From: Mayamaea pseudoterrestris
Taxonomy: Eukaryota
DNA length: 64,000 nucleotides
Direction: 5' to 3'
Assembly: GCA_027923505.1 (NCBI GenBank)
Contig: BROI01000015.1
Location: 496,001-560,000, forward strand
In this document: one piece after another, positions 1 to 64,000 of the stretch
Layout: each line of letters begins with the position of its first letter
Position numbering within the stretch: position 1 is the first letter of the stretch
Made by a program: the position numbers and the translations under genes
Notes under the pieces: model-generated
Told to the model about the DNA's origin: nothing
Database searches by the model: none
Seen by the model: only the letters and a program-made list of their open reading frames with translations

Positions 1-474
1 GGGATCGGCGCGTCCACTCCGATAGTCGCTGCTGCTCGCCTCGTGGTCAGTGTTGGACATTGGGTAGGCGATTCGTCGGTTTCGTCGCGACGTCTGTTTT
101 TGTTCCACTACCGTGTCATTTCTTCGTGTCGCGATTGCGTCTATATATTGTAAGACGCGTGGAAACCAGTATATATCTTGTAATTGCTTCCGAGAAGGCA
201 TAACTGGTAGCGAAATGGATGACTTCGTTTGCCTCGAATCAACCTCATTGAGCGACAAGCTTTGACGGCGAATTGCCAAGTACATTGAAACTCCAGCATG
301 CCAGCGATATGAGAAATAGCCGACCATCATCATGGCAAGTATAAGGGCAGATTTTGCTGACAAGAAAGACAGTCGACCCTTTGCTGTTGGTTGTTGCCGC
401 GCTGACGACGAGCCGTGATGCATTTCCAGCCGATCAGAATCGTCGTCGTGTCTGTCGCGTACTCTCTTTCTCAT
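1..474 (-). CDS. 5' part of a probable type II membrane protein, truncated by the window edge
   Basis: Not in the ORF track. ATG at 474 opens a stop-free frame to base 1: MRKRVRDRHDDD...SFLSAKSALILAMMMVGYFSYRW... (short basic N-terminus, then one hydrophobic segment). Confidence 0.6.
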   Translation of the reverse strand, partial: MRKRVRDRHDDDSDRLEMHHGSSSARQQPTAKGRLSFLSAKSALILAMMMVGYFSYRWHAGVSMYLAIRRQSLSLNEVDSRQTKSSISLPVMPSRKQLQDIYWFPRVLQYIDAIATRRNDTVVEQKQTSRRNRRIAYPMSNTDHEASSSDYRSGRADP

Positions 475-1116
475 TGTCACAGCAAACATTTCATTCACAG
501 TCAACAAATTCTGGTATGCGTATATGCTCAAAAACAATCAAGTCAAGGAGGAAGTGTCGATGCATGATATCATCCCAGCAGAAGACAAGTGCACACGGTC
601 GTCCATGGTGGCGCGCGCCATCGCGGACGGTTGGTAACCGGTCAGACATCAGTCATAACCGGTGCGAATCGAGCTAACTTCACAAAGGAACCACCGGTTT
701 GTGTATGCAAAATATTTATTAGTCGCTGACCAAAACTTAAAACAATGTTTTGGTTTCTCATTACCCATTGCCAGAACCGCCTTCGCTGTCCGAGCCCTAT
801 GTTTTTGCTCTGTTCGACAAGTCGACTTCCTACGTACTTTACCAGCTTTAGTCTGCGTGCAGAAGATATTCTGGTGCGCCCTCTGTGGAGCCAGCCAATG
901 CTGCTGTTACCAAAGCATATCTTCGATGTAACGTATTCAATGAGATGGGGCGCCTGTAGGACACGCATAAGGTACGCCGCAGCCATGGCTTTAAAAATAT
1001 CCTACCGGCAGTTTGTATAAGAATGAAACGGAACAAAACAATACAGAAAAGTCTATATAGCGTCTACAGCTTGTCTTTGCACATCAAGATTGTGGCATTC
1101 ACTGATTCAGGTAAAT

Positions 1117-3220
1117 CTACTTGCGCACCGGCTGGCCCTTCCTCCACTCGCCTTGGTGGCGCAAGGTACCATCCGGCCGAACCTCCTTGCCATAACCATC
1201 CATCTCGCCATACACCCAGTTGCCCTCATACCAGCCACCATCGCTCCATGACATTTTGCCGTAACCGTAAAACTCACCCTCACGAAATTCGCCTTCGTAT
1301 ACACTATGATCAGTAAAGACGCACCGACCTTTGCCGTGCCTCATTCCATCGACCCAGCTGCCAGTGTATGTTGATCCATCCTGGTACGTCATCTTGCCTT
1401 CAATCATTTGGCCGTTAATGTACTCGCCTTCAAAGACACGACCATCGGCAAACTTCATGATACCGCGTCCGTGCTTGTGATCGTTCTTTAGGCCTCCTTC
1501 GTAATAGTCACCATCACCATTAGACAATCGGCCATGGCCGGTCCATCGACCATGCTTCCAGTCGCCTGCACAAAAGCAAAATATAACAAGAAGTAAGCAT
1601 CAAAGTATACAGTTTATCGTATCTGGCAAGAAACATCGTGACAGACTCACCTTCATACCAGCGACCAGCTCGATCATATTCCAGCCGTCCATATCCATGA
1701 GGCATGTTTGTTGCGTTACTGATTGATCCTGTATACGTCCCTTGTTCGCCGTAGGGATCGGTAACGACGAGGGCTTGGACAGGGTACGTCCCCGCGCCGA
1801 CTGAGCTGGAATGATCTGTGCCATTCTCTACCTTATTGCCATTGCTCTTGCCATCCCATGAAACAGACTTGTTATCGGAGGACCCACCTTTGGAGAGATG
1901 GTTAGCTAATGACGAGCGCCGCTTTTGCTTGCCGATGGGTCCGCTGGATGGAGTATTGCTCGACTGCGCCGACGACTGCCCCATGCTGCTCCGTCGCGAC
2001 TGTCGCGTCCCATTGTCATTCTCATCATCGTCTCTAGAATGCTGCGACCCTCTCCAATTACTCGCCATACTCTTATTGTCAAAAGCTTCATTCTCTAGTG
2101 ACTCGTGTGACTCGGAATCGTCCTCGTCTGCGTCGAGTTCAATATCGCGGGGCAATGACTTGACCGACTTGCTTGCGGATACAATGGAAGTGGCTCGACT
2201 CGCCCTGGAAACTACACTGGCTCCGTCTCCGCGATTGTGATAGCTACTCCGGAAGGTAGCCACGGTGGTATTGTCATTCTCGTCATCATCGTAATGCTCC
2301 GACCAATCACCGTTTTCGCCATTCCATTGCGACAAATCCTCTTCTCCCTGCGTGTTGCTCTCCTCACCAAGTTCAATCTCGTCCGGAACGCCGGATCGTC
2401 CACTCCTTCCAGAATGCGTCCGTCTCTGTCTCGCAGGTCGCGCATTTTGACTTTGATTATGTCTGGCCTTTGAGACGGCACCGGATCGGACGCTTTTGGC
2501 TTCTGCCGGTATGTGCTCCTCCTGCAGTTTGCGAACCATGTCATGCAGAAACTTGAGTTGATCCTGCATGCTCTCGAGCTGATCTTTCAGTTTTACATTC
2601 TCCTGCTCTTTTTGGCTTAAAAGGTACTCTGCGCGACTGCGTTCCGTCGTGACTGTTCGCATCTCATCGTCTTCGTCCTCCTCCTCGTCCGACCCCGAGG
2701 CATGCGAAATATGAGCAGCAGATGGAGGAGTCTTTCCAGCTCGCTGATATTCCAAATCTTCTTTAGCTTGAAGAAAGTGTGCCTTGACGACCTCTTTGGG
2801 ATTGTTTGGAACTTGCAGGTAGAATATGTCTCCTCGTCCGTTGGTAATCGTGTCGCGCGGATCGAGCGAGTAAAGGTATTTCTTAGCGCCATGCTCGGAG
2901 AATGGTTTCAAAAAGGAGAATTTCTGCTCGGACGCAGCCTTTTTCGCATGTTGCTCTGTAAAATGGTGCTTTGCTACATTGTATCGAGCCATCTCATGGT
3001 CCTTGACAACTTTCCACTCCTCGCGCTTTGATGGATCTACTTTAAGTATGCGATCGACTGATTGCTTCAGCGCAGTACTCTCCGTCTCATCTTTTGTAAA
3101 TTTTATTTTGACAACGCCGTCCCAGAATGGATGCCGTGCTTCCCGAAATGCCTTTTGATAGACGCGACAGTTCTTCCACCCGCACACGCACTTGGGAAGT
3201 GGAGCAGGACCATCCGCCAT
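1117..3220 (-). CDS. MORN-repeat protein with coiled-coil and low-complexity N-terminal region (2 exons)
   Basis: ORFs 1520-3220 and 1117-1527 are joined by GT-AG intron 1566-1650, restoring ...WYEG/DWKHGRWTGHGRLSNGDGDYYEG. Several YxGxWxxGxxHGxG repeats follow. Confidence 0.9.
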
Positions 3221-3986
3221 CTTTTCTGGTTCTCGACTGTCGAGAAATCAAATGATGGACAATAGAGACAATGAACCTATGTTATTCCGCCTATTGTTAC
3301 AAAGGAGATTTGATGGCTCTTGCTAGCAAAAGACTTGTCGGCGTCGAGGTGAGGAGGGTCTTCATCGCTGCCAAGCAAGAAGCACCGCGCGGCGGCATGG
3401 GTCACAAGCGGGTCATTCTTGCGTTTTCTTTCGTACCGCAGGTGACGTCACACTGACGGCACTGACGCCACAAATCGCAGTATAGCTGAAAGAGTACTAG
3501 CGGTCTTTCGAGACAACTTCTGCTGCAAAGCTACTGCCGGTCCATACCTACAGTAGTAGTTGAAGAAGCTAATAGTATCGTAGGACCCTTGCAGTAAATT
3601 AGTTTTCGACACACTGGCAGCTAGTGCATACTCTGCAATAACGACCTTCGTCGTCCTCGCTGTTGCAAGCCTCATTGCTTTCGCAACCTGCTAAAATGAA
3701 AGGGTTGTCGCTAGTTCTCCTCTTCGCCTTACCCGCTGGCGAAAAAATTTGTCGCTCAGACCGTTACGTCTCTTGGCCTATCTAACCGGTACTTATCCCT
3801 TTTGAACGTACGACCGATGAGCATGATCCGGAATATGACTACAAGGTTACACTAACTACATATTTATGATTGTCGCTTCGGCTAAAAGAAACTATACGTT
3901 CCTGGACCTTACGATCTTGCACATAATCTCGCTGTGCTTTATACGAGTATAATAGTTACATCATGCAGTTAAAAAAGTGATGGCGC

Positions 3987-5135
3987 TCACCGAAACCAAC
4001 CCCTCTTCCTTTCCTTAGCACCACCGCTCGTGTTCCTGTCCGACATCAGCTCCACCATTTCCTCTTCCGCCTCCATACTCTTGTCAAGTACAAGATTCTG
4101 CTCGTCATCTTTGTCAATGCCATTCTCTGGCGCATCCAATCCTTTCTTCTCGATAGGCGACGTCGAAGTCTTGGGCGCTGCCTTTTCATTGACGCTTATC
4201 CACGAATATCTCGCCGATCCAGCAAGTACCACAGCAATGCCAACTCCATTTAACAAAGCAACTTCGGTTCCGAATATAATAGTTGAAATGATAATCATGA
4301 GAACTTGCTTCACATTGGCGGCGATACACAAGGTGAGCGGACTCGTCAGCTTGTTGGACTGGAGCGAGCAGATGTTGAGACTGAAACTAAAGGCACCACT
4401 GAGCCAAACGACAAACATCGGATACGGATCGGCAAAAGGCGAGAGTTCAGTGGGCCATCTCTTGGCGATGGCTTGTATCTCACCCGTCAATAACGCCATG
4501 ACCAAGCACTGGATAAGCGCCAGTGGTGCCATGTGCGCAAGCAAGTCCACGGGGTGCAACTTGAGATTGCCCGTGAGCATTTCACCACTTGCAACCACTT
4601 TCAGCGCCGCCAGTACAATGCAAGCCATTGTGTAAAAGAATCCCAGCCAAGTGTAGCTCATGTCACCCATGCAGGCCATCGCAACACCGACAATGATTGG
4701 AACGACTGACAAAAGTCTTTTCGCGGAAAACTTTTTGCCCATGGCCAAGCCCATGGCAATCGTTAGCGCCGGCACAAGACTGCGCATGACTTGATTAAAG
4801 TTGACCGAAACGTATCGCAAGCTGACGTTTCCAATCGCAATATTGAGACTGAATACAACGGAAAACATCATGATCAATCGTCGACCCGAGGCATCTAATG
4901 ATGACCGATTCACTGTTCCAAGCAGTCGCGTCACCCAACTATCTGATTTTCGGGACGAATGTAAAACAATAATGCTTCCAAGCGAGTTGCAGGCCATGTG
5001 AATGGCCGATAAAAAGTATGGATAGCGAAAGTCGACCTTGGCAAATGCCGCCTTGTTTAAAAGCGTAACTCCAATGTTGTTCAGCGTCCATATTACAAGC
5101 CAAAAGCTAAATAGAATGTTGAGTGTCAATGACAT
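3987..5135 (-). CDS. Triose-phosphate/nucleotide-sugar transporter family (DMT superfamily)
   Basis: Multi-TM ORF with family motifs LLNK, FRYPYFLSAIH, NIAIGNVSLRYVSVNFNQV and TSPLTLCIAANVKQV. The start may lie further upstream. Confidence 0.88.
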   Translation of the reverse strand: MSLTLNILFSFWLVIWTLNNIGVTLLNKAAFAKVDFRYPYFLSAIHMACNSLGSIIVLHSSRKSDSWVTRLLGTVNRSSLDASGRRLIMMFSVVFSLNIAIGNVSLRYVSVNFNQVMRSLVPALTIAMGLAMGKKFSAKRLLSVVPIIVGVAMACMGDMSYTWLGFFYTMACIVLAALKVVASGEMLTGNLKLHPVDLLAHMAPLALIQCLVMALLTGEIQAIAKRWPTELSPFADPYPMFVVWLSGAFSFSLNICSLQSNKLTSPLTLCIAANVKQVLMIIISTIIFGTEVALLNGVGIAVVLAGSARYSWISVNEKAAPKTSTSPIEKKGLDAPENGIDKDDEQNLVLDKSMEAEEEMVELMSDRNTSGGAKERKRGWFR

Positions 5136-5769
5136 TAACGGTTGAGCGCAGGTAACTCATACTTTATGCATTATCGATCAATGCAAGAAAAATGAACGTC
5201 GGAATATGGTCGCATGAAACGTGAAAATGACTTTGATGCGAAACGTCGCGCAAGAATTAAAGTCGACGACCAATGCAATCAATCAAATCAAGGCAACAAA
5301 CACATTCAATCCAACAAAATGGTTTTGGAAGTACGTACCCTCCAGCACTGCATAGTGTAGCTCGAAGATTCATGGTCCGGCTGGGTCGAAGGCTAAATGT
5401 AGAAACGGATGAAGGTGGTCCTTGAATCGACCAACGTCAGCTTTTCTGAGTTACCGTATCGACTATATCAGGCAAAATGATCTTCGATGATTTAACCGCA
5501 CGGCATCAACTTGATCTACGTCAAGGCTGTCTGATACTTGGCTTTTAGAACGGCCAAGGTCGTCTCGTTCGAATGTTGCGCCCCGAATCGACAGTTGGGT
5601 GGAGTCGCGACTCGAAACGCGTCGTAACGGTAATGCCTAGAGATCGACTTACCGGTACTTACTTACCGCTTTACTTGGAAATGATCGACCGTTCATCGCG
5701 CAATGAACAGCAAGCAGTGCCTCGATTCGATCCAATCGTCTGCCTGTTACCACTCTCTGATATATAATC

Positions 5770-6126
5770 ATGGTGCGTCGTATTAGAATGTTGATAGTTA
5801 AGAAGGGGAAGGGGGTCTTTTATAGCATTGATGCAGCTTTTTGACTCGAAGTGCAGGAGCGTTGACGTAGAGCTCAACTTTGTGACTCGAGTTCAGGAGA
5901 CGCATATAAATTACATGCACTCACACAAAGTTCACATCATTTTTCTCATTCTCTTTCGTTATTTCTACTGCAGCCATCACAAAAGTCTTTCCGAACCAAG
6001 CGAACACTCGCCAAGAAGCAGCGTCAGAACCGCCCGCTTCCACAATGGATCCGCATGCGAACGGACAATACCATTCAGTGGAACGCCAAGCGCCGTCACT
6101 GGCGCAGAACCAAGCTTGGTCTATAA
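5770..6126 (+). CDS. RPL39: 60S ribosomal protein L39 (eL39), 2 exons
   Basis: Not in the ORF track. ATG 5770-5772, intron 5773-5973 (GTGCGT...CTGCAG), exon 2 5974-6126 encodes [50 protein letters not shown]. Confidence 0.96.
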
Positions 6127-6364
6127 ATTGCTATTGATTGGAATGGTATAACATTTAATATAGACTGATACTGATTGCAACGAATGGCGTATGACGACTG
6201 ATTTAAGCATCGTTTAAGAGTGTGTCAATCACGACGCTCATACCGCACGAAGTAGGCTTACGTAGGTTGTTTTTAAACCCAACATTGAACTCGTTTGTTA
6301 CCATTTGGCTCTTGTAATTTGCAATCTCCATCTGCAATCGCTTACTGGGGCGCCACCTTCCAAG

Positions 6365-7351
6365 CTACTTCCACGACTTTGGATCGTACAAGTCAACTCC
6401 TCTTCGATACATATCGATTCGTTTGGCTGCAACGCGTCGCATTAAACTCGCAAATATATGGGCTGGCATAAGCTTTTCCAAGTAGAGCGCCGTTAATGTT
6501 GGCTGGGGAGAAAGCCAGACAGTTGAACCGACGCTAGAGGCTTGCGATCGCGACATTGCCGCCAGTGTCAACTCAGCACATCTGGTAGCAGACATTTTCA
6601 ATGGGCTTGGTGGGTTTGTTCTTCCGCTATTAGTACTTGAGACGCTCGCTGTGCTGCTACCAGACGCCGAGTGAAAGTCTGTGTCAACTGGACCGGGGCA
6701 TATCAGGTCGATGATCAAATCGCTTCGTTCCGCCGCAAGCGATTTGAAGTAGCCCTGCGATGCATGTTTCGAAGCAGCGTACGCTGCAGAAAGAGGAACG
6801 GGAAGAAATGCAGCAATGCTACTCATGACAACAATGTGACGACACTGGAGCGTCGGAGTCAATATCATCTGCCAGAGCGCATTCGCAGCGAGCATGTCGG
6901 ATGTTGTTTCCGGCGAAGTTTCCGATGCCAAACTTAGATGCCCGCGGCCGGCGTTAAGTATACAAATATCGCAATTTATGCTTTGACTTGCTTCCAGCAA
7001 AGCAGTGGCGTTGGTCACATCCAACAAATGAATCTGGATCTTGGCATGCGAGTTCGGTTGCGATGATAATGATTGTTGCTTTCGGCATGCATCAGCAACC
7101 TCATCCAGCTTTTCCTTGCTGCGAGCACTTAAAATCAAATTATTATCCTTGGTTGCAAGCTGTAAAGCCAACTCCCGTCCGATCCCAGAGCTCGCACCAA
7201 TGATCCATACGTTTTGCTTGGCGATCGGGTGGGTGTACGCTCGCAAGGCTGCGTACATCCAAAGTGACGGGTTGCAATCCATCTTTGCGAAAGTTGTAGC
7301 AGCCGCTGCTGCTGCAGCAGCCGTTACAGCCACTATATATGACGGTATCAT
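6365..7351 (-). CDS. Short-chain dehydrogenase/reductase (DHRS7-like)
   Basis: GASSGIG Rossmann motif, LNAG, catalytic YAASK and ICPGPVDT. Start taken at MIPSY (7351), just before a hydrophobic N-terminus. Confidence 0.9.
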   Translation of the reverse strand: MIPSYIVAVTAAAAAAAATTFAKMDCNPSLWMYAALRAYTHPIAKQNVWIIGASSGIGRELALQLATKDNNLILSARSKEKLDEVADACRKQQSLSSQPNSHAKIQIHLLDVTNATALLEASQSINCDICILNAGRGHLSLASETSPETTSDMLAANALWQMILTPTLQCRHIVVMSSIAAFLPVPLSAAYAASKHASQGYFKSLAAERSDLIIDLICPGPVDTDFHSASGSSTASVSSTNSGRTNPPSPLKMSATRCAELTLAAMSRSQASSVGSTVWLSPQPTLTALYLEKLMPAHIFASLMRRVAAKRIDMYRRGVDLYDPKSWK

Positions 7352-7854
7352 CGAAAGTGAAGTAAGTGGGCTGGCTGAGTGTTTGTGCGAGCTTGGTCTT
7401 GGATAAGTTGACGGTCGAAAGTCGAAACGCAAACATCCTTTTAACCGCTGCGATACCAGTCGTGTCAAAACTTGCGGGCACGTATTCACTGCGCAGCTGT
7501 TTCGATGTGATTGGGCCTTTTCTTCCATGCATCGTCGTCAGCTTTCCCTCGGCAAAGTGACGAGGGGAACCAGTACTGTTCGAGCTTTTAATGCTTTTGC
7601 AGCAGCACAGGAGCATGGAGGGACTAGTTTGCAATGACCAGTTGCCTACAACAAGTAGGAAGTCGTTGGACTCGTCAACAGCGGTGCCTGTGACCCGAGT
7701 AATGTTAATGGGACAGGCGAGGCATCATTGGCGACCCAACTTCATCTTTCCGCAGCTGCACTGGCAACAAAGTAATGCGATGATGAAAGCCTAGCGGTGT
7801 CAAGATTATATATTGTTACTGTTAATGCGATACAAAGGATCAACTGTCCTTGTT

Positions 7855-8634
7855 TCAGTTTTGACGGCAATTATTACCCGATTGATCCGACTGCTGATCC
7901 TTTCCTCCGACATTAGTCGAATCCCCACGTCCATGTTGTCGTTGGTGCTGGCTCAGTTGCCCCTGCCGTCGCTGATTAAACAGTAGATTATTTAGAAGAT
8001 CGGAGGCAGGTGGTAAAGATGATCCGTTTGAATAGCCCTGACCTGCACCAGCGAAGAACGCCTGCGTCTGACCTGCTCTTAGTACGTCGGCATAGAGACT
8101 ATGCAATCGCAAAGCCTCGTGCGGAAGACCTCCAGGAAATGGCAGGTATGTTTGTGGTGAAAGCAATGATGGTTCGAAGCATTGAAACGAAGAAGCATGA
8201 CCTTGCTGACGCGCCAGTGCCTGCATTAACATCAAATCTGTAGAACCCAGCGACGGAAGCGACAATGATGGGGAGAATGACATGGATCCATTAAGACTCC
8301 GTAATTGCTGTTGGTCGTATATTTGAGCGACTTGCTTCGCTCTCTCCAAAAGTCCACGAAGTCGGCTTTCTTCTAATCTCAGGTAGTGATTATTCTCTTC
8401 AATTTGAAGGCATTGATCTTGTAAAACGTTGGACTCAATTTTCCGCCTTGCATACTTTCGACGTGCATACAAAGCGTTGCGTTTTCGCAAAAAGTCCTTA
8501 CGAATTGATGGCTCTGCCACACTCTGATCCGTCTCGGGATCGGCGCCAAGAGTAGTTTCGTGTTCCGAAACACTGCAGTCGGTCACGTCGACCACGTTAC
8601 TCATCCCGGCGCATGGTTTATTGTCGTCGTCCAT
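7855..8634 (-). CDS. bZIP transcription factor
   Basis: Basic region RKRNALYARRKYARRK followed by a leucine heptad (LQDQCLQIEENNHYLRLEESRLRGLL); Q-rich C-terminus. Confidence 0.8.
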   Translation of the reverse strand: MDDDNKPCAGMSNVVDVTDCSVSEHETTLGADPETDQSVAEPSIRKDFLRKRNALYARRKYARRKIESNVLQDQCLQIEENNHYLRLEESRLRGLLERAKQVAQIYDQQQLRSLNGSMSFSPSLSLPSLGSTDLMLMQALARQQGHASSFQCFEPSLLSPQTYLPFPGGLPHEALRLHSLYADVLRAGQTQAFFAGAGQGYSNGSSLPPASDLLNNLLFNQRRQGQLSQHQRQHGRGDSTNVGGKDQQSDQSGNNCRQN

Positions 8635-9065
8635 TCTCGCGACAATTATTTAAAACTGACTATGTGAAGCACTGATTGTTTTATATCTGCGACGGAAAAG
8701 TTATGCAAACGACGACAATGCGAAGCGTGATGGAAGCGAAGCGAAGACGGTGCTTTGTGGACTGTGAGCTTCTTTTGTTGCGCCGCAAAGCAGCAACTTC
8801 AAACACGTATTTATGATCTATTGCCTTCTTTTCCTTGGATCCGATCCTGCACGCACACTATCGGAGAGGAAAAGTTCTTTGGGCCAGAAATACCATGCGT
8901 GACAGTTTTGCTGCAGGCTCGCTCGTCGCGCCGGGCCGTCAACTGCGCACCAATTTGTCACAATTCACAATAACTCACAACACGACTACTCGTACTCGTT
9001 AACGTTACGTCGCTTTTTAAGTTCAATTATGCAGCAACAGTACAAATAAATCAAGTCTCCAGACG

Positions 9066-9344
9066 ATGATACACCGACGACACCAAAGTGTTTGGCGTCT
9101 TCTGAATGCTTTTGCGATTACGGCGCAACCCGTACGCGGAGCCCTGCTATTCGGAATTCAAAGCGACGACGGGGATGTTGCGAGCAGTTTCGCCTCAAGA
9201 ATGGTGTACGATCCACTCATTGAGCGCCTATATCTCACGGGGTCGAGCTATGCGGGGTTTTTCGACTCAAAATACTCGCACCGATCGAGTTTAAGCAATT
9301 GCAACTGCTTCCTAGCCTGTCCAACTACCGACCGCGAGCTATAA
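9066..9344 (+). pseudogene. Possible truncated gene fragment (N-terminus of a secreted, beta-rich protein)
   Basis: Protein-like 92-aa ORF (GALLFGIQS...SFASRMVYD...RLYLTGSSY...CFLA) that stops with no visible splice continuation. The assignment is inference only. Confidence 0.3.
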
Positions 9345-9814
9345 TCGAGGGCCCATTTGGCTTTTGAAAGAGCCACGCGGCAAAGAGAACGTATCAGAAA
9401 TATGCTCGGACGTCCATTTGTATCGACGCAATAATGCGAGAGCGTACTATCTCGCTGGGCCGCAAGCGATCTAAACATCGTCCAATGCACGACGATGAGT
9501 GCATGACCTCGATTGAGATGAGATATCGTGTACTAAACATCACCTTACGAGACGACTGGTAAAAAATCGAAAGCAATGAATTAAAGCGCGACTCACTGGT
9601 ACCAGGGGCCCCACCGCTCGCAGCTGCGTACATATAGCGGCCAGGCTCCAAATACTAATCGCCAAACAATGAATGCCTCCAGTAGCAGCGAGACCAAAAA
9701 AATGATAGCCATGCACGTCTGTACCAGGAACGAATGAGAGATTTTTCGATAACAGCGGTGTACAAGCCTGATAAATGTTCGATTTGCTGCATTCTTAATA
9801 GCTGTAAAAATTAC

Positions 9815-11477
9815 TCAGTTGTCGTCAATATGATCGTCCATCAATGGAATGGGCGCAGGCACCGTCTTGAAGTCGCAGCCAGTGAAACTTCGAACGTCGT
9901 CGACCGTCATTCCAGGAGCAATTTCGACGAGCGTGAGACCTGATCCGCCCTTCTTATCGCAGTCGAAAACGCCCATGTCTGTAATGATGCGGTCGACGAC
10001 CTTGTGGCCCGTCAATGGCAGTGTGCACTCGTCCATGACTTTAAACGAACCGTCCTTCGCAACATGGTCCATGGTTACGACAACCCGTGAGTTCGGGGCG
10101 CCCACTAAATCCATGGCTAGCGTACAGTGGAAAGGAGGTGAAGTTAGAATATTTTAGAAGGCACTGATAAATTTTTGAGGCACTTTAACCCAGCTTACCT
10201 CCGCCCATTCCTTTGAAAAGTTTGCCTGGCACTAGCCAGCTTGCCAAATCGCCAGATGCGCTAACTTGCAAGCCTCCCAAAATGGTCAACTGAATATGCC
10301 CACCGCGGATCATGCTAAACGACATGCTGGAACTGAACGTCGACGCTCCAGGCAATGGAGTAATTGTTTCCTTTCCGGCATTGATAAAGTCTGCGTCAGC
10401 TTTCTCCTTGGAACTTGGATAGGGACCTATTCCCATTAACCCATTCTCAGCTTGCAATTCTATCTTAATGCCATCCGGGACATAGTTGGACGCCATAGTT
10501 GGCATGCCGATGCCCAGATTTACGTACGCACCGTTGGTAAACTCCTTAGCCGCCCGCCGCATCACACGACCACGCTCACCGCTGACGAATCCAGACTTCG
10601 CCTGCGATGATTTATCCAAAAGTTTCAAGCGCTCAATACGCTTTTCATTGTCGATTGCCGCAATCACCTTGTGGACAAAGACGCCAGGCAGGTGTATGTC
10701 ATCTGGGTCTAGCGCTCCCGCCGGCACAATCGTTTCAGCCTCAGCAATCGTAATTTTGCCAGCCATGGCCGCATCCGGATTTGCATTTCGCGCCGTTCCC
10801 TTAAAGACAAGGTTTCCTCGCGTATCTGCTACGGCAGCCTTGACCAGGCTTACATCAGCGTACAAAGCTTCCTCCAAAACGTATTCAATATTGTTGAATA
10901 CTCGCGTTTCACGAGGCTGACTCGCTACCAAAATTTCATGATCCACACTTCCTAGTTTATATTGAATCGGAATACCGCCGTGCGCGTATATAGTTCCCGC
11001 TCCAGTTGGAGTATAAAATGCCGGTATACCAGCACCAGCTGCTTGGAGTCGTTGTGCCAATGTGCCTTGCGGAACAAGTTCCACCTGAAGGCGACCCGCA
11101 AAGAATTCTTGCTCAAGGTATTTGTTCTCGCCCACGTAGCTGCTCATTAAACGCTTGACTTTTCCAGATTCAATCAGTTTTCCAAGCGCAAAACCATCAA
11201 CTCCCCCAGTCAGTGAAGCGACCGTCAAGTTTTTGGCGTTGGTCTCGGAGCTTGTTGCAAGTTCGTTTAGCAGTGTCTCTGGATTGCCCGATAGACCAAA
11301 GCCACCGACAGCAATGAGAGCACCATCCAGATTAATCCCAGCCAAAGCCTCTTTCGCGCTGCCGACGACTTTGGATAATGGAGCGCCGTTTGCTGGTGTC
11401 GAGAAACATCGTCGAGAAACGTCGAGGTAGATTCGTCGAAGACCTGGTTCATGATGCAGCAGCACATGGAAGACCAT
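9815..11477 (-). CDS. OXCT1: Succinyl-CoA:3-oxoacid CoA-transferase (SCOT), mitochondrial, 2 exons
   Basis: VGGFG, SSYVGEN, NLGIGMP and AENG motifs. Intron 10117-10198 restores GMGGA/MDLV. Confidence 0.95.
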
Positions 11478-11797
11478 GATGCGTGATATGCTAGCTCTTC
11501 CTTAGATCCAGTCAAAATTTAGTTTCGCTTCTTCTTTGCCGGGCAAGGTTCGGAATGCAACGATAACAAGTAATGAAGCAACGAGAAGTGAGCGATCAGC
11601 CATGACACGCCATCATCAGCAAGGATGCAAAGAACAAACACAAACGCGGAGCGAAGACGAATGAAGCCTCACTTCTCATGTCGCACCCTCACTGATGCTA
11701 AGAACATGTGTATCGCATCGGGTTCCAATAACCGGAACCTTGCGAGTCTCCACACGTTGATGAAAACTCGTCACTTGCTTTTTTCACACAATTCACC

Positions 11798-13141
11798 ATG
11801 ACGGCCATGCGTGCCGACCCTGCTCTCATTGATATGTCGTCTTCCCATTCATCCTTGAGCTCCATAGACGACAAGAGTACTCGAAGACAGCAGGGCAGCG
11901 AGATACCAAGTCTAGACCTCCATGGCCTCACGAGAGACGTTGCAATTCGACGCGTCACTGACTTTTTAGAAACGCACGCTGCCGCACCTAATCCACTTCC
12001 ATCCAGCAGTGCAACGACCAGCAATAACAGCAGCGGTAGTAGAAGCAAACACAAGAAGCGAACTACATGGGTTTGTATCATTACTGGAAGTGGATCTCAT
12101 AGCGCCCAAGGTCCTGTTCTTCGATCCGAAGTGCAAAAGCTGCTTGAGCGCCGACAAATGGAATACTCAAGGAACACTGCAGGTAGCTTTCTCGTCAATG
12201 CACCCAGCGGCATTACCTTATATGCTCAAACCCAATCAGTAGACTCCAAAATTATAGTTCAAGGACAGAAACAGCAGCAGTCATCAGAGGAGGATGCCGT
12301 CCAAGAGTTTATGCGCAACGCACAAGCTGGACGAGTCGTCACCTTGAACAACCCACGCCCTGATGCATCAATGAATGGATCGTCTAGCAGCTTAAATTCT
12401 TCTGAGCACTTTCCGTCACTCCAAGAAGTTCAAAGAGAGCATAATGATATTGTCAAGGCGCAAGAAGAAAGCTTGAGTGCTTTTGAATCAAGTCGCAAAC
12501 TAGCGTCGCAGGAACAGTCGGCCATTCAAGCAGCACTAGCACTTTCACAGGAGCAGATTGACAGGGAGCGACAGGAGGAAGAAGCCGCCATACTTACAGC
12601 ACTTGAAGAATCCAAAAGCATGGCGGAGCTACAACTAAAAGAGGAACTCGACTTGATGAAAAAGGCACTGGACGAATCAAAGCAAGAGTCAGAACTACAG
12701 CAACAGCAGGAGAGCAACTTGCTAAAAAAGGCACTTGAAGACTCCAAGCTACAAGCCGAGTTGGAACAGCAACATGAACAAGAAGCCATGGCTAAGGCGC
12801 TTGAGGAGTCAAAGCGCCAGATGGAGTTCGAGGAGGCGCAGATGAACTTGATTTTGGAGGAATCCAAACGATTAGCACAGAGTCATCAAACGAGCGACGA
12901 GCTTTTGCTACAAAAGGCATTGGAGGAGTCACAAAAGGCTGCCAAGGCTCTTCAGGAGGAAGATTTGCTACTGCTACGAGTCATGGAGGCATCTAGACGC
13001 CAGCATTATTCGAATCATCCGCGCGAAGACGAAGTGCTTTCGCTGGTGCTCACACAATCAGCGCGACTTGCGCAACAAGACCAAATGTCCGACGACGAGC
13101 TAATACGGCGCATCATGGATCAAAGTTTGAAGGACAACTGA
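11798..13141 (+). CDS. Smr-domain protein with tandem ubiquitin-interacting-motif (UIM)-like repeats
   Basis: N-terminal LDLHGL...IITGSGSHS (Smr signature). C-terminal half has about 11 acidic-LxxALxxS helices, e.g. EEAAILTALEESK and DELLLQKALEESQ. Confidence 0.85.
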   Translation: MTAMRADPALIDMSSSHSSLSSIDDKSTRRQQGSEIPSLDLHGLTRDVAIRRVTDFLETHAAAPNPLPSSSATTSNNSSGSRSKHKKRTTWVCIITGSGSHSAQGPVLRSEVQKLLERRQMEYSRNTAGSFLVNAPSGITLYAQTQSVDSKIIVQGQKQQQSSEEDAVQEFMRNAQAGRVVTLNNPRPDASMNGSSSSLNSSEHFPSLQEVQREHNDIVKAQEESLSAFESSRKLASQEQSAIQAALALSQEQIDRERQEEEAAILTALEESKSMAELQLKEELDLMKKALDESKQESELQQQQESNLLKKALEDSKLQAELEQQHEQEAMAKALEESKRQMEFEEAQMNLILEESKRLAQSHQTSDELLLQKALEESQKAAKALQEEDLLLLRVMEASRRQHYSNHPREDEVLSLVLTQSARLAQQDQMSDDELIRRIMDQSLKDN

Positions 13142-13306
13142 CTTTTGCTTGAACATTCCCGGAGAATTCTACTGGAAAATTAGCTACGATACGACGAAAC
13201 ATTGTACAATTTGCAATTGCAGGCTAGCATAGCGAAATTTCGTTTATATAGACCATACGGATCATGACATGTATAAAAAGTGCTAACTCTAGGACTAGCG
13301 CGTACC

Positions 13307-15778
13307 TCACGAAAGGAAGTATCTAGAGCCACTTCCGGTGCGTACTGTTTCTTCCGCAGCAATCCTTCCGGATGCAATTGGCGATGTCGTGATACGTTCA
13401 CCATCTCGAAAGTTGGGCGAGCCACTTATAAGCCCAGTAATGCTGCCATCGCGATTCTCCTTCCACTTGCTAATGGAAGGGACGCCTCGAGGGGCCGTTC
13501 GCACTGGCCTTCTCTCAAATCCGGTAGACCTTTTCGCAGACGCTGGCGATGGACTGAAAGGAGCTGAGCTACTTTCAATCTTGGCCGTATTTCCAAATAG
13601 CGAGAATGTTGATCGAGGCTTCGCCTGTTCGACTGTCTCAAGCGCAGTCTTGGCATCTTTGTCGCGAGTTTGACGAGTGAGCGTTATTGTTGCCCCCGGA
13701 AGAGCCGAGAAAAGGTCTTTCATGGCATTCTGTTTATTTGTAACGCCACCTGGAGTAGTGTCGCTCAAGAAATACTTGGAACCGCTGCCCGTCTCCACAA
13801 CACATCCATTCTCAATATCACCCTTTGCAATCTTCGTTGTCTCGATACGATCGCCATCGTCAAAGTTAGAATTGCCGTACACTAATCCGCTAATGCCTCC
13901 GTCTCGTCGAAGCTTCCACCTCACAATAGTTGAAACGCCAGCTGGCGCCTTCGTTAACCTTGGAGAGGGCTTCTTTTGAGAAGGCGCAACCCGAAGACTG
14001 GGACTCGAGAATATGTTCATGACCGGCGTGATTTGCGCCTGTTGCTCCTTGTTTCGCTGAGCTTCCAATCGTTGCTGCTCAGCTTTGACTGCAGAAGACT
14101 TCCGAGCGTCGGCTTGCTCCTGTTTCTTCAATTGAGCAGCTTTGTTTGCAGCCTCGCGTTTCACGCGTGCCTTGTCAACAGCTGCCTTCTGCGCAGCGGC
14201 TTGCTCTTGTTTCTTTTTTAGTTCCGCTTGTCGCTTCGCTGCAGCCTCTTGGCGTTGCCTTTCCTCCGCTGCTTGGCGGTTTCGCGCGTCTTGTTGCTTG
14301 CGCTCCATATCTGATTGACGTTGCGATTCTAGACGAGCCTTTGCTGCTTCTGCAGCCTGTTGCTTCTTCGCAAGTTCTGCTTGGCGTCTACTCTCCGCCT
14401 CTGCCTGACGTTTCGCATCAGCTGCGTTCCTTCGGGCTTCGTCTTCTCTACGTTTCTTGTCTAAATCGTCGCGTCGCTTCGCCTCCGCCTCGCGTGCCCT
14501 GGCTGCCGCTTCTTGCTGTTTCCGTCGCTGATCAGCTTCGTCGCGCTTGCGTTTTGCGTCCGCTTCCTTAGTGTCTGTACTCGTTGATCTTGACGCGCTG
14601 TCTTGGTTCAACAAATTCTTCAAAGAAACCTCGCTAAAGATAAAATTATCATCTGATTTCTTTGCAGGGGTTGCCGATTTTTTGGTAGTCGCTTCTGCGA
14701 CCTTGGGCAAGCTGAATGCCGATGGTTCAATCTTGGGTAGCTCCATCTTCGGTGCATCAATTTTCGGCAGCTCAAAGTTTGATAAATTAATTTTCGGCGC
14801 TTCAATCTTTGGTAGCTCAATCTTTGGAGCTTCTTTCTTTGGTGATACAGAACGCGGCGCCGAAGGAGCCCTAGGCGGAACCTTTGGCGGTTCTGGCTTT
14901 TTCGGTGGCTCTACTTTTGCGAGGGGCGTTGTCGGAGGAGGCAGCCTTGGTGGCTGAGGCTCATGCGTCTTGTCCTTGTCCAACATGGCTTCCAATTTCT
15001 TGATTTGTTTGCGCGGCAGGGCAGTCACTTCGTCAACAGCTCTCGTAAAAGTCTTTGACGCCGAGTCGGCAATTCGTCCCGGTGTTGCTGCAGCTTCTTC
15101 GGCCAGCTTGTCAGCTGCGTCTAGTGCAGCATCAGCAATCTTGCTAGGAATGGCTTCAATGCCCTTAATAGTTTCATCAGCTTTCTTTGCAGCGGCTGAT
15201 TGGACCTTGCCAGGAATAGCTTTGATTCCATTGACTGTCTCTTCGGCCTTTCGTTGCGCGGCATTTTGAATATTGCCAGGGATCGACTGAATACCAGCTA
15301 CCATATTATCGGCTTGCCGCTTGGCAGCGTTAGAAGCAGCATTGGCAAGTTTTCCAGGCATTGCCTGAACCTCCGTGGCAACCTTGGTGGCGGCGCCAGT
15401 TGCCGCATTCGCCATGAATTTGCCAACTTTACTCGCAAATCCCTGCATGAATTTGAGTGCCGCATTCTCTTCCTGAGGCGGCGACGATGGTCTCGTCGGT
15501 TGCTTTGGAGTTTGCACTGGAATATTTACTTGTTGCTGCTGTCCGTTGACTTTGTTAAGTGATTGTTCGGCTGCTCGTAAGGCGTCCTCCACTTCTGCTG
15601 TGACGTCCTCGACGCTGATTTGTTCCTTGTTTGGATCGACTGCGTACAACAACGTCGATGGACTGCTATTTTGAATCGTAAGGCTATTGTATGTTCTATA
15701 ATTGACTGGAGCTGCTCGGAAGGCTCCATCGCATGGGATTACAAGCGCAAGGATGGCTGCTGAAAGGGAGAGCCTCAT
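13307..15778 (-). CDS. Predicted plastid-targeted repeat protein of unknown function
   Basis: Signal peptide plus AF motif (CDG-AFRAAP), 22-aa amphipathic repeats, PKIEL pentapeptides, an A/K/E/Q coiled coil and a duplicated ~60-aa C-terminal domain ending TGSGS(K/R)YFLS. Confidence 0.8.
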   Translation of the reverse strand: MRLSLSAAILALVIPCDGAFRAAPVNYRTYNSLTIQNSSPSTLLYAVDPNKEQISVEDVTAEVEDALRAAEQSLNKVNGQQQQVNIPVQTPKQPTRPSSPPQEENAALKFMQGFASKVGKFMANAATGAATKVATEVQAMPGKLANAASNAAKRQADNMVAGIQSIPGNIQNAAQRKAEETVNGIKAIPGKVQSAAAKKADETIKGIEAIPSKIADAALDAADKLAEEAAATPGRIADSASKTFTRAVDEVTALPRKQIKKLEAMLDKDKTHEPQPPRLPPPTTPLAKVEPPKKPEPPKVPPRAPSAPRSVSPKKEAPKIELPKIEAPKINLSNFELPKIDAPKMELPKIEPSAFSLPKVAEATTKKSATPAKKSDDNFIFSEVSLKNLLNQDSASRSTSTDTKEADAKRKRDEADQRRKQQEAAARAREAEAKRRDDLDKKRREDEARRNAADAKRQAEAESRRQAELAKKQQAAEAAKARLESQRQSDMERKQQDARNRQAAEERQRQEAAAKRQAELKKKQEQAAAQKAAVDKARVKREAANKAAQLKKQEQADARKSSAVKAEQQRLEAQRNKEQQAQITPVMNIFSSPSLRVAPSQKKPSPRLTKAPAGVSTIVRWKLRRDGGISGLVYGNSNFDDGDRIETTKIAKGDIENGCVVETGSGSKYFLSDTTPGGVTNKQNAMKDLFSALPGATITLTRQTRDKDAKTALETVEQAKPRSTFSLFGNTAKIESSSAPFSPSPASAKRSTGFERRPVRTAPRGVPSISKWKENRDGSITGLISGSPNFRDGERITTSPIASGRIAAEETVRTGSGSRYFLS

Positions 15779-16131
15779 CGTTTGTCCCGAGGATCGATGA
15801 TATTATTCAAGCAGATTGAATTTGCGAATTAACCTGGCTGAGCAGTACTTGTTTCGCTTACACTCAAGGTCGTTAAGCTTTTTAATTGCCTGCAAATATG
15901 AATCAGATTATCGTCGAACGATGGGCATGTCGTCGCTCATCGTCACCTTTCCATGAAGCTGGATCTTCCTTGCGCGGGCGGTTTCAACGTGACGCGAGAA
16001 ACGGACTGACGTTTCCAACCTGATCCTTAAATGGGACAGTCCACTTAGCTACTGTACCGCAGGGTAGCCTACTTTCATCTTTTCAAATGACAAGCAATCA
16101 GTATGTTTTCTACTACTATATTAGACAGTAT

Positions 16132-16984
16132 TTAATGCTTGCGGCGACCAGTGGAGCAAGTGTGCTGTCCACGTACGCGGACGGCCCACCAGTGTCGCAA
16201 ACCGCGGTGAGCCCGGATCTTCTTGAGACGCTCAATGTCGTCACGAAACTTGGCGGCAATGTTTTGTGCAAAGACTTGCGAGTACTTGCCCGTCTTGAAA
16301 TCCTTTTGTCTGTTTAAAAACCACAAAGGAATCTTGAACTGACGGGGATTCTGAATGACAGCAACGAGCTTTTCAATCTCATCGGCCGTGAGTTCTCCCG
16401 CGCGCTTGTTGACATCGACTTCCGCCTTTTTGCAAATCAAGTCGGAGAATCGACGACCAATTCCTCCAATCTTGGTCAAACCAAAAACGACATTGCGCTT
16501 TCCCTCAACGTTGGTATTGAGAATACGCAGAATGTGCTGGAATTCGGGGCCTTGGACCAATGAAGCAGACCTGAACGCAACGTGAAGAGGCCGAAAAGAA
16601 AGTGAGCAAATTTGTGATTCAATCGTATCGTGAAGCAACCAAGCATAGTTTATCTCGATCTGATAGCATTTTCTCTCTATAAGCGCAAAGCCAATGGAAG
16701 CAGTGTTCTGTTGTGTAGTTCCACGAAAAGTGATAATTTCAAATAGACCGCCTGGGTAACTTGTAACGTGCTTGCACGAGTTTGAACTCTTCGAGTTGAA
16801 CGTGTTTCAACAGGTCACAGAGTCCGCAGCAGCCTCGTAGACGCCTTTGTCACGTAGCAAAGACGGCCCGAAGCTATGTAAAATTGACCACTCGTCAGTC
16901 GATGCCAACTTGCCGCCCCTCCGCTGATCAAAAATTCCAAGTGCAAGCCACTAGCAAGACACTAGCAATCCGTTATACTTACAT
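16132..16984 (-). CDS. RPS18: 40S ribosomal protein S18 (uS13), 2 exons
   Basis: [12 protein letters not shown]...RAGELT...[17 protein letters not shown]. Exon 1 supplies AT (16984-16983), intron 16982-16571 (GTAAGT...TTCAG), exon 2 begins G-TCT-GCT. Confidence 0.95.
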
Positions 16985-17237
16985 GATGCTAATTTTTTGT
17001 TATCGCAATTCAAGGAGCCAAGAGCAACAAAACGATAGACTTGCGATGCTTTTGTTGGGCGACGAGCAACTCGTCGAAGTTAGTAAGCCGGTAACTTGAA
17101 AGTCTGTTCGGTACACAAATGTCAGCGTCGCTCCGGGAATGACAGCTTCACGACCGAGGACCACCGATTTGTGCCAAAGAACAAACCGAGAAGGAGTCTG
17201 CTGTCCAAGTTGCACTCATTCCTTGCTTTCGACTAAC

Positions 17238-19589
17238 ATGTCATCCAAAAAGTCGACGCAGTTCACAGTTTTTGTGCGTTTCAATCCGCCCAATGCCAAT
17301 CTTCGTCGGCATCATACGGAGCAGTGGTTCGCCGGCGTTGGTCCGATCAAGAAAAGCAGCCTCATTCATCAAGACAATAAGGTCTATGGCTTTATCAAGT
17401 ATACGTGTCAACAAGATACGGAACAAGCTGTTAAAGAGTATAACAATAAGGCATATACGGTAGATGGAGAAAAGGTTCAGGTGCAAATGGTCTTGGCCGA
17501 CAAGGCATCATCGTCGGCAAGTGCTGTTTCGACGACGCCATCGGCGACGGCACCAAAAGATACACTCGACAAGAGGCAGCCCGAGCAGTCACAGGAGCAG
17601 CAACATGATCGACGTGACACTCATGAAGTCTACCGCAAAAAGGCCTGCCGCCTCATCCTCCGCAACCTTGCCTTTTCTGCCACGGAGCGTGAGATTCGCA
17701 AATCACTTTCAACCTTTGGACCACTGACGGAGGTTCACATTCCGACGGTGACTGGCGCGCCGACGCATCGGGGCTTTGCCTTTGTCACTTTTGAAAAGGT
17801 GAATGACGCCAATGAGTGCTTGAAGGCTGCCGGTAATATTATGATTGGTAAACGACCCGTGCAAGTGGCGCACTCACTAAACAAGGCAGACTATGATCAA
17901 CAAAAGCAAAAGGGTGATCAAAAAGGAAAGGATAAAAGATTTCGAAATGACGAAAAGATGAATGTTGTCGAAGAAAAGAAGGATCACGACGAAAACAGTG
18001 ATGACGACCACGAGGAACACGACGGCGAAGAGAGCGACGACCAATCGGAGACAGGCAGCACTCATGACTTTGCCAAGGCTGACGATGACTCTCACATGGA
18101 CGAGAAGTCGCAAGAAGAGGGCAGGAAATCGGACCGTAATGCAGCCTTGGCTGAGAAACGTGCCCTCTTCATTCGCAACTTGCCCTTTGATGTTTCACGA
18201 CATGATCTATTTGAATTGTTTCGCAAATATGGCAAGATTGACTCCATTTATCTCTGTAAGGGCGAAAATGGAATTGCCAAGGGTACAGCTTTTTTAAACT
18301 ACGTCAAGCCGGCAGCCGCGCAGAGAGCGGTGCAGGCGGCAGATGTAAGTGGCGGCGCCGGTGGTGATTTTGACGGGGCTGGCATTTTGCTGAGTGGTAG
18401 ACGCTTGTTGGTTGATTTGGCCGTCGACAAGGAGACTGCCACAACTCTTACAATTGACAAGAACAATGTGGGTGGAAAAGATCGGCGCAACATGTATCTT
18501 CGGACGGAAGGGCGCGTGGATGAAACATCTGAATGGGAAGCATTGCCCGCAGCGGACAAGGAAAAGCGACAGCGAGCATGGGCAGACAAGAATACTAAGC
18601 TTAAGTCTCCTATCTTCTTCATCAATCCAACGCGGCTTAGTTTCCGTAATCTAGCCAAGCATGTCGACGAGACGGGGCTTAAAAAGTTGCTTGTCTCTGC
18701 AACTGCAAAAGGCATTGAGAAGAAGCTAGTGTCGGCGCAGGACCAGATTGCCATGTGGAAAGCGAAGGGCGACATGACCACTCGTGAGATCCTCGCTCGC
18801 ATACAAGAGATTGAGGAAGGTGAAGACGGCGAAAATTCAATACTACCAGCGTTTGACTCTGCAAACGTAAGGCGCTACATTCCATCTGTCTTTATCGACC
18901 GAGACTATTCGAAGGGAGACCGCAAAGATGCTCCCAGTAGAGGCTTTGGCTTTGCGCAATTCGAACACCATGTCCATGCATTGGCTTGCTTGCGCGAGCT
19001 GAACAACAATACCGATTACACGAAGGACTTTGTTGCTGGAGGAAGCCGAGCGTGGCAGGCGCTAAAGCGACCGAAAAAATCTAAGAAAAAAGCAGCTTTT
19101 GAATCCGATGCGAGTGGATTAACAGATGAAGACGGGCAAGTCAAACTGCCTCGGCTAGTTGTTGAATTTACTGTCGAAAACAAGGTCAAGGCGAAGCAGC
19201 AAGTTGAGCATCGCGCGCATCAAGAGGCCAACGTGTTAAAGCAAAAGCTCGAGGGTAAGTCTTCGAAGAAGAAGAAGGAAAAGAACAAGGCTCGAGGAGC
19301 ACGACAGCGCGAGAATCGACGCAAGGCTCAAGAAATGGACGGCGAGACTGCAGAAGTTGAGACAACAAATGCTGTGGCGAGCGAGGCGATGGAAACCGAG
19401 GAACATCTTACCGTGGAGAAGACGAAAATGGCCAAGCCGCCAAAGAAGAAGCCAAAGATTGATCCGAGCGAGAAAAAATTCAACGATTTGGTGGAAACTT
19501 ATAAGCGCTCCTTCGTTGCCAGTACTACCATCGCTGAGGTTGCAGGAGCGGCATCAGCCGAGAAGTCTGAGAAACGATGGTTCGAGTAA
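17238..19589 (+). CDS. RBM28: RBM28/Nop4 nucleolar multi-RRM ribosome biogenesis protein
   Basis: Four RRMs (LILRNL, RGFAFVTF, KGTAF, SRGFGFAQFEHHVHALACLRELNN), DRRNMYL, KLKSPIFFINPTRL and C-terminal KRWFE. Confidence 0.92.
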   Translation: MSSKKSTQFTVFVRFNPPNANLRRHHTEQWFAGVGPIKKSSLIHQDNKVYGFIKYTCQQDTEQAVKEYNNKAYTVDGEKVQVQMVLADKASSSASAVSTTPSATAPKDTLDKRQPEQSQEQQHDRRDTHEVYRKKACRLILRNLAFSATEREIRKSLSTFGPLTEVHIPTVTGAPTHRGFAFVTFEKVNDANECLKAAGNIMIGKRPVQVAHSLNKADYDQQKQKGDQKGKDKRFRNDEKMNVVEEKKDHDENSDDDHEEHDGEESDDQSETGSTHDFAKADDDSHMDEKSQEEGRKSDRNAALAEKRALFIRNLPFDVSRHDLFELFRKYGKIDSIYLCKGENGIAKGTAFLNYVKPAAAQRAVQAADVSGGAGGDFDGAGILLSGRRLLVDLAVDKETATTLTIDKNNVGGKDRRNMYLRTEGRVDETSEWEALPAADKEKRQRAWADKNTKLKSPIFFINPTRLSFRNLAKHVDETGLKKLLVSATAKGIEKKLVSAQDQIAMWKAKGDMTTREILARIQEIEEGEDGENSILPAFDSANVRRYIPSVFIDRDYSKGDRKDAPSRGFGFAQFEHHVHALACLRELNNNTDYTKDFVAGGSRAWQALKRPKKSKKKAAFESDASGLTDEDGQVKLPRLVVEFTVENKVKAKQQVEHRAHQEANVLKQKLEGKSSKKKKEKNKARGARQRENRRKAQEMDGETAEVETTNAVASEAMETEEHLTVEKTKMAKPPKKKPKIDPSEKKFNDLVETYKRSFVASTTIAEVAGAASAEKSEKRWFE

Positions 19590-19654
19590 GCTTAGACTGG
19601 CACCACTATCTTTACATGATTTACATTTAACAAGTAGTCAATCGCTTTAGATGG

Positions 19655-21053
19655 CTAGAAGATCTTTTGATACTGGCCTTTCTGCAGAAAAGCGACTGGA
19701 CTTTGGTTACCTGCGAGTAACCAGCTTTCGATCGTAATCTTCGCATTTCCAGACGCTTGGTCCATCTCCGATACGACTCCTTGGCCGTATTGCGTCGACA
19801 CCTTATCTCCAATTCTTGCCCATGCACTGCCTTTTGCCACCATGGACGCTGCGTCCTTCTCATCAACGGCCGACAATGCATTAAGCGTCATCCCTAACCC
19901 ATCGAGCACGCCGTATACGACCTTTTCAAGATTGAGCGTATAAAAGTGGAGCACCGTTACATGACCACTTGCCATGAGCTCCTTGCATGTCTGCACACCA
20001 AACTCAATGCCAAACTGCTTGATTGCAGCCGCGTCGTCCTTGATGGACTCCATCTTGTTGCGCAATTCGTCCGGAACGCGAGTCTTGCAAAACTTTGCCA
20101 TCTTGACAAAACCGGCGTAGTTGTTAATGCACATCAGACCAGGTACAATTGGACAAGCAATTCCGACTCGCCGGCAGTCGTCTACAAATTTAATGTATAC
20201 TTTTGCGTCAAAAAACATTTGCGTAATGATAAGGTCTGCCAAAAATGGGCGAATAATTAGAACTGGCAACAGATACAATACGACGACATTCATTGACATC
20301 GTCCATATTGTCACGTACCTGCTCCAGCGTCCACCTTTTTCTTCAAATATGCAAGTTCCGATTCATAATCCTTGTCAAGGCAGCAATATGTAACGCCGTC
20401 GAAATTACTCGCTCGCAACTGTTCATCCGCCGTCAAGGTCGACGCATCCTCCACGACTGAAATGGCATTCGGATGTCCCTCGGGATATCCAGCAACGCTG
20501 ATTCCAAAGTCATTTCCAAACTTCTCCTTGATAAACAAAACCAAGTCTAGTGCGCACGTGAATCCACCTTCACTCGCCTTCCATTCCTCCTCTCCAGCAG
20601 GAGGATCGCCTCGCAAGGCAACAATGTTTCGAATGCCACCTTCATGAGCCGTTTTGAGAGATTGGTAGATCGCTTCCTTTGGATCAGCCACGTCTTGTAG
20701 GTTGGTGCAGGTCAAGTGGAGGTTACTCACGTGCCCAGTGCGTTGCGCATACAGTCCCAAGTCCATGGAAATGTCCGAAGTGCTACCTCCGGCGCCCCAA
20801 GTCATGTCGGTAAACAGGGGATTAACTGTCTGCTTCATGCGATCCATGCGTGCGTAGAGACTCTATGTATGTTGTAGAAAAAAGTTGTTACAGAGTGAGA
20901 GGTGCATTGAGCGTGACGAGTGACAAGGGCAGCCTCGGGCTTCTCTCGCAATCTCACCTTGACGCCATCCTCTGTTCGCGGCGGAAAGAACTCCAGTGAA
21001 ACATGAGGCTTGGTAGGGTCTGCATTCTGCAGTAGGTCGATAATCTTGGTCAT
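19655..21053 (-). CDS. MTHFR: Methylenetetrahydrofolate reductase (catalytic domain plus short C-terminal domain), 3 exons
   Basis: SLEFFPPRT, TWGAGG, HLTC, ALRGDPP, VAGYPEGHP, KKKVDAGA/DLIITQMFFD and LHFYTLN. Introns 20863-20957 and 20236-20318. Confidence 0.95.
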
Positions 21054-21390
21054 GGTGAGGGTCGTCTGGGTCGTTGAAATTGTGCGACGCCCGCATCATT
21101 GGCGCGGCAGAAACGAACGTGCCGGAGAACGTGCGTCGAAAATGGTACTATGGCGTTTAGTGTGTAACTCATCGTACCGGTACTAATCAATGACGACGAC
21201 CGTTCATTGGGCTTGGCCATGATGAAGATCGTCCCCTCGCGACGCCCATCATTCAGCAATCTTTAAAAAAAGGCACTTTACCGTTGCAAAGTCTAGTCAA
21301 AACGTTTCAATCCTTGACGACTACCGGTAGAGCGAAGTAGTTATTCGATTTGATTTCTGATTCCCGGAACTCTTGAAACCTTCAAGCATC

Positions 21391-22994
21391 ATGCCGCCAA
21401 AGAAAAAGCAAACCGAAGAGGGCCCTGACCCTTTGATGCGTGCGGCTCGCTTTGGAAGGGTTAAAAATACATTGTCAATGGGTTTCGTTGGCTTGCCAAA
21501 CGTTGGAAAGTCTACCTTGACGTAAGTGTACATATCACTGTGGCCGGAGGTACTTGCTATGAAAAAAATACAAGAAATTGTCACGCATCGTCACATCGTC
21601 GCGTTATGCATCTAACGCCCTGCTCTCTTACCAATCTATATGTCGCCATTAGCAACTTGCTCGCAGGAGCTTTACACGCTGAAGCTGCCAACTATCCTTT
21701 TTGTACCATTGATCCAAATGTCGTGCAATGCATTGTTCCTGATCAAAAGTTTAAATACCTCGTCGAAACATTTAAGCCAAGCAGCATTGTTCCAGCCGTA
21801 TTAAAGGTGACTGACATTGCCGGCTTGATCAAGGGCGCCAGTGAAGGTGCTGGACTAGGAAACGCCTTTTTGAGTCACATAGCCGCCGTCGACGGCATCT
21901 TTCACTTGATTCGGGCGTTTGACTCGGATGAGGTGATTCATGTTGATGATTCCGTTGATCCTATTCGCGACTTGGAAACGATTCAGTCCGAACTTTGCAT
22001 GAAAGACAAGGAGACTTTGACCAAGACTGTGGAGAAGGAGAAGGAGCGTGTCCGTAAGGAAAAGGGGCTGGCTCGGGCCGCGGACCCTCCGCTGTCGGAA
22101 ACTTTCATGAGTGCCTACGAAACATGCAAACGGCTGATTGACAATAATACGCCGGTGCAAACGTGCGAAGAGTTTACCATGGCGGAAGTTGAAGTTATCA
22201 AAGACTGGGGATTGAGTAAGTTTCGTTGGAATTTTGGGTCGCCGGAGTTGCTGCGCATCTATCGCGTTTTCTGAACATCCCAGTCGCACCATTCTAACTC
22301 ATTTTGCTTGCATCCCCAGTCACCACCAAGCCAGTTATTTACGTTGTGAACCTTTCGAGCAAGAACTACATCCGCAAAGGCTCCAAGTGGTTGCCAAAGA
22401 TCAATGAATGGGTCAAGTCGCATGGTGGAGGTCAGATTATTCCCATTTCCTGCGACTTTGAGCAAACGCTATTTGACATGAAGGATGATCCTGAAGGACA
22501 AAAGGGTAGGTAAAGGTTGCGAATAATGGATATTGTCACTTAATTCCTGTTTGACTCTCACCTCCGTTCGCACCTCTATAACGATTCGCGCAGCGTATTT
22601 GGACCAGTGCACGGAGGAAGCCAAAGCAGCCGGACTCCAAGGCCCACAGGCAGAAGTCAAGTCCATTATCCCTCGCTTAATTCGCGCCGGAAGAGCCGCC
22701 CTATGTCTACAATCTTTCTATACGGCGGGGCCCAAGGAAGTGCGTGCCTGGACGATTATGCGTGGAACGGCAGCGCCACAGGCGGCTGGAGTCATTCACA
22801 CTGACTTTGAGCGAGGCTTTATTTGCGCGGAAGTGTGCAATTTCGACGATTTCAAAGCATTGCATGCCGGACAGGCAAGCATGGCAAAGGCCAAGGAAGG
22901 TGGCAAATATCGGCAAGAAGGTAAAGGCTACATCATGGCCGAAGGTGATATTTGCAATTTCCAATTTAACGTGACGACAGCCAAGAAGAAGTAA
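21391..22994 (+). CDS. OLA1: Obg-like ATPase 1 (OLA1/YchF), 4 exons
   Basis: [31 protein letters not shown] and [17 protein letters not shown]. Introns 21522-21652, 22216-22319 and 22506-22593. Confidence 0.96.
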
Positions 22995-23235
22995 ACTATA
23001 TAGCGTGCAGATTTAAGAAATATGCATAAGTCAAGGTTGCGATGTTAATTTTGTAAATCCTATCCGTTTTTTAGAATCAGGCTAGCTCGCACGACGAAAC
23101 GACGGACGATAAATCGGAAGCGACAGATGACGCAACTTAGATTTTGCGACTGCGTTCCTGCTCCCCAACAACGATATCACATTCCAGCAAACGCTCTTTC
23201 CGCCATTCATATAAAGTGAGGCATATAATAAGTCA

Positions 23236-23607
23236 TCAAATGAAGCAGCAGTTACAGTCGAATGGACAATCCTTAGTTTGACCCGACTTGTCTTTGTATA
23301 GTACGTGCGCCTTGAAAATCTTGACACCATCCTGCACGCGTCCTGTAAATCCTTCCGTGTTAAACTTGCCGCCCAATCCATCGTCTACCCAATCTTTTCC
23401 GTTCTTGACAGTTTGTTGCGGGGCATGTTTGCTTGTCGATTTAGAATGGGTAGATCGCTTCTTTGCTTTCTCCTCTTGTACTGCCTTTTCGGTTTGTTTC
23501 TTCTCCTTCTTGTCGGAAAATAAAGATTCTATTTCGTCCCAACCTCGCTTGCGGGACTTGTCGCCGCCTTTGGCTGCTTCTTGAGGTTGCGCCTGAGGTT
23601 TGGCCAT
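23236..23607 (-). CDS. DUF1764-like small protein
   Basis: DEIESLFS near the N-terminus and C-terminal DGVKIF...GQTKDCPFDCNCCF, the pattern typical of DUF1764. Confidence 0.8.
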   Translation of the reverse strand: MAKPQAQPQEAAKGGDKSRKRGWDEIESLFSDKKEKKQTEKAVQEEKAKKRSTHSKSTSKHAPQQTVKNGKDWVDDGLGGKFNTEGFTGRVQDGVKIFKAHVLYKDKSGQTKDCPFDCNCCFI

Positions 23608-24505
23608 GGTCGCGGTGGAATGGAAGAAGTGAAAATTGGATGGCTTGCTCCAAATGTCGCAGCGAGACAAGGGAGTAACGCTCCGACAATGACTTTGTAA
23701 ATGACCCACCACGATCCACCGCGCGGTCGGCTGCCAAAGTGGCCTGCGGATGGCACAGCACCACGAGGAGGCTTTTTCACTCAGTATTGCCATATTCGAG
23801 TGCTTCTGTGATCTTTGTCATCTCGCAGCGTCCCCTGCGAGCAACTAATGGGCTGCGGGTCTTCAACGGAAACAGGGAGGGTGAGTGTTGCGGTGCGTCG
23901 TTTGCGAGAATGTGACCAAGCCAACCTGTCACCGCTTTTGTTCTGATCGTTGATTCCGAAATGTCGTCTGGCAAGAAGGAGACCGTGGAATCGCTTGTCG
24001 CTATCCAGAATCTTATAAAATTTAACTTTCTTCTCTCTAGGATCTTTCACAAAAATTACCTCCAGGAACCGAATCATTCTTCCCAACACCGATTCTGACG
24101 CGCGACGTTGCAGCAGCCGAAGGAGCCAGTAGTCATAGCAACACTGGCGGTAAGCTTCACGAGACGACTCAAAAACCATCGAACACACCAAGCGCGAACT
24201 CCCTCAAGAAACCACCCCAGTCAGCCAAGGCTTCTCCTTCGACGTCTTCTATAAAGAAGAAAGAAGCTTACGTTCCACCTCAGCCGCCACCAACTGGAAT
24301 AGAGCAAGAGGTCGAATCTTCTTCTAATTCGTCGCCTTACTCGCCCAGTAAGAGCAAAAAGAAGGCATACGTTCCTCCATCGCCTCTACCTGCGGTTGAT
24401 CTTGAAAAGAATAGTGCGAAAACTCCCGCAAGTGGTCCAGCAGCAGTTTTACCGAAACAGTCTCATTCGTCGCCTCGGTCATTGACTCAAGCAGTAGAAG
24501 CCAAA

Positions 24506-26025
24506 ATGTCACAACCAAACGATAATTCTCACGTTGGCTCGGGTGATGAAGACGAAGGAAGCTTTAGTCATGACGATTTTTTGCTTTCGACGACCGAGGT
24601 TCCATCGGCTCAGCGTCCAGACGTTCTAGGAAGTGTTGCCGATTTGCTTGGAGATAACACTGACATTTTCGATATCATCGGGCAGGAGCATCGACCTGAT
24701 TTTTACCAAAGTAGCGAGGACAATAGTATAGATGATGACAATGTGAATCGTAGAAACACGGGCAAGGATAGCGCTGAAACGTCGCTTGATGATTTCATGC
24801 AGGAGGAAGTTGATGCTGGCATGCCGCAGGTCCAGATTGGTTTGCACGAAACGCCGCAGCCGAGTGCGAGCTCGGGCATGCGCTTTGATGAACTGTATCG
24901 CCTCAAGGGTGTCTTGGGTACGGGAGCGTTTTCGACGGTCCGGGAAGGATACCATCGATCGAATGTGAAACAGAGTTACGCTGTCAAGTGCATTAACCGC
25001 AAGAAGCTGTCGGAGGAAGATGAAGCGGCGCTTTTGGATGAGGTTTCAATTTTGAAGGAGCTACGGCATGCGCATATCATTCGGCTCTATGACTTTTTTG
25101 AGGAGCCGTCGACGTATTACTTGGTAATGGAACGCATGCGCGGCGGCGAGCTCTTTGATCGAATCGTCGCTAAGGCATATTACAACGAAAAGGAGGCTCG
25201 TGATACTTGCAAAATCATTCTTGAAGCCATTGGACATTGTCATGACAAGTGAGTGCTTTGTTCGGCTGGAGTGGTGCTGACTAGTGCGTTTCGTTCGTTG
25301 ACGTAATTTTGTGCTCAACAAACACCTCTCTTGCTTCCACTTCTAGTCACATCGCTCATCGTGACCTTAAGCCAGAGAATTTACTTCTGCTGACAGAGCA
25401 TGATGACACTTCTGTCAAGATTGCCGACTTTGGATTCGCCAAGAAGGTATACGAGCACAACTCGTTGACTACACAATGCGGAACTCCGGGCTATGTCAGT
25501 CCAGAAATTTTAGAAGGCACTCCCTACGATGAGCGAGCCGACATGTGGTCAGTTGGTGTCATTCTCTACATTTTACTGGGTGGCTATCCTCCCTTTATCG
25601 AGAGCACTCAACGCGACTTGTTCCGAAAGATTCGAAAGGGCGAATATGAGTTTCACGAAGAGTACTGGGGGACTGTTTCATCGGAAGCCAAGGAGTTGAT
25701 TTCAAGCCTCCTCACAGTCAACGTAAACAACAGGTTGACTGCCGACGAAGCACTGGAGAATCAGTGGATTTTGGGCGACGATGCCAAGCTTGCTCAACGA
25801 GATCTCGGAAGTAATCTGCAGAAATTTCGGAATTTTAACGCCAAACGCAAGTTTCGAGCAGCGGTGTCAACCGTCATGGCAATTAATAAACTCAATTCTC
25901 TTAAGGAAGCATTCTTTACGCCCGTGAAAGAGACAACTATGGAACTCATCGCAAAGGCTTTGGAATCGGAACATACTCGAGTCTCAACTGGACCTGGATC
26001 GGATGGTCCCTCTGACACTGGATGA
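24506..26025 (+). CDS. Ca2+/calmodulin-dependent protein kinase (CaMK family), 2 exons
   Basis: GTGAFS, AVK, HRDLKPEN, DFG, CGTPGYVSPE and CaM-binding FNAKRKFRAAV. Intron 25249-25346. Confidence 0.93.
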
Positions 26026-26333
26026 GACTATTGTAACTTTGTTGGATCTGGCTTGTAACACTGACACCATTACGACGATCCTAGATCATGTTATTAAATT
26101 GAAATTGTGTGTATGTCGCCTTACTAAACATCGGACAAGGCATTTACTCGGTATGTATACTGTCTGTAGACGACGCTACCAGCACCACAGCAAAAGACGC
26201 TTCAGCGCTGCATGTTGCTACCTATCGTTATTAGTTTATATGTCTGTTTCTAACCTATTGGTAATGTTTACAATTCATTTAGGCTGCATATACCCGAACA
26301 TTAACAGCATGCATGCAACAATCAGCTTAACAA

Positions 26334-27855
26334 TCATACAGGTTGGTGCTTCTTTCGAATGCTGTCAATGTACGCTCCGAGAATAGAAGTTGCAAGATGG
26401 ACGCTATGCTGATCCTTACTCTGGAAACTCGTTTCAGACGTATGCAAGGATGCATCATGAGCTGCCGACGCTGCTAAGATAGTCATGGCATCCACCTGGG
26501 CCTGAAACGAAGTTGGTTCAACAACGGTAGCCACAATGCGATCCACAAGCAAGGCCTGCGTATCTTCCGGCAGTGTCGACAGAGCATCATGGAGACGCTC
26601 CACAAGCTGAGGATCAGCACCAGGCGAGTGGCTTATTTGCGAAAGATGACGGGTTCCTGGGCTTTCCAACTGTGTAATCGGGTCATGCGAAGTTGCGGGA
26701 AAGAATGCACCCTCATCGCGGTCAGTAATGGCTGCGGGAGCCGGTGCTAACGGTAATGTTGACACCAGAATAGGCGCGGACGTCACTGGTAAAGGTTCCA
26801 ATTCATCATCCATGATGGGAATGTTTTGTGTGGGCGCAACGGATTCATACATGACTGTATCTGCGGCCATGGGAGGCTGCTCCAAGACGTACGACGACGG
26901 AGCCATGCCGCCCTGATTCATGCCACCTTGATTCATAGAGTGTACAAGCTGCGTGAGTCGTTCCACGTCGTCCGAAGCCGCGTCTAACTCCCGCTTGAGG
27001 CCAGTCACTTCGACCTTGAGCTTTTCGACTTCTTGCTTGTCCGCCGACTCTATCTGACTGGGTTTCTTGATTTCCGCCAAAAGGTCAGGTCGATTCCTTT
27101 GAAACTGCTCGTGGTAAAAGCGGGTCTCTTCGTTGCATGAGCAATCCTTTAAGCGAATCGGATCTGACCGCACCTGCGCGAAGCAACAACATAAAGAAAT
27201 CAGTCTGGTCGCTTTACACACCAAACGCGGGCGATAGGTAAGCTGTCGTACCTTCCTGAAGCTGTTCACAAAAGTTAAAAGCAAAAGTTGGATATAGGAT
27301 ATAGTCAACTACACCACCGAGCAGGCATTTCAAGAGTGCGGCGATCGTGATGCAGGTCGTTGTACCGACGAATGCGTGATTGCAAAACGACGCCTCGACA
27401 AGGCAGTCCTCTTGTTGTTCTTCTTATTCCCCAACAATATCATCGAGACTTACCCGTAAAAATTGAGTTGGCGCACAAATGAAGAGAAGTTGCTATGCTT
27501 GAAGAACTCAGGTATGACTACACTAGCGAACTTCTCCTTATCGTAAACAACAAAGCTGAGACCATCGTCCGACCTGGTGCGATAGCAAAGCGTTTAGCGA
27601 CGAGAAACACCCAATGCTTATCTACGCTTCCTCGCGAGGTAAAAGCTACGTACCAAGAGGCAATGTCCGGATTGCAAGTTGTAATCATGGTGAATGCTTT
27701 CTAAGAATAAGAAAAGATGTTGGGCCAACGTTGCAGCACGGTGTCGCTTCGTCAAGATATCCTGTCACAGTGGTCCATTTGATGGCCAACTCGTTGCTTA
27801 CCTTGAGAAACATTGGAGCATTCGTCGATGCGAGGGTACTGAGTATCGTCGTCAT
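26334..27855 (-). CDS. Heat shock transcription factor (HSF), 5 exons
   Basis: Spliced DBD: APMFLK/KAFTMI...[13 protein letters not shown]...[26 protein letters not shown]...[14 protein letters not shown]. Introns 27701-27801, 27574-27653, 27262-27453 and 27174-27251. Confidence 0.9.
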
Positions 27856-28416
27856 GGCAAGATGATGCACTTTACTTAGAGAGCACGCTGCCCAAGATTT
27901 TAGTGCGCGTTGTTGCCCGCTACTTTTGCCGGGTATATCCATTTATACTCCCGCATCTACTAAACCTGAGTTGGATCTTTTGCCGAATTCGAAGTGTCGC
28001 TGCTTTAATGGTTGGAAGGCAAGGGAACCCTCCCTCGCTGGCACGATGGTTCTCATGCTGAGCAAATCGCATTGCGCCGGCTTTGCTTGCCCACTACTTG
28101 TCGCACCGGGGCAAATGAGTCCTGGAGCGACACTCATGACCATCGCATCAATGAGCTGGATCATCCAAAAATGAGCTTCGGTCGAAAGGGTGCCAAGACA
28201 ATATAACGCAGTATCTACTGAATGTGACATAAACAAAGACTCTTTCTTTATAAATGACTCCTTGCGCTTGGCGCGCCTCTATTCGCCGGTTGTCTGGTCG
28301 CTTTAGTCGTTCAATATTCGACTGTCATTCTGTCATTCGTCATTCACACTTCACACCACGCAGCCACTCAGAATACAACCATCGCGACGTGTGATTCATT
28401 ACTCCGCATGAATTTC

Positions 28417-29658
28417 TTAAACTGATTGACAAGAAAATGGAAAGTAATCATTGATCATTTTCGACTCGATGCCTTGACGGAGAATGCTTGTCACATTTCC
28501 GTATAATTCTTCGCTGGTGGTCGGAATAGACTGCGCTGCAACAATATTGATGGTGTTTTGCACTGATACGCGAACGATTAGATTATACATGAGTCGTAAT
28601 GCAACAGTGGTGAACGCAGCAAACATTACTTTCTACGTACCAAGGCCGCAAACTGATGTGCCGTTCTCAACGTCACGATTCGACGAGCAAGCTGAGGCAT
28701 TAATATGACGAGTTACACGGTGCAAATGGTGAGCACGACATTACAATCAGGTCGCGCATGTTCCATGGGACTTACGAAAAGGAATGATACCGTTGACTTG
28801 ATGATGAATGGTGAATGGGCAAGCCAGTACCTCTTTGACTGCAGGTCGCCGAAGCATGGGATGAGATAGAGGCGGAGCAGTGCTGGGCTTTATGCCTGCA
28901 TCTTTCGGAGTATTAGCAAGACCTTGACCAGCGCTAATCGAATCGTTGTTGCATCCAAAATGCGCCTTTAACAAGGCTTCCGTCGCGCTCGACAAACATG
29001 TACTCATTGTTTTGGATGATAGCTGTTGAGGATTATAGCGCACTGAAAAATCGAATCCAATCGCAGTCGATGTGAACGTGTACCACTGAATTTCTTCGCA
29101 AAAGCTTTCAAGTTGCGGGGTGGCCTCGAGCGACAGAGCTGGTCGAGGTGAAGTGCGGTCCTTGGCGCTTGAACCAATGGCGACGCTGTAGAAGATTTGC
29201 TCAAACACGCTCGGCAGCTGCGCGAATGAGTCAAAGGCCAGTGCTCCATTGGAAACCAAAGAAAGGAATCGAACGAAGTCGGACCGAGTCAAGGTAGCTT
29301 TGTCGCTTGATGCCTCTTCCAGCTCATGATAACACTGGAGGTACTTTGCACTTGTCAAAATGCCGCCTCCTTCGGCTGATGGAACAACGTTGCGGCTACC
29401 GCTCGTCTCGCTTTCAATCAAAGTGTCGCCATCATGATGACCTTGTGAGCCAGTAAGGGGTACGCTGTTTGCTTTGACGCGACGATGTTGCTCGTTTTCA
29501 AAGACAGAAACTTGGAGGAGCTGTCGAATAGCCGTTCCATGGGGATGTCGAAGCGCTGGACTACTCGTCACGCAGTCAGTAAACACTAGCACGGCCATTA
29601 GCGCAGTCCAATGGCTGATGGCTCGAAAATTTGGGCTGTAGCTGCCTTGGACTGTCAT
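28417..29658 (-). CDS. Secreted or membrane protein of unknown function, probably 3 exons
   Basis: 303-aa ORF with an N-terminal signal-like segment and Cys pattern (CYHEL, FCEEI). GT-AG sites link it to a final exon VQNTINIV...YFPFSCQSV*. Confidence 0.65.
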
Positions 29659-29993
29659 GTTTATTCTTGGCTGAAAATGTGCGACCTACCACTTGGTGTT
29701 GCCGATAGATGATTTATTGGATTGTGTTCCTATTTGAATTTCAAAGTATCAATTTTTCACGAGTTCAAACAAAACAAGGCTGTGAGCCGAAGTGCACGTG
29801 GCGGAGAGTGTGCATGGACGCGTTGCGCACCAATGCCACCTATCAAGGGAATGTACATCCAAATTTTTCGTTTCAGAAGTGCGGGTGTAGCACACGATGG
29901 TATACACATGAAATGGTTAAACGTTTAACGCGACACCGCTTTTACTGTATATAAGACTAGCATGGCTAAATAACCACGGCTTACCAAAGTGCC

Positions 29994-30716
29994 TCAAGAG
30001 CTAGTCAAACCTTTCAGTGCCTCTGCCAAAGCTGCTGCGTCCGCTGCTTCCATTCCTTCCTCGAGTCCCTCCTCGGTAATGATTTCAACCAAATGGCGCT
30101 GGAGTTCTTCATCGTCCATTTGAAAATCGTCATCGCCCAAATCAGAGCCGGGAGCATCACTCCAAAAGCAACTCGCTCCCAAGTCCTGCTTGATATACTC
30201 TTCGTTTGCTTGTTCCATGACGGAGGCGTCGCAGAAACTGTCATTTTCGTCACTCGAATGACTGCTGAGGTCACTCTCCTTGTCCGAGTCATCCTCGCCT
30301 TCCCCAGCCTTTATAGAATTTGTTACTGCAGTAGGCGATGGAATCTCGGAAATCTCATCCTCGACAACGTTAATCTTGGTCCCATTCGTCAAATCTCTTT
30401 GTAGAAGTGACCGCCTTGATTGTGCAGCGCCCATCGTGCGCTTGCTCCGACTATGGGCCGACGTGTGCAGATCAAAATCAAGGTCTACTTTCGGACGACT
30501 CGTTCCATAGGCTAAAAAGGTTATGGGAAGAGTAATTCCATCTGGCAGCGACGGCCGACGTTGCTTTCTCGTGTCATCGGCATGGTGCGACAACGCCAAT
30601 CGTTCCTTGACGGCTCCCTCAGCACTCAGATTGGAGTTGTCTAGACTGCTGCGACGACGAGCGGGCGGCTTGCGATGGAAACTGACATCCAAGGTTGTTT
30701 CAAGTGGATGAGGCAT
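29994..30716 (-). CDS. Hypothetical acidic low-complexity protein
   Basis: Uninterrupted 240-aa ORF with RRxS phosphosite-like motifs (RRRSSL, RRPSL, RRSLL) and a D/E-rich C-terminus. Confidence 0.7.
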   Translation of the reverse strand: MPHPLETTLDVSFHRKPPARRRSSLDNSNLSAEGAVKERLALSHHADDTRKQRRPSLPDGITLPITFLAYGTSRPKVDLDFDLHTSAHSRSKRTMGAAQSRRSLLQRDLTNGTKINVVEDEISEIPSPTAVTNSIKAGEGEDDSDKESDLSSHSSDENDSFCDASVMEQANEEYIKQDLGASCFWSDAPGSDLGDDDFQMDDEELQRHLVEIITEEGLEEGMEAADAAALAEALKGLTSS

Positions 30717-30878
30717 TGCAATATACAATTGCACTCACGTAGTAGAGTTATCTTCATACGTTTGCCGGTGATCCGTACGTAGACGTCGTGAAAGAAGGAT
30801 GATCCGGACGCTTGTCGCGAGTCATCTAATACGGTCATTCTCAAGCGCTTTTCGCAAACGTTTGGGCAGTAATAACAA

Positions 30879-31189
30879 TGACGTAATTGACACTGGCACT
30901 CGTTTCGTTTTATTGCCCTGTGACGTAATTGACACTGGCACTCGTTTCACACTATTGACATATGACGCAGTTTTCACTGGCACCCGTTTCTACTATTGTC
31001 TCATGACGTAGTTCTCACTGGCACTCGTTTCATTGTATTGCCCTATGACGCAGTTTTCACTGGCACTCGTTTCGTACTATTGCCCTATGACGAAGTTTTT
31101 ACTGGCACTCGTTTCACATTATTGCCTCGTGACGTAGTTCTCACTGGCACCCGTTTCATACTATTGCCTCATGACGTGGTCTTGCTGGC
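30879..31189 (+). repeat. Tandem array A of a 42-bp unit (7 units plus a partial)
   Basis: Units start at 30879, 30921, 30963, 31004, 31046, 31088, 31130 and (partial) 31172. Consensus is approximately TGACGYAGTTTTCACTGGCACYCGTTTC-NNNNTATTGCCYYR. Confidence 0.97.
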
Positions 31190-31994
31190 TTGAAGCACCG
31201 CGATTCTGTACTACTTTCCTCGTCTGCCGCTCGAGCAATGTTAAGTTGTGATCCCGCACAATTGCTCCTCTTTTCATCTGTCGGAGCTAAACGTATACTA
31301 AATAATCACATGGGTACTTTCTTGGAGTCATACCGGAAGCGTACTGTACTCATTATTTGATATGATATGTACTCCTTTGCAAAGACACTTGCTTGGTTGC
31401 AGATCGCAGCCTACTATCATTGCAAGTTGAAGGCGGTCGACTGCATTTGATGCGACAATCTCGATATGATTCCTCAAACGCTCGATAATAATTTGGCATG
31501 CAAAAGAACAGATCTGAAAAATGGTGTCTGCGATAAGCAAAACTCTACTTGCGCAGACACATGTGGCTGCATTCATTTCGCTGGTCGAGTCGACCTGAGC
31601 CCGAACTCTTCCTGCAAGGCATTACGATGCACATGAGGAATGAAGGGCTCGCTAGAAGATTCATGGTCCGGCGCTACAGTTGGTGCCAATTTTGAGCTTG
31701 GCGCACCAGATACGCTGTCCGCAGTCGCATTTTCCCTTTTTTGGAGACGGTGGTTCGGCAAATGCTGGACTTCCTGACTAATGACTAATGGCGTGCTGTA
31801 AATTACCGGTAGCAATGAGCTGTGTCTACTTCTTTGGTTCTGATTTAATCCAACGGCTGCCACTCACTCACGGCGCACCTTGTTTCCCAACGGCCCAAAG
31901 GTGCACGAACTGATCTACCGTAAAGGTACAACCATACTGTGAGCGAACCACCGTCCGATAAAGTACATGCATTGCATCCATCAGAACTTACACA

Positions 31995-32558
31995 ATGGGA
32001 AATGATATTAGCTTTGCTCATGAATCTGGGCCGCACGCCTCCATTGCCGCAGCTGCAGTCGATCCTGTATTGAGCCGTCAGAATCAAGACCAACGCATCA
32101 ATGTGTCACAAGACCACAAGGCGTCAGCATCCGTTGCTACCGAAAAAATTCAAAATCTGCGAGCATCCTCCAAGAAACATCGAACACCACCGGTGGTGTC
32201 CGGCCAAGACGTTGCGCATCGCTTGCAGCCTCGCTACAAGCGCCACTTCGAGCCAGTGTATCGTTCCGACAGTCAAGTTGTCGCCTCCAAATCAGAGTTG
32301 ACACCGTCCAATGAGGCAACACTGATCCAAAAGCTCAAACACAATGCGTACCAAGCCATTCTGTTGCATGCCTCGGCAACGGGACGAAATGCCGTCCTCG
32401 ATCTTAGTTACAGCGTTTCGGTCGACGCGTGCGGCCCATCTGGAAAGGCCAGACGCGTACTTGTCACGGCACGAGGAACACCCACGGTCATTGTCCAAGA
32501 AATTCCTCTTTCGTCCCGCATGGCGCGTCAAGTCCCACTGCCATACATGGCTGTTTAA
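31995..32558 (+). CDS. YbjQ-like (heavy-metal-binding-like) domain protein, possibly N-myristoylated
   Basis: MGNDIS start. AYQAILLHASATGRNAVLDLSYS...VLVTARGTP resembles the YbjQ pattern A-x3-G-x-NAV...A-x-GT. Confidence 0.6.
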   Translation: MGNDISFAHESGPHASIAAAAVDPVLSRQNQDQRINVSQDHKASASVATEKIQNLRASSKKHRTPPVVSGQDVAHRLQPRYKRHFEPVYRSDSQVVASKSELTPSNEATLIQKLKHNAYQAILLHASATGRNAVLDLSYSVSVDACGPSGKARRVLVTARGTPTVIVQEIPLSSRMARQVPLPYMAV

Positions 32559-33773
32559 GCTAACGAGTCGGCGTCAAGGCGTCGCCGTGGTTTTTATAGT
32601 CGGAGAACAGAAATATTATAAATGCGTGCGTTGATGTTTCGTTTCCATCGATGCTACTGTGACATTCGTCAATGCTAGACACATGTACGGTAGCGTTTTT
32701 ATTTTTATTAAAGAGAGGCCAAGCTTCCGGCTGAAATTTTGCGGCGGGGAGCGGACAACTGCAATGGAGGGTTGACGAAAAGCAAGCTCGTGTTTCGTAA
32801 GAGAACTATCACACAACTTCGCAAGCCTTTTTATAACATGTTGAAAACAGGTCGCCACGCTTCCTCGTCATGTGCACCAATTGTCTTTGACGAAAGTGGC
32901 GCTGGCATGAGCTTTCTGCACGGGTGCATCTTAAACAAATGCATACAGCTAGTGCTTGATTAGCATGTGCATCGGTAGGTACGTATATACTGCACTTATC
33001 ATCCAACATAGGCGCTGTACTGCTTTCTCGCAAACAAGTGCGATGCAGCGCGCACACTAGGCCCAAATGCTGAAATACCATTTAATCTCGCACCGACTCC
33101 ATCATAGCAGCTTTAAATCCTCCAGTTGATTGTTCCATTAAAAGCCATTGGCCAAATTATATTCCATATTCCCAGCATCCGGCATCGTCGCCGTGCAATG
33201 AGGAACAGTGCATGAAAAAGTGAGCAATCTCAGCTCCCACCAACACTTAATTTCAGACTCGCAAGATGACTCCATCATAGCAGCTTCGCATACTGTAGCT
33301 GATTCATGGCCTGGCAGCAAATGATAGCCGATGATTGACCCGTTGAAAGCCATTGGTAATAAGTAGGACGTAGTATTATACATATTACAGTATGTTGTGG
33401 CTCATGTGCAATTTAGTGGCCAAGGATTGATACCTATGCACGACAAGGATTTTCGGAAATGTCAGAGTAACAAGTTCTGGTTATTTGCTATATAATCTGA
33501 GTACTTGGCAAAGTGCTTACAAGAGAAACCAGTCCATGGTGCATGGTTCATGGTCCATGGTAAAAGGTAGAAGCAGCGATACACAATTGAATCGTTGCGA
33601 TACACAGTTCAGGTGTCTTACTGGCAATGCAGAATTCATTCGCGTGGGCAGGCCGCGTCATTTATTTACGGTTATACGACGGTTTACTTGACATCTCGAC
33701 CATGGCAGCGGCAACACAAATCCGCAACAGTTGCAGCTCTATCATCATCTTTCGTTTCGTTTTCGCCTTCAAC

Positions 33774-35390
33774 ATGGACAAGTCAAATAAGAATACCAGC
33801 GACGAGAACTATGTCGCCAAAGAACTTGTTTTGTCATTGTCGCATCAGGTGTCATTTTTCTCGTCGCCCAAAAAGTCAGCTCACCAACGTGGTTCCTTTC
33901 CCTCCCCTCGCTGCCGCTCCTTGTCGCCCGTCCAAGATAAGATTGTACCGGACAAGACACGCAAGTGTAGCTCTCTCACTAAGCGCTCTTTGACGCGAGA
34001 CGAAGTTGAGAATTCATGTCCGACGCCTATGACGCTGGTTGATTCCCAGTGGCCTCCGCAGCAGCCGCAGCTCTGCACATTGCCACCAGCCCAGGATTCA
34101 TATGCGTTGTTGAAATCCAAAGATACTTCCGATGAGCCTTCACAGCAACCTCATTCGCCGGCCGAACCAGCCAAGGATTCGCCTTGCAAGGAGAAGCTTC
34201 AGCTTCATTCATCACCATCAGAGCCTTCCCATGGTCCACCTTTGCTCCAGTACGAAAAGGCCACCGTCGAGCAACAAGTCGCAAAACTCCAAGCCGAGAA
34301 GGCCACCGTCGAGCTACAAGTCGCAATGCTTCATCGCGAGAAGACTATCATTGAAGGACGAGTTGCCAAGCTCCGTGTCGAAGAAGACGCTCACTTTCGT
34401 GACTTGCTGAAATTTCACGAGGAGAAGGGCGCCCTCACGTGGCAAAAGAAGTACGTCGAGCTCGAGACCACGATTATCGAACGCGAAAAACTTTTAAGCG
34501 AGCAGCAGAAAGCCGAGCTGACCGAGCGTGCCATGTCTCTCCAGAAACAAGAGCACGAACTCGACCAGGAAAAGATCGCATTTTTGAAGGGAAAGGAGGA
34601 GCTCAAGCTATCGCAGGCAGCCTTTTTCAAAGAAAAAGAGGAATTCAAACGGACCAAGGAATTTATTATGGCGAAGTTCCAGGAGGCGAAAGAGGAAACT
34701 GGTACCATGGAAGATTTCGCCTCTTCCACGCCGATGGAGTTCAAAAACATTACTTGCTGGACGAATGATGCGTTTCGCGCCAGCAACGACAACGCCTCGG
34801 AGGGAGACCTTGGGATGTCCTCGGTAACGGAACAATACCGCGGCACTCTCTCTTGCTGGACCCATGATCAGCTTTCGAACAAGCATCGCTTGGAAAAAAT
34901 CGTTCGGGAATCTGAGGGACCCGACAAAATCGTCTTTGTTTTGACGCAGGATTCATTTATTGTCAAGGATGGATTTATTGTTGTGCCGGACGCACTAAAG
35001 CAAACATTTGAACGCTGCAAGGACGAAATTCCTGAAATTCCTGATATTCGCGTCGACATTAAATATTATGCTTGGTCCGAATCCAAAACGGAATTGGTTT
35101 TTAAACACTACAAATCCTTGCTCGCCAATGCTCGCTCCCTCGCTATGGAAGGTCAAATGTTGCACGTCGTCATGACTCCACGCATTGCTGGGATGATTTC
35201 GTATGAGAAGGCGGCGATGCTAGGCGACACGTATGTCATGAGTTCGACCCTTCCTGTTGCCTTCGCGGCGACCGGAGGCAACGAGCACCAGAACGACGAG
35301 AACCTTGCTTCCGCGGATATCGTCGAAACTCGGGAGCTCAAGCGCAAATTGAAAAAGAAAAATATGTGCAAGGCTATCCGTTGCGGATGA
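33774..35390 (+). CDS. Orphan coiled-coil protein
   Basis: Intronless ORF with a 14-aa tandem repeat (EKATVEQQVAKLQA), a long E/K coiled coil and an unrecognised globular C-terminus. Start taken at MDKSN. Confidence 0.7.
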   Translation: MDKSNKNTSDENYVAKELVLSLSHQVSFFSSPKKSAHQRGSFPSPRCRSLSPVQDKIVPDKTRKCSSLTKRSLTRDEVENSCPTPMTLVDSQWPPQQPQLCTLPPAQDSYALLKSKDTSDEPSQQPHSPAEPAKDSPCKEKLQLHSSPSEPSHGPPLLQYEKATVEQQVAKLQAEKATVELQVAMLHREKTIIEGRVAKLRVEEDAHFRDLLKFHEEKGALTWQKKYVELETTIIEREKLLSEQQKAELTERAMSLQKQEHELDQEKIAFLKGKEELKLSQAAFFKEKEEFKRTKEFIMAKFQEAKEETGTMEDFASSTPMEFKNITCWTNDAFRASNDNASEGDLGMSSVTEQYRGTLSCWTHDQLSNKHRLEKIVRESEGPDKIVFVLTQDSFIVKDGFIVVPDALKQTFERCKDEIPEIPDIRVDIKYYAWSESKTELVFKHYKSLLANARSLAMEGQMLHVVMTPRIAGMISYEKAAMLGDTYVMSSTLPVAFAATGGNEHQNDENLASADIVETRELKRKLKKKNMCKAIRCG

Positions 35391-35795
35391 ATCTCCGGAT
35401 GACGACTACATTTTCGTGTAAACTAAAACTGCGTATCCACAAACTAATAATTTAGTCTTGTACCACACAGTCGCTTTTGTACAACTACACCGCGTGGTCG
35501 TCATGTCCAATTGGTTTTCTGCAGTAGTCACATGAATTGCTGGCTTGTCCATGGAGATAAACGATGGGTCTGAGCAGTCGTTTACATCTCCTTTCGTCAG
35601 ACGAGATGAGAAACACCTCAACGTTCATTTATAATGCTGTGATACGCTAGATCAACTCTTTGCATCGATATAAGCAAGGTTCTGTAGTGTTTCGAGTGAG
35701 TCTAATCTGCGCCTTGATTGATGACCAAATGACCGGAACAGCATTGACGCCCTTTTATCGTCCGCGTTGGACCTTTCCACATGGAAATCCTCCGC

Positions 35796-37306
35796 CTAGT
35801 CGAGGGTAGCATCAAGTTTCGTGAGCGACTGTCGCCAGTAATCATCACTGGGAAAGTGTTCGTCGTAGTCATCATCTCGCTCCGTTCGTATCTCTCGAAA
35901 CGGCATTAACGATGTTGTTAACTTTGTCTGTAGCGGCAGCATTCCAATGCCAAAGCGTCCTTTTAATATGGAATCGCGTAGTGTGTTGATTCCAATGATT
36001 ATGCGTTTAATGGCACTTGTCGGTTTTGGGCCAAAGGACAAATCAAAAAGTGCCTTGGCTTCTGGCACTTGCTGAATCGAGTATTCGAGCAATGCTTTCC
36101 GCAGCGAAAGTTTCTTGTTTTCAGCATTATAATGCTTGTTTAGCATATCAACCAAAAGCATGGCATCAACGAGGGCGGAATTGACGCCTTGTCCAGAGAC
36201 GCCTCCTGTAGCATGCGCCGCATCACCGAGCAAGACAGCTTTGTGTGAGTAAGCAAATGTGTTGCACTTGACTAAAGAGGCCGTTGATGTTTCTGGGGTG
36301 GCAGCTAATTGTCTGGCGACTTCCGCCAGGTCCGCTCCTTGAAGTTTGGGCCATCGCGCAGACAAGACTTGCTCAAGCTCGGTTGTATTACTACTGCTCA
36401 GCACAGTATCAGTAGCGTTGTTGCCTGCGAATAGTATGCAACAGGAGCCTTGTTTTGTCGGCTCAATGAAGGCAGTCACTGCACCAGCCTTGGGTAAAAG
36501 TAGCGCGACGGCAGTCGCATCCACACGCGGAGGCATGAATTCAAGTCGAACGACCTTGTAATGGCCGGGAATGGGCTCTCGTACCGTCTCAAATGCCGGC
36601 CATGTCTCGTCGATGGCTTTGCGAACAACCGAGTTGACGCCATCACATCCAAGAACGACATCAAATTTCATTGTTTCTCCTTTGGACGTCGTCAATTGCT
36701 GCTTGGTCAAGTCGATGGTTTGCACGCGTTGATCAAAGTAGAATTGAACCAATCCACTGTTCGAATGTCGTTTCTCCAGCTCATCCACCAGCACTCGACA
36801 CAGATCATTCTGATATAGCAATATACTCGGCTCAACGACACGGCCTTGCTCGGGTTGTTCCCCATCGCCAACGTCGCGAAGGCGTAGCTTGAGGCCAAAC
36901 GGCAAGTACAAGTCGAATCGTTCCGACGCGAAGCCTTGACTGCGAATGGCGTTCCATAGCTCCATGTCAACACTTTTAATGCTGGTTCGGCCTCGTCTTC
37001 CAATGCCCAAGGCGTACGCGCGCCCCTTGTCGGTCGGACTGAACCGCGGCCGGCCTTCCAGCAGCGAACACTTGCGCCAGCTTGTGCAAGTCGATGAGCC
37101 GCTAGCAAGCCACTCGGGCCAGCGCCAACAATGCAGATTGACAACGAAGTGAGATCATTTGTTCTTGATGATATTAAAGATGATTTGGAAGATAGTGCAA
37201 ATGGCGACACTGTAGATTGTTTGTTAGCTGGTTTCTCGCTCAGTGGAAAAGTAAAGCATGAAGCTGCATTGCTCGAAAGCAGAAATACAAGAAACTTTGC
37301 AAGCAT
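35796..37306 (-). CDS. FAD-dependent monooxygenase (kynurenine 3-monooxygenase-like), plastid-type presequence, frameshifted near 37065
   Basis: IVGAGPSGL lies in one frame; GCDGVNSVVR and LLGDAAHATGGVSGQGVN lie in another. One missing base links them. Confidence 0.85.
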
Positions 37307-38552
37307 GGCTTCTTGATGCGACTACGTCAATGAGCCTTGTTCGTGAGAACCTTAGGACCTTATTCGCTGGTCGCCTCTGCGTGCGTTAACTGTAAAACGA
37401 AGAGATCGATTTCACCCGATCGTCCTCCATGGTTGGCGCAAACGTTTCGACGAGATGGAGTACGCACGTGTATCAAGGATCGCATATCAGTCATATCCGC
37501 CTACAGCTGTTTCAAGTGAAAGAAAATGTGACACAATGATATTTCCGGCTGTTTCGTCCTTGTTGAGGTTCTCAAAACGCTGATTTACGCTATGCTTCCT
37601 TTTGCGGCTTCATCATCCTCGAGGCAAGCTCGACTTGCTGCTCGCATAATTCTCATAAAACAACAAGCTGTCAAACTTGTTGAGCACTGCCGAGGTTTGG
37701 GATGCAGCGCATATTCTCGTCATTGGCGGTATGAATGATGATGAACGCCACCCTTGAACACTTGCAATTGGCTATTTTGGTTGAACAGGAAATGACTTTA
37801 AGAACGTTGTGTGGATAACGTCGTGCTGAACAAAAGCATCAAGCGTTTGGCCTTGCCGACTGTACAATAAACGAGTGATTTCATTGTAGTCGAGCTCTGC
37901 GAGATCCAATTGCCCAAAGCCATTTGGAGGGCCTGGGCCTATCGTGGGCAAGCTCTGGCTTGTCCGAGGAAGCAATATCAGCTATTTCAACTGACTTGGC
38001 TACCGGTACAAGCATTATCCACACGACAACTGCGATTGTGCGGCATCGCTTCAGCTTTAACATGTGGAATCCCGGTTATTGCACACTGGCAAGAGCAAGC
38101 AGACCCGCAGCTTCGCACTCTCCATCTCATCTTCCGTGGTAGTATATCCAAATAATATAATAGCAGCGGTTGGAATACGTTTTTAGAGACGCGCTTTGCT
38201 AGCGAAAGCTTTTTGGTTTGATAACTATTGAGAGATTTAGTGCAAGTAATTTCAAGGACTTGACCAGAGTTCGAGTTTTCATCACATTGAGCTAAGGAAA
38301 AAGTCAATAAGTTTAAATCAACTTCACTTGAGTGACTCCGCAGCAACCATAACTTGGTGGGCAAGATTTCAGCTCCCCCTTGGCTTCGGAGAGGATAGCT
38401 ACTACTTTATGCATGTAGCGCTGCGACTTTTCATTGCATCGAATCCTTTCGCCTTCTGCAAGCACGGCATCATCGCGATCATTGATCATTCGACTCGTTC
38501 CCAGATTCTGCACCAACGACGCACCTGCTAGTCTTTGAAATCTTAGAGAGCC

Positions 38553-41500
38553 ATGTCGCACATAGAGCCTCTCTTGCCAAAGGATCTCGACGTGGAGGAA
38601 GCCGAGACGGCAAACATCGAGTCGTTGGAGCAAGGGGTGCTGAGTTCGACGAAACACGATTATATTCAAGGCGATGGAGTCAATAGCCGCAGCTTTTCCC
38701 TGCCATCAAGTACTAAAAGGAAGTTTCAGCGTGGAGTTCGCAAGGCCATGATCGCCAAACAGCTTGCAAATAACAAGGTCGGAGTTCATCGTCGGAAAAA
38801 CTCGACTGCCAAGGACATGCTCCGTCAAATTTCAATCGACACTTCGAATGCTGCTTGTACTCAGAATTCTACACAGCAAAGCAAGAGCCATCAGTCTCGT
38901 CGCAGTTTTGAAGACGTCATGTTTCTTACACCGCTTCTTGACGATACTGACAGTGCGGATTCTGCTGATGACGACGGCAACGACAACAATGGAGGCACTC
39001 AATACGGAACATTGCCTGGAAGCAGATCATCGCATCGACTCAGCCGGCCCATCAACACAAATGCAAACACTGATTCATTTTGTTGGAGTAGTCGCATTTC
39101 TCGCAACTTTTGCTGGACTTCTATACAAGCGGTTTTTCACAGCATGCTCCTATGGATTGCCCTGCCATGCGCGATAGCCGCGCTCATTCTCTACTACATG
39201 TTTTCCAATCCAGTCATTGACTTTTTGCCGGGATCTGTCACGATTGCCTGGTGGTTCAACTTCGCTGCGAGACAAACTGTCACTTTTGAACTTGCGCGGT
39301 TGCTGCAGTATGTATTTGTGGATTCCTTGCTGCTCAAGTCAAGGTGGGATCACAGTCAGATAGTGAGCTTTGTCGCATACCACGTACAAGGATGGCCCTT
39401 CATTCTTATTGCGTGGGCGACGATTGACATGTTTGTATTGCATGGCAACAATCAATACCACCTGCATTGGCTTTGGTGGACGAAGTGGAAGATTTACACC
39501 AGCGAGGCAAACTCGGGTGCTTACATTTTGACGTCTGGACTGTACCTGCGTATTCTACTGTCCATGATGTTTCTTGGTGTTGCAACTGCCACCAAACGAT
39601 GCATATTGGAATTGAAATTTGGAGGAAGACTTCATAGGACATTTCAGCCGAAGCTAGAGCAAATTTTGAGGGTACAATCGTCGCACATGTGACTCGGAAA
39701 CGGTTCGTCATTTACTAACTCCTTTTCATACTTGTTCGTCGCAGGAAATTGTGCTTGTGACTGAAATAGCTGCGCTTGGGGAAGAGGCCGACCGTGTGGA
39801 AGATTTGGAAGATGTCGATACGGCGAGTTTTCGAACAAAGGTCGATCAGGACATTGGTGTGGCCTCACAGGCGGTCAATTGGTCCACCGCTAGCATCGCC
39901 AACCTTTCCAATGCCAATTCGGCGGCGGGGAATGCACCGACCCCGGGCGCGGTGGATAGTAGCAAGGAAGGTGCAGGTGTGGACTTGACTGCAGCAGTCT
40001 TAAGTAATGGAAACAATTCAATCGCCGGCATCGAAGCTTTTCTCGATCGTTGGGAAGAGCCGACGCACAATGGTAAAAAGGTACGGGCAAAAAAGGTGAT
40101 ATTTATGTAGCGAATGGGACATTGACTCACCATCTCTTGACAATGCGTATTAGGACTCGGTTATTGGAGTAAATGACGCAGTAACGTTTCGTCAAGTCCT
40201 TGCCCACTTGAGGAAAAAGACACCTTTTGGTGAATCGTTTGGCCCGACCTGGAACCGGCAAGTAACTATCACATCCTCGCAAACATTATACAATCGCTTG
40301 CTAAAGCTTTCCGATGCATCGATGAAGTCTCTTCCATTCGATACACTTTCAGTCATAGCTTATGGAAGCGATGGTACGATGGACAATGCCAAGCTCGATG
40401 CGGTGCGCAAAGTATTCTGTCCTGATGCACAAGGACAACTCCCTTTGATCGCCTTTGTTGGTTCAGTCGATGCTGTATACAAGCGACTTCGATTCTTCCA
40501 GGCGTCGGTAGCAAATGCTTCCAAGCTTGATAAAGTGCTAGAGGATACGCTGAATGTGGTTTTCTTCTTCGTATTGGGATTGCTGATTCTTGTTTTCATG
40601 AACTTTAACCCTTGGCCAGTTCTCGTCTCCATCACTTCACTGCTTGGTACGTGATCACCACTTGTAAACAAGATTTATAACGTGTAGGCAGAACTTGACT
40701 GACTCTCTTTGTTGCTGCAGTCTCTGTATCCTTTGCTTTGGGTACCAGCTTGTCAAAATGGGTGGAAGGAATTTTGCTCATCGCCGTTCGACGTCCTTAC
40801 GATCTCGGAGACAGGATCATCATCACAAGGTAAGATGATTGTGAAGTGCACTACAATTACGCTCGTTCGTCAGATTAACAACATTTTCCTTGTTGCGCAG
40901 CGCTGAATCTCTTGAAAGCCCTGGGTCGTCTGCGAGTTGGTATGTTGAGGGTAAGTATCATATTCCCACTCGAAGAAAGCGCTATTCGCAACAGATCGCT
41001 CACTCCACAATCGTTTGAATCAGATATCAACTTGTTTTCGACCACGTTGCGGTACGCACGGACGAATGAGGTCAGCTCATTGAACAATTCGAGCATTGCT
41101 GCGAGCCGCATCATTAACTGCAACCGCTCCAGCCACGCCATTGTTTTTCTGGACAAGGTCACTCATATTTCAATTCTCGACAGCAAGAATCTTGAGCAGT
41201 TTCAATTGAGTCTTGAAAACTATGTGCGTGATCACCCTCGTATTTGGGACAGTCTCGCATTTCTTCGCATCGAAAGCATAGATACGAATGAGGAGCAAGT
41301 CAAGTTCTCCATGGCCTTCCGACACCGCAATAGTTGGCAGGATGCAGGCCGGATTCTTCTGAATCGCGCCGACTTGGTGCGCTTCGTCTTTGATGCGCTG
41401 AAAGGTAAGCACAGTAAACGGCTAAATTTTTTGTCCCATTTGCTTCAACTCACTTTACTACGCGTTGCTCTTTTGGCGCGTACCCAGGCCTTGACGCTGC

Positions 41501-41681
41501 ATATGACACTCCGCCTATTCGCCAATTGGTGTATTATGGTGGTGAACTAGAGGAGGGACAAGTGAAGGATTACAAGCTCAACCTTTTGAACGCTGCGAAC
41601 ATTCGGAAAAAGTCTGGTCGTCCGCAGAGTCTTTCCGTCGACCTTTTCGATAGTTTACAAAAGCCTTTGGAAGGGGAGTAA
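38553..41681 (+). CDS. MscS-like mechanosensitive channel, multi-exon
   Basis: TM-rich exon 1; SFALG...GILLIAVRRPYDLGDRI; DINLFSTTLRY...LNNSSIAASRIINCNRS; HRNSWQD. Last exon ends KPLEGE* at 41681. Confidence 0.88.
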
Positions 41682-41742
41682 AATGGATGAAATATATTCA
41701 CTGGTCTTATATGTGCAGTGCTTTCTCTAGAGTGTTAAATGA

Positions 41743-42714
41743 CTACCTTGCGGCTTCTAAGCTAGCTCCTACATTCTTCGCACCGGCTTCATCGTCCTCG
41801 TCGTCATCCACGTCCGTCTGAAAGAATGTATAGCTCAACGTGACGCTTCTCACATAGCTGACCTGAGGATCCTTCAAAAAGTCTGGATCGATAAAGAAGA
41901 AGACAGGCATGTCGACCGTTTCGCCCGGCAGCAATCGCTGCTCCTCAAAGCAAAAGCACTGAATCTTTTGAAAGTACAGGCCCACCTTCGGCGGATGTAC
42001 ATTATAAGTAGCAACGCCAGTGATGGCCTTGTCAGAGTGGTTGGTGACGCGAAAGAAACTCAGAGCAGTTTCGCCTGGAACAACCTTGACATCCAACTGC
42101 ACTGGCACAAAGCTCCATGGAAGTACATCACCAACCGTGGTATCAAAGCGAATCGTGACCATATCGGCATTCTTGACGGGCTTCAAAGACGCCAATCGCG
42201 CGGCAGCATCCTCGTCGGTCCACGTATGGACTCGCGTGGAGCTGCCAGAGTTGCCAAAGAAGGCCGGTAGCTGGACTCGATCAAGTGCGGCTTGAAACAA
42301 GGCTGCGACGGAACCCTCCTCGGGAGGCGCTTCATTGATTTGAAAGCGCTGCGTCGTTCCGCCAAAGCCGGTCGTTTGACAGAAAACCTTGTAGAGTGGC
42401 ACGGCTGCGTAGGTTGCCGCAAGCGCCCCAATCACGACGGCGGCAGCGTACCAGGCTATCTGCACGTTGCGTTCCTCCATGGAAATAATGCCGTTGCGGT
42501 TCGATGACTTGTTGTTTCCAAATAGTTTGTAGTAGAGTGTATCTTCACGCTTGCGTTTATAATAATCTAAAGCTGATTGCTGGCGGCGGTGGACATCATC
42601 CGAAAACAAGCGACGACGCATGGTGCAGATGCGCGTCATGTCGACATTTATTCGCTGCATCGCTCTGCATCGCAATTCTGAAGCAAACACGATATTTCTA
42701 ACCAATCTGTGCAT
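41743..42714 (-). CDS. COX11: Cytochrome c oxidase copper chaperone COX11
   Basis: YAAVPLYKVFCQTTGFGG, GVATYNV, YFQKIQCFCFEEQ and TLSYTFF. Confidence 0.97.
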   Translation of the reverse strand: MHRLVRNIVFASELRCRAMQRINVDMTRICTMRRRLFSDDVHRRQQSALDYYKRKREDTLYYKLFGNNKSSNRNGIISMEERNVQIAWYAAAVVIGALAATYAAVPLYKVFCQTTGFGGTTQRFQINEAPPEEGSVAALFQAALDRVQLPAFFGNSGSSTRVHTWTDEDAAARLASLKPVKNADMVTIRFDTTVGDVLPWSFVPVQLDVKVVPGETALSFFRVTNHSDKAITGVATYNVHPPKVGLYFQKIQCFCFEEQRLLPGETVDMPVFFFIDPDFLKDPQVSYVRSVTLSYTFFQTDVDDDEDDEAGAKNVGASLEAAR

Positions 42715-42866
42715 CTTGTTCTCTATGTAAGGTAATGAAGAGTCAATAAAACGATTACCAGTGGATGTGGGATGCTATTTCGGCCATGGTCGCGCGTCGC
42801 ATGAATGCGGTGGTCGACACTCGCCTTTCGCTTTTCAAGAGTGCTCTTCGCCTACCACTTGTTTAA

Positions 42867-43034
42867 CCGGGCAATAGTATGAAACGGGTGCCAGTGAAAA
42901 CTGCGTCATTAGGCAATATCGTGAAACGGATGCCAGTGAAAACTGCGTCACAAGACTGTATTGTGAAACGGGTGCCAGTGAAAACTGCGTCACAAGGCAA
43001 TATCATGAAACGAGTGCCAGTGAAAACTGCGTCA
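42867..43034 (-). repeat. Tandem array B of the same 42-bp unit as array A (4 units), inverted
   Basis: Plus strand GAAACGRRTGCCAGTGAAAACTGCGTCA ends at 42908, 42950, 42992 and 43034, the reverse complement of the array A core. Confidence 0.97.
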
Positions 43035-43203
43035 TACATATATGTGCCTAAAGCGACAGCAGGTGCCACTGCGCCATCTCACCATTGACAAAAATGACCG
43101 AGCGATGACTGATGCGCGCGCATCCAAGATCCGCGTCCGCTTCACCCTCTCGTTGTTCATTCCCCGGAGTGCTCGTCATTTATTGCACGTCCATTCATCT
43201 AAC

Positions 43204-44442
43204 ATGGCCGACACGACCGATCTGCAAGCTCAGCTCAAGGCGCTCGAGGAGCAGCTACAGCGCAAACGTCTTGAGGAAGAAATTGCGCACCTCCAGCTTC
43301 AGTTGGTTTCAGCTTCCAAAGGAAGTGGATCGTTGAGCAATAGTCATCGATTTGCTCCTGCAGTCGCTGCTCAAGTCGACGACGACGAAGAGTATGAAGA
43401 AGAGGAATACACCGAGGAATACGTTGAGGACGAAATGGACGAAGCAGTCATTGTCGAGATAGAACCGGCTCGAGCAGCACCTGGTACACCGTCCCAAGCA
43501 AACGGAGGAGCTGTTCCTCCACAAAACAAGCGGCAAAGCGTTCAGCCAGTGCAACAAACAACTACAGGCGGAGGAATGTTAATGCCAAAAGTTAGATCTG
43601 CTGCGCCCGCCCATTCAAAAACAGCTCCACGATGTACTGCATCAGACACATCGGCATTGTACGACGAACTTAGGGAGCTTGAAGAGGAACTCAAGCGCAA
43701 ACAACTAGAGGAGGAACTGAAAGCGCCTGAACAACAAGCTGCTTCTATGCAAGTTGCTGATGGAACAATTTTGAAACAATCTTTGACACGTTCAGCTTCT
43801 CCTTCGAGCAGGTCAACATCATCCGTCGCCGAACCGTCAGCTCCATTCAAACAGCGCGTCATTCCAAACATTCAAGCCTCTCCGGCCGGACAAGAAACAC
43901 CAATGGAACTCTTGCTTGGCCCAAAGCTGTACAAGAATGGCAAGCTAGTTGCAACAACCACTCGTGCGGGCTGTGAGAGTCAACAAATCATGCTCCTCTT
44001 CTTTGCCGCATCATGGAATCGACTCTGCAAACCATTCTTTCCCAAATTGCTGGACTTTTACAAGCTTGTCAACCAGCCTCATGCCGTCGAATGCATTTAC
44101 GTCTCGACCGATCGCAATTTGAACGAGTTCAAGGAGGCTTTTGCGAAAATGCCCTACCTTGCCATGCCAACTGGCACGGCCGATTACAAGAATCGCATTG
44201 CCAAGGAATTAAAAATTTTGGAGGTTCCCTTTTTGGTCGTCTTGGACGTGGCCACGGCTCAAGTGATTACAACCAACGGAATGGATTTGGTGGACCGGTT
44301 GGAACGAGGTAATTGGGAGCAGGCTAATGCATTGGTCGAAGATTGGAAGCGAGCAACACCAGTGCCGCTTGACCAAGTGCAACTGGATACGCGGCTCGTA
44401 AATGGAGTCATGGAGCGAGGAATACTGTACTGGCACAATTAA
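43204..44442 (+). CDS. Nucleoredoxin/tryparedoxin-like thioredoxin-fold protein with long coiled-coil N-terminus
   Basis: LLFFAASWNRLCKPFFPKLLDFY, IYVSTDR, MPYLAMP and VPFLVVLD...ITTNG. Confidence 0.85.
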   Translation: MADTTDLQAQLKALEEQLQRKRLEEEIAHLQLQLVSASKGSGSLSNSHRFAPAVAAQVDDDEEYEEEEYTEEYVEDEMDEAVIVEIEPARAAPGTPSQANGGAVPPQNKRQSVQPVQQTTTGGGMLMPKVRSAAPAHSKTAPRCTASDTSALYDELRELEEELKRKQLEEELKAPEQQAASMQVADGTILKQSLTRSASPSSRSTSSVAEPSAPFKQRVIPNIQASPAGQETPMELLLGPKLYKNGKLVATTTRAGCESQQIMLLFFAASWNRLCKPFFPKLLDFYKLVNQPHAVECIYVSTDRNLNEFKEAFAKMPYLAMPTGTADYKNRIAKELKILEVPFLVVLDVATAQVITTNGMDLVDRLERGNWEQANALVEDWKRATPVPLDQVQLDTRLVNGVMERGILYWHN

Positions 44443-44501
44443 ATAAATAATTCTTAACACAATGTGTGTAATTTAATTAGGAATGTACATGCACATGTCA
44501 A

Positions 44502-46376
44502 TCAATGCGTTTCGTCGACGTAACGAGATGCCTTGTGGCGCTTCCTCGCATTTCCAGCATCTTCGTCTGAGGTGAGCGTGACTTGGTTGCGCATTCGCGG
44601 CACCTCTGGCATGTCTCGTCCGTCTGCTTGGGCAGCGTAGGCCTCCTTCATCCGAGACATGTTACTCTTGCTAATGACCGTATGCTCGACAATAGGATGT
44701 GGGTAATTTTCGCCAACTATCACGCCGCAGTTTTGTTGCGTCGCCAAGGGTGCCTTCCAAGGCTCATAAATAAATTTTGCTGGAAACCGCTTAAACTGCG
44801 GGAGCCACTTTCGAATATAGTTACCTTCCGGATCAGTCTTTTTTCCAAAAGCGACAGGGCTGTAGCATCGAAAGTACTGGTAAAAGTGTGCCGTACAGCT
44901 AAGCCATTGCCAGTTGAAATTGTTAATGCTCCAGTCGGCGTCGATGAGCAATTCTTCAAAGACTGCAGCGCCCTGCTCCCAGGATTGCCACAAGTCACCC
45001 CTCGTCAAAAAGCAGGCCACGGCGTGTCGGGCAAGATGATGGATCCAACCCGTCTCGCGTAGTTGCGTCATGATGGCGTCGATGAATGGGTATCCAGTGC
45101 GTGAGTTTCGCCAGGCTGCCAAAAGCTCGGGATCATTGTCCCAAGGGATTTGGCGAGCAACTGGATTATTCAGCATGTGTTCAAAATTGGGCGTTGTGTA
45201 GCCAGTGAGTGTATTGAACTCGCGCCATAACAATTGACCATGCAGTGTGACTTGAAGCGGCTCGGGAAGCTTCTGTTTATACTTGGTAGTGTACACTTTT
45301 GTCAGTTCATTGTAGAATCGCAAGGCTGACAAGCAGCCATGCTTCACGTAGGGGCTCAAGCCAGTGGTGTCAACTTTGAGGGCGTTTGGAAGGGTGTTTG
45401 GCTTCTCAAATTTACCGACCCAGTCAGCCCGAGCCATTTGCTGCTCCAACAACTTTAAAGCGGCTTTTTCGCCACCACAAAAGTTTAATCCTGCCTTGTG
45501 GCGATGTGCCAGTGCAGCCTTAACGTCAGTGTAACCCAAATGTTTCTCCATGACGGAAACAGGGTCCGCCAACTCTTCGTCTGTCAGCAATGTCATGTGC
45601 TCCTTTAGCTCTTGTAACATCTTGGAGTCATTTTTGTCCCAGGGTAATGGAGGAAAAGCATCAGGTGTCAATGGTGGCACTTCGTCTCGCAACTTCATCT
45701 TGACAAATATTTTGCGAAAGCCTTCAAACTGTGAGGGAGCAACGTGATCCTTACATCGCTGCACATATGATTCAAGCGGATGGAGTGTATGTGTCGAGTG
45801 GGCGCGAATCGTGACGCTGGTCGTTGCTTCCTGCTGGCGAACATGCTGGAGAATCGCTGCGTCCTGCGCCCGAACCGGTGCGGCTGGGTCTTGCTCATAG
45901 TACAAATGACTACTCTTTGTAGCGCGCAGAATGGTCGGCAGTACTTGCTTAGGGTCGCCGACAGCAACCATAATGTCAATGTTTTTCTCTAGCTTCAACT
46001 CTCTAATACTTTCGAGTATAAAATTTGCTCGGATAGCTCCAGCTCCAAGGTCGTGCGATTGAGCGAAGGGGGCGCTCGGATCAATGATAAAGACGGGAAG
46101 AAGGTGCGATGACTTGTCGCAAGCATCAGACAAACTTGGGTTGTCATGGAGCCGTAATGCATTGCGAAACCAGTAGACAGAGCGATGCTTGGTTTCGTCG
46201 GCGTCGGTTACAGTATCCCTGGACGATTTCTTAATTGACTTCTTTTGATTGTACGGATTCATCATCGCGTTGGTGACAGAGCGACAGAACTGTCCAGTCT
46301 CGTAAAGTCTGCGGACTCTAGCTTGATAACTCGTGCTGCCTAATTGGAAGGACGTTGTATAGATGAATCGTCGCAT
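44502..46376 (-). CDS. CPF1: Cryptochrome/(6-4) photolyase family protein (diatom CPF1 type)
   Basis: YWFRNALRLHDNP, TTGLSPY, TGYPFIDAIMTQLRETGWIHHLARHAVACFLTRGDLW and DADWSINNFNWQWLS. The start may be at 46265. Confidence 0.93.
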   Translation of the reverse strand: MRRFIYTTSFQLGSTSYQARVRRLYETGQFCRSVTNAMMNPYNQKKSIKKSSRDTVTDADETKHRSVYWFRNALRLHDNPSLSDACDKSSHLLPVFIIDPSAPFAQSHDLGAGAIRANFILESIRELKLEKNIDIMVAVGDPKQVLPTILRATKSSHLYYEQDPAAPVRAQDAAILQHVRQQEATTSVTIRAHSTHTLHPLESYVQRCKDHVAPSQFEGFRKIFVKMKLRDEVPPLTPDAFPPLPWDKNDSKMLQELKEHMTLLTDEELADPVSVMEKHLGYTDVKAALAHRHKAGLNFCGGEKAALKLLEQQMARADWVGKFEKPNTLPNALKVDTTGLSPYVKHGCLSALRFYNELTKVYTTKYKQKLPEPLQVTLHGQLLWREFNTLTGYTTPNFEHMLNNPVARQIPWDNDPELLAAWRNSRTGYPFIDAIMTQLRETGWIHHLARHAVACFLTRGDLWQSWEQGAAVFEELLIDADWSINNFNWQWLSCTAHFYQYFRCYSPVAFGKKTDPEGNYIRKWLPQFKRFPAKFIYEPWKAPLATQQNCGVIVGENYPHPIVEHTVISKSNMSRMKEAYAAQADGRDMPEVPRMRNQVTLTSDEDAGNARKRHKASRYVDETH

Positions 46377-46965
46377 TAATGGTCTGCTTCCTTCGTCACC
46401 TCATTGCCATGGTGTCGCGATTCGAGATCGACGATGAATCGCAATGGATGAGTCAGTGTTTCAGTCGTGTCAAACGCCAGTCACTATGCACGTCTTTTCA
46501 TACGCGCTTGTAGGCACGAATCGATCCTGTGTGTCACCCGCGCCGGACCGGCGATCCGAGCAGTCATCGATCGTTTTCTTCGTTGCTGCCACCCTCACGA
46601 TGGTTACTTTCGCATGCTTCCTTGATGAGAACCTGATCAAGTGAAGCCCTCGTTTGCAGTAACGGAGTCTCGGTCACTTGCTCTCGCTCCGTTTTTATTT
46701 GTCTTTATCTACAACAGCTGATTACGCCACGCAGAATCTTTCTTGCACGCAAGTCCTCAGACCCACTTCTAAGAGTCGTTTGTGCATTCAGGTTTGCCAG
46801 AACTTGACAAGAATACCCGAGATTGTCGCAATTATCTGTATTGAGGTATTTTACTTGCTATAACCTTCGAGACTGCCAACAATCCACCGGTCTTGCAAAA
46901 GTTGCACGAGCTCATTTTTTCTTTGCCGTTACACTTGAAGAGTCACACGAGTCACGTCGTCGATC

Positions 46966-48394
46966 ATGGGGGTACATTGCAGCAAACCACGCAATCAATT
47001 AGCAAGCCCGACTGCGAATTCGACGTCTGATGGCTTGTTGGATCCATTCATGCACCAGCTTGAACAGCGCTCGATTGAATACACGACCGGCGAATCTCCT
47101 GGTCAGTTGGGACAGTTGCATTTATTGCACAAGCAGCAGCGGACTGTACGTTCCTTTCCTGGTGCATCCTCCGCCAACAGCAGCAATAGCAACAAGCAAT
47201 TACACCATCATCCGACTCGCTTAATTGTCCGCCGACGACCTGTTCGAACCTGCGAGGAGGGTTTGAGCGGCACGCACATTTACGCGGTTCGCTATCCAGC
47301 CAATCAACCTTTGAAGCGAGAAATTGTTCAGCATCAGCAAGCTTCCGAACAAGCTCCGCCGAGACCATTGACAAGGTCGGAAGCGAGACCGAAACCTGCA
47401 ACAGCGGCGGTGGCTCCTCAGTCTGCCATGCCGCCAATGAATGCGAATGTTAAACCGTCTGCCTCTACTTCGGCGCAGCAAGCGCAAGCAAAAATACTAG
47501 CAGCATCCAGTTCCATGGGATCGAACAAGAGTGATGACAAGGACAAGGAAAAGAAGGATGTACCGTCCCAGGATCACTTGTTTGCGAAAGAGACAATGCT
47601 TGCGACTCCACAGTCGAAAGGTGAGACTTGGAAACGAATGTATTTCTACTGCACTATCGTTGTGTTTAATAAATTTCCTTATTCTTTTTGCTCCTGCAGT
47701 CAAGGATTGGGTAACTGTTAGTGATGAGCATAAGATTTACATTGCCGACGTTGGCTTGACGCCGGCGCAATGTGACTTGCTTGTGCAAATCACCGAATCG
47801 GTTTGCCGCGGCCAGTACGCTGCTTATACATACGCCAAGCAGACGCTAGGATGTCGCGAATTTCCTGCATTAGCGCAAGCCTGTCAGGAAGCTGTTCACA
47901 CGGTGGTGCATGCGATTGTCGATTTTTCGGGGAACGCGAAACTATTGCTTGACGACCGAGAACCGCACATGGTCAAGTACGACGACACGAAGCGGGAGCG
48001 ACAAAAGCTGGACATGCACACGGACAAGTCTGAGTGGACATTTTTGATATCATTGTCGGATGGAAGTGGATTGGATTATGATGGCGGAGGCACCTATTTT
48101 GAATGTTTGGATGCGACGGTGCATATACAACGCGGGCATGCTCTCATATTCCCTGGCAAACTGCGGCACTGTGGGCAACGTATTACTAGAGGATTACGGT
48201 TCTTGTTGGTGGGATTTTTGGTCGACAAGGGAGTAATGCCAACATTGCCGACTCTGCCTACATTGCCCACTGGACCGACTGCTAATACTACTGCTGTTGC
48301 CGCGGGGACGGCACGTTCTAGTCACGGAGCTACGAATACTGGAAGAAAAGCTTCCACAGCCACGGATGCGGTGATGAGCAAGCTTTACACCTAA
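46966..48394 (+). CDS. 2-oxoglutarate/Fe(II) oxygenase (prolyl/lysyl hydroxylase-like), 2 exons
   Basis: VKY...LDMHTD (HxD), GGGTYF, LRHCG (distal His) and RFLLVGF. Intron 47621-47699. N-terminal MGVHCS may be acylated. Confidence 0.85.
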
Positions 48395-48813
48395 GAACAA
48401 TGAGGCAGGAGGCATTCGTTTGCGTTGCAAAATGTGTCGGTCAGCTGTTGTGTTTAAAATAATTTGCGGTTTATGAACGCGAAGCGCGCCATGGTGTTGT
48501 AAAACGTTTGATAGATGATAATGATCCATATATAAATATATTAAACTTACTGAAGAGTCTCTCAGGAGAGGAAGCAAAGTCAAATACAACACTCCCTGGG
48601 CGATGTTGTGGTGAAGGTTGTGCGGTCACTCTGAACCAACCTTGGCAATGAAATAGCTCACGAAGCCCTGACCTCATGTGACCAATACCCAGTTAAACAT
48701 TTTGTATTGAGTTGGCTGCGAAAAAACGGTGTCATGGCTCACTGGTCAACCTCGAAGTCAGCTATCATATTTATTTTTGTATCGCGAAGCAGTGCTGCTC
48801 CCCGAGCACGGAT

Positions 48814-48843
48814 GGCGCGCGCCGCGCCGCGCCGCGCCGCGGC
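48814..48843. repeat. Pure G/C tract with (GCCGC)4
   Basis: GGCGCGCGCCGCGCCGCGCCGCGCCGCGGC in the intergenic region upstream of the PKG-like gene. Confidence 0.85.
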
Positions 48844-49090
48844 TCGCGTGGCGAGAAATTTCATGGTCGACGTCTCACTCCATCAGCCTTCGTCGACTGA
48901 CAGCAAGTGGCTTAAGTTCTTCTGTTTGTTTATTTATATAATATTATATCCGAGTTTGGTGCTTGTCATCGGCTGCTGCTAGGTGTCGTCTAGTAGAGTT
49001 GACTCGAGGCACGGCGGCTGAGGCAACTCGCAAGCAACTTCATTCTGTGATCAATCGTTTCTGACTGCCGCTTCCTTTCGCACCAACACC

Positions 49091-52074
49091 ATGGGATGCA
49101 CTCCCAGCAAAGATTTGACAAATGCGAAGATAGTTGATACTGACAAGTCTTCCTCGCCACCTGAGGCAGACGAAGAGAGTCCTCTCTCGTCAATGCTCAG
49201 TCCTTCCGTCGCCATGCAGAACCTTTTGCATCGCCACTATTTGATTGACATGAGCACGGCAGCAGGAAGGAGTTTGCAGTCTGCTATACTCGTCGGGGGT
49301 CAGCAAGTAAAAAAGACGATACAGAGTGGAGAAAAGGGATTTCGCGAGGCCTCGCATCAAGTTCCCCGACACTTGCGCAATGTCTTTGCCAAGCCCATTG
49401 AACTCATTGTCAATGGTGCTAGTATGACAATACCGGTCTATCCCAAGACACCGAGGGAGAAGGAATATCTGGAAAATGCACTGAAGCACAACTTTATCTT
49501 TGAAAATCTGGGTCGAAAACAAATATTTCCAATGGTCCAGGCGCTCGAGCAGCACATTGTGACAGCAGGAACTACGATTATTGAACAAGGCGACGAAGGC
49601 GACTACTTTTACATTTTGTTCGAAGGAGAATGTGACTTTATATTGGACGACGAAAAGGTTGGGACGGCTCACAAGGGCGACTCATTTGGTGAACTCGCAC
49701 TGCTCTACGACGCTCCGAGAGCCGCGACGGTCAAGGCTGCGACAAACTGCGTGCTGTATCGGGTTGATCAAGTAGCATTTCGACTCATTCTCAGGGAGCA
49801 GGCTCAAGCAAAGGAGTCGTCAAAGTTGGAGCTGTTGAAAAAGGTTCCGTTCTTGAAGGATGTAGATTCGATGGAGCTGGAGAGACTAGCGGATGTCATG
49901 ACGCCTCGAACGTTCACGGCAGGCCAAACATTAGCGTCAAAAGGCGACGAGGTCAGAGCATTTTGGTTGCTAGAGAGCGGCACGGTCCAGCTTTCGAACA
50001 TTGGTGATGGGAACATTAAATACGAAGACATTGCTATCAAAGCGGGTGACTTCTTTGGCGAGTTTGCCATTGCGAGCAGCAGGCCAACCATTGCGGACGC
50101 AGTTGCCAAAGAAGATGGGATGGCCTTTGTCATCGACCGAGAAACGTTTGAGAAGGTGCTGGGTAAGCTTGACCGCATTATCATGCGTTCCACGGATCGG
50201 AAGAAGCTTGTAAGTATGACGAATTTCTTGCGCTATGTCGTCATGTGGGCGATTCACGTTCTAACCTGCTTGGTACATGCAGAGCGGAATTAAAATTATT
50301 AAAGATACAGAGCTGGACACAACGACAATCGCCACGCTTGCGAGCTATATATCTGACCGAAAATGGAGAGCAGGTCAGAGGATTATGGTGGAAGGAAAGA
50401 GTATGGAAGCTGGCCTATACCTTGTGCGTAAGGGAAAGGTGCAAATCGTCAACAAAGGCAAGGCCCACAAGGAAATTTTGGGCGAAGGATGCTACTTTGG
50501 CGACGATCAGTTGATGACAGATGCGAAACGTAGATCGAACGGTCCGGATGATCCCACCACTTGCAAAGCCATGTACACGGTTGAGGTGCTTGAAGACTGC
50601 GTTTGCGGAATTCTTTGGCTCGCAGTGCTGCGCAATTGTCTGGATTCAAAGATGCTTGGGCAGCCGCATGCATCACTATTGGATAGTCTGATTGCCCGGC
50701 AGATACCAATGAATGAACTAAACAAGCATACGATACTTGGTACGATCAGCTGCTTTGGGTAAATTATTTATCGCATGCGTCGCATCGCTAACGTTGTATT
50801 TATAGGTAGCGGGACATTTGGACAGGTTTGGCTGGTACGTTCGCTAAGGCGAAGCAAAACTAAAAGGCACTGAGTCGAGCGTAAGTCTCACTTTGCCCCT
50901 GCGTATCTGGTCTATTTCCGCAGGTGTCTCGAGTCAAGTCATCCGGTGAACGCCAACCGTATGCGCTCAAGGTTCAATCAAAGTATGAGCTTGTTGATTC
51001 GGGCCAAGCAAGGGCTGTTGTCGAGGAGAAGAATATCATGGCAGGGCTCCACTCTCCATTCCTGATTTCGCTTGTCACGACATACAAGGATGTAAATTGC
51101 GTTTACATGCTGATGGAGCTTGTGCAAGGAGGCGAATTATACAGCGTCATGGTGAATGGAGGAGGAGGAATGCACGAGGACAAGGCTAAGTTTTATATTG
51201 CTGGCATTGCGGAAGGACTATTGTACATGCACCGTCGAGGTAAGTGAGCCGCGACTGGTGTATGATCTTTGCAGTCAGTCTTGAAGGGCGAAGAGTTAAA
51301 GCTCACACTTTCTCTGCATCCTTCTTGCTACGCAGGAGTTGTGTACCGCGACTTGAAACCAGGTACGAAAGCTAGCGGACGAATCTTTTGTTTAGTTATG
51401 TATGGCTCACACAACTCTTTATTGATGCAATAGAAAACGTTTTGATCAGCAACGCTGGCTACCCTGTTATCATTGACTTTGGTTTCGCGAAACGTGTGAG
51501 GAATAAGACGTACACTCTCTGTGGCACTGTAAGTCATCTTGAAGGCGTTTGCTTCTCGCCGTCTCAGCTACCATTCATGACAACTGACTATTTTTATTAC
51601 CAGCCCCTTTATCTGGCACCTGAAGTGATACTAAATCGTGGCCATAACTGGTCTGCCGATCACTGGTCGCTCGGAGTTTTGATCTATGAAATGCTTGTCG
51701 GTCACACGCCTTTCTATCGCAGCGGAATGGACCAGTCGGAGCTATTCAAGTCGATTGTAAGAAGCAAATTCCATATTCCCAGGCGATGTTCTCAAGGAGC
51801 TGCGGAAATTATCAGCGGTTTGTTGATCAAGGACCCCTCCATGCGGCTTGGTAGCTTGGCTGGAGGCGAGTCAGACATCCTTAACAGCACGTTTCTTGGA
51901 GTCATTGATATGGTCAAGCTGAGAAAGCATACGATCAAACCGCCGCAAGTTCCCATCATTAGAGATCCGCTGGATGCGTCGAACTTTGAGGATTGGAGCC
52001 ATTTGGATGATAAATCGAAGCTAGATTATCCGAGGTTAAACGAGGAGAAGGAACTAATTTTCGATGGATTTTAA
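49091..52074 (+). CDS. cGMP-dependent protein kinase-like (three cNMP-binding domains plus AGC kinase), multi-exon
   Basis: MGCTPS acylation motif, FGELALLYDAPRAATV, GSGTFG, YALK, YRDLKP, DFGFAK, YTLCGT and YLAPE. Confidence 0.92.
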
Positions 52075-52308
52075 GGCTGACATACATCGACGCCATTTTT
52101 TGTTCAATAAGTTGCTGTTCTATAATAATGTGCTGATAGCTTGACAACGTGAATACCTGAGGTTGTCTGTCAATGGTCTTCTCGACAGTCGCACTCTTTG
52201 ACAGCGCAAAGCCTGTATATTCGAAGGCGCGAGGACGTTCACGCCGAATCCAAAGCCAAATGGCAAAGAAAGATGAAGACTGACCAAATATGTAGCATCT
52301 TGTTCGGT

Positions 52309-52887
52309 TCACAATGAAGGAAATGGCCCTCGCATGTCGGGATCCATTCCTTGATACTCCATTGTCGCTCTGTCGCCGTTAAAATCAGGCGACCGTTTAT
52401 CCTTCACGAAAATGACTTCCCCAGTAATTTCATCCGTCACTTGATCGAAATCTTTGAGTTCTTCCTCGTCGGCAACATTGACTTGCACAATCTCCCGCAT
52501 GCAGGCGTGCAGCCACATGGCGGCTCGTCCAAGGACAGTTTCACGCCGATGCCAAAATTTGCCAGACAAGGAGAGCACAACTTCGGGACCGGATAGTTCG
52601 ACAAAAGCCATATTTCCAGTGATTCCAATATCGTTCGCCCTTTTGTGGCAGCCAAACATTTGTGTACCAAAGTCAGAGTCGATCAAGAGTGCAAGGCAAT
52701 GTTGAACGTTTTCTTCGTCGAGTGGCAAGCGCAGTGGCACTGCATCGGATCGCCAATTATCGTACTCATTTCGCAGTGACGAGATGCATTTAGAATATGC
52801 AAATTTTGGGCGTACATTGCATTTTGTAAAGGCTTGGACGGGAATAAGAAGGTGAAACAATAGCAACCAACAGGTGACGGCCATCAT
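52309..52887 (-). CDS. Plastid-targeted protein with a NifU-C-like domain
   Basis: Signal peptide plus VQA-F. GNMAFVELSGPEVVLSLSG resembles the NifU_C core. Confidence 0.65.
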   Translation of the reverse strand: MMAVTCWLLLFHLLIPVQAFTKCNVRPKFAYSKCISSLRNEYDNWRSDAVPLRLPLDEENVQHCLALLIDSDFGTQMFGCHKRANDIGITGNMAFVELSGPEVVLSLSGKFWHRRETVLGRAAMWLHACMREIVQVNVADEEELKDFDQVTDEITGEVIFVKDKRSPDFNGDRATMEYQGMDPDMRGPFPSL

Positions 52888-53377
52888 CGGATGACGATAC
52901 TGTCGTGTCCTTCTGAGATGAACGGTCAAGTATACACTTAAATGTCCTTTCGTACTGCAGTGCTTATCTACTGTTCATTAGTTTTGTTTTGTAGTGAGTA
53001 AGCTAGTGGTTTGTCGAGTCATACCTCGATAGTTATGAGCAGCATAATATTGTGGAGGTGTGCGCCGTAGTCGATGGGACGTGGATGCCCATCGGCGATA
53101 ACGTCGCACCGTTGTTCAGGGGAATCTTCACCTCCGCAAGGGGCCACAAATCCTCCAATCGACGACGGCGCAAAGAGTTGGCACATCCGATTGTCTGATT
53201 ATCGCAGCTTGCATCAGTCTAACTCTTCTAGTTGAATCAACATCTACTATTCTACTGGTAAGGGTCTGCGATGTGCAATATCGTTATTTCCGCACATTTG
53301 AAGACCATGGTAAGTGTTTCTGTTACACGCACCAGGATACTCACACTTTGGATTCCGGATTCCTTTCTAGGTCTATC

Positions 53378-54010
53378 ATGTTTTCCTTGGCTCGATCTAG
53401 CATTTCCGCTCGCGCACAAACCATGGCCGTTCGCTCCTTTTCCACGGCTGCGGAAACTAACTCTCACAGGCCAGTTATCCAGCTCCACGGTCGTCATGCT
53501 CGCTACGCCAATGCTACATACATTGCCGCGTCTAAGAATGGTCAGCTTGACAAGGTTGACTCGGAGCTCAAGGGTTTGCTTGCCTCGGCGCAATCGTCCA
53601 AGCAGTTTGCTTCCTTTTTGGAAAATCCGTTGATTAGCCGCGATGCCAAGACCAAGTACGTATCTGGCTTTGACCAGCTCTCGCCCATTACACGCAACTT
53701 GCTAGTAACCTTGGCTGGAAATGCTCGATTGGCGGAACTACCCAAGGTGGCCGATACCTTTGCCCAGCTCATGAAGGCCAAGCGTGGCCAGATTGATGCC
53801 AAAATTATTAGCGCCGAGGCGCTCACGCCGGCGCAGCTCAAGGAAGTGGAGGCGGCCATGCAATCGCAGGTGCCAAAGGGCAAGACTGTGATTATTGAGG
53901 CGCTTACGGATCCGTCGATTGTTGGAGGCTTGCAGGTTGTCATTGGTGATCAGTTCTTGGACTTGTCGGTCAAGAGTCGTATTGAGGAGATTTCGCGCAT
54001 GCCTTTGTAA
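53378..54010 (+). CDS. ATP5PO: Mitochondrial ATP synthase OSCP subunit
   Basis: Mitochondrial presequence, HGRHARYANATY, FLENPLI and DPSIVGGLQVVIGDQFLDLS. Confidence 0.95.
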   Translation: MFSLARSSISARAQTMAVRSFSTAAETNSHRPVIQLHGRHARYANATYIAASKNGQLDKVDSELKGLLASAQSSKQFASFLENPLISRDAKTKYVSGFDQLSPITRNLLVTLAGNARLAELPKVADTFAQLMKAKRGQIDAKIISAEALTPAQLKEVEAAMQSQVPKGKTVIIEALTDPSIVGGLQVVIGDQFLDLSVKSRIEEISRMPL

Positions 54011-54159
54011 ATCACGGTGGTTTGATGACTAGTTTGAGATGCCATGCGGCGATGACGATAAGATTCTACTGTAGCACCATCCCGTTACTAGATAACAAAT
54101 CATGGTCAGTATGTGTCGTATGCATCTATTAACTTGGTAGTGTACTGTATCCTTGTAGC

Positions 54160-54654
54160 TCATTCTTTGCCACTCGCCTTTGGCGCCTCTTGTTGTTCCT
54201 CCATTCGCTTCTCCCTTTGAAATTCGTCAAGAAGCTCTTTCGCGCGATACACTTTAGATTGCAGGTAAAAACTTCCTCCTTTGGAAATGTCATTGGCTGC
54301 CATGTATCGCTCGTATTGCTATCAAGGTATAAAAAACCAATGCGAGTTAGAAGCGCACGACTCGTCATCGGCAGTGCATCGACACACATATCAACATATC
54401 ACGACTCACGACTCACGACTCACTTTTTGTATCGCTTCTGCTGTTGCTTCTTGCTCTGATAGATTTAGTATTTGCAGTGCTTCAGACTTTGTCAGCGTTT
54501 TGCGCATCATATTCTTGGCAGCCTCCTCGCCCGACATGCCTGCCTTTCGTGCGTTCTGCAGCGCCTGGCTGTAAGCGGCCGGCAAGGCGCGGGCCAACAC
54601 TGCCACCAGCGGCACCACCATTTGCAGCACCAGTCGAACGAGTGGTCCTGCCAT
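54160..54654 (-). CDS. PAM16: Mitochondrial import motor subunit PAM16/Tim16, 2 exons
   Basis: EALQILNL...IQK/QYERYMAAND..KGGSFYLQSKVYRAKE. Intron 54319-54423. Confidence 0.93.
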
Positions 54655-54946
54655 TGTATATATATATCGCCTTTTGGGGCTGTAAAATAATGTTTGACAA
54701 GGCTCGAGTCGTCACTTCGAACAAGAAACTTCTGCGACGGAACAACGAATCGCGCTCATGGCGAAGGTGCGTGACGCAAAGTGAAAGGGTTATGGGCCAA
54801 CTTCTGCTAATTCCAGCAACACTGCATAGTTCAAAGGTTTTTATTATACAGACACTACAGCTGCGAGTACAATGCCTAAATCGATTAAACAAAGATGCGA
54901 TTTATAATATAATGCTCCTGCATTATTTAAAGTAGCGGCCGCAATC

Positions 54947-57900
54947 TCAGAATGATTTTGGAGCCGTGCCTGCGAAGAACTTGTCCGCCTGAATTGCATG
55001 AGCAGGGTCCGGATAGCAGAGTTGCATCAGACCAATCACGCATTCCGGCAACTGAGTTTTTGATATCAGAGAAGAAGAAAGTGAGGACATGGGCAGCAAA
55101 AGGGGCGACCTTTTCGTAAACGCAAGTACACGGACCTCGTCATCCGCTCGTCCCTCGATCGTGAATCCAAAAGTGACAAGAACTTTCTTAAAGTATGTGT
55201 CCTTAGATTTGTAACAAGAAAAAGGTTAGTCACCAAATTGGATTGAGGTGAAAGCATCACGAATCGCTAACTGATCAAACACAAACCTTAAGCCAACATC
55301 AGCAACCCGCTGATACTCACCTTCATGTAGCTCAATGCTTGCTTGCACAAGTAGGGAAACGGATGTAGGGACACATCAAATTCGATGCATGACAATTCCG
55401 GGTGGCTAAGTAAGAAGCCCGTCACACCGGCTCGCTTGACCAAAAAGGGCTTGCCGTTGTATTTCGAGATCCACGATGGCATACCGATCTCATCTAAATT
55501 GTGCGCATTGCTGACCACTTTGAATCGCGCTTGATATTTTGGATCCGAAGGCGCTCGACGCACCCATTCCTCCAAGAGTCGGGCAGCATTTACCTTGCTC
55601 TTTTGTGGATCATCGAGCTTTTCTTGCGACGGGTCGTAGCCGTCAGCAGTCACTCGCCGAAGAATTTCTCGAGTGTCCTTGTGCATTCTATAGTACATCG
55701 TGATTGTATAGCCACCGCCATCGCTACTTGTTTTTGCAAAGGCTGAAGGCGGATCCGTCGGCAAAGCAAGAGAAATGACGAAAATGTCTGGCGTGCGCCA
55801 AGTTTTTGGCTTCCCGCCGTCGTCAAAATCGCACTTAGGGAGTACGACACGAGATGCCATGTCAGGATAACGATGAGGCGACTCAAAAATATCAACTTTG
55901 ACAAGTTCGTACAGCTCGCCTGGTGATGGAACCTTGGCTTTGGTGCTGTTATAGCCATGAGATCTAACAAGCACACCGTCACCAGGCACCGCTCTCCAAG
56001 CAGCAAAATGCTCACCCTTGGCATTAACGGGAGGATCCCTTGGCTCTTTCAGTTGGACTGTCGTCGTCCCCGCAATCGGTTTCGCCAAAGGTAATGTCGT
56101 TGCCGACGCCACGACCGCCACGCCGGCTGCCGATTTAAGCCGCATGCCTGGAACCACGGCACCTGCTACTGAAGGTTGCGCTGTCGCCTTCACATGCTGC
56201 AGCAAGCTTTGCCAAGATGGCTCCTTCACTAAGCAGAGGTAGAAACCAATATTGGTCAAGAGAAAAATGTACCAAAATCCCTCAGTTGGCGTCGATGACG
56301 ACCGAGCTAGAAAAAGGCCTGCATTCACCAAACCAGCCAGCCAGCGTAGATTGTGAGCAGGTATTGACCAGACCTTCTCTGAGTTGTCTTCAGCAGCTGC
56401 TCTGGCAGCCGAATGATCCAAGGCTATGGCAGTTTCTTCGCTGGGCTCAAAGTCTAGCAGCGATCGAGTGCTTTCGTCAAGATCAACGTCCGATAAGTCA
56501 CCAGTAGTACCGACAGCGACAACAGCCTCATCTCCCTTGTAACTGTCCTCAACAACGTTTCCAATAGCGAACTTCTCGCACATCCACAAGCGATTGACAT
56601 CCTTTTCCGCGCCAATGGCCGGCGGTTTATTGACGACTGATGGTGGAAGCAACACTGCGGAAACGTCACCTTGATAGGAGGGATCAGCAGCTGCCAGTAA
56701 ATTCGCATTGTATTGATCAACACTGCACTGCACGACAACATCTGACAAAGCAGCTAGCCATGTCATCAAGGTCTTATGTTGGTTAAAACACAACTTCCAC
56801 TTTGTGTCGCTGCCGACTTTGATGCTCAACGCAAACGGAGAAGGCGCCCCGGAATGCCCATACGAGACTTGTACCACCGCCTTTTCCTTTGCTAAATCCA
56901 TATCACCCCTCGGCGAGGCTGGATCCGACGGTGCAGCGCTCCATGTCGCAGCTGCTTGATCCAGCCAGGTCGCGCGCTTGGCGACAGAAATACCTTCCAA
57001 ATCCTTGTGCTCCTCAAACGAGTTAGTCGTGACGATCGAAGCTTCATCTCCACCATCAGGTAGAAGAATACCCTTTTCACTAAAGTACATGAGCTTAGTG
57101 CCGCGAAGCTCAAAGCGTCGAAGTTCCCAAGCCGATGCTGTGAATTTGCCCATGCCACCTCGGCGCTTCCATGCAAGTCCAGACAGACGAAGGCGTTCGT
57201 TCTTTACAGATTTTAAGACAGCGTTGCTGCGCTCCGAAGCGACAGGCGATGCTTTGCCTCCAGCAGTCGAAGTCGTTGTAGTGGACGGAGGTTTTAATGC
57301 GGTCGACAGTTCTGCTGCATCATTAGTTGGTGCAACTGAGAAGACACCCGACGTTTCGCGCGATGCGGCCAGCATGTTGCTCACCGGATCACCGCTTCCA
57401 TCCGGCTTCAAATTTGATGTCGACGATCCCGACGTCCATTTCATAGCGACTGGAGCAGTAAAGTTACTTATACTCTTGGAAAGTGCTTTGAACGTTTCTT
57501 GACCTTGATTGCTTGCCTTTTTCGCATTCTCGCTTGAATTTTCCACAGCCGCTTGAAAAAAGCTCGACATTTTTTGACCCGCTGCCAAAATTGCTTGCTG
57601 CTGCTTCTCGGCGAGCGCTTGTAGCGACGCCTGCTGCTGAGAAGGTGCAGCGCTGCTGTTTGCTTTGTTTGCATCCGAAGCATCCTTGACGACACTCGCC
57701 TTGACACCAATCAATTGCTTGATTTCTTCAGGCGACATGTTTGGATTCGACTGGATAGCCAATGCTAGCGCTTCCGCCATTTTGAGTTCCTCATCGATAG
57801 CTTCGTTCGGTTCATCGGAAGAGGACACTGCGCTTGAATCAACCGGGTCAGTTGTAGTAGGGTCGGAAGATGGAACGTTTGATATAATAGCACTATCCGC

Positions 57901-58179
57901 GCTAGTGTTGCTTGCGCTCAACAACGCGTTTGCTTCATCATTTGTCTTGTTACTTGCAACTGTCGTCTTGTCATCGTCAGCCGCAGCAAAGGAAGACGCC
58001 AGTGCCTTGGGTGTCGGTGCGTTTTCCTCGGCAAAGACTAAGTCGGCTTCGGGACGAGGCCGGATGTAAACAGTTCCACCGATCGATTGATCACCAATCA
58101 GAGTCGCTGTCTTATTAGCCGGAGGCGTTACTGGAGTTGCGGCATCATTATTATTTTCGCTAGAGGAAGGAGATGGCAT
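54947..58179 (-). CDS. PH-domain plus EDR2_C (DUF1336) protein, 3 exons
   Basis: PH: GLAWKRRGG...WELRRFEL...WLAAL. EDR2_C: VRSHGY...K, RFKV, YNGKP and spliced FTIEGRADDE/LPECVIG. Confidence 0.85.
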
Positions 58180-58811
58180 TTTGTCAATCCAATGGGTCTG
58201 GCTGCAAGTGAATCAGGGACGAGGGGCGTCGAGCAATACGGTATGCACTACTGGTAGCTGCGTAATGTAATCCTGCAGAATCTACTCCGCCTGACACCTG
58301 TTAGTGTTCTTTGTTGGTGCTAGCGATCCTGCTTGCTGGATCGTCCCAAGCAGTGCAAGTAAACTTGACAGCACCGGCGGTCCATCGACGAATGAACCAT
58401 GGTGAAGCGATTCACGCCAGCATCGCATGAGTACGACTAAACTATGTCGCATCATTTGGTGGCTGTGCTTTGATGGTCAGCTACTTTGGTTCTCCCAAAC
58501 GAGCAAGACATGCGGAGCAAGTTCACAAGAAAAAAGCAGCAGCTTTCTTTGATGCGCCTGACTACTATATGATTATCTTTTAATCAATAAACTCCATGTG
58601 CTGATATTCTAAAGTTGATCTGCCGCTTGTCATTGTGACTTCCACCATCACATCGTAGCGGTACTAATCGAAAGTTTCGACGTTTTTGCGGCTTCGCGCA
58701 ACCATGGCATTATTCATCGACGTGTTGCTGACGCGTCTCGTCAACATTGGACCAGGAAGACTACAATCTACACCCTGGTTTCTCAAGGAAGAAAGCATCT
58801 AGAAAGAATTG

Positions 58812-60584
58812 ATGGATATGAATTACGAGAATCCTGGCAATGGAGCAATTCCCTCGATGCCACCGTTTCCTTCGTCGAGCGCTTCGACCGCTGAAACTGC
58901 AGCGTCGGTTGCATCCTATGCATGTCCGTCCTGTGGAATTGATCAGCAGCGACTAGCGCTTCTGCAGGAGCATGTCTCCCTGGAGGAGCAATTGCTCAAG
59001 GAAGACAAGCGCAACTTCAAGCGACGACTCAAGGCTGCCAAGGCAACGGCTCGAAAGACGCAGGTTCACGCCGAGAACCAATTGCTGCTGGCCGACAAGC
59101 AAATGAGGGAATGCGAGCAGAAAATTAAAACCAGCAAGGATGAAATTGAAGTCTATAAGCTACAGCTCGAACGTGCCGAGCAGGACATGGAGAAACTTGC
59201 TCAGAAGCTCCAAGCCGAGCAACAACACCATGAACAGGAGCTTGCCGAAATGAAGCGACAGCATCAAGACCAAGATCTGCAACCACTCATTTCGAACGAC
59301 AGTACGCTAATGGTCCAGGAGATTTTGCAATCTGTCGCTCTTGACGGAGATGTCTCCGAACAAGTTATTGAACTAAAACGACAGCTTGACGAAAAACAAT
59401 CTGACATTGATGGATACGAAATGCAGTTGCTAGAGATGGAGCGAGAACTTGATCTGTTGCGTTCATTGGGCGAAGAAATGTCCACCGTCGGTGGACATGA
59501 TTCTGATGAATGCCAAAACTGTCAGCTACTGCAGAGCAAGATGAGTCGAATGGAACAAGATGTTTTGCGACAGAAGGAAGATTTACACAAGCAAGGACAG
59601 AGTCAACTGTATGAGCTCCAGCAACAAGCATATGCTTCCCAAAAGGCAACCGCTGATGCTGAAGAAGCTCGAAAAGAACTTGAAGTGGCTCTCCAAGACG
59701 AAATTGAGGCGAAGCGCCAGCTTGAAGCCGAAAATGCGGCGCTCTTGGAAAAGTTGATTGCTCAACAGCGGTTGGACGAACCAGACGAAGAGATCGACGG
59801 ACCGGATATATCCAGACTGGCTGATACGGTGACGACTATTTCGGGAAACGAAACTGTGCTCACGCTTGCCACCGAAGCGGATACCATTGTCAGCACGGCT
59901 GCTCTCTCCCCTCTGCAAGGTAACGATGACGACAACAAGTCGTTCAAGCAAGAAAATAACGGATTACGTACCATTCAAGAGCAGAATGATTGCAGCCCCG
60001 TCCAGCCTGTGCGTTGTCTCTCGTTACATCCAGCGCCGTCCACAAACACATTTCTTGTTTTTGAGAAAGAGTATCATGGATCTGAATTGGTCGGTATGTA
60101 CACTGGCCAAATGGCTAACAGTGCTGCTGCGAATGGCAATGTCCCTCATGGCCTTGGTACTCTTCGATTGGACGATGGGGCTGTCATGGATGGAACTTGG
60201 GAATCGGGCCTCTTGCAGGGCAATGGCGTATTGGCTACGATTGACGGGGACGTTTACCACGGCGGCTGGGACCAAGGCAAGAAACACGGACTGGGCACGC
60301 TGGTTTACAGTGATGGAAGAGTTTATCGTGGCAGTTTCGTAAATGACCATCGCGAAGGCCATGGATATATTACTTGGCCATATGGAGCGCATTACCAGGG
60401 AGAGTTTCGCAACGACAAGCGGAACGGAGCGGGAGAATATAGATATGCTGATGGTAGAACCTACTCTGGGATGTATCTCGATGACAGACCACACGGATAT
60501 GGCGTCTTGCGGGCTCGAGACAATTCAACAATTTACGACGGACAGTGGGAGCTTGGGGAGTTTCTTGGCGACGGAAAGCACTGA
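58812..60584 (+). CDS. Coiled-coil protein with C-terminal MORN repeats
   Basis: Long E/Q coiled coil followed by about 7 MORN repeats (e.g. YHGGWDQGKKHGLG, YQGEFRNDKRNGAG). Confidence 0.9.
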   Translation: MDMNYENPGNGAIPSMPPFPSSSASTAETAASVASYACPSCGIDQQRLALLQEHVSLEEQLLKEDKRNFKRRLKAAKATARKTQVHAENQLLLADKQMRECEQKIKTSKDEIEVYKLQLERAEQDMEKLAQKLQAEQQHHEQELAEMKRQHQDQDLQPLISNDSTLMVQEILQSVALDGDVSEQVIELKRQLDEKQSDIDGYEMQLLEMERELDLLRSLGEEMSTVGGHDSDECQNCQLLQSKMSRMEQDVLRQKEDLHKQGQSQLYELQQQAYASQKATADAEEARKELEVALQDEIEAKRQLEAENAALLEKLIAQQRLDEPDEEIDGPDISRLADTVTTISGNETVLTLATEADTIVSTAALSPLQGNDDDNKSFKQENNGLRTIQEQNDCSPVQPVRCLSLHPAPSTNTFLVFEKEYHGSELVGMYTGQMANSAAANGNVPHGLGTLRLDDGAVMDGTWESGLLQGNGVLATIDGDVYHGGWDQGKKHGLGTLVYSDGRVYRGSFVNDHREGHGYITWPYGAHYQGEFRNDKRNGAGEYRYADGRTYSGMYLDDRPHGYGVLRARDNSTIYDGQWELGEFLGDGKH

Positions 60585-60774
60585 TTTTATAGACTTTGCT
60601 TACTATAACTATGCTGCCTTTATTGGTGGTGCTCGCAAATGCCAACTATCCTATCTCTTATCGCATAGATGGGTGTTTTTATGCTGTCAAAAATTGTGCT
60701 AATACTGTAAAGAATATTTTCACCAAGTCACTTTCGCATCACTTATCACTAAACAACGTACTCAACACACATTA

Positions 60775-63213
60775 CTAAGGATCAATGCCACGATCATCTC
60801 CAGCATCATACCCTGTCACTGGATCCAAGCCACGACGAGCCATTCGTGTCTGCTGCGCCATGATACTTTTTAGTAAGGGCTCATTAGCCACTGGTATAAT
60901 TTGCTGCACTTCGTTCATATCTTCAACAGCCCGTGCGCCGCGCTCTACAGGATCGATGACCGAAATCCTTACGGGACGTAGTGCATCGCTCCCTGTGTCA
61001 GGTTGCATCCAGGGCGATACATGCATCGAATGAATGTTGTCGAAATACTGCGGAGGCAAAGTCGTATTTTCTGCGGATGGCTTGGAGCCCGACCTTTTCA
61101 AAATAGATTTCGGCATGCCAGTAGGTGATTTACTATTAGTCAAAGGTTTCCTTCGTTTCTTAGCCGATAAAGACTCCTTATGGTTTGACTGACTCGAATG
61201 ACTGGCACTGATAGCCGCATGATTGTAGCTCGACTTGGTGCTTCGCTTGGAGTTGGAACGTTTTAGTGGCGCAGATTCGGATGCAGTCATTCTCGGATAA
61301 TGCAAAGCATTTGTGCATGTACCCTCACAAGTCGATAAATCAATAGGAGTTTTGATATTATTGCGACGTTGGAACCAGCGTAAGCTGCGTTTTGTCAAGG
61401 AGCCACTATTCGACTTCGCATCCCCGCTGGATAGATTGGGAATTTTGAGCGCCGCTACGTCGCCGGCCATGTTTTCCACAAGATACTTGTCCTCTTCAAC
61501 GAAGTATTTTTCTTTTTCGTTGTCAGAATCGTCTGCAATGTCATCTTCGTCGCGACCAAAAGAGGCGACTTGAGCACAGCGATTATTTGTTCGGCGTGTC
61601 GTGCTCGTACGATCCTTGCAAGGGCTCCAAATTTCAAAGCATTCTTCATTGTCAGCCTTAATTCTGTACCTATCGGCATCCTCTGCTTCAAAAATACTGA
61701 TTTTGTATTTGTCGTCTAATGTACCACCAGTTGACAAAGGACTTTGCGACATCATCAGTTGCAGGTCCACGTTAACGTCCATGTCGGCTTCATGCCCGGC
61801 CTCGTAGGATTCTGCGGCGGATCCAATTTCTGATTTGGCGCTAGCCACAGCATCCTCTGGCAAGCCTTCCGAATTTAGTTGTTGCTTTAATGCTATCGGC
61901 GGTTGCTTCGAAGCGGCAACGAAGATTGGATCGGTGCTTGGAGAAAGATGACGCGACTTTTGAACCGACGCATCTTCCTGAGGCTTGACATGCGTTGTCG
62001 TCAATTTTGTTTCTTTGATGAAGCTTCCTTCCTTACCGCCATGAAGAGGCTTGCGAGGTCTACGTTGGTCTTCCACTTTGACGACCACCATATGCCCTGC
62101 GAGCTTGCCATCATTGCAGGGGACAGCTTGTGTCATGTCCAGCTCCCTAGTATCTACAACATCTTCCTCATCTTCGCAACCGTCGACCACTTGGAATTTA
62201 AATCGCTGAATTTTCTTTTCATGAATGACTTCCGATACTGGTGGCGTATGTCGCTTGTCGTCAACAGCCCCCGTTTTGTTAAAGCTAGCCTCTGCTTTAC
62301 GAGAACGAAAGAGATGCGCAATCCTCAAGCGCTTCTTCTTGACTTGCACGACGCCATCTTTCCTCTGCCGCGGTGAGTCATCTAAAGGTCCATCAAGAAT
62401 CTCATTTAGCGAACTCATAGACATCAAATCAAAGCAATCCGACTTGCTGCCGGCAATATTTTTCGCGGAGGGCAACTCGAATGTGTTGTTGAAACCCAGC
62501 GTACTAATGTCTTGGTCGTCTTGATGCTCAGTATTGACGGTGGCCAGATCCAATCCTTCATTTAGAGCGAACACGCTCGACGGAAGGAGCACACGAAAGC
62601 CCTTCCAAACGTTAGCGTCCGACACCTCAACTGACTCCAACGACATGATGACATGCTCACGCGCCTGTTTCTGGTCACTAGTTTGGGTATCCATACCCAA
62701 GAGAAATCGCGCTTGATTCGCTAGCTCAAACGCCGATTCTGCCAATTGCAATCGCTGCTCGGGTTTGGTACTGGCGATGGCTCGGGTGAGCATGCTTGTG
62801 GCAGCTTGCGCCTTTCGTTCTGCCTGCTTGCGCTTGTCTTCGTCAGCATTTGTTGTACTCAGCAAAGGAATAGACGTCGCGTTGACTCTTATATCGCCAC
62901 CGTTGCTACTGCTCTCATTCAAAAGGAGAATTTTGGCCTTGTGCTTTTGCGTCTTCTTAGCGCTGTCGTTGGATGGAGAAGCAATCTTCCATACGGACCG
63001 TCGTGGTGTGTCTTCAACCCAGAGAGCCTCCTGTCCCATTTCTTGCGGTGAAATTGGCATGATGTATTGGTCCGGTGTTTGCAACGCTTCGTCTTGTCTT
63101 GTCTCTTCCTCGGCCTCTTTCAACTGCACCTCATCGACGACTTCGACAAAGAGTTTGCTATCCGTATGCAAGACAGTGGTGGGAAAAACTGCTTGTTCGC
63201 AACTTTCCGTCAT
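60775..63213 (-). CDS. Hypothetical, largely disordered protein
   Basis: Uninterrupted ORF of more than 800 aa, S/D/E/K-rich, with no recognised domain. Confidence 0.75.
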   Translation of the reverse strand: MTESCEQAVFPTTVLHTDSKLFVEVVDEVQLKEAEEETRQDEALQTPDQYIMPISPQEMGQEALWVEDTPRRSVWKIASPSNDSAKKTQKHKAKILLLNESSSNGGDIRVNATSIPLLSTTNADEDKRKQAERKAQAATSMLTRAIASTKPEQRLQLAESAFELANQARFLLGMDTQTSDQKQAREHVIMSLESVEVSDANVWKGFRVLLPSSVFALNEGLDLATVNTEHQDDQDISTLGFNNTFELPSAKNIAGSKSDCFDLMSMSSLNEILDGPLDDSPRQRKDGVVQVKKKRLRIAHLFRSRKAEASFNKTGAVDDKRHTPPVSEVIHEKKIQRFKFQVVDGCEDEEDVVDTRELDMTQAVPCNDGKLAGHMVVVKVEDQRRPRKPLHGGKEGSFIKETKLTTTHVKPQEDASVQKSRHLSPSTDPIFVAASKQPPIALKQQLNSEGLPEDAVASAKSEIGSAAESYEAGHEADMDVNVDLQLMMSQSPLSTGGTLDDKYKISIFEAEDADRYRIKADNEECFEIWSPCKDRTSTTRRTNNRCAQVASFGRDEDDIADDSDNEKEKYFVEEDKYLVENMAGDVAALKIPNLSSGDAKSNSGSLTKRSLRWFQRRNNIKTPIDLSTCEGTCTNALHYPRMTASESAPLKRSNSKRSTKSSYNHAAISASHSSQSNHKESLSAKKRRKPLTNSKSPTGMPKSILKRSGSKPSAENTTLPPQYFDNIHSMHVSPWMQPDTGSDALRPVRISVIDPVERGARAVEDMNEVQQIIPVANEPLLKSIMAQQTRMARRGLDPVTGYDAGDDRGIDP

Positions 63214-64000
63214 CTCGTTCAGCGCACCAGAAGCTTTCAACGATTAAAACTGCTCTACTTGAAAGCTATACACACGCTGGCACGAGACTTTACTTGTCGG
63301 GTGCTTGAGATGCGCGATGCTCGATGCGCGGAAATTGTGGTCTAAAATGGGCGAGGAAGTGCGATGGGTATCCTTGTGGATCTCCCTCCGCGTGAACGAG
63401 CGAGCCGATAGTCGCGCCGGCCGACTCAGAAGGTGCTACCGGTACGACTACGACAAAAAAGTTGCCCACACTACAATTATCGCGCGATTGCTTATGTACT
63501 AACTGTCTAACTGTAAAGGTACGGTCATCACAGATCATCGGATATGTACATCTAAGACGTTGACCGCAGCTACAAAAAAGGTGATGCTCTCGTGGTCTAC
63601 TGCATGAACCTCGGATTTAAGTGGTCGGACAACGTGACGCACATTGTGCCCGGCCGCTCTCGATTGACATTCGGATAAAGAATTGACGGCAATATTCTTC
63701 GTGTCATTCGAGAATCGATGTTGCCTACTGGCGTATTTACAATGGCCCGATGAAGGTGCGTCAGTCATTTTTGACTTTCGTGGGTCACGGACGCGGAGTT
63801 ACCCGGCATATCTTGGGTCACGTTGTCAGCCTTTGCAACGAAGTTGCCCTCGTCCCTCGTCAAGAAACACTTTTGACGCTCTTTGAAAACAGACCAAGAG
63901 AATTTGTTGGCAAGAGAAGGCAGCGCGCAATTGATGGATAGATGGAGACTCGATACAACAACCTCGAAGCTGACGCAGGTCCAAGCGAGAGCGACGAATC

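Follow-up and report, generated by a model that had tools for sequence, protein, structure and literature searches.

The window, by which we mean the whole stretch of 64,000 nucleotides of Mayamaea pseudoterrestris DNA analysed here, carries on its forward strand an open reading frame at 11798..13141 that runs from ATG to TGA without interruption and has exactly the boundaries given in the original prediction. As read, it encodes a protein of 447 amino acids in a single exon, with a predicted Smr domain at the N-terminus and an array of UIM-like repeats behind it. Orthologues with 56, 48 and 43% identity cover 92-98% of the coding sequence, and contigs of 4 public runs (from one study, run kind unspecified) span the frame colinearly and free of joints. 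Parts of the frame uncovered in two of these 4 runs were left out of the evidence, and the public runs listed as containing the stretch include no RNA run. Over the repeat region, antisense frames such as 12526-12867 (-) give Ser/Cys-rich translations, because the Glu/Leu/Ala-rich codons of the repeats are read backwards.

Searches of the 447-residue protein with Pfam gave no match to a CUE or UBA domain, to the P-loop polynucleotide kinase domain characteristic of NONU-1 and N4BP2, to a DNA-binding or repair domain, or to a second effector domain such as an ATPase. A search of the ESM Atlas returned no usable match, and no ubiquitin sequence was found within the 64-kb window. In a Kyte-Doolittle scan with an 11-residue window, the maximum was 0.65 and a hydrophobic N-terminal signal was absent; organelle targeting is therefore held unlikely. 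The coding sequence and the features of its N-terminal part are as follows.

11798..13141 (+), whole coding sequence, 447 amino acids plus stop, single exon as read (open reading frame list and translation)
11909..12199 (+), Smr domain core, residues 38-134, predicted beta-alpha-beta-alpha-beta-beta (Pfam, AF2, Foldseek, family profile)
11915..11926 (+), DLHG, residues 40-43, the DxH catalytic motif (read from sequence)
11981..12067 (+), insert of low complexity, residues 62-90, in the Smr loop that joins alpha1 to beta2, with a basic patch at its end (alignment, AF2)
12083..12103 (+), TGSGSHS, residues 96-102 (read from sequence)
12110..12124 (+), GPVLR, residues 105-109, including the conserved Arg109 (conservation, profile alignment)
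12242..12250 (+), conserved D-x-K directly after the Smr fold, residues 149-151 (conservation)

The original prediction had read intact Smr motifs at the N-terminus and had proposed scoring both the Smr domain and the repeats with HMMER. DLHG and TGSGSHS are both in place, and the Pfam Smr model (PF01713) aligns with residues 39-120 at 35.1 bits (E 1.5e-8), above its curated cut-off of 25.7, so that this half of the prediction stands. Among 125 family members, G97 and G105 are invariant, and each of D40, L41, H42, G43, T96, G99, H101, S102, P106, L108 and R109 is at least 90% conserved. In the D-x-K behind the fold, all 7 homologues compared keep both D149 and K151, and K151 is at least 90% conserved in the 125 members as well. 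The loop insert is missing or far shorter in relatives P0002-P0005, and AF2 gives its residues 65-87 a pLDDT below 50.

The AF2 model of the Smr domain (pLDDT 81) retrieved with Foldseek, as its six best chains, the Smr domain of human N4BP2 (probability 1.00; TM-scores normalised to the target, 0.60-0.84), followed by Smr domains of MutS2, including the chain 8qpp_W bound to a collided disome, and of YdaL. At the sequence level a profile was needed: the N-terminal 167 residues as a single query gave 0 matches among PDB sequences at E<=1, and the family profile matched N4BP2 Smr sequences at E 3.2e-6. A profile alignment places Arg109 on the N4BP2 Arg, and Arg109 is probably the counterpart of R402 in yeast Cue2, where D348, H350 and R402 matter for cleavage and D348 and H350, the DxH pair, are required (PMC6598757). 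Judged by its motifs and its modelled fold, this is an intact Smr domain that is best assigned to the N4BP2/Cue2/NONU-1 type, with N4BP2 as the closest solved Smr. The conservation of DxH, TGxGxHS and the Arg in at least 90% of the 125 members argues, from sequence, that catalysis has probably been retained.

Behind the Smr domain, the rest of the protein is dominated by the repeats, which are set out below together with the helix predicted to carry most of them.

12419..13003 (+), one unbroken alpha-helix in the prediction, residues 208-402, on which UIM-like motifs 1-9 lie (AF2, 7-sequence alignment)
12449..12472 (+), UIM-like core 1, residues 218-225, degenerate, with Gln at the second hydrophobic position (loose pattern only)
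12524..12547 (+), UIM core 2, residues 243-250, canonical (strict pattern; matched by the relatives' profile)
12590..12613 (+), UIM core 3, residues 265-272, canonical (strict pattern; matched by the relatives' profile)
12656..12679 (+), UIM core 4, residues 287-294, canonical (strict pattern; relatives' profile, 10.1 bits)
12722..12745 (+), UIM core 5, residues 309-316, canonical (strict pattern; relatives' profile, 8.4 bits)
12788..12811 (+), UIM core 6, residues 331-338, canonical (strict pattern; matched by the relatives' profile)
12842..12865 (+), UIM-like core 7, residues 349-356, Ile at the Ala position (loose pattern; Ala in P0002)
12908..12931 (+), UIM core 8, residues 371-378, canonical (strict pattern; relatives' profile, 8.1 bits)
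12971..12994 (+), UIM-like core 9, residues 392-399, Val at the Ala position (loose pattern; Ala in P0004)
13037..13060 (+), UIM-like core 10, residues 414-421, Val at the Ala position, on a separate predicted helix, residues 410-428 (loose pattern; AF2)
13103..13126 (+), UIM-like core 11, residues 436-443, Ile at the Ala position, on the last predicted helix, residues 432-445 (loose pattern; AF2)

The published UIM consensus is Ac-Ac-Ac-x-Phi-x-x-Ala-Phi-x-x-Ser (PMC8273247), and the cores were located with a loose pattern, hydrophobic-x-x-[AVILG]-hydrophobic/Q-x-x-S, and a strict pattern that requires Ala. The loose pattern matches 11 times, starting at residues 218, 243, 265, 287, 309, 331, 349, 371, 392, 414 and 436, with successive spacings of 25, 22, 22, 22, 22, 18, 22, 21, 22 and 22 residues. 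Six of the 11 repeats are canonical under the strict pattern; of the 5 degenerate ones, 4 replace the Ala by Val or Ile and 1 has Gln at the second Phi position. Ser occupies the eighth core position in all 11 repeats, and the six positions directly before each core contain 1-3 acidic residues. Neither observed count (11 loose, 6 strict) was reached by any of 5000 shuffles of residues 205-447, for which the loose pattern had a mean of 0.70 and a maximum of 4 and the strict pattern a mean of 0.15 and a maximum of 2. The AF2 helices 208-402, 410-428 and 432-445 together cover all of the motifs, and the array of about 11 UIM-like helices described in the original prediction is borne out in both number and predicted structure.

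Individual repeats differ in how well they are kept among relatives. A268 and S272 of core 3, S316 of core 5 and S338 of core 6 are the same in all 7 homologues compared. Core 10 has Ala in P0002 and P0004, and the repeat is lost in P0003; core 11 is conserved in P0002-P0004. Tandem Repeats Finder (minimum score 30) detected no DNA-level tandem repeat in 11700-13300. Recent tandem duplication at the DNA level was rejected on this ground, and the array is therefore old and maintained.

The identity of the repeats was assessed with the Pfam UIM models (PF02809 and PF23625; curated UIM cut-off, 21 bits) and with profiles of the repeats themselves. Pfam UIM (PF02809) gave no match at E<=10 on the whole protein or, likewise, on its three closest orthologues, and when the 11 repeats were scanned singly only core 2 was reported, at 13.7 bits (E 0.059), below the cut-off of 21. 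The filters of HMMER discard most weak matches to the 17-position UIM model. With the Pfam scores below threshold, the assignment was made through a repeat profile, through relatives and through conservation of the core. The profile of the 11 repeats, run against 177,635 PDB sequences, yielded 12 matches at E<=10, all with weak E-values (best 0.007), of which 8, including the five best, are UIM peptides or fusions and 4 are non-UIM. The UIM entries retrieved are those of ZFAND2B, ANKRD13D, Vps27 (three times), ataxin-3, Hrs and RAP80, and the second-best match, the ANKRD13D peptide 7rma, has Ile at the consensus-Ala column. Within the protein, the same profile gives the degenerate core 1 a score of 20.9 bits.

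Among the 125 relatives, Pfam at E<=1 reports UIM in 57, UIM_2 in 38 and RAP80_UIM in 4. UIM is found at E<=3e-4 in 12 of the 125 and exceeds the 21-bit cut-off in 12 of 104 (best, 48.8 bits), and the UIM-positive relatives include some with non-helical linkers between the repeats. A profile from 50 repeats of these Pfam-positive relatives matched 6 repeats of the 447-residue protein, compared with 0 on the reversed sequence and a mean of 0.08 over 200 shuffles; it misses the five repeats that do not have the canonical Ala or second hydrophobic residue, core 1 among them. Across three close orthologues and 11 repeats, 32 of 33 cells retain the core Ser and 33 of 33 have A, V or I at the Ala position; identity in the array outside those core positions is 272/579 (47%). 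The expectation that the repeats would score as UIM was thus disappointed on this protein and upheld through the repeat profile and through 12 of 125 relatives. On this combined evidence, the C-terminal repeats are best described as UIM-type motifs, of which 6 are canonical and 5 carry a substitution to Val, Ile or Gln.

The family of this protein numbers at least 149 members with an N-terminal Smr domain and at least 2 C-terminal UIM cores, the count resting on 149 of the 181 proteins examined having at least 2 strict cores; the named members are diatoms. Pfam Smr is found at E<=1 in 124 of 125 relatives. A homologue search with the 125-member alignment gave 8 proteins, 1 of them new, and the search with residues 30-160 was more productive. 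The reversed domain order that had been proposed for the protein, with Smr at the N-terminus and the repeats at the C-terminus, extends to the family, in which 522 of 523 UIM cores are found on the C-terminal side of DxHG. Across the family, neighbouring cores are most often 22 residues apart (79/409). Accessory domains occur in some relatives: the GYF domain of P0122 and the KH domain of P0114 point to a link with RNA or translation, and one relative has a UvrD-type helicase domain.

The predicted helix of residues 208-402 is 195 residues long, with a pLDDT of 95-97 over residues 240-350. On an ideal helix, a period of 22 residues shifts each motif from the previous one by about 40 degrees and 33 Angstrom, so that successive motifs would be near in-phase, and when the 11 repeats are aligned their hydrophobic positions line up in an unbroken stripe with a period of 22 residues. 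A two-copy complex prediction for residues 205-405, made without an alignment, gave a score of 0.00 and a mark of 0.32 and was counted neither way. Closely spaced helical UIMs are also found in RAP80, ZFAND2B/AIRAPL and ataxin-3, all retrieved by the diatom repeat profile; these have two UIMs as against 11 and no fused nuclease. In PDB alignments, the register offsets are 20 residues for ataxin-3, 24 for ZFAND2B and 43 for Vps27, versus 22 in the diatom array. The two UIMs of RAP80 and their linker form one continuous helix that provides K63-specific avidity (PMC2951365), and the resemblance of the near in-phase period to that helix suggests a preference of the diatom array for extended, K63-type chains, the most speculative step of our analysis. 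Taken further, the array might act as a rigid poly-ubiquitin ruler, with nine near-in-phase UIMs on a helix of about 290 Angstrom and two more behind short breaks, which would bind only long extended (K63-type) chains or the marks on at least two neighbouring ribosomes. In that case the length of a chain or a queue, and not a single mark, would license the nuclease, and the family-wide 22-residue period would be a tuned parameter. The basis for this long-chain reading is purely geometric, namely the predicted continuous helix and the near in-phase period, and we consider the ruler rather improbable.

The comparison with known Smr proteins was made, in the case of Cue2, from its published description. 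Like Cue2, the diatom protein combines on one polypeptide an Smr domain bearing DxH and the conserved Arg with several ubiquitin-binding modules, which in the diatom protein are predicted, and in the role proposed below ubiquitin marks on stalled or collided ribosomes would likewise recruit Smr to mRNA. Cue2 has its Smr domain at the C-terminus and CUE/UBA-fold readers, whereas the diatom protein has Smr at the N-terminus and 11 single-helix UIM-type motifs. Cue2 reads poly-ubiquitinated eS7 through its CUE domains in one no-go decay mode, and one of its two cleavage modes can do without ubiquitin binding (PMC9841427). NONU-1 and N4BP2, the latter with the Smr domain closest to ours by sequence and fold, also pair Smr with ubiquitin-binding domains, but they have a P-loop polynucleotide kinase and two CUE domains before a C-terminal Smr, none of which is present in the diatom protein. 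The bacterial SmrB and MutS2 share Smr domains that act at collided ribosomes and differ in being recruited through direct ribosome contacts, not ubiquitin (Saito et al., bioRxiv 10.1101/2021.08.16.456513). MutS2 differs further in its ATPase and KOW domains, and its Foldseek match is weaker than that of N4BP2.

The pairing of Smr with UIM has been noted in print. UIM is listed among the domains fused in NONU-1 homologues (Glover et al., bioRxiv 10.1101/674358), and CUE, UBA, UIM and UBL are described as frequent on eukaryotic SMR proteins, which bind Hel2-marked ribosomes through their ubiquitin-binding domains (Saito et al., bioRxiv 10.1101/2021.08.16.456513). In the available portions of both papers, UIM is only named in a list of domains; the domain pair is the same, and the diatom protein most likely falls in that group. 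Our literature searches found no experiment on any Smr-UIM protein. The original prediction that this architecture was not known as characterised therefore holds as far as study of such a protein is concerned and not as regards the fusion itself, which, within the accessible text of these sources, is recorded without characterisation. The 11-motif array is unusually long, and because two papers already list UIM-Smr fusions, we see the protein as a new and extreme case of a kind that has been noted without being characterised.

The most likely role, to which we give about an even chance, is that of a ubiquitin-guided endonuclease at stalled or collided ribosomes, similar to Cue2 and NONU-1. The protein would be a cytosolic Smr endonuclease whose array binds several ubiquitins simultaneously, either along a long chain or as marks that a ligase of the Hel2/ZNF598 type would have put on adjacent 40S proteins of stalled or collided ribosomes. 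The avidity of the array would keep the flexibly tethered Smr domain close to the mRNA channel, where the DxH/Arg site would cut the mRNA, leading to no-go-type decay and ribosome rescue. The logic would be that of Cue2 and NONU-1, with Smr placed first and UIMs replacing the CUE/UBA domains. In weighing this role, we counted in its favour the Smr identity, the conservation of the catalytic motifs, the UIM tests, the GYF- and KH-bearing relatives, the N-terminus free of a signal and the literature. Counted against it were the Pfam UIM scores below threshold, the match to Par-4, the five degenerate repeats, the weak PDB E-values, the DNA-nicking MutS-family Smr domains, the non-cutting MutS2, the UvrD-bearing relative and the ubiquitin-independent mode of Cue2.

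Several of these points lend themselves to other explanations. The array could be a plain charged coiled coil or single alpha-helix, with the UIM-like pattern a by-product of its E/K/Q/L-rich composition; such a structure would fit the 195-residue AF2 helix, the continuous hydrophobic stripe with its 22-residue repeat, the subthreshold Pfam UIM scores and a phmmer search of the PDB in which the C-terminal 243 residues matched only the coiled coil of Par-4, the best hit of the region (E 0.0031), and one weak unrelated chain. Composition by itself, however, did not reproduce the motif count in any of the 5000 composition-preserving shuffles, and it would not account for a core Ser present in 11/11 repeats and 32/33 orthologue cells when the rest of the array is 47% identical. 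The best PDB matches of the repeat profile are UIM peptides, not coiled coils, and relatives with non-helical linkers between their repeats pass Pfam UIM, which together make a plain coiled coil very improbable. With the array taken as a ubiquitin reader, the Smr domain might instead be a DNA-nicking enzyme, brought by the UIMs to poly-ubiquitinated chromatin, on the model of the RAP80 UIMs that bring BRCA1-A to K63 chains at breaks. DNA nicking has been described for the Smr domains of both MutS2 and N4BP2, and that of N4BP2 is the closest solved Smr to ours.

Further points in the same direction are the description of MutS-family Smr domains as DNA-nicking hydrolases (PMC6598757), the tandem UIMs of RAP80 among the PDB matches, the RAP80_UIM model touching 4 of 125 relatives at E<=1, the UvrD-type helicase domain of one relative and the automatic name 'DNA-nicking Smr family endonuclease' on one relative; the basic patch that ends the Smr loop insert could, moreover, act as a nuclear signal. 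The eukaryotic proteins with Smr and ubiquitin-binding domains that have been tested, Cue2 and NONU-1, nevertheless act on mRNA at ribosomes, the KH and GYF domains of other relatives point to RNA, and Pfam finds no DNA-binding or repair domain in the protein, so that we regard a DNA-nicking role as quite doubtful. A role nearer to the ribosome would be that of a ribosome or RNA adaptor that binds ubiquitin and has a non-cutting Smr domain, or of a nuclease for other ubiquitinated ribonucleoproteins. Bacillus subtilis MutS2, recruited to collisions through its SMR domain, splits ribosomes without cleaving mRNA, some of the expanded eukaryotic Smr proteins have been proposed to work outside translation surveillance (Glover et al., bioRxiv 10.1101/674358), and UIM arrays are found in a range of pathways, among them endocytosis, the proteasome and repair (PMC2951365). 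The conservation of DxH, TGxGxHS and the Arg at 90% or more over 125 members speaks against loss of cutting, and Pfam detects in the protein no second effector domain, such as an ATPase; we consider such a role unlikely, if worth keeping in view.

Yeast, worms, mammals and bacteria are the organisms in which no-go decay and the surveillance of ribosome collisions have been worked out, and our literature searches found nothing on either in diatoms, which are major primary producers in the sea. The spacing of tandem UIMs has so far been studied mainly in proteins with two of them, and the regular 22-residue array, lying on one predicted helix, lends itself to testing how spacing sets the preference for chain type and chain length; should the array be a plain avidity device, the protein would be an ordinary addition to a known kind. 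The diatom Smr-UIM family thus offers a concrete candidate nuclease for a collision surveillance pathway, in which the same catalytic domain may have been paired in evolution with another, modular ubiquitin reader. Such a pairing would independently support recruitment by ubiquitin as the essential logic of the eukaryotic enzymes.

The Smr-UIM protein is encoded by an unbroken ATG-to-TGA ORF of 447 codons (11798..13141, forward strand; ORF list and translation); the genes to either side are unrelated and run in the opposite direction. The remaining genes of the window are ordinary eukaryotic nuclear genes, some of them spread over two ORFs (MTHFR, protein kinases), and its G+C content is ~47-55%. 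The neighbours and other features mentioned here are as follows:

10188-11477, strand opposite to the Smr-UIM ORF: CoA-transferase, neighbour gene
13307-15778, reverse strand: low-complexity ORF of 823 residues, neighbour gene
17139-19586, forward strand: 816-residue protein with RRM domains, in two matched stretches
19658-20299 and 20314-20847, reverse strand: MTHFR in two adjacent ORFs, covering Pfam model positions 173-287 and 33-173, respectively
44505-46376, reverse strand: photolyase/cryptochrome-family gene

The split MTHFR is most simply accounted for by a short intron. The 823-residue ORF has no Pfam match at E<=1e-5; its long middle part is rich in Ala, Lys, Glu, Gln and Arg, and a module of ~58 residues (W-K-x-x-R-D-G ... 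G-S-G-S-x-Y-F-L-S in the translation) occurs in two copies near its C-terminus. There is no ubiquitin gene in the 64-kb window, and no neighbour gene within it hints at the function of the Smr-UIM gene. Inside the Smr-UIM ORF, contigs from public runs deviate from the window sequence at five positions (12815, 12882, 12965, 13030 and 13045), three of the differences being non-synonymous (R340C, S362N and L390V) and two synonymous, with none falling inside an eight-residue UIM core.

The N-terminal Smr motifs named in the original prediction are present, DLHG at residues 40-43 and TGSGSHS at residues 96-102, and Pfam Smr (PF01713) matches residues 39-120 with 35.1 bits (E 1.5e-8; curated cut-off 25.7). 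The N-terminal 167 residues alone matched no PDB sequence; a profile of seven homologues recovered three solved N4BP2 Smr entries from the same database (E 3.2e-6 to 1.5e-5). The AF2 model of residues 30-160, computed from a 150-row alignment, has a mean pLDDT of 81.2 and the order beta-alpha-beta-alpha-beta-beta, and its six best Foldseek matches in the PDB are all chains of the N4BP2 Smr domain (probability 1.00), followed by MutS2 Smr domains, one of them in complex with a collided disome, and by E. coli YdaL. Across the 125-member family alignment, G97 and G105 are invariant, and D40, L41, H42, G43, T96, G99, H101, S102, P106, L108, R109 and K151 are conserved in at least 90% of the members. 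Cleavage by Cue2 is impaired by mutation of D348, H350 and R402 (PMC6598757), and from the N4BP2 alignment we infer that Arg109 is the equivalent of Cue2 R402. A 29-residue low-complexity insert (residues 62-90; window 11981-12067, forward strand) extends the loop that connects helix 1 to strand 2; it is missing or much shorter in relatives and disordered in the AF2 model. This species-specific, Ser/Thr/Asn-rich stretch ends in a Lys/Arg patch and could direct the protein to the nucleus or contact RNA. The family consensus also contains two conserved elements, D-[ST]-K-V directly after the Smr fold (window 12242-12250, forward strand) and P-x-P-x-E-V-A ahead of the first UIM.

The about 11 UIM-like helices of the original prediction correspond to 11 matches of a loose UIM-core pattern, hydrophobic-x-x-[AVILG]-hydrophobic/Q-x-x-S, between residues 218 and 443, at intervals of 25, 22, 22, 22, 22, 18, 22, 21, 22 and 22 residues; six match the strict pattern, which demands Ala. 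Neither count was reached in any of 5000 composition-preserving shuffles of residues 205-447 (loose, mean 0.70, maximum 4; strict, mean 0.15, maximum 2). The core Ser is present in all 11 repeats, and the one to three acidic residues right before every core fit the published UIM consensus, Ac-Ac-Ac-x-Phi-x-x-Ala-Phi-x-x-Ser (PMC8273247). Pfam UIM returned no row at E<=10 for the whole protein or for its three closest orthologues, and of the 11 repeats scanned singly it reported just one, whose 13.7 bits fall short of the cut-off of 21.

The repeats can nevertheless be assigned to the UIM type on the strength of a reciprocal profile search, Pfam-passing relatives and orthologue conservation. 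A profile of the 11 repeats only, searched against 177,635 distinct PDB sequences, yielded 12 sequences at E<=10, of which eight are UIM peptides or fusions (ZFAND2B, ANKRD13D, three entries of Vps27, ataxin-3, Hrs and RAP80) and four are unrelated; the top five are all UIM entries, at weak E-values (best 0.007). A full HMMER search with the Smr region against 1.84 billion representatives found 185 proteins at E<=0.001 (120 at E<=1e-10), and a Pfam scan of 125 relatives at E<=1 detected Smr in 124, UIM in 57 and UIM_2 in 38. UIM reaches E<=3e-4 in 12 of the 125, and 12 among the 104 relatives listed exceed the 21-bit cut-off (best 48.8 bits). An independent profile of 50 repeats, all from Pfam-positive relatives, matched six repeats of our protein, none in its reversed sequence and a mean of 0.08 per shuffle (200 shuffles); because it was seeded with the strict pattern, this profile is blind to the five Ala-less repeats. 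Across three close orthologues, 32 of 33 cells retain the core Ser, all 33 have Ala, Val or Ile at the Ala position and all 33 keep a hydrophobic residue at the first hydrophobic position, with identity at 272 of the 579 remaining array positions. Ala interchanges with Val or Ile in the same repeat of different orthologues, and the solved ANKRD13D peptide, second-best match of the repeat profile, has Ile where the repeat consensus shows Ala, which suggests that the five deviant repeats could retain their function. Judged by sequence, the array consists of UIM-type motifs, six canonical and five degenerate, that fall below Pfam's own threshold in this protein. Tandem Repeats Finder detected no DNA-level repeat in the array region, and the array is therefore old.

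Most of the family shares this layout, and some members derive from transcript data. At least two strict cores occur in 149 of 181 family proteins and at least three in 126, the core-less ones being mostly short entries (<240 residues), and of the 523 cores 522 are located on the C-terminal side of DxHG. Between cores, a spacing of 22 residues is the most frequent (79/409), then 21 (27), 26 (25) and 25 (24). On 152 family proteins, our repeat profile found 242 domains of at least 5 bits, and none on the reversed copies. Of the named members, two are hypothetical proteins from Fistulifera solaris, a pennate diatom (UniRef 'Smr domain-containing protein'), others are transcripts from marine eukaryote transcriptomes, and one is from the centric diatom Chaetoceros dichaeta; thus, the family is at least diatom-wide. 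Its database names are hypothetical, apart from one automatic 'DNA-nicking Smr family endonuclease'. Among the relatives, P0122 (440 residues) has Smr, four strict UIM cores and, at the C-terminus, a GYF domain (Pfam, 53.4 bits), and P0007 (422 residues) apparently has the same architecture, ending where GYF begins. Collision-triggered mRNA decay also involves GYF-domain proteins. In P0114 and P0040, the N-terminal Smr is followed by a KH domain (25.4 bits) and a UvrD-type helicase N-terminal domain (26.8 bits), respectively.

In the full-length AF2 model (seven sequences; mean pLDDT 72), the Smr fold is present, the linker after it is poorly modelled, with one short helix at residues 164-176, and motifs 1-9 lie on a single unbroken helix (208-402; pLDDT 95-97 over 240-350), with motifs 10 and 11 on helices 410-428 and 432-445. 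On an ideal alpha-helix, each 22-residue step turns by 40 degrees and rises by 33 Angstrom, and steps of 20, 24 and 25 residues place neighbouring faces 200, 240 and 340 degrees apart; the register offsets of solved UIM proteins in the PDB alignments are 20 (ataxin-3), 24 (ZFAND2B) and 43 (Vps27). The near in-phase period suggests that successive ubiquitin-binding faces lie roughly on one side of a rigid rod, which would suit extended chains or several neighbouring ubiquitin marks. In RAP80, two UIMs and their linker form one helix on K63-linked di-ubiquitin, giving K63-specific avidity (PMC2951365). That the rigid 22-residue array of our protein measures chain or queue length, like a ruler, and so licenses cleavage is a speculation to which we give little credence.

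Yeast Cue2 cleaves mRNA where ribosomes have collided (PMC6598757); its first two CUE domains bind poly-ubiquitinated eS7 during one no-go decay mode, and its ubiquitin binding is dispensable in the other (PMC9841427). Cue2 and NONU-1 are, in the literature available to us, the experimentally tested eukaryotic Smr proteins with ubiquitin-binding domains. By analogy, the UIM array of our protein would bind the ubiquitin marks of stalled or collided ribosomes, and the Smr domain of the docked protein would cut the mRNA; we consider this, with moderate confidence, its most likely role. The predicted part in no-go decay is plausible and partly supported, the domain anatomy having held. A non-cutting adaptor, for which the available accounts of MutS2 offer a precedent, or a nuclease acting on other ubiquitinated ribonucleoproteins, seems doubtful, and ubiquitin-guided DNA nicking at damaged chromatin is improbable, although Smr domains have a history of DNA nicking and the repeats resemble the ubiquitin readers of RAP80. 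The best PDB match of the C-terminal half by phmmer is a coiled coil, that of Par-4 (E 0.0031); that this half is a mere coiled coil is scarcely credible, since the shuffles, the invariance of the core Ser and the relatives all speak against it.

Unlike Cue2 and NONU-1, the protein has no CUE, UBA or kinase domain by Pfam and carries Smr at the N-terminus; by architecture it appears to be no orthologue of either, and the likeness would lie in the proposed working mode. The pairing is less novel than originally thought, since homologues of NONU-1 include UIM, UBL and RING fusions (Glover et al.) and CUE, UBA, UIM and UBL domains are frequent in eukaryotic SMR proteins (Saito et al.). Among the Smr/UIM/Cue2 matches listed, no paper but these two preprints was relevant; those listed for 'Smr domain' with 'diatom' concerned PPR-SMR, MutS2, dinoflagellate RNA-binding proteins and GUN1 only, and no paper joined 'Smr domain' with 'ubiquitin-interacting motif'. 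Our search, which lay outside most subscription journals and bioRxiv supplements, found neither a study of an Smr-UIM protein nor a mention in diatoms; in the literature searched, this kind of fusion is noted and uncharacterised. According to PMC8273247, UIMs come 'often in tandem or triplets'. The Mayamaea protein is notable for how long and regular its array is: with 11 motifs it ranks first of the 152 proteins compared, and the next relatives have 9, 8 and 8.

What the first reader, a model, noticed from the sequence alone, without database searches (positions are those of the whole stretch)
30879..43034. One 42-bp repeat family forms two inverted arrays 11.7 kb apart, both in divergent-promoter gaps
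Seen: array A (+, 7 units, 30879-31189) and array B (-, 4 units, 42867-43034) share the core TGACGCAGTTTTCACTGGCACYCGTTTC, and I see no homology between their flanks. A lies between the starts of the 30716(-) and 31995(+) genes; B lies between COX11(-) and the 43204(+) gene. Inference: a dispersed minisatellite family, either spread by a non-autonomous mobile element or kept as a cis-regulatory module in bidirectional promoters. The inverted copies could also mediate inversion of the enclosed block.
Basis: partly seen in the sequence, partly recalled or inferred. Interest (0 to 1): 0.8.

Follow-up and report, generated by a model that had tools for sequence, protein, structure and literature searches.

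The report
Promoter-seeking diatom minisatellite family
The two mirror-image repeats are ordinary copies of a 42-base repeat found at well over a hundred places in this diatom genome, almost always just in front of genes, and the repeat contains DNA words of the kind gene-control proteins bind, so it may spread into, and possibly rewire, gene promoters.

Summary
Both arrays are real (A 30879-31177, +, 7 units; B 43034-42869, -, 4 units). They are 2 of roughly 170 arrays of a genome-wide 42-bp minisatellite (590 exact junctions, control 0). They are not a special pair: no target-site duplication, no transposase, and their units are no closer than average. The promoter idea holds genome-wide: 71 of 103 classified arrays lie in divergent gaps (control 36%) and 3 in convergent gaps (16%). 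B is truly bidirectional; A hugs only the left gene. 680 of 875 units carry TGACG[T/C], the diatom bZIP/aureochrome site. 23 of 124 arrays, A and B included, begin with GGC exactly 14 nt before the first TGACG. The composite RGGC-WWWW-N-TA-NNN-RTGAC also occurs at 16 array-free sites (3.4 per other spacing). Arrays travel with short promoter fragments, cluster regionally and co-cluster with a second ~50-bp family. Best reading: a satellite built of protein-binding sites that spreads by ectopic repair into open promoters at TGACG; binding, mechanism and function are inferred. No evidence for inversion. The scan noted this family before on other DNA of this genome (e1-7561235, e1-7562079).

The parts
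30864..30883 (+). 5' terminal composite motif of array A: RGGC, AT-rich tract with TA, then ATGACG (GGC 14 nt before the first TGACG); overlaps the first unit
   Evidence: (L207)
30879..31177 (+). Array A: 7 full 42-bp units (one of 41 bp) ending on a final TGACGT
29994..30716 (-). Gene whose proximal promoter holds array A (240-aa acidic protein, no Pfam family); run X4 contig covers 30024-30788, about 75 bp short of the array's outer motif
31796..31878 (-). 83-nt GT-AG intron of a minus-strand, apparently non-coding transcript between array A and ORF 31995
   Evidence: joint 31795-31879 in run X4, one contig; spliced frames score -3.5 to -6.5 in the coding model
31995..32558 (+). Weakly supported ORF (187 aa), about 820 bp from array A; C2CD5-like lead only
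   Evidence: coding score 9-12; no Pfam family; atlas score 0.88
31178..42868 (.). Enclosed 11.7-kb block: ordinary host genes (FAD-binding oxidoreductase, COX11, unknowns); no transposase or recombinase domain among its long ORFs
   Evidence: flat depth in DNA-like runs X1 and X2
41743..42714 (-). COX11 (PF04442); run X4 contig ends at 42732
42784..42789 (.). CCATGG, a word enriched upstream of genes and in array flanks; here about 50 bp upstream of the COX11 RNA contig end and not the COX11 start codon
42869..43034 (-). Array B: 4 units of 42 bp, ending on the TA-N-WWWW-GCCY motif
43030..43049 (-). 5' terminal composite motif of array B (same layout as in A)
   Evidence: (L208)
43204..44442 (+). 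Thioredoxin-like gene (PF13905); 16 homologues besides itself; the upstream ATG extension 43042-43203 scores as non-coding

Best explanation
A and B are two independent copies of a lineage-restricted, dispersed minisatellite whose 42-bp unit strings together protein-binding-type motifs: a bZIP/CRE-type TGACG[T/C], a nearly invariant 16-nt core, and a TA-N-WWWW-GCCY site. Shown: about 170 short arrays (3-24 units) that sit in proximal, mostly divergent promoters, end preferentially around the GCC/TGACG junction, often start at a promoter motif that also occurs without arrays, and are sometimes copied with 20-1300 bp of flank to unrelated promoters. Inferred: DNA breaks in open promoter DNA are repaired with another array (chromosomal or circular) as template, pairing through the shared TGACG, so that a native site becomes an array; unequal exchange then changes unit number. 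Promoters tolerate the arrays because the units keep or add binding sites. Most arrays, including this pair, are passengers with possible local effects on expression, not a switch.
For: Dispersal and head-to-tail structure. Promoter bias: 71/103 divergent against 36.3%, 3/103 convergent against 16.0%, 66/103 within 200 bp of a start-side coding segment against 35.4%; 58/83, 2/83 and 55/83 after dropping flank-sharing duplicates and the window pair. Ends: 73/124 5' ends fall in an 8-nt zone and 65/124 3' ends in a 12-nt zone at the TGACG box (about 24 and 35 if uniform). GGC at offset -14 in 23/124 arrays against a mean of 1.8 and a maximum of 7 at other offsets. Composite motif 32 against 0 reversed; 16 of the 32 are array-free, against 3.4 per other spacing. 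Array-plus-flank modules at non-homologous loci, e.g. L134/L166 with different neighbour genes; the C9 duplication L119/L120 breaks 4 nt after the last core. Regional clustering and co-clustering with a second family. Mixed neighbour functions. Analogy: Rsp-like spread by microhomology and circles (PMC7403614, passages).
Against: No empty (pre-insertion) site was found among the fetched loci (output partly cut), and both DNA-like runs carry both flank-array junctions of A, so no insertion event was seen directly. Only 1 two-unit block is shared between non-paralogous arrays (shuffle mean 0.2), so block copying between loci is not recent or frequent. TGACG[T/C] is only modestly enriched in array-free upstream DNA (1.84 per kb against 1.21 downstream and 1.42 coding). 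End mapping by score extension is biased towards conserved boxes. Promoter bias and kept motifs are also what selection for function predicts. Gene calls come from my own Markov model trained on the same loci.
Confidence: 0.52

Rival explanations
1. The arrays are kept by selection as cis-regulatory modules: homotypic clusters for a bZIP factor (aureochrome or CO2/cAMP-type) plus an unknown partner, which activate, open or insulate bidirectional promoters.
For: 680/875 units keep TGACGT or TGACGC, the aureo box and CCRE-1/CCRE-3 of Phaeodactylum (PMC4937327, PMC4915529, passages). At four W positions of the spacer, A-T swaps outnumber transitions 141 to 35 at array level, against about 22 to 34 in paralogous flanks (the 34 assumes half of 68 transitions, and events are not independent). 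The composite has a fixed spacing outside arrays and recurs 4-5 times in an unrelated C27 upstream repeat. The genome has 19 bZIP matches, 14 over the cut-off. 42 bp is four helical turns (own knowledge).
Against: Neighbours with a Pfam family (66 of 119) span tubulin, proteasome, helicases, RPA1, transporters and metabolism; only 4 are carbon-fixation or light-harvesting genes (no control set scanned). Megabase stretches lack arrays, and a second family clusters in the same regions. Unit number differs between paralogous copies (11 against 8, 8 against 4). No arrays in 241 million metagenome records.
Confidence: 0.22
2. The arrays are relics of a promoter-targeting DNA transposon (PIF/Harbinger- or Mutator-like): RGGC...GCCY are its terminal inverted repeats, the units are amplified subterminal transposase-binding repeats, and the partner gene is lost or undetected.
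For: The 5' motif is the reverse complement of the unit's 3' motif and 23/124 arrays carry it at a fixed place. GGC-starting TIRs are typical of PIF/Harbinger (recalled). Local clustering fits local hopping. MITE-derived motif pairs became promoters in Caenorhabditis (10.1101/2022.01.21.477252, passages).
Against: No TSD excess over shuffled pairs (this test is blind to 2-3 bp), and no matching 3-bp TSD by eye in the RGGC-class arrays. About four fifths of arrays lack the 5' motif, and 3' ends often run past GCCY into TGACGT. The motif occurs alone at 16 sites with no partner end in view. The 3 DDE_Tnp_4 loci carry neither core nor composite; that search scored only 3 candidates.
Confidence: 0.14
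3. A and B are the two ends of one 12-kb invertible or mobile block.
For: They are inverted, and both carry the terminal motif at their outer ends. Arrays mark duplication breakpoints elsewhere.
Against: B ranks 87th of 123 by unit similarity to A, and A 41st for B; the A-B distance of 8.27/42 equals the between-array mean of 8.20. Longest exact match 30 nt, no TSD at the outer ends. No recombinase or transposase inside. With about 170 arrays in clusters, half of neighbouring pairs are inverted by chance (inference).
Confidence: 0.03
4. The arrays are structural chromosome elements: replication origins, cohesin or insulator sites, or dispersed centromere units.
For: Arrays are short, phased, intergenic and of similar length (mode 8 units). 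Origins often lie in promoters (own knowledge).
Against: A 2.25-Mb stretch of C1 has no exact junction (p = 0.001), and six contigs over 0.4 Mb show no hit for two complete patterns (one of them, C5, does have arrays by other searches). There are many arrays per contig and they are not AT-rich.
Confidence: 0.05

Closest known systems
Dispersed euchromatic satellites: Drosophila Rsp-like and 1.688 (PMC7403614, passages) and Tribolium Cast1-9 and TCAST (10.1101/2023.04.24.538079, passages; PMC5844308, abstract and outline)
   Same: Short head-to-tail arrays scattered among genes, regional clustering, two families mixing at the same loci, junctions at shared short words, movement of larger mixed blocks.
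   Different: Here the unit is 42 bp and the bias is to proximal and divergent promoters; TCAST repeats are enriched in introns. The seed appears to be a short promoter motif, not an older satellite. No large heterochromatic block of this family was seen (longest array 24 units), and circles were not testable.
CERP2/CELE2 MITE-derived m1m2 promoter motifs bound by HIM-17 in Caenorhabditis (10.1101/2022.01.21.477252, passages)
   Same: A repeat spreads a two-part motif, in two relative orientations with set spacing, into promoters.
   Different: Those are MITEs with inverted repeats, a known binding protein and reporter proof; here the arrays are tandem, no TSD or binding protein is known, and target genes share no evident programme.
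Diatom CCREs and the aureochrome 'aureo box' (PMC4915529, PMC4937327, passages)
   Same: TGACGT and TGACGC are the two commonest forms of the unit's first box, upstream of genes in a diatom.
   Different: Known cases are one to three isolated sites; here 3-24 phased copies sit in a mobile repeat with a second motif. Binding was not tested.
Fission-yeast ade6-M26 hotspot (ATGACGT bound by Atf1-Pcr1; PMC9775316, passages)
   Same: 228 of 875 units carry ATGACGT; a bZIP site that opens chromatin and draws breaks would supply the inferred trigger.
   Different: No link to recombination or Spo11 is shown in this organism; analogy only.
PIF/Harbinger MITEs (recalled)
   Same: GGC-starting inverted motif pair; intergenic, gene-proximal sites.
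   Different: No TSD, variable ends, motif present in only about a fifth of 5' ends, no matching autonomous element found.

Membership tests
Dispersed euchromatic satellite / minisatellite | Head-to-tail repeats of one short unit | tested here: met
   Spacing 42 in 539 and 43 in 69 of the unit intervals in 109 arrays
Dispersed euchromatic satellite / minisatellite | Many short arrays at unrelated loci without shared termini | tested here: met
   124 arrays examined, about 169 estimated; 20 pairs share any flank
Dispersed euchromatic satellite / minisatellite | Homogenisation within and between arrays | tested here: met
   Mean unit distance 6.35/42 within and 8.20/42 between arrays; both main unit types occur at first, middle and last positions
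Dispersed euchromatic satellite / minisatellite | Junctions at short shared words | tested here: inconclusive
   Ends cluster at the TGACG box but no empty site was found
Dispersed euchromatic satellite / minisatellite | Presence on extrachromosomal circles | not testable with these tools
   Only contigs were available
PIF/Harbinger or Mutator MITE | Terminal inverted repeats at both ends of most copies | tested here: not met
   5' motif in 23 of 124 arrays; 3' ends spread
PIF/Harbinger or Mutator MITE | Target-site duplication | tested here: not met
   No excess over shuffled pairs in 108 arrays (blind to 2-3 bp); none at the A/B outer ends
PIF/Harbinger or Mutator MITE | Autonomous partner sharing the ends | tested here: inconclusive
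   3 of 3 DDE_Tnp_4 loci lack core and composite; Mutator and other transposases were not searched genome-wide
Helitron/Helentron-carried tandem repeat | Conserved terminal boxes flanking the array | tested here: not met
   Shared flanks differ from pair to pair; no common box
bZIP cis-regulatory module (CCRE / aureo box) | TGACGT or TGACGC motif | tested here: met
   680 of 875 units
bZIP cis-regulatory module (CCRE / aureo box) | Position in the proximal upstream region | tested here: met
   66 of 103 within 200 bp of a start-side coding segment, control 35%
bZIP cis-regulatory module (CCRE / aureo box) | Functionally coherent target genes | tested here: not met
   Mixed Pfam families in 66 of 119 neighbours
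bZIP cis-regulatory module (CCRE / aureo box) | Factor binding and effect on transcription | not testable with these tools
   Needs EMSA, ChIP or reporters
Invertible DNA switch | Inverted repeats flanking the segment | tested here: met
Invertible DNA switch | Dedicated recombinase or a privileged repeat pair | tested here: not met
   No such domain among 35 window ORFs; A-B similarity is average
Invertible DNA switch | Both orientations present | tested here: inconclusive
   Contigs break inside the arrays, so none spans one
CRISPR-like or SIRC repeat-spacer cassette | Unrelated spacers between direct repeats | tested here: not met
   The 14-nt variable part has one consensus; SIRC definition from the abstract only

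The most novel reading that the evidence does not exclude
An enzyme-free selfish promoter element: phased bZIP/M26-like sites plus a partner site open chromatin and attract DNA breaks, and repair templated by other arrays converts native RGGC-WWWW-N-TA-NNN-RTGAC promoter sites into new arrays. Over a hundred housekeeping promoters would thereby be wired, in one lineage, to a light- or CO2-responsive bZIP factor, and the fixed-spacing composite would be an undescribed diatom cis-element.
Probability: 0.13. Interest if true: 0.82.

Novelty: new variant of a known kind. Interest (0 to 1): 0.5.

Why it matters
Dispersed satellites near genes are known, but one with this strong a bias to proximal, divergent promoters, made of recognisable transcription-factor words and starting at a motif that also occurs without arrays, makes two questions testable in a small genome: how satellites choose landing sites, and whether they rewire gene control. 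The composite motif with its fixed 3-nt gap is a concrete candidate cis-element for diatoms, and array B is a ready 489-bp bidirectional promoter for reporters.

Tried and rejected
Giant element or inversion pair: rejected. The opposite-strand joint 30878/42870 in X1, X2 and X3 has sides of only 30-31 letters; both coordinates are array edges that also receive jumps from inside the arrays (table 5c), and the join reads as a normal unit junction of another array, so it is not counted as inversion evidence (my reading). TSD search: no excess. Harbinger link, suggested by note e1-7561765: the 3 DDE_Tnp_4 loci lack the motifs. Structured RNA or hairpin: array A folds no better than shuffles (z = 0.72); no Rfam match in 29-45 kb. 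Expression of the repeat: no RNA holder is listed; X4, spliced by its joints, shows no depth spike over the arrays, but contigs cannot give RNA levels, so this is not used as evidence. Relatives: 43 metagenome loci each hold a single 18-nt match and were not examined further; no synteny in relatives could be checked. Empty sites: none seen among fetched loci; the output was cut and the shown rows were partial units or the 50-bp family. Shared unit order between arrays: 1 case. Position of the 16 array-free composite sites: 11 have a start-facing coding segment within about 350 bp (weak score threshold), 1 is in coding DNA, 4 have no gene call; this fits promoters but is not clearly above the 49-59% of non-coding control positions at 300-400 bp. 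Subtelomeric bias: not significant within contigs (p = 0.65). Array orientation does not predict which start is nearer (37 of 71). The wider context of the C27 repeat (L210/L211) was not fetched, so its identity is open.
Full report
OBSERVATION. Both arrays are in the sequence. The 28-nt core occurs 7 times on + from 30879 and 4 times on - from 43034, with 0-4 mismatches; TRF finds period 42 at both places. A ends at 31177 on a final TGACGT. The flanks share nothing (E >= 0.93). The host is a compact eukaryote (30.6 Mb, 41 contigs); a neighbour gene elsewhere matches the diatom pyrenoid shell family.

LOCAL ANATOMY. B fills a 489-bp gap between COX11 (-) and a thioredoxin-like gene (+), 155 bp from each start. 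A lies 148 bp upstream of the 30716(-) gene; a contig of run X4 covers 30024-30788, about 75 bp short of the array's outer motif. The right-hand ORF at 31995 is weak (score 9-12, no Pfam, atlas lead 0.88) and about 820 bp away. X4 shows a minus-strand transcript with an 83-nt GT-AG intron at 31796-31878 whose frames score as non-coding. So A is promoter-proximal on one side only. The enclosed block holds ordinary genes at flat depth.

A GENOME-WIDE FAMILY. An exact junction pattern matches 590 times, control 0. I fetched loci found and analysed 124 arrays with 875 units; they hold 433 exact junctions, which scales to about 169 arrays. In the first 109 arrays the size is 3-24 units, mode 8. Units differ by 6.35 of 42 within and 8.20 between arrays; A and B differ by 8.27, B ranks 87th of 123 for A and A 41st for B; their longest exact match is 30 nt. 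In 241 million metagenome records an 18-nt part gave 43 single hits and no array.

PROMOTER BIAS. I called coding segments with a Markov model trained on 198 long ORFs of these loci; 66 of 119 start-facing neighbours submitted (of 124, five duplicates dropped) have a Pfam family on the called strand. Of 109 arrays, 103 could be classified: 71 divergent, 29 tandem, 3 convergent. Length-weighted control from twenty 8-kb stretches and the window (100 gaps, 55.8 kb): 36.3%, 47.7%, 16.0%; p = 2e-11 and 2e-5. 66 of 103 lie within 200 bp of a start-side segment against 35.4%. After dropping one member of flank-sharing pairs, twin arrays and the window pair: 58, 23, 2 of 83, and 55 of 83. In tandem gaps 22 of 29 are nearer the start. 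CCATGG, enriched in array-free upstream DNA (1.66 against 0.40 per kb downstream), is at 3.07 per kb in array flanks (both strands counted).

UNIT ANATOMY. The unit has a TGACG[T/C] box (680 of 875), a nearly invariant 16-nt core (partly by construction, as it was my anchor) and a variable part with TA-N-WWWW-GCCY (470 of 875 exact). TGACGT is the aureochrome box and CCRE-1, TGACGC is CCRE-3 in Phaeodactylum (PMC4937327, PMC4915529; passages). At the four W positions, A-T swaps outnumber transitions 141 to 35 at array level, unlike paralogous flanks (22 to about 34). This suggests constraint, but the variants are not independent. The genome has 19 bZIP matches.

A TERMINAL MOTIF THAT ALSO LIVES ALONE. 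GGC stands exactly 14 nt before the first TGACG in 23 of 124 arrays, A and B included (other offsets: mean 1.8, maximum 7). It belongs to RGGC-WWWW-N-TA, the reverse complement of the unit's own motif, with varied letters between. The strict composite with a 3-nt gap to RTGAC matches 32 times, reversed control 0; A and B match a looser form (19 against 1). Of the 32, 12 start arrays, 4 lie in an unrelated upstream repeat on C27, and 16 have no core nearby. Gaps of 0-2 and 4-9 nt give 1-6 matches each, mean 3.4, so the 16 array-free sites are in excess (p = 7e-7; 15 after merging paralogues, 4e-6). The gap was fixed from arrays before these sites were counted. Eleven of the 16 have a start-facing coding segment nearby, which is not clearly above background. 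The half-site alone is mildly enriched (240 against 150), and the unit's orientation occurs 12 times against 0 outside intact cores, some at array edges.

HOW IT MOVES. There is no TSD excess, no common terminus, no transposase among 119 neighbours (two aspartyl-protease hits), and the 3 DDE_Tnp_4 loci lack both motifs. Ends cluster at the TGACG box: 73 of 124 5' ends in 8 positions, 65 of 124 3' ends in 12 (extension bias applies). Twenty array pairs share flank; several share only a short block: L134/L166 about 110 bp plus array plus 20 bp, beside different genes; L081/L125 26 plus 254; L133/L165 112 plus 224; L111/L143 19 plus 1312. A C9 duplication breaks 4 nt after the last core. Arrays are clustered (30 on C1-C4: largest gap 2.25 Mb, p = 0.001; median spacing 67 kb, p = 0.0002) and denser on small contigs (1.35 to 4.33 per Mb for 85 loci of two complete patterns). 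A second, ~50-bp family (75 hits, control 0) has 29 of 50 loci within 50 kb of those 85 (null 31%, 0 of 5000). Against: no empty site was found, only 1 shared two-unit block, and both DNA-like runs carry A's two junctions.

MECHANISM. Shown: position, anatomy, terminal motif, block sharing, clustering. Inferred: breaks in open promoters are repaired from another array through the shared TGACG, turning a native site into an array, as proposed for Rsp-like satellites through microhomology and circles (PMC7403614, passages) and for Cast satellites (10.1101/2023.04.24.538079, passages). 228 of 875 units carry ATGACGT, the M26 hotspot word of fission yeast (PMC9775316, passages); this is analogy only. 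I give this reading 0.52, a selected regulatory module 0.22 (neighbour genes are mixed and large regions lack arrays), a transposon relic 0.14, a structural element 0.05, an invertible A-B block 0.03.

INVERSION. Contigs break inside the arrays, so orientation is untested. The opposite-strand joint 30878/42870 has 30-31-letter sides at array edges and reads as another array's unit junction.

NOVELTY. It is a member of the dispersed euchromatic satellites; it works in part like the MITE-derived promoter motifs of Caenorhabditis but fails MITE membership. The scan reported this family twice on other DNA of this genome as an ordinary satellite. Added here: the measured promoter bias, the fixed-gap composite with array-free sites, block transfer and the co-clustered second family. 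Interest 0.5; new variant of a known kind.

Noticed in passing
L142:2912-2996, L155:3042-3127, L167:2875-3042, L165:3600-3900, also L098, L222, L223, L245; genome-wide list: A second dispersed ~50-bp minisatellite family (75 exact hits at about 50 loci, control 0) that shares AGTGCCA with the 42-bp unit, abuts some 42-bp arrays and clusters in the same regions.
   Followed up: partly
L210:1479-1781 and L211:1479-1770 (G000 C27): An unrelated upstream repeat with 4-5 copies of the composite motif, in front of a degenerate gene for an acidic repeat protein; the left side of L211 holds broken frames.
   Followed up: partly
window 31796-31878 (-): Spliced, apparently non-coding transcript running from near the 31995 start towards array A; seen in one contig of run X4.
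   Followed up: partly
L093:2634-2994 and L102:2528-2970: Back-to-back pairs of oppositely oriented 42-bp arrays, about 30 bp apart or overlapping.
   Followed up: no
L095:2601-2807: An array whose own spacers carry the GGC motif in flipped orientation, one base closer to TGACG than in terminal motifs.
   Followed up: no
L119/L120 (C9 782 and 792 kb), L137/L138, L107, L110/L231, L105/L229, L227/L230: Near-identical segmental duplications that include arrays; the C9 one breaks at the array end. Some could be assembly artefacts or haplotypes.
   Followed up: partly
array-free upstream regions of control and array loci; window 42784-42789: CCATGG is about four times more frequent upstream of genes than downstream and higher still in array flanks; part may be start codons, but the copy near COX11 is not.
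   Followed up: partly
G000 C3:747691, 748676, 751017, 752002; C1:1043856/1043920 and 1281165/1281229: Repeated pairs of the RGGC half-site at fixed distances (985 bp; 64 bp), possibly belonging to other repeated elements.
   Followed up: no
window 31995-32558 (+): ORF with a myristoylation-like start (recalled pattern) and a weak C2CD5/YbjQ-like lead in the atlas (0.88).
   Followed up: partly
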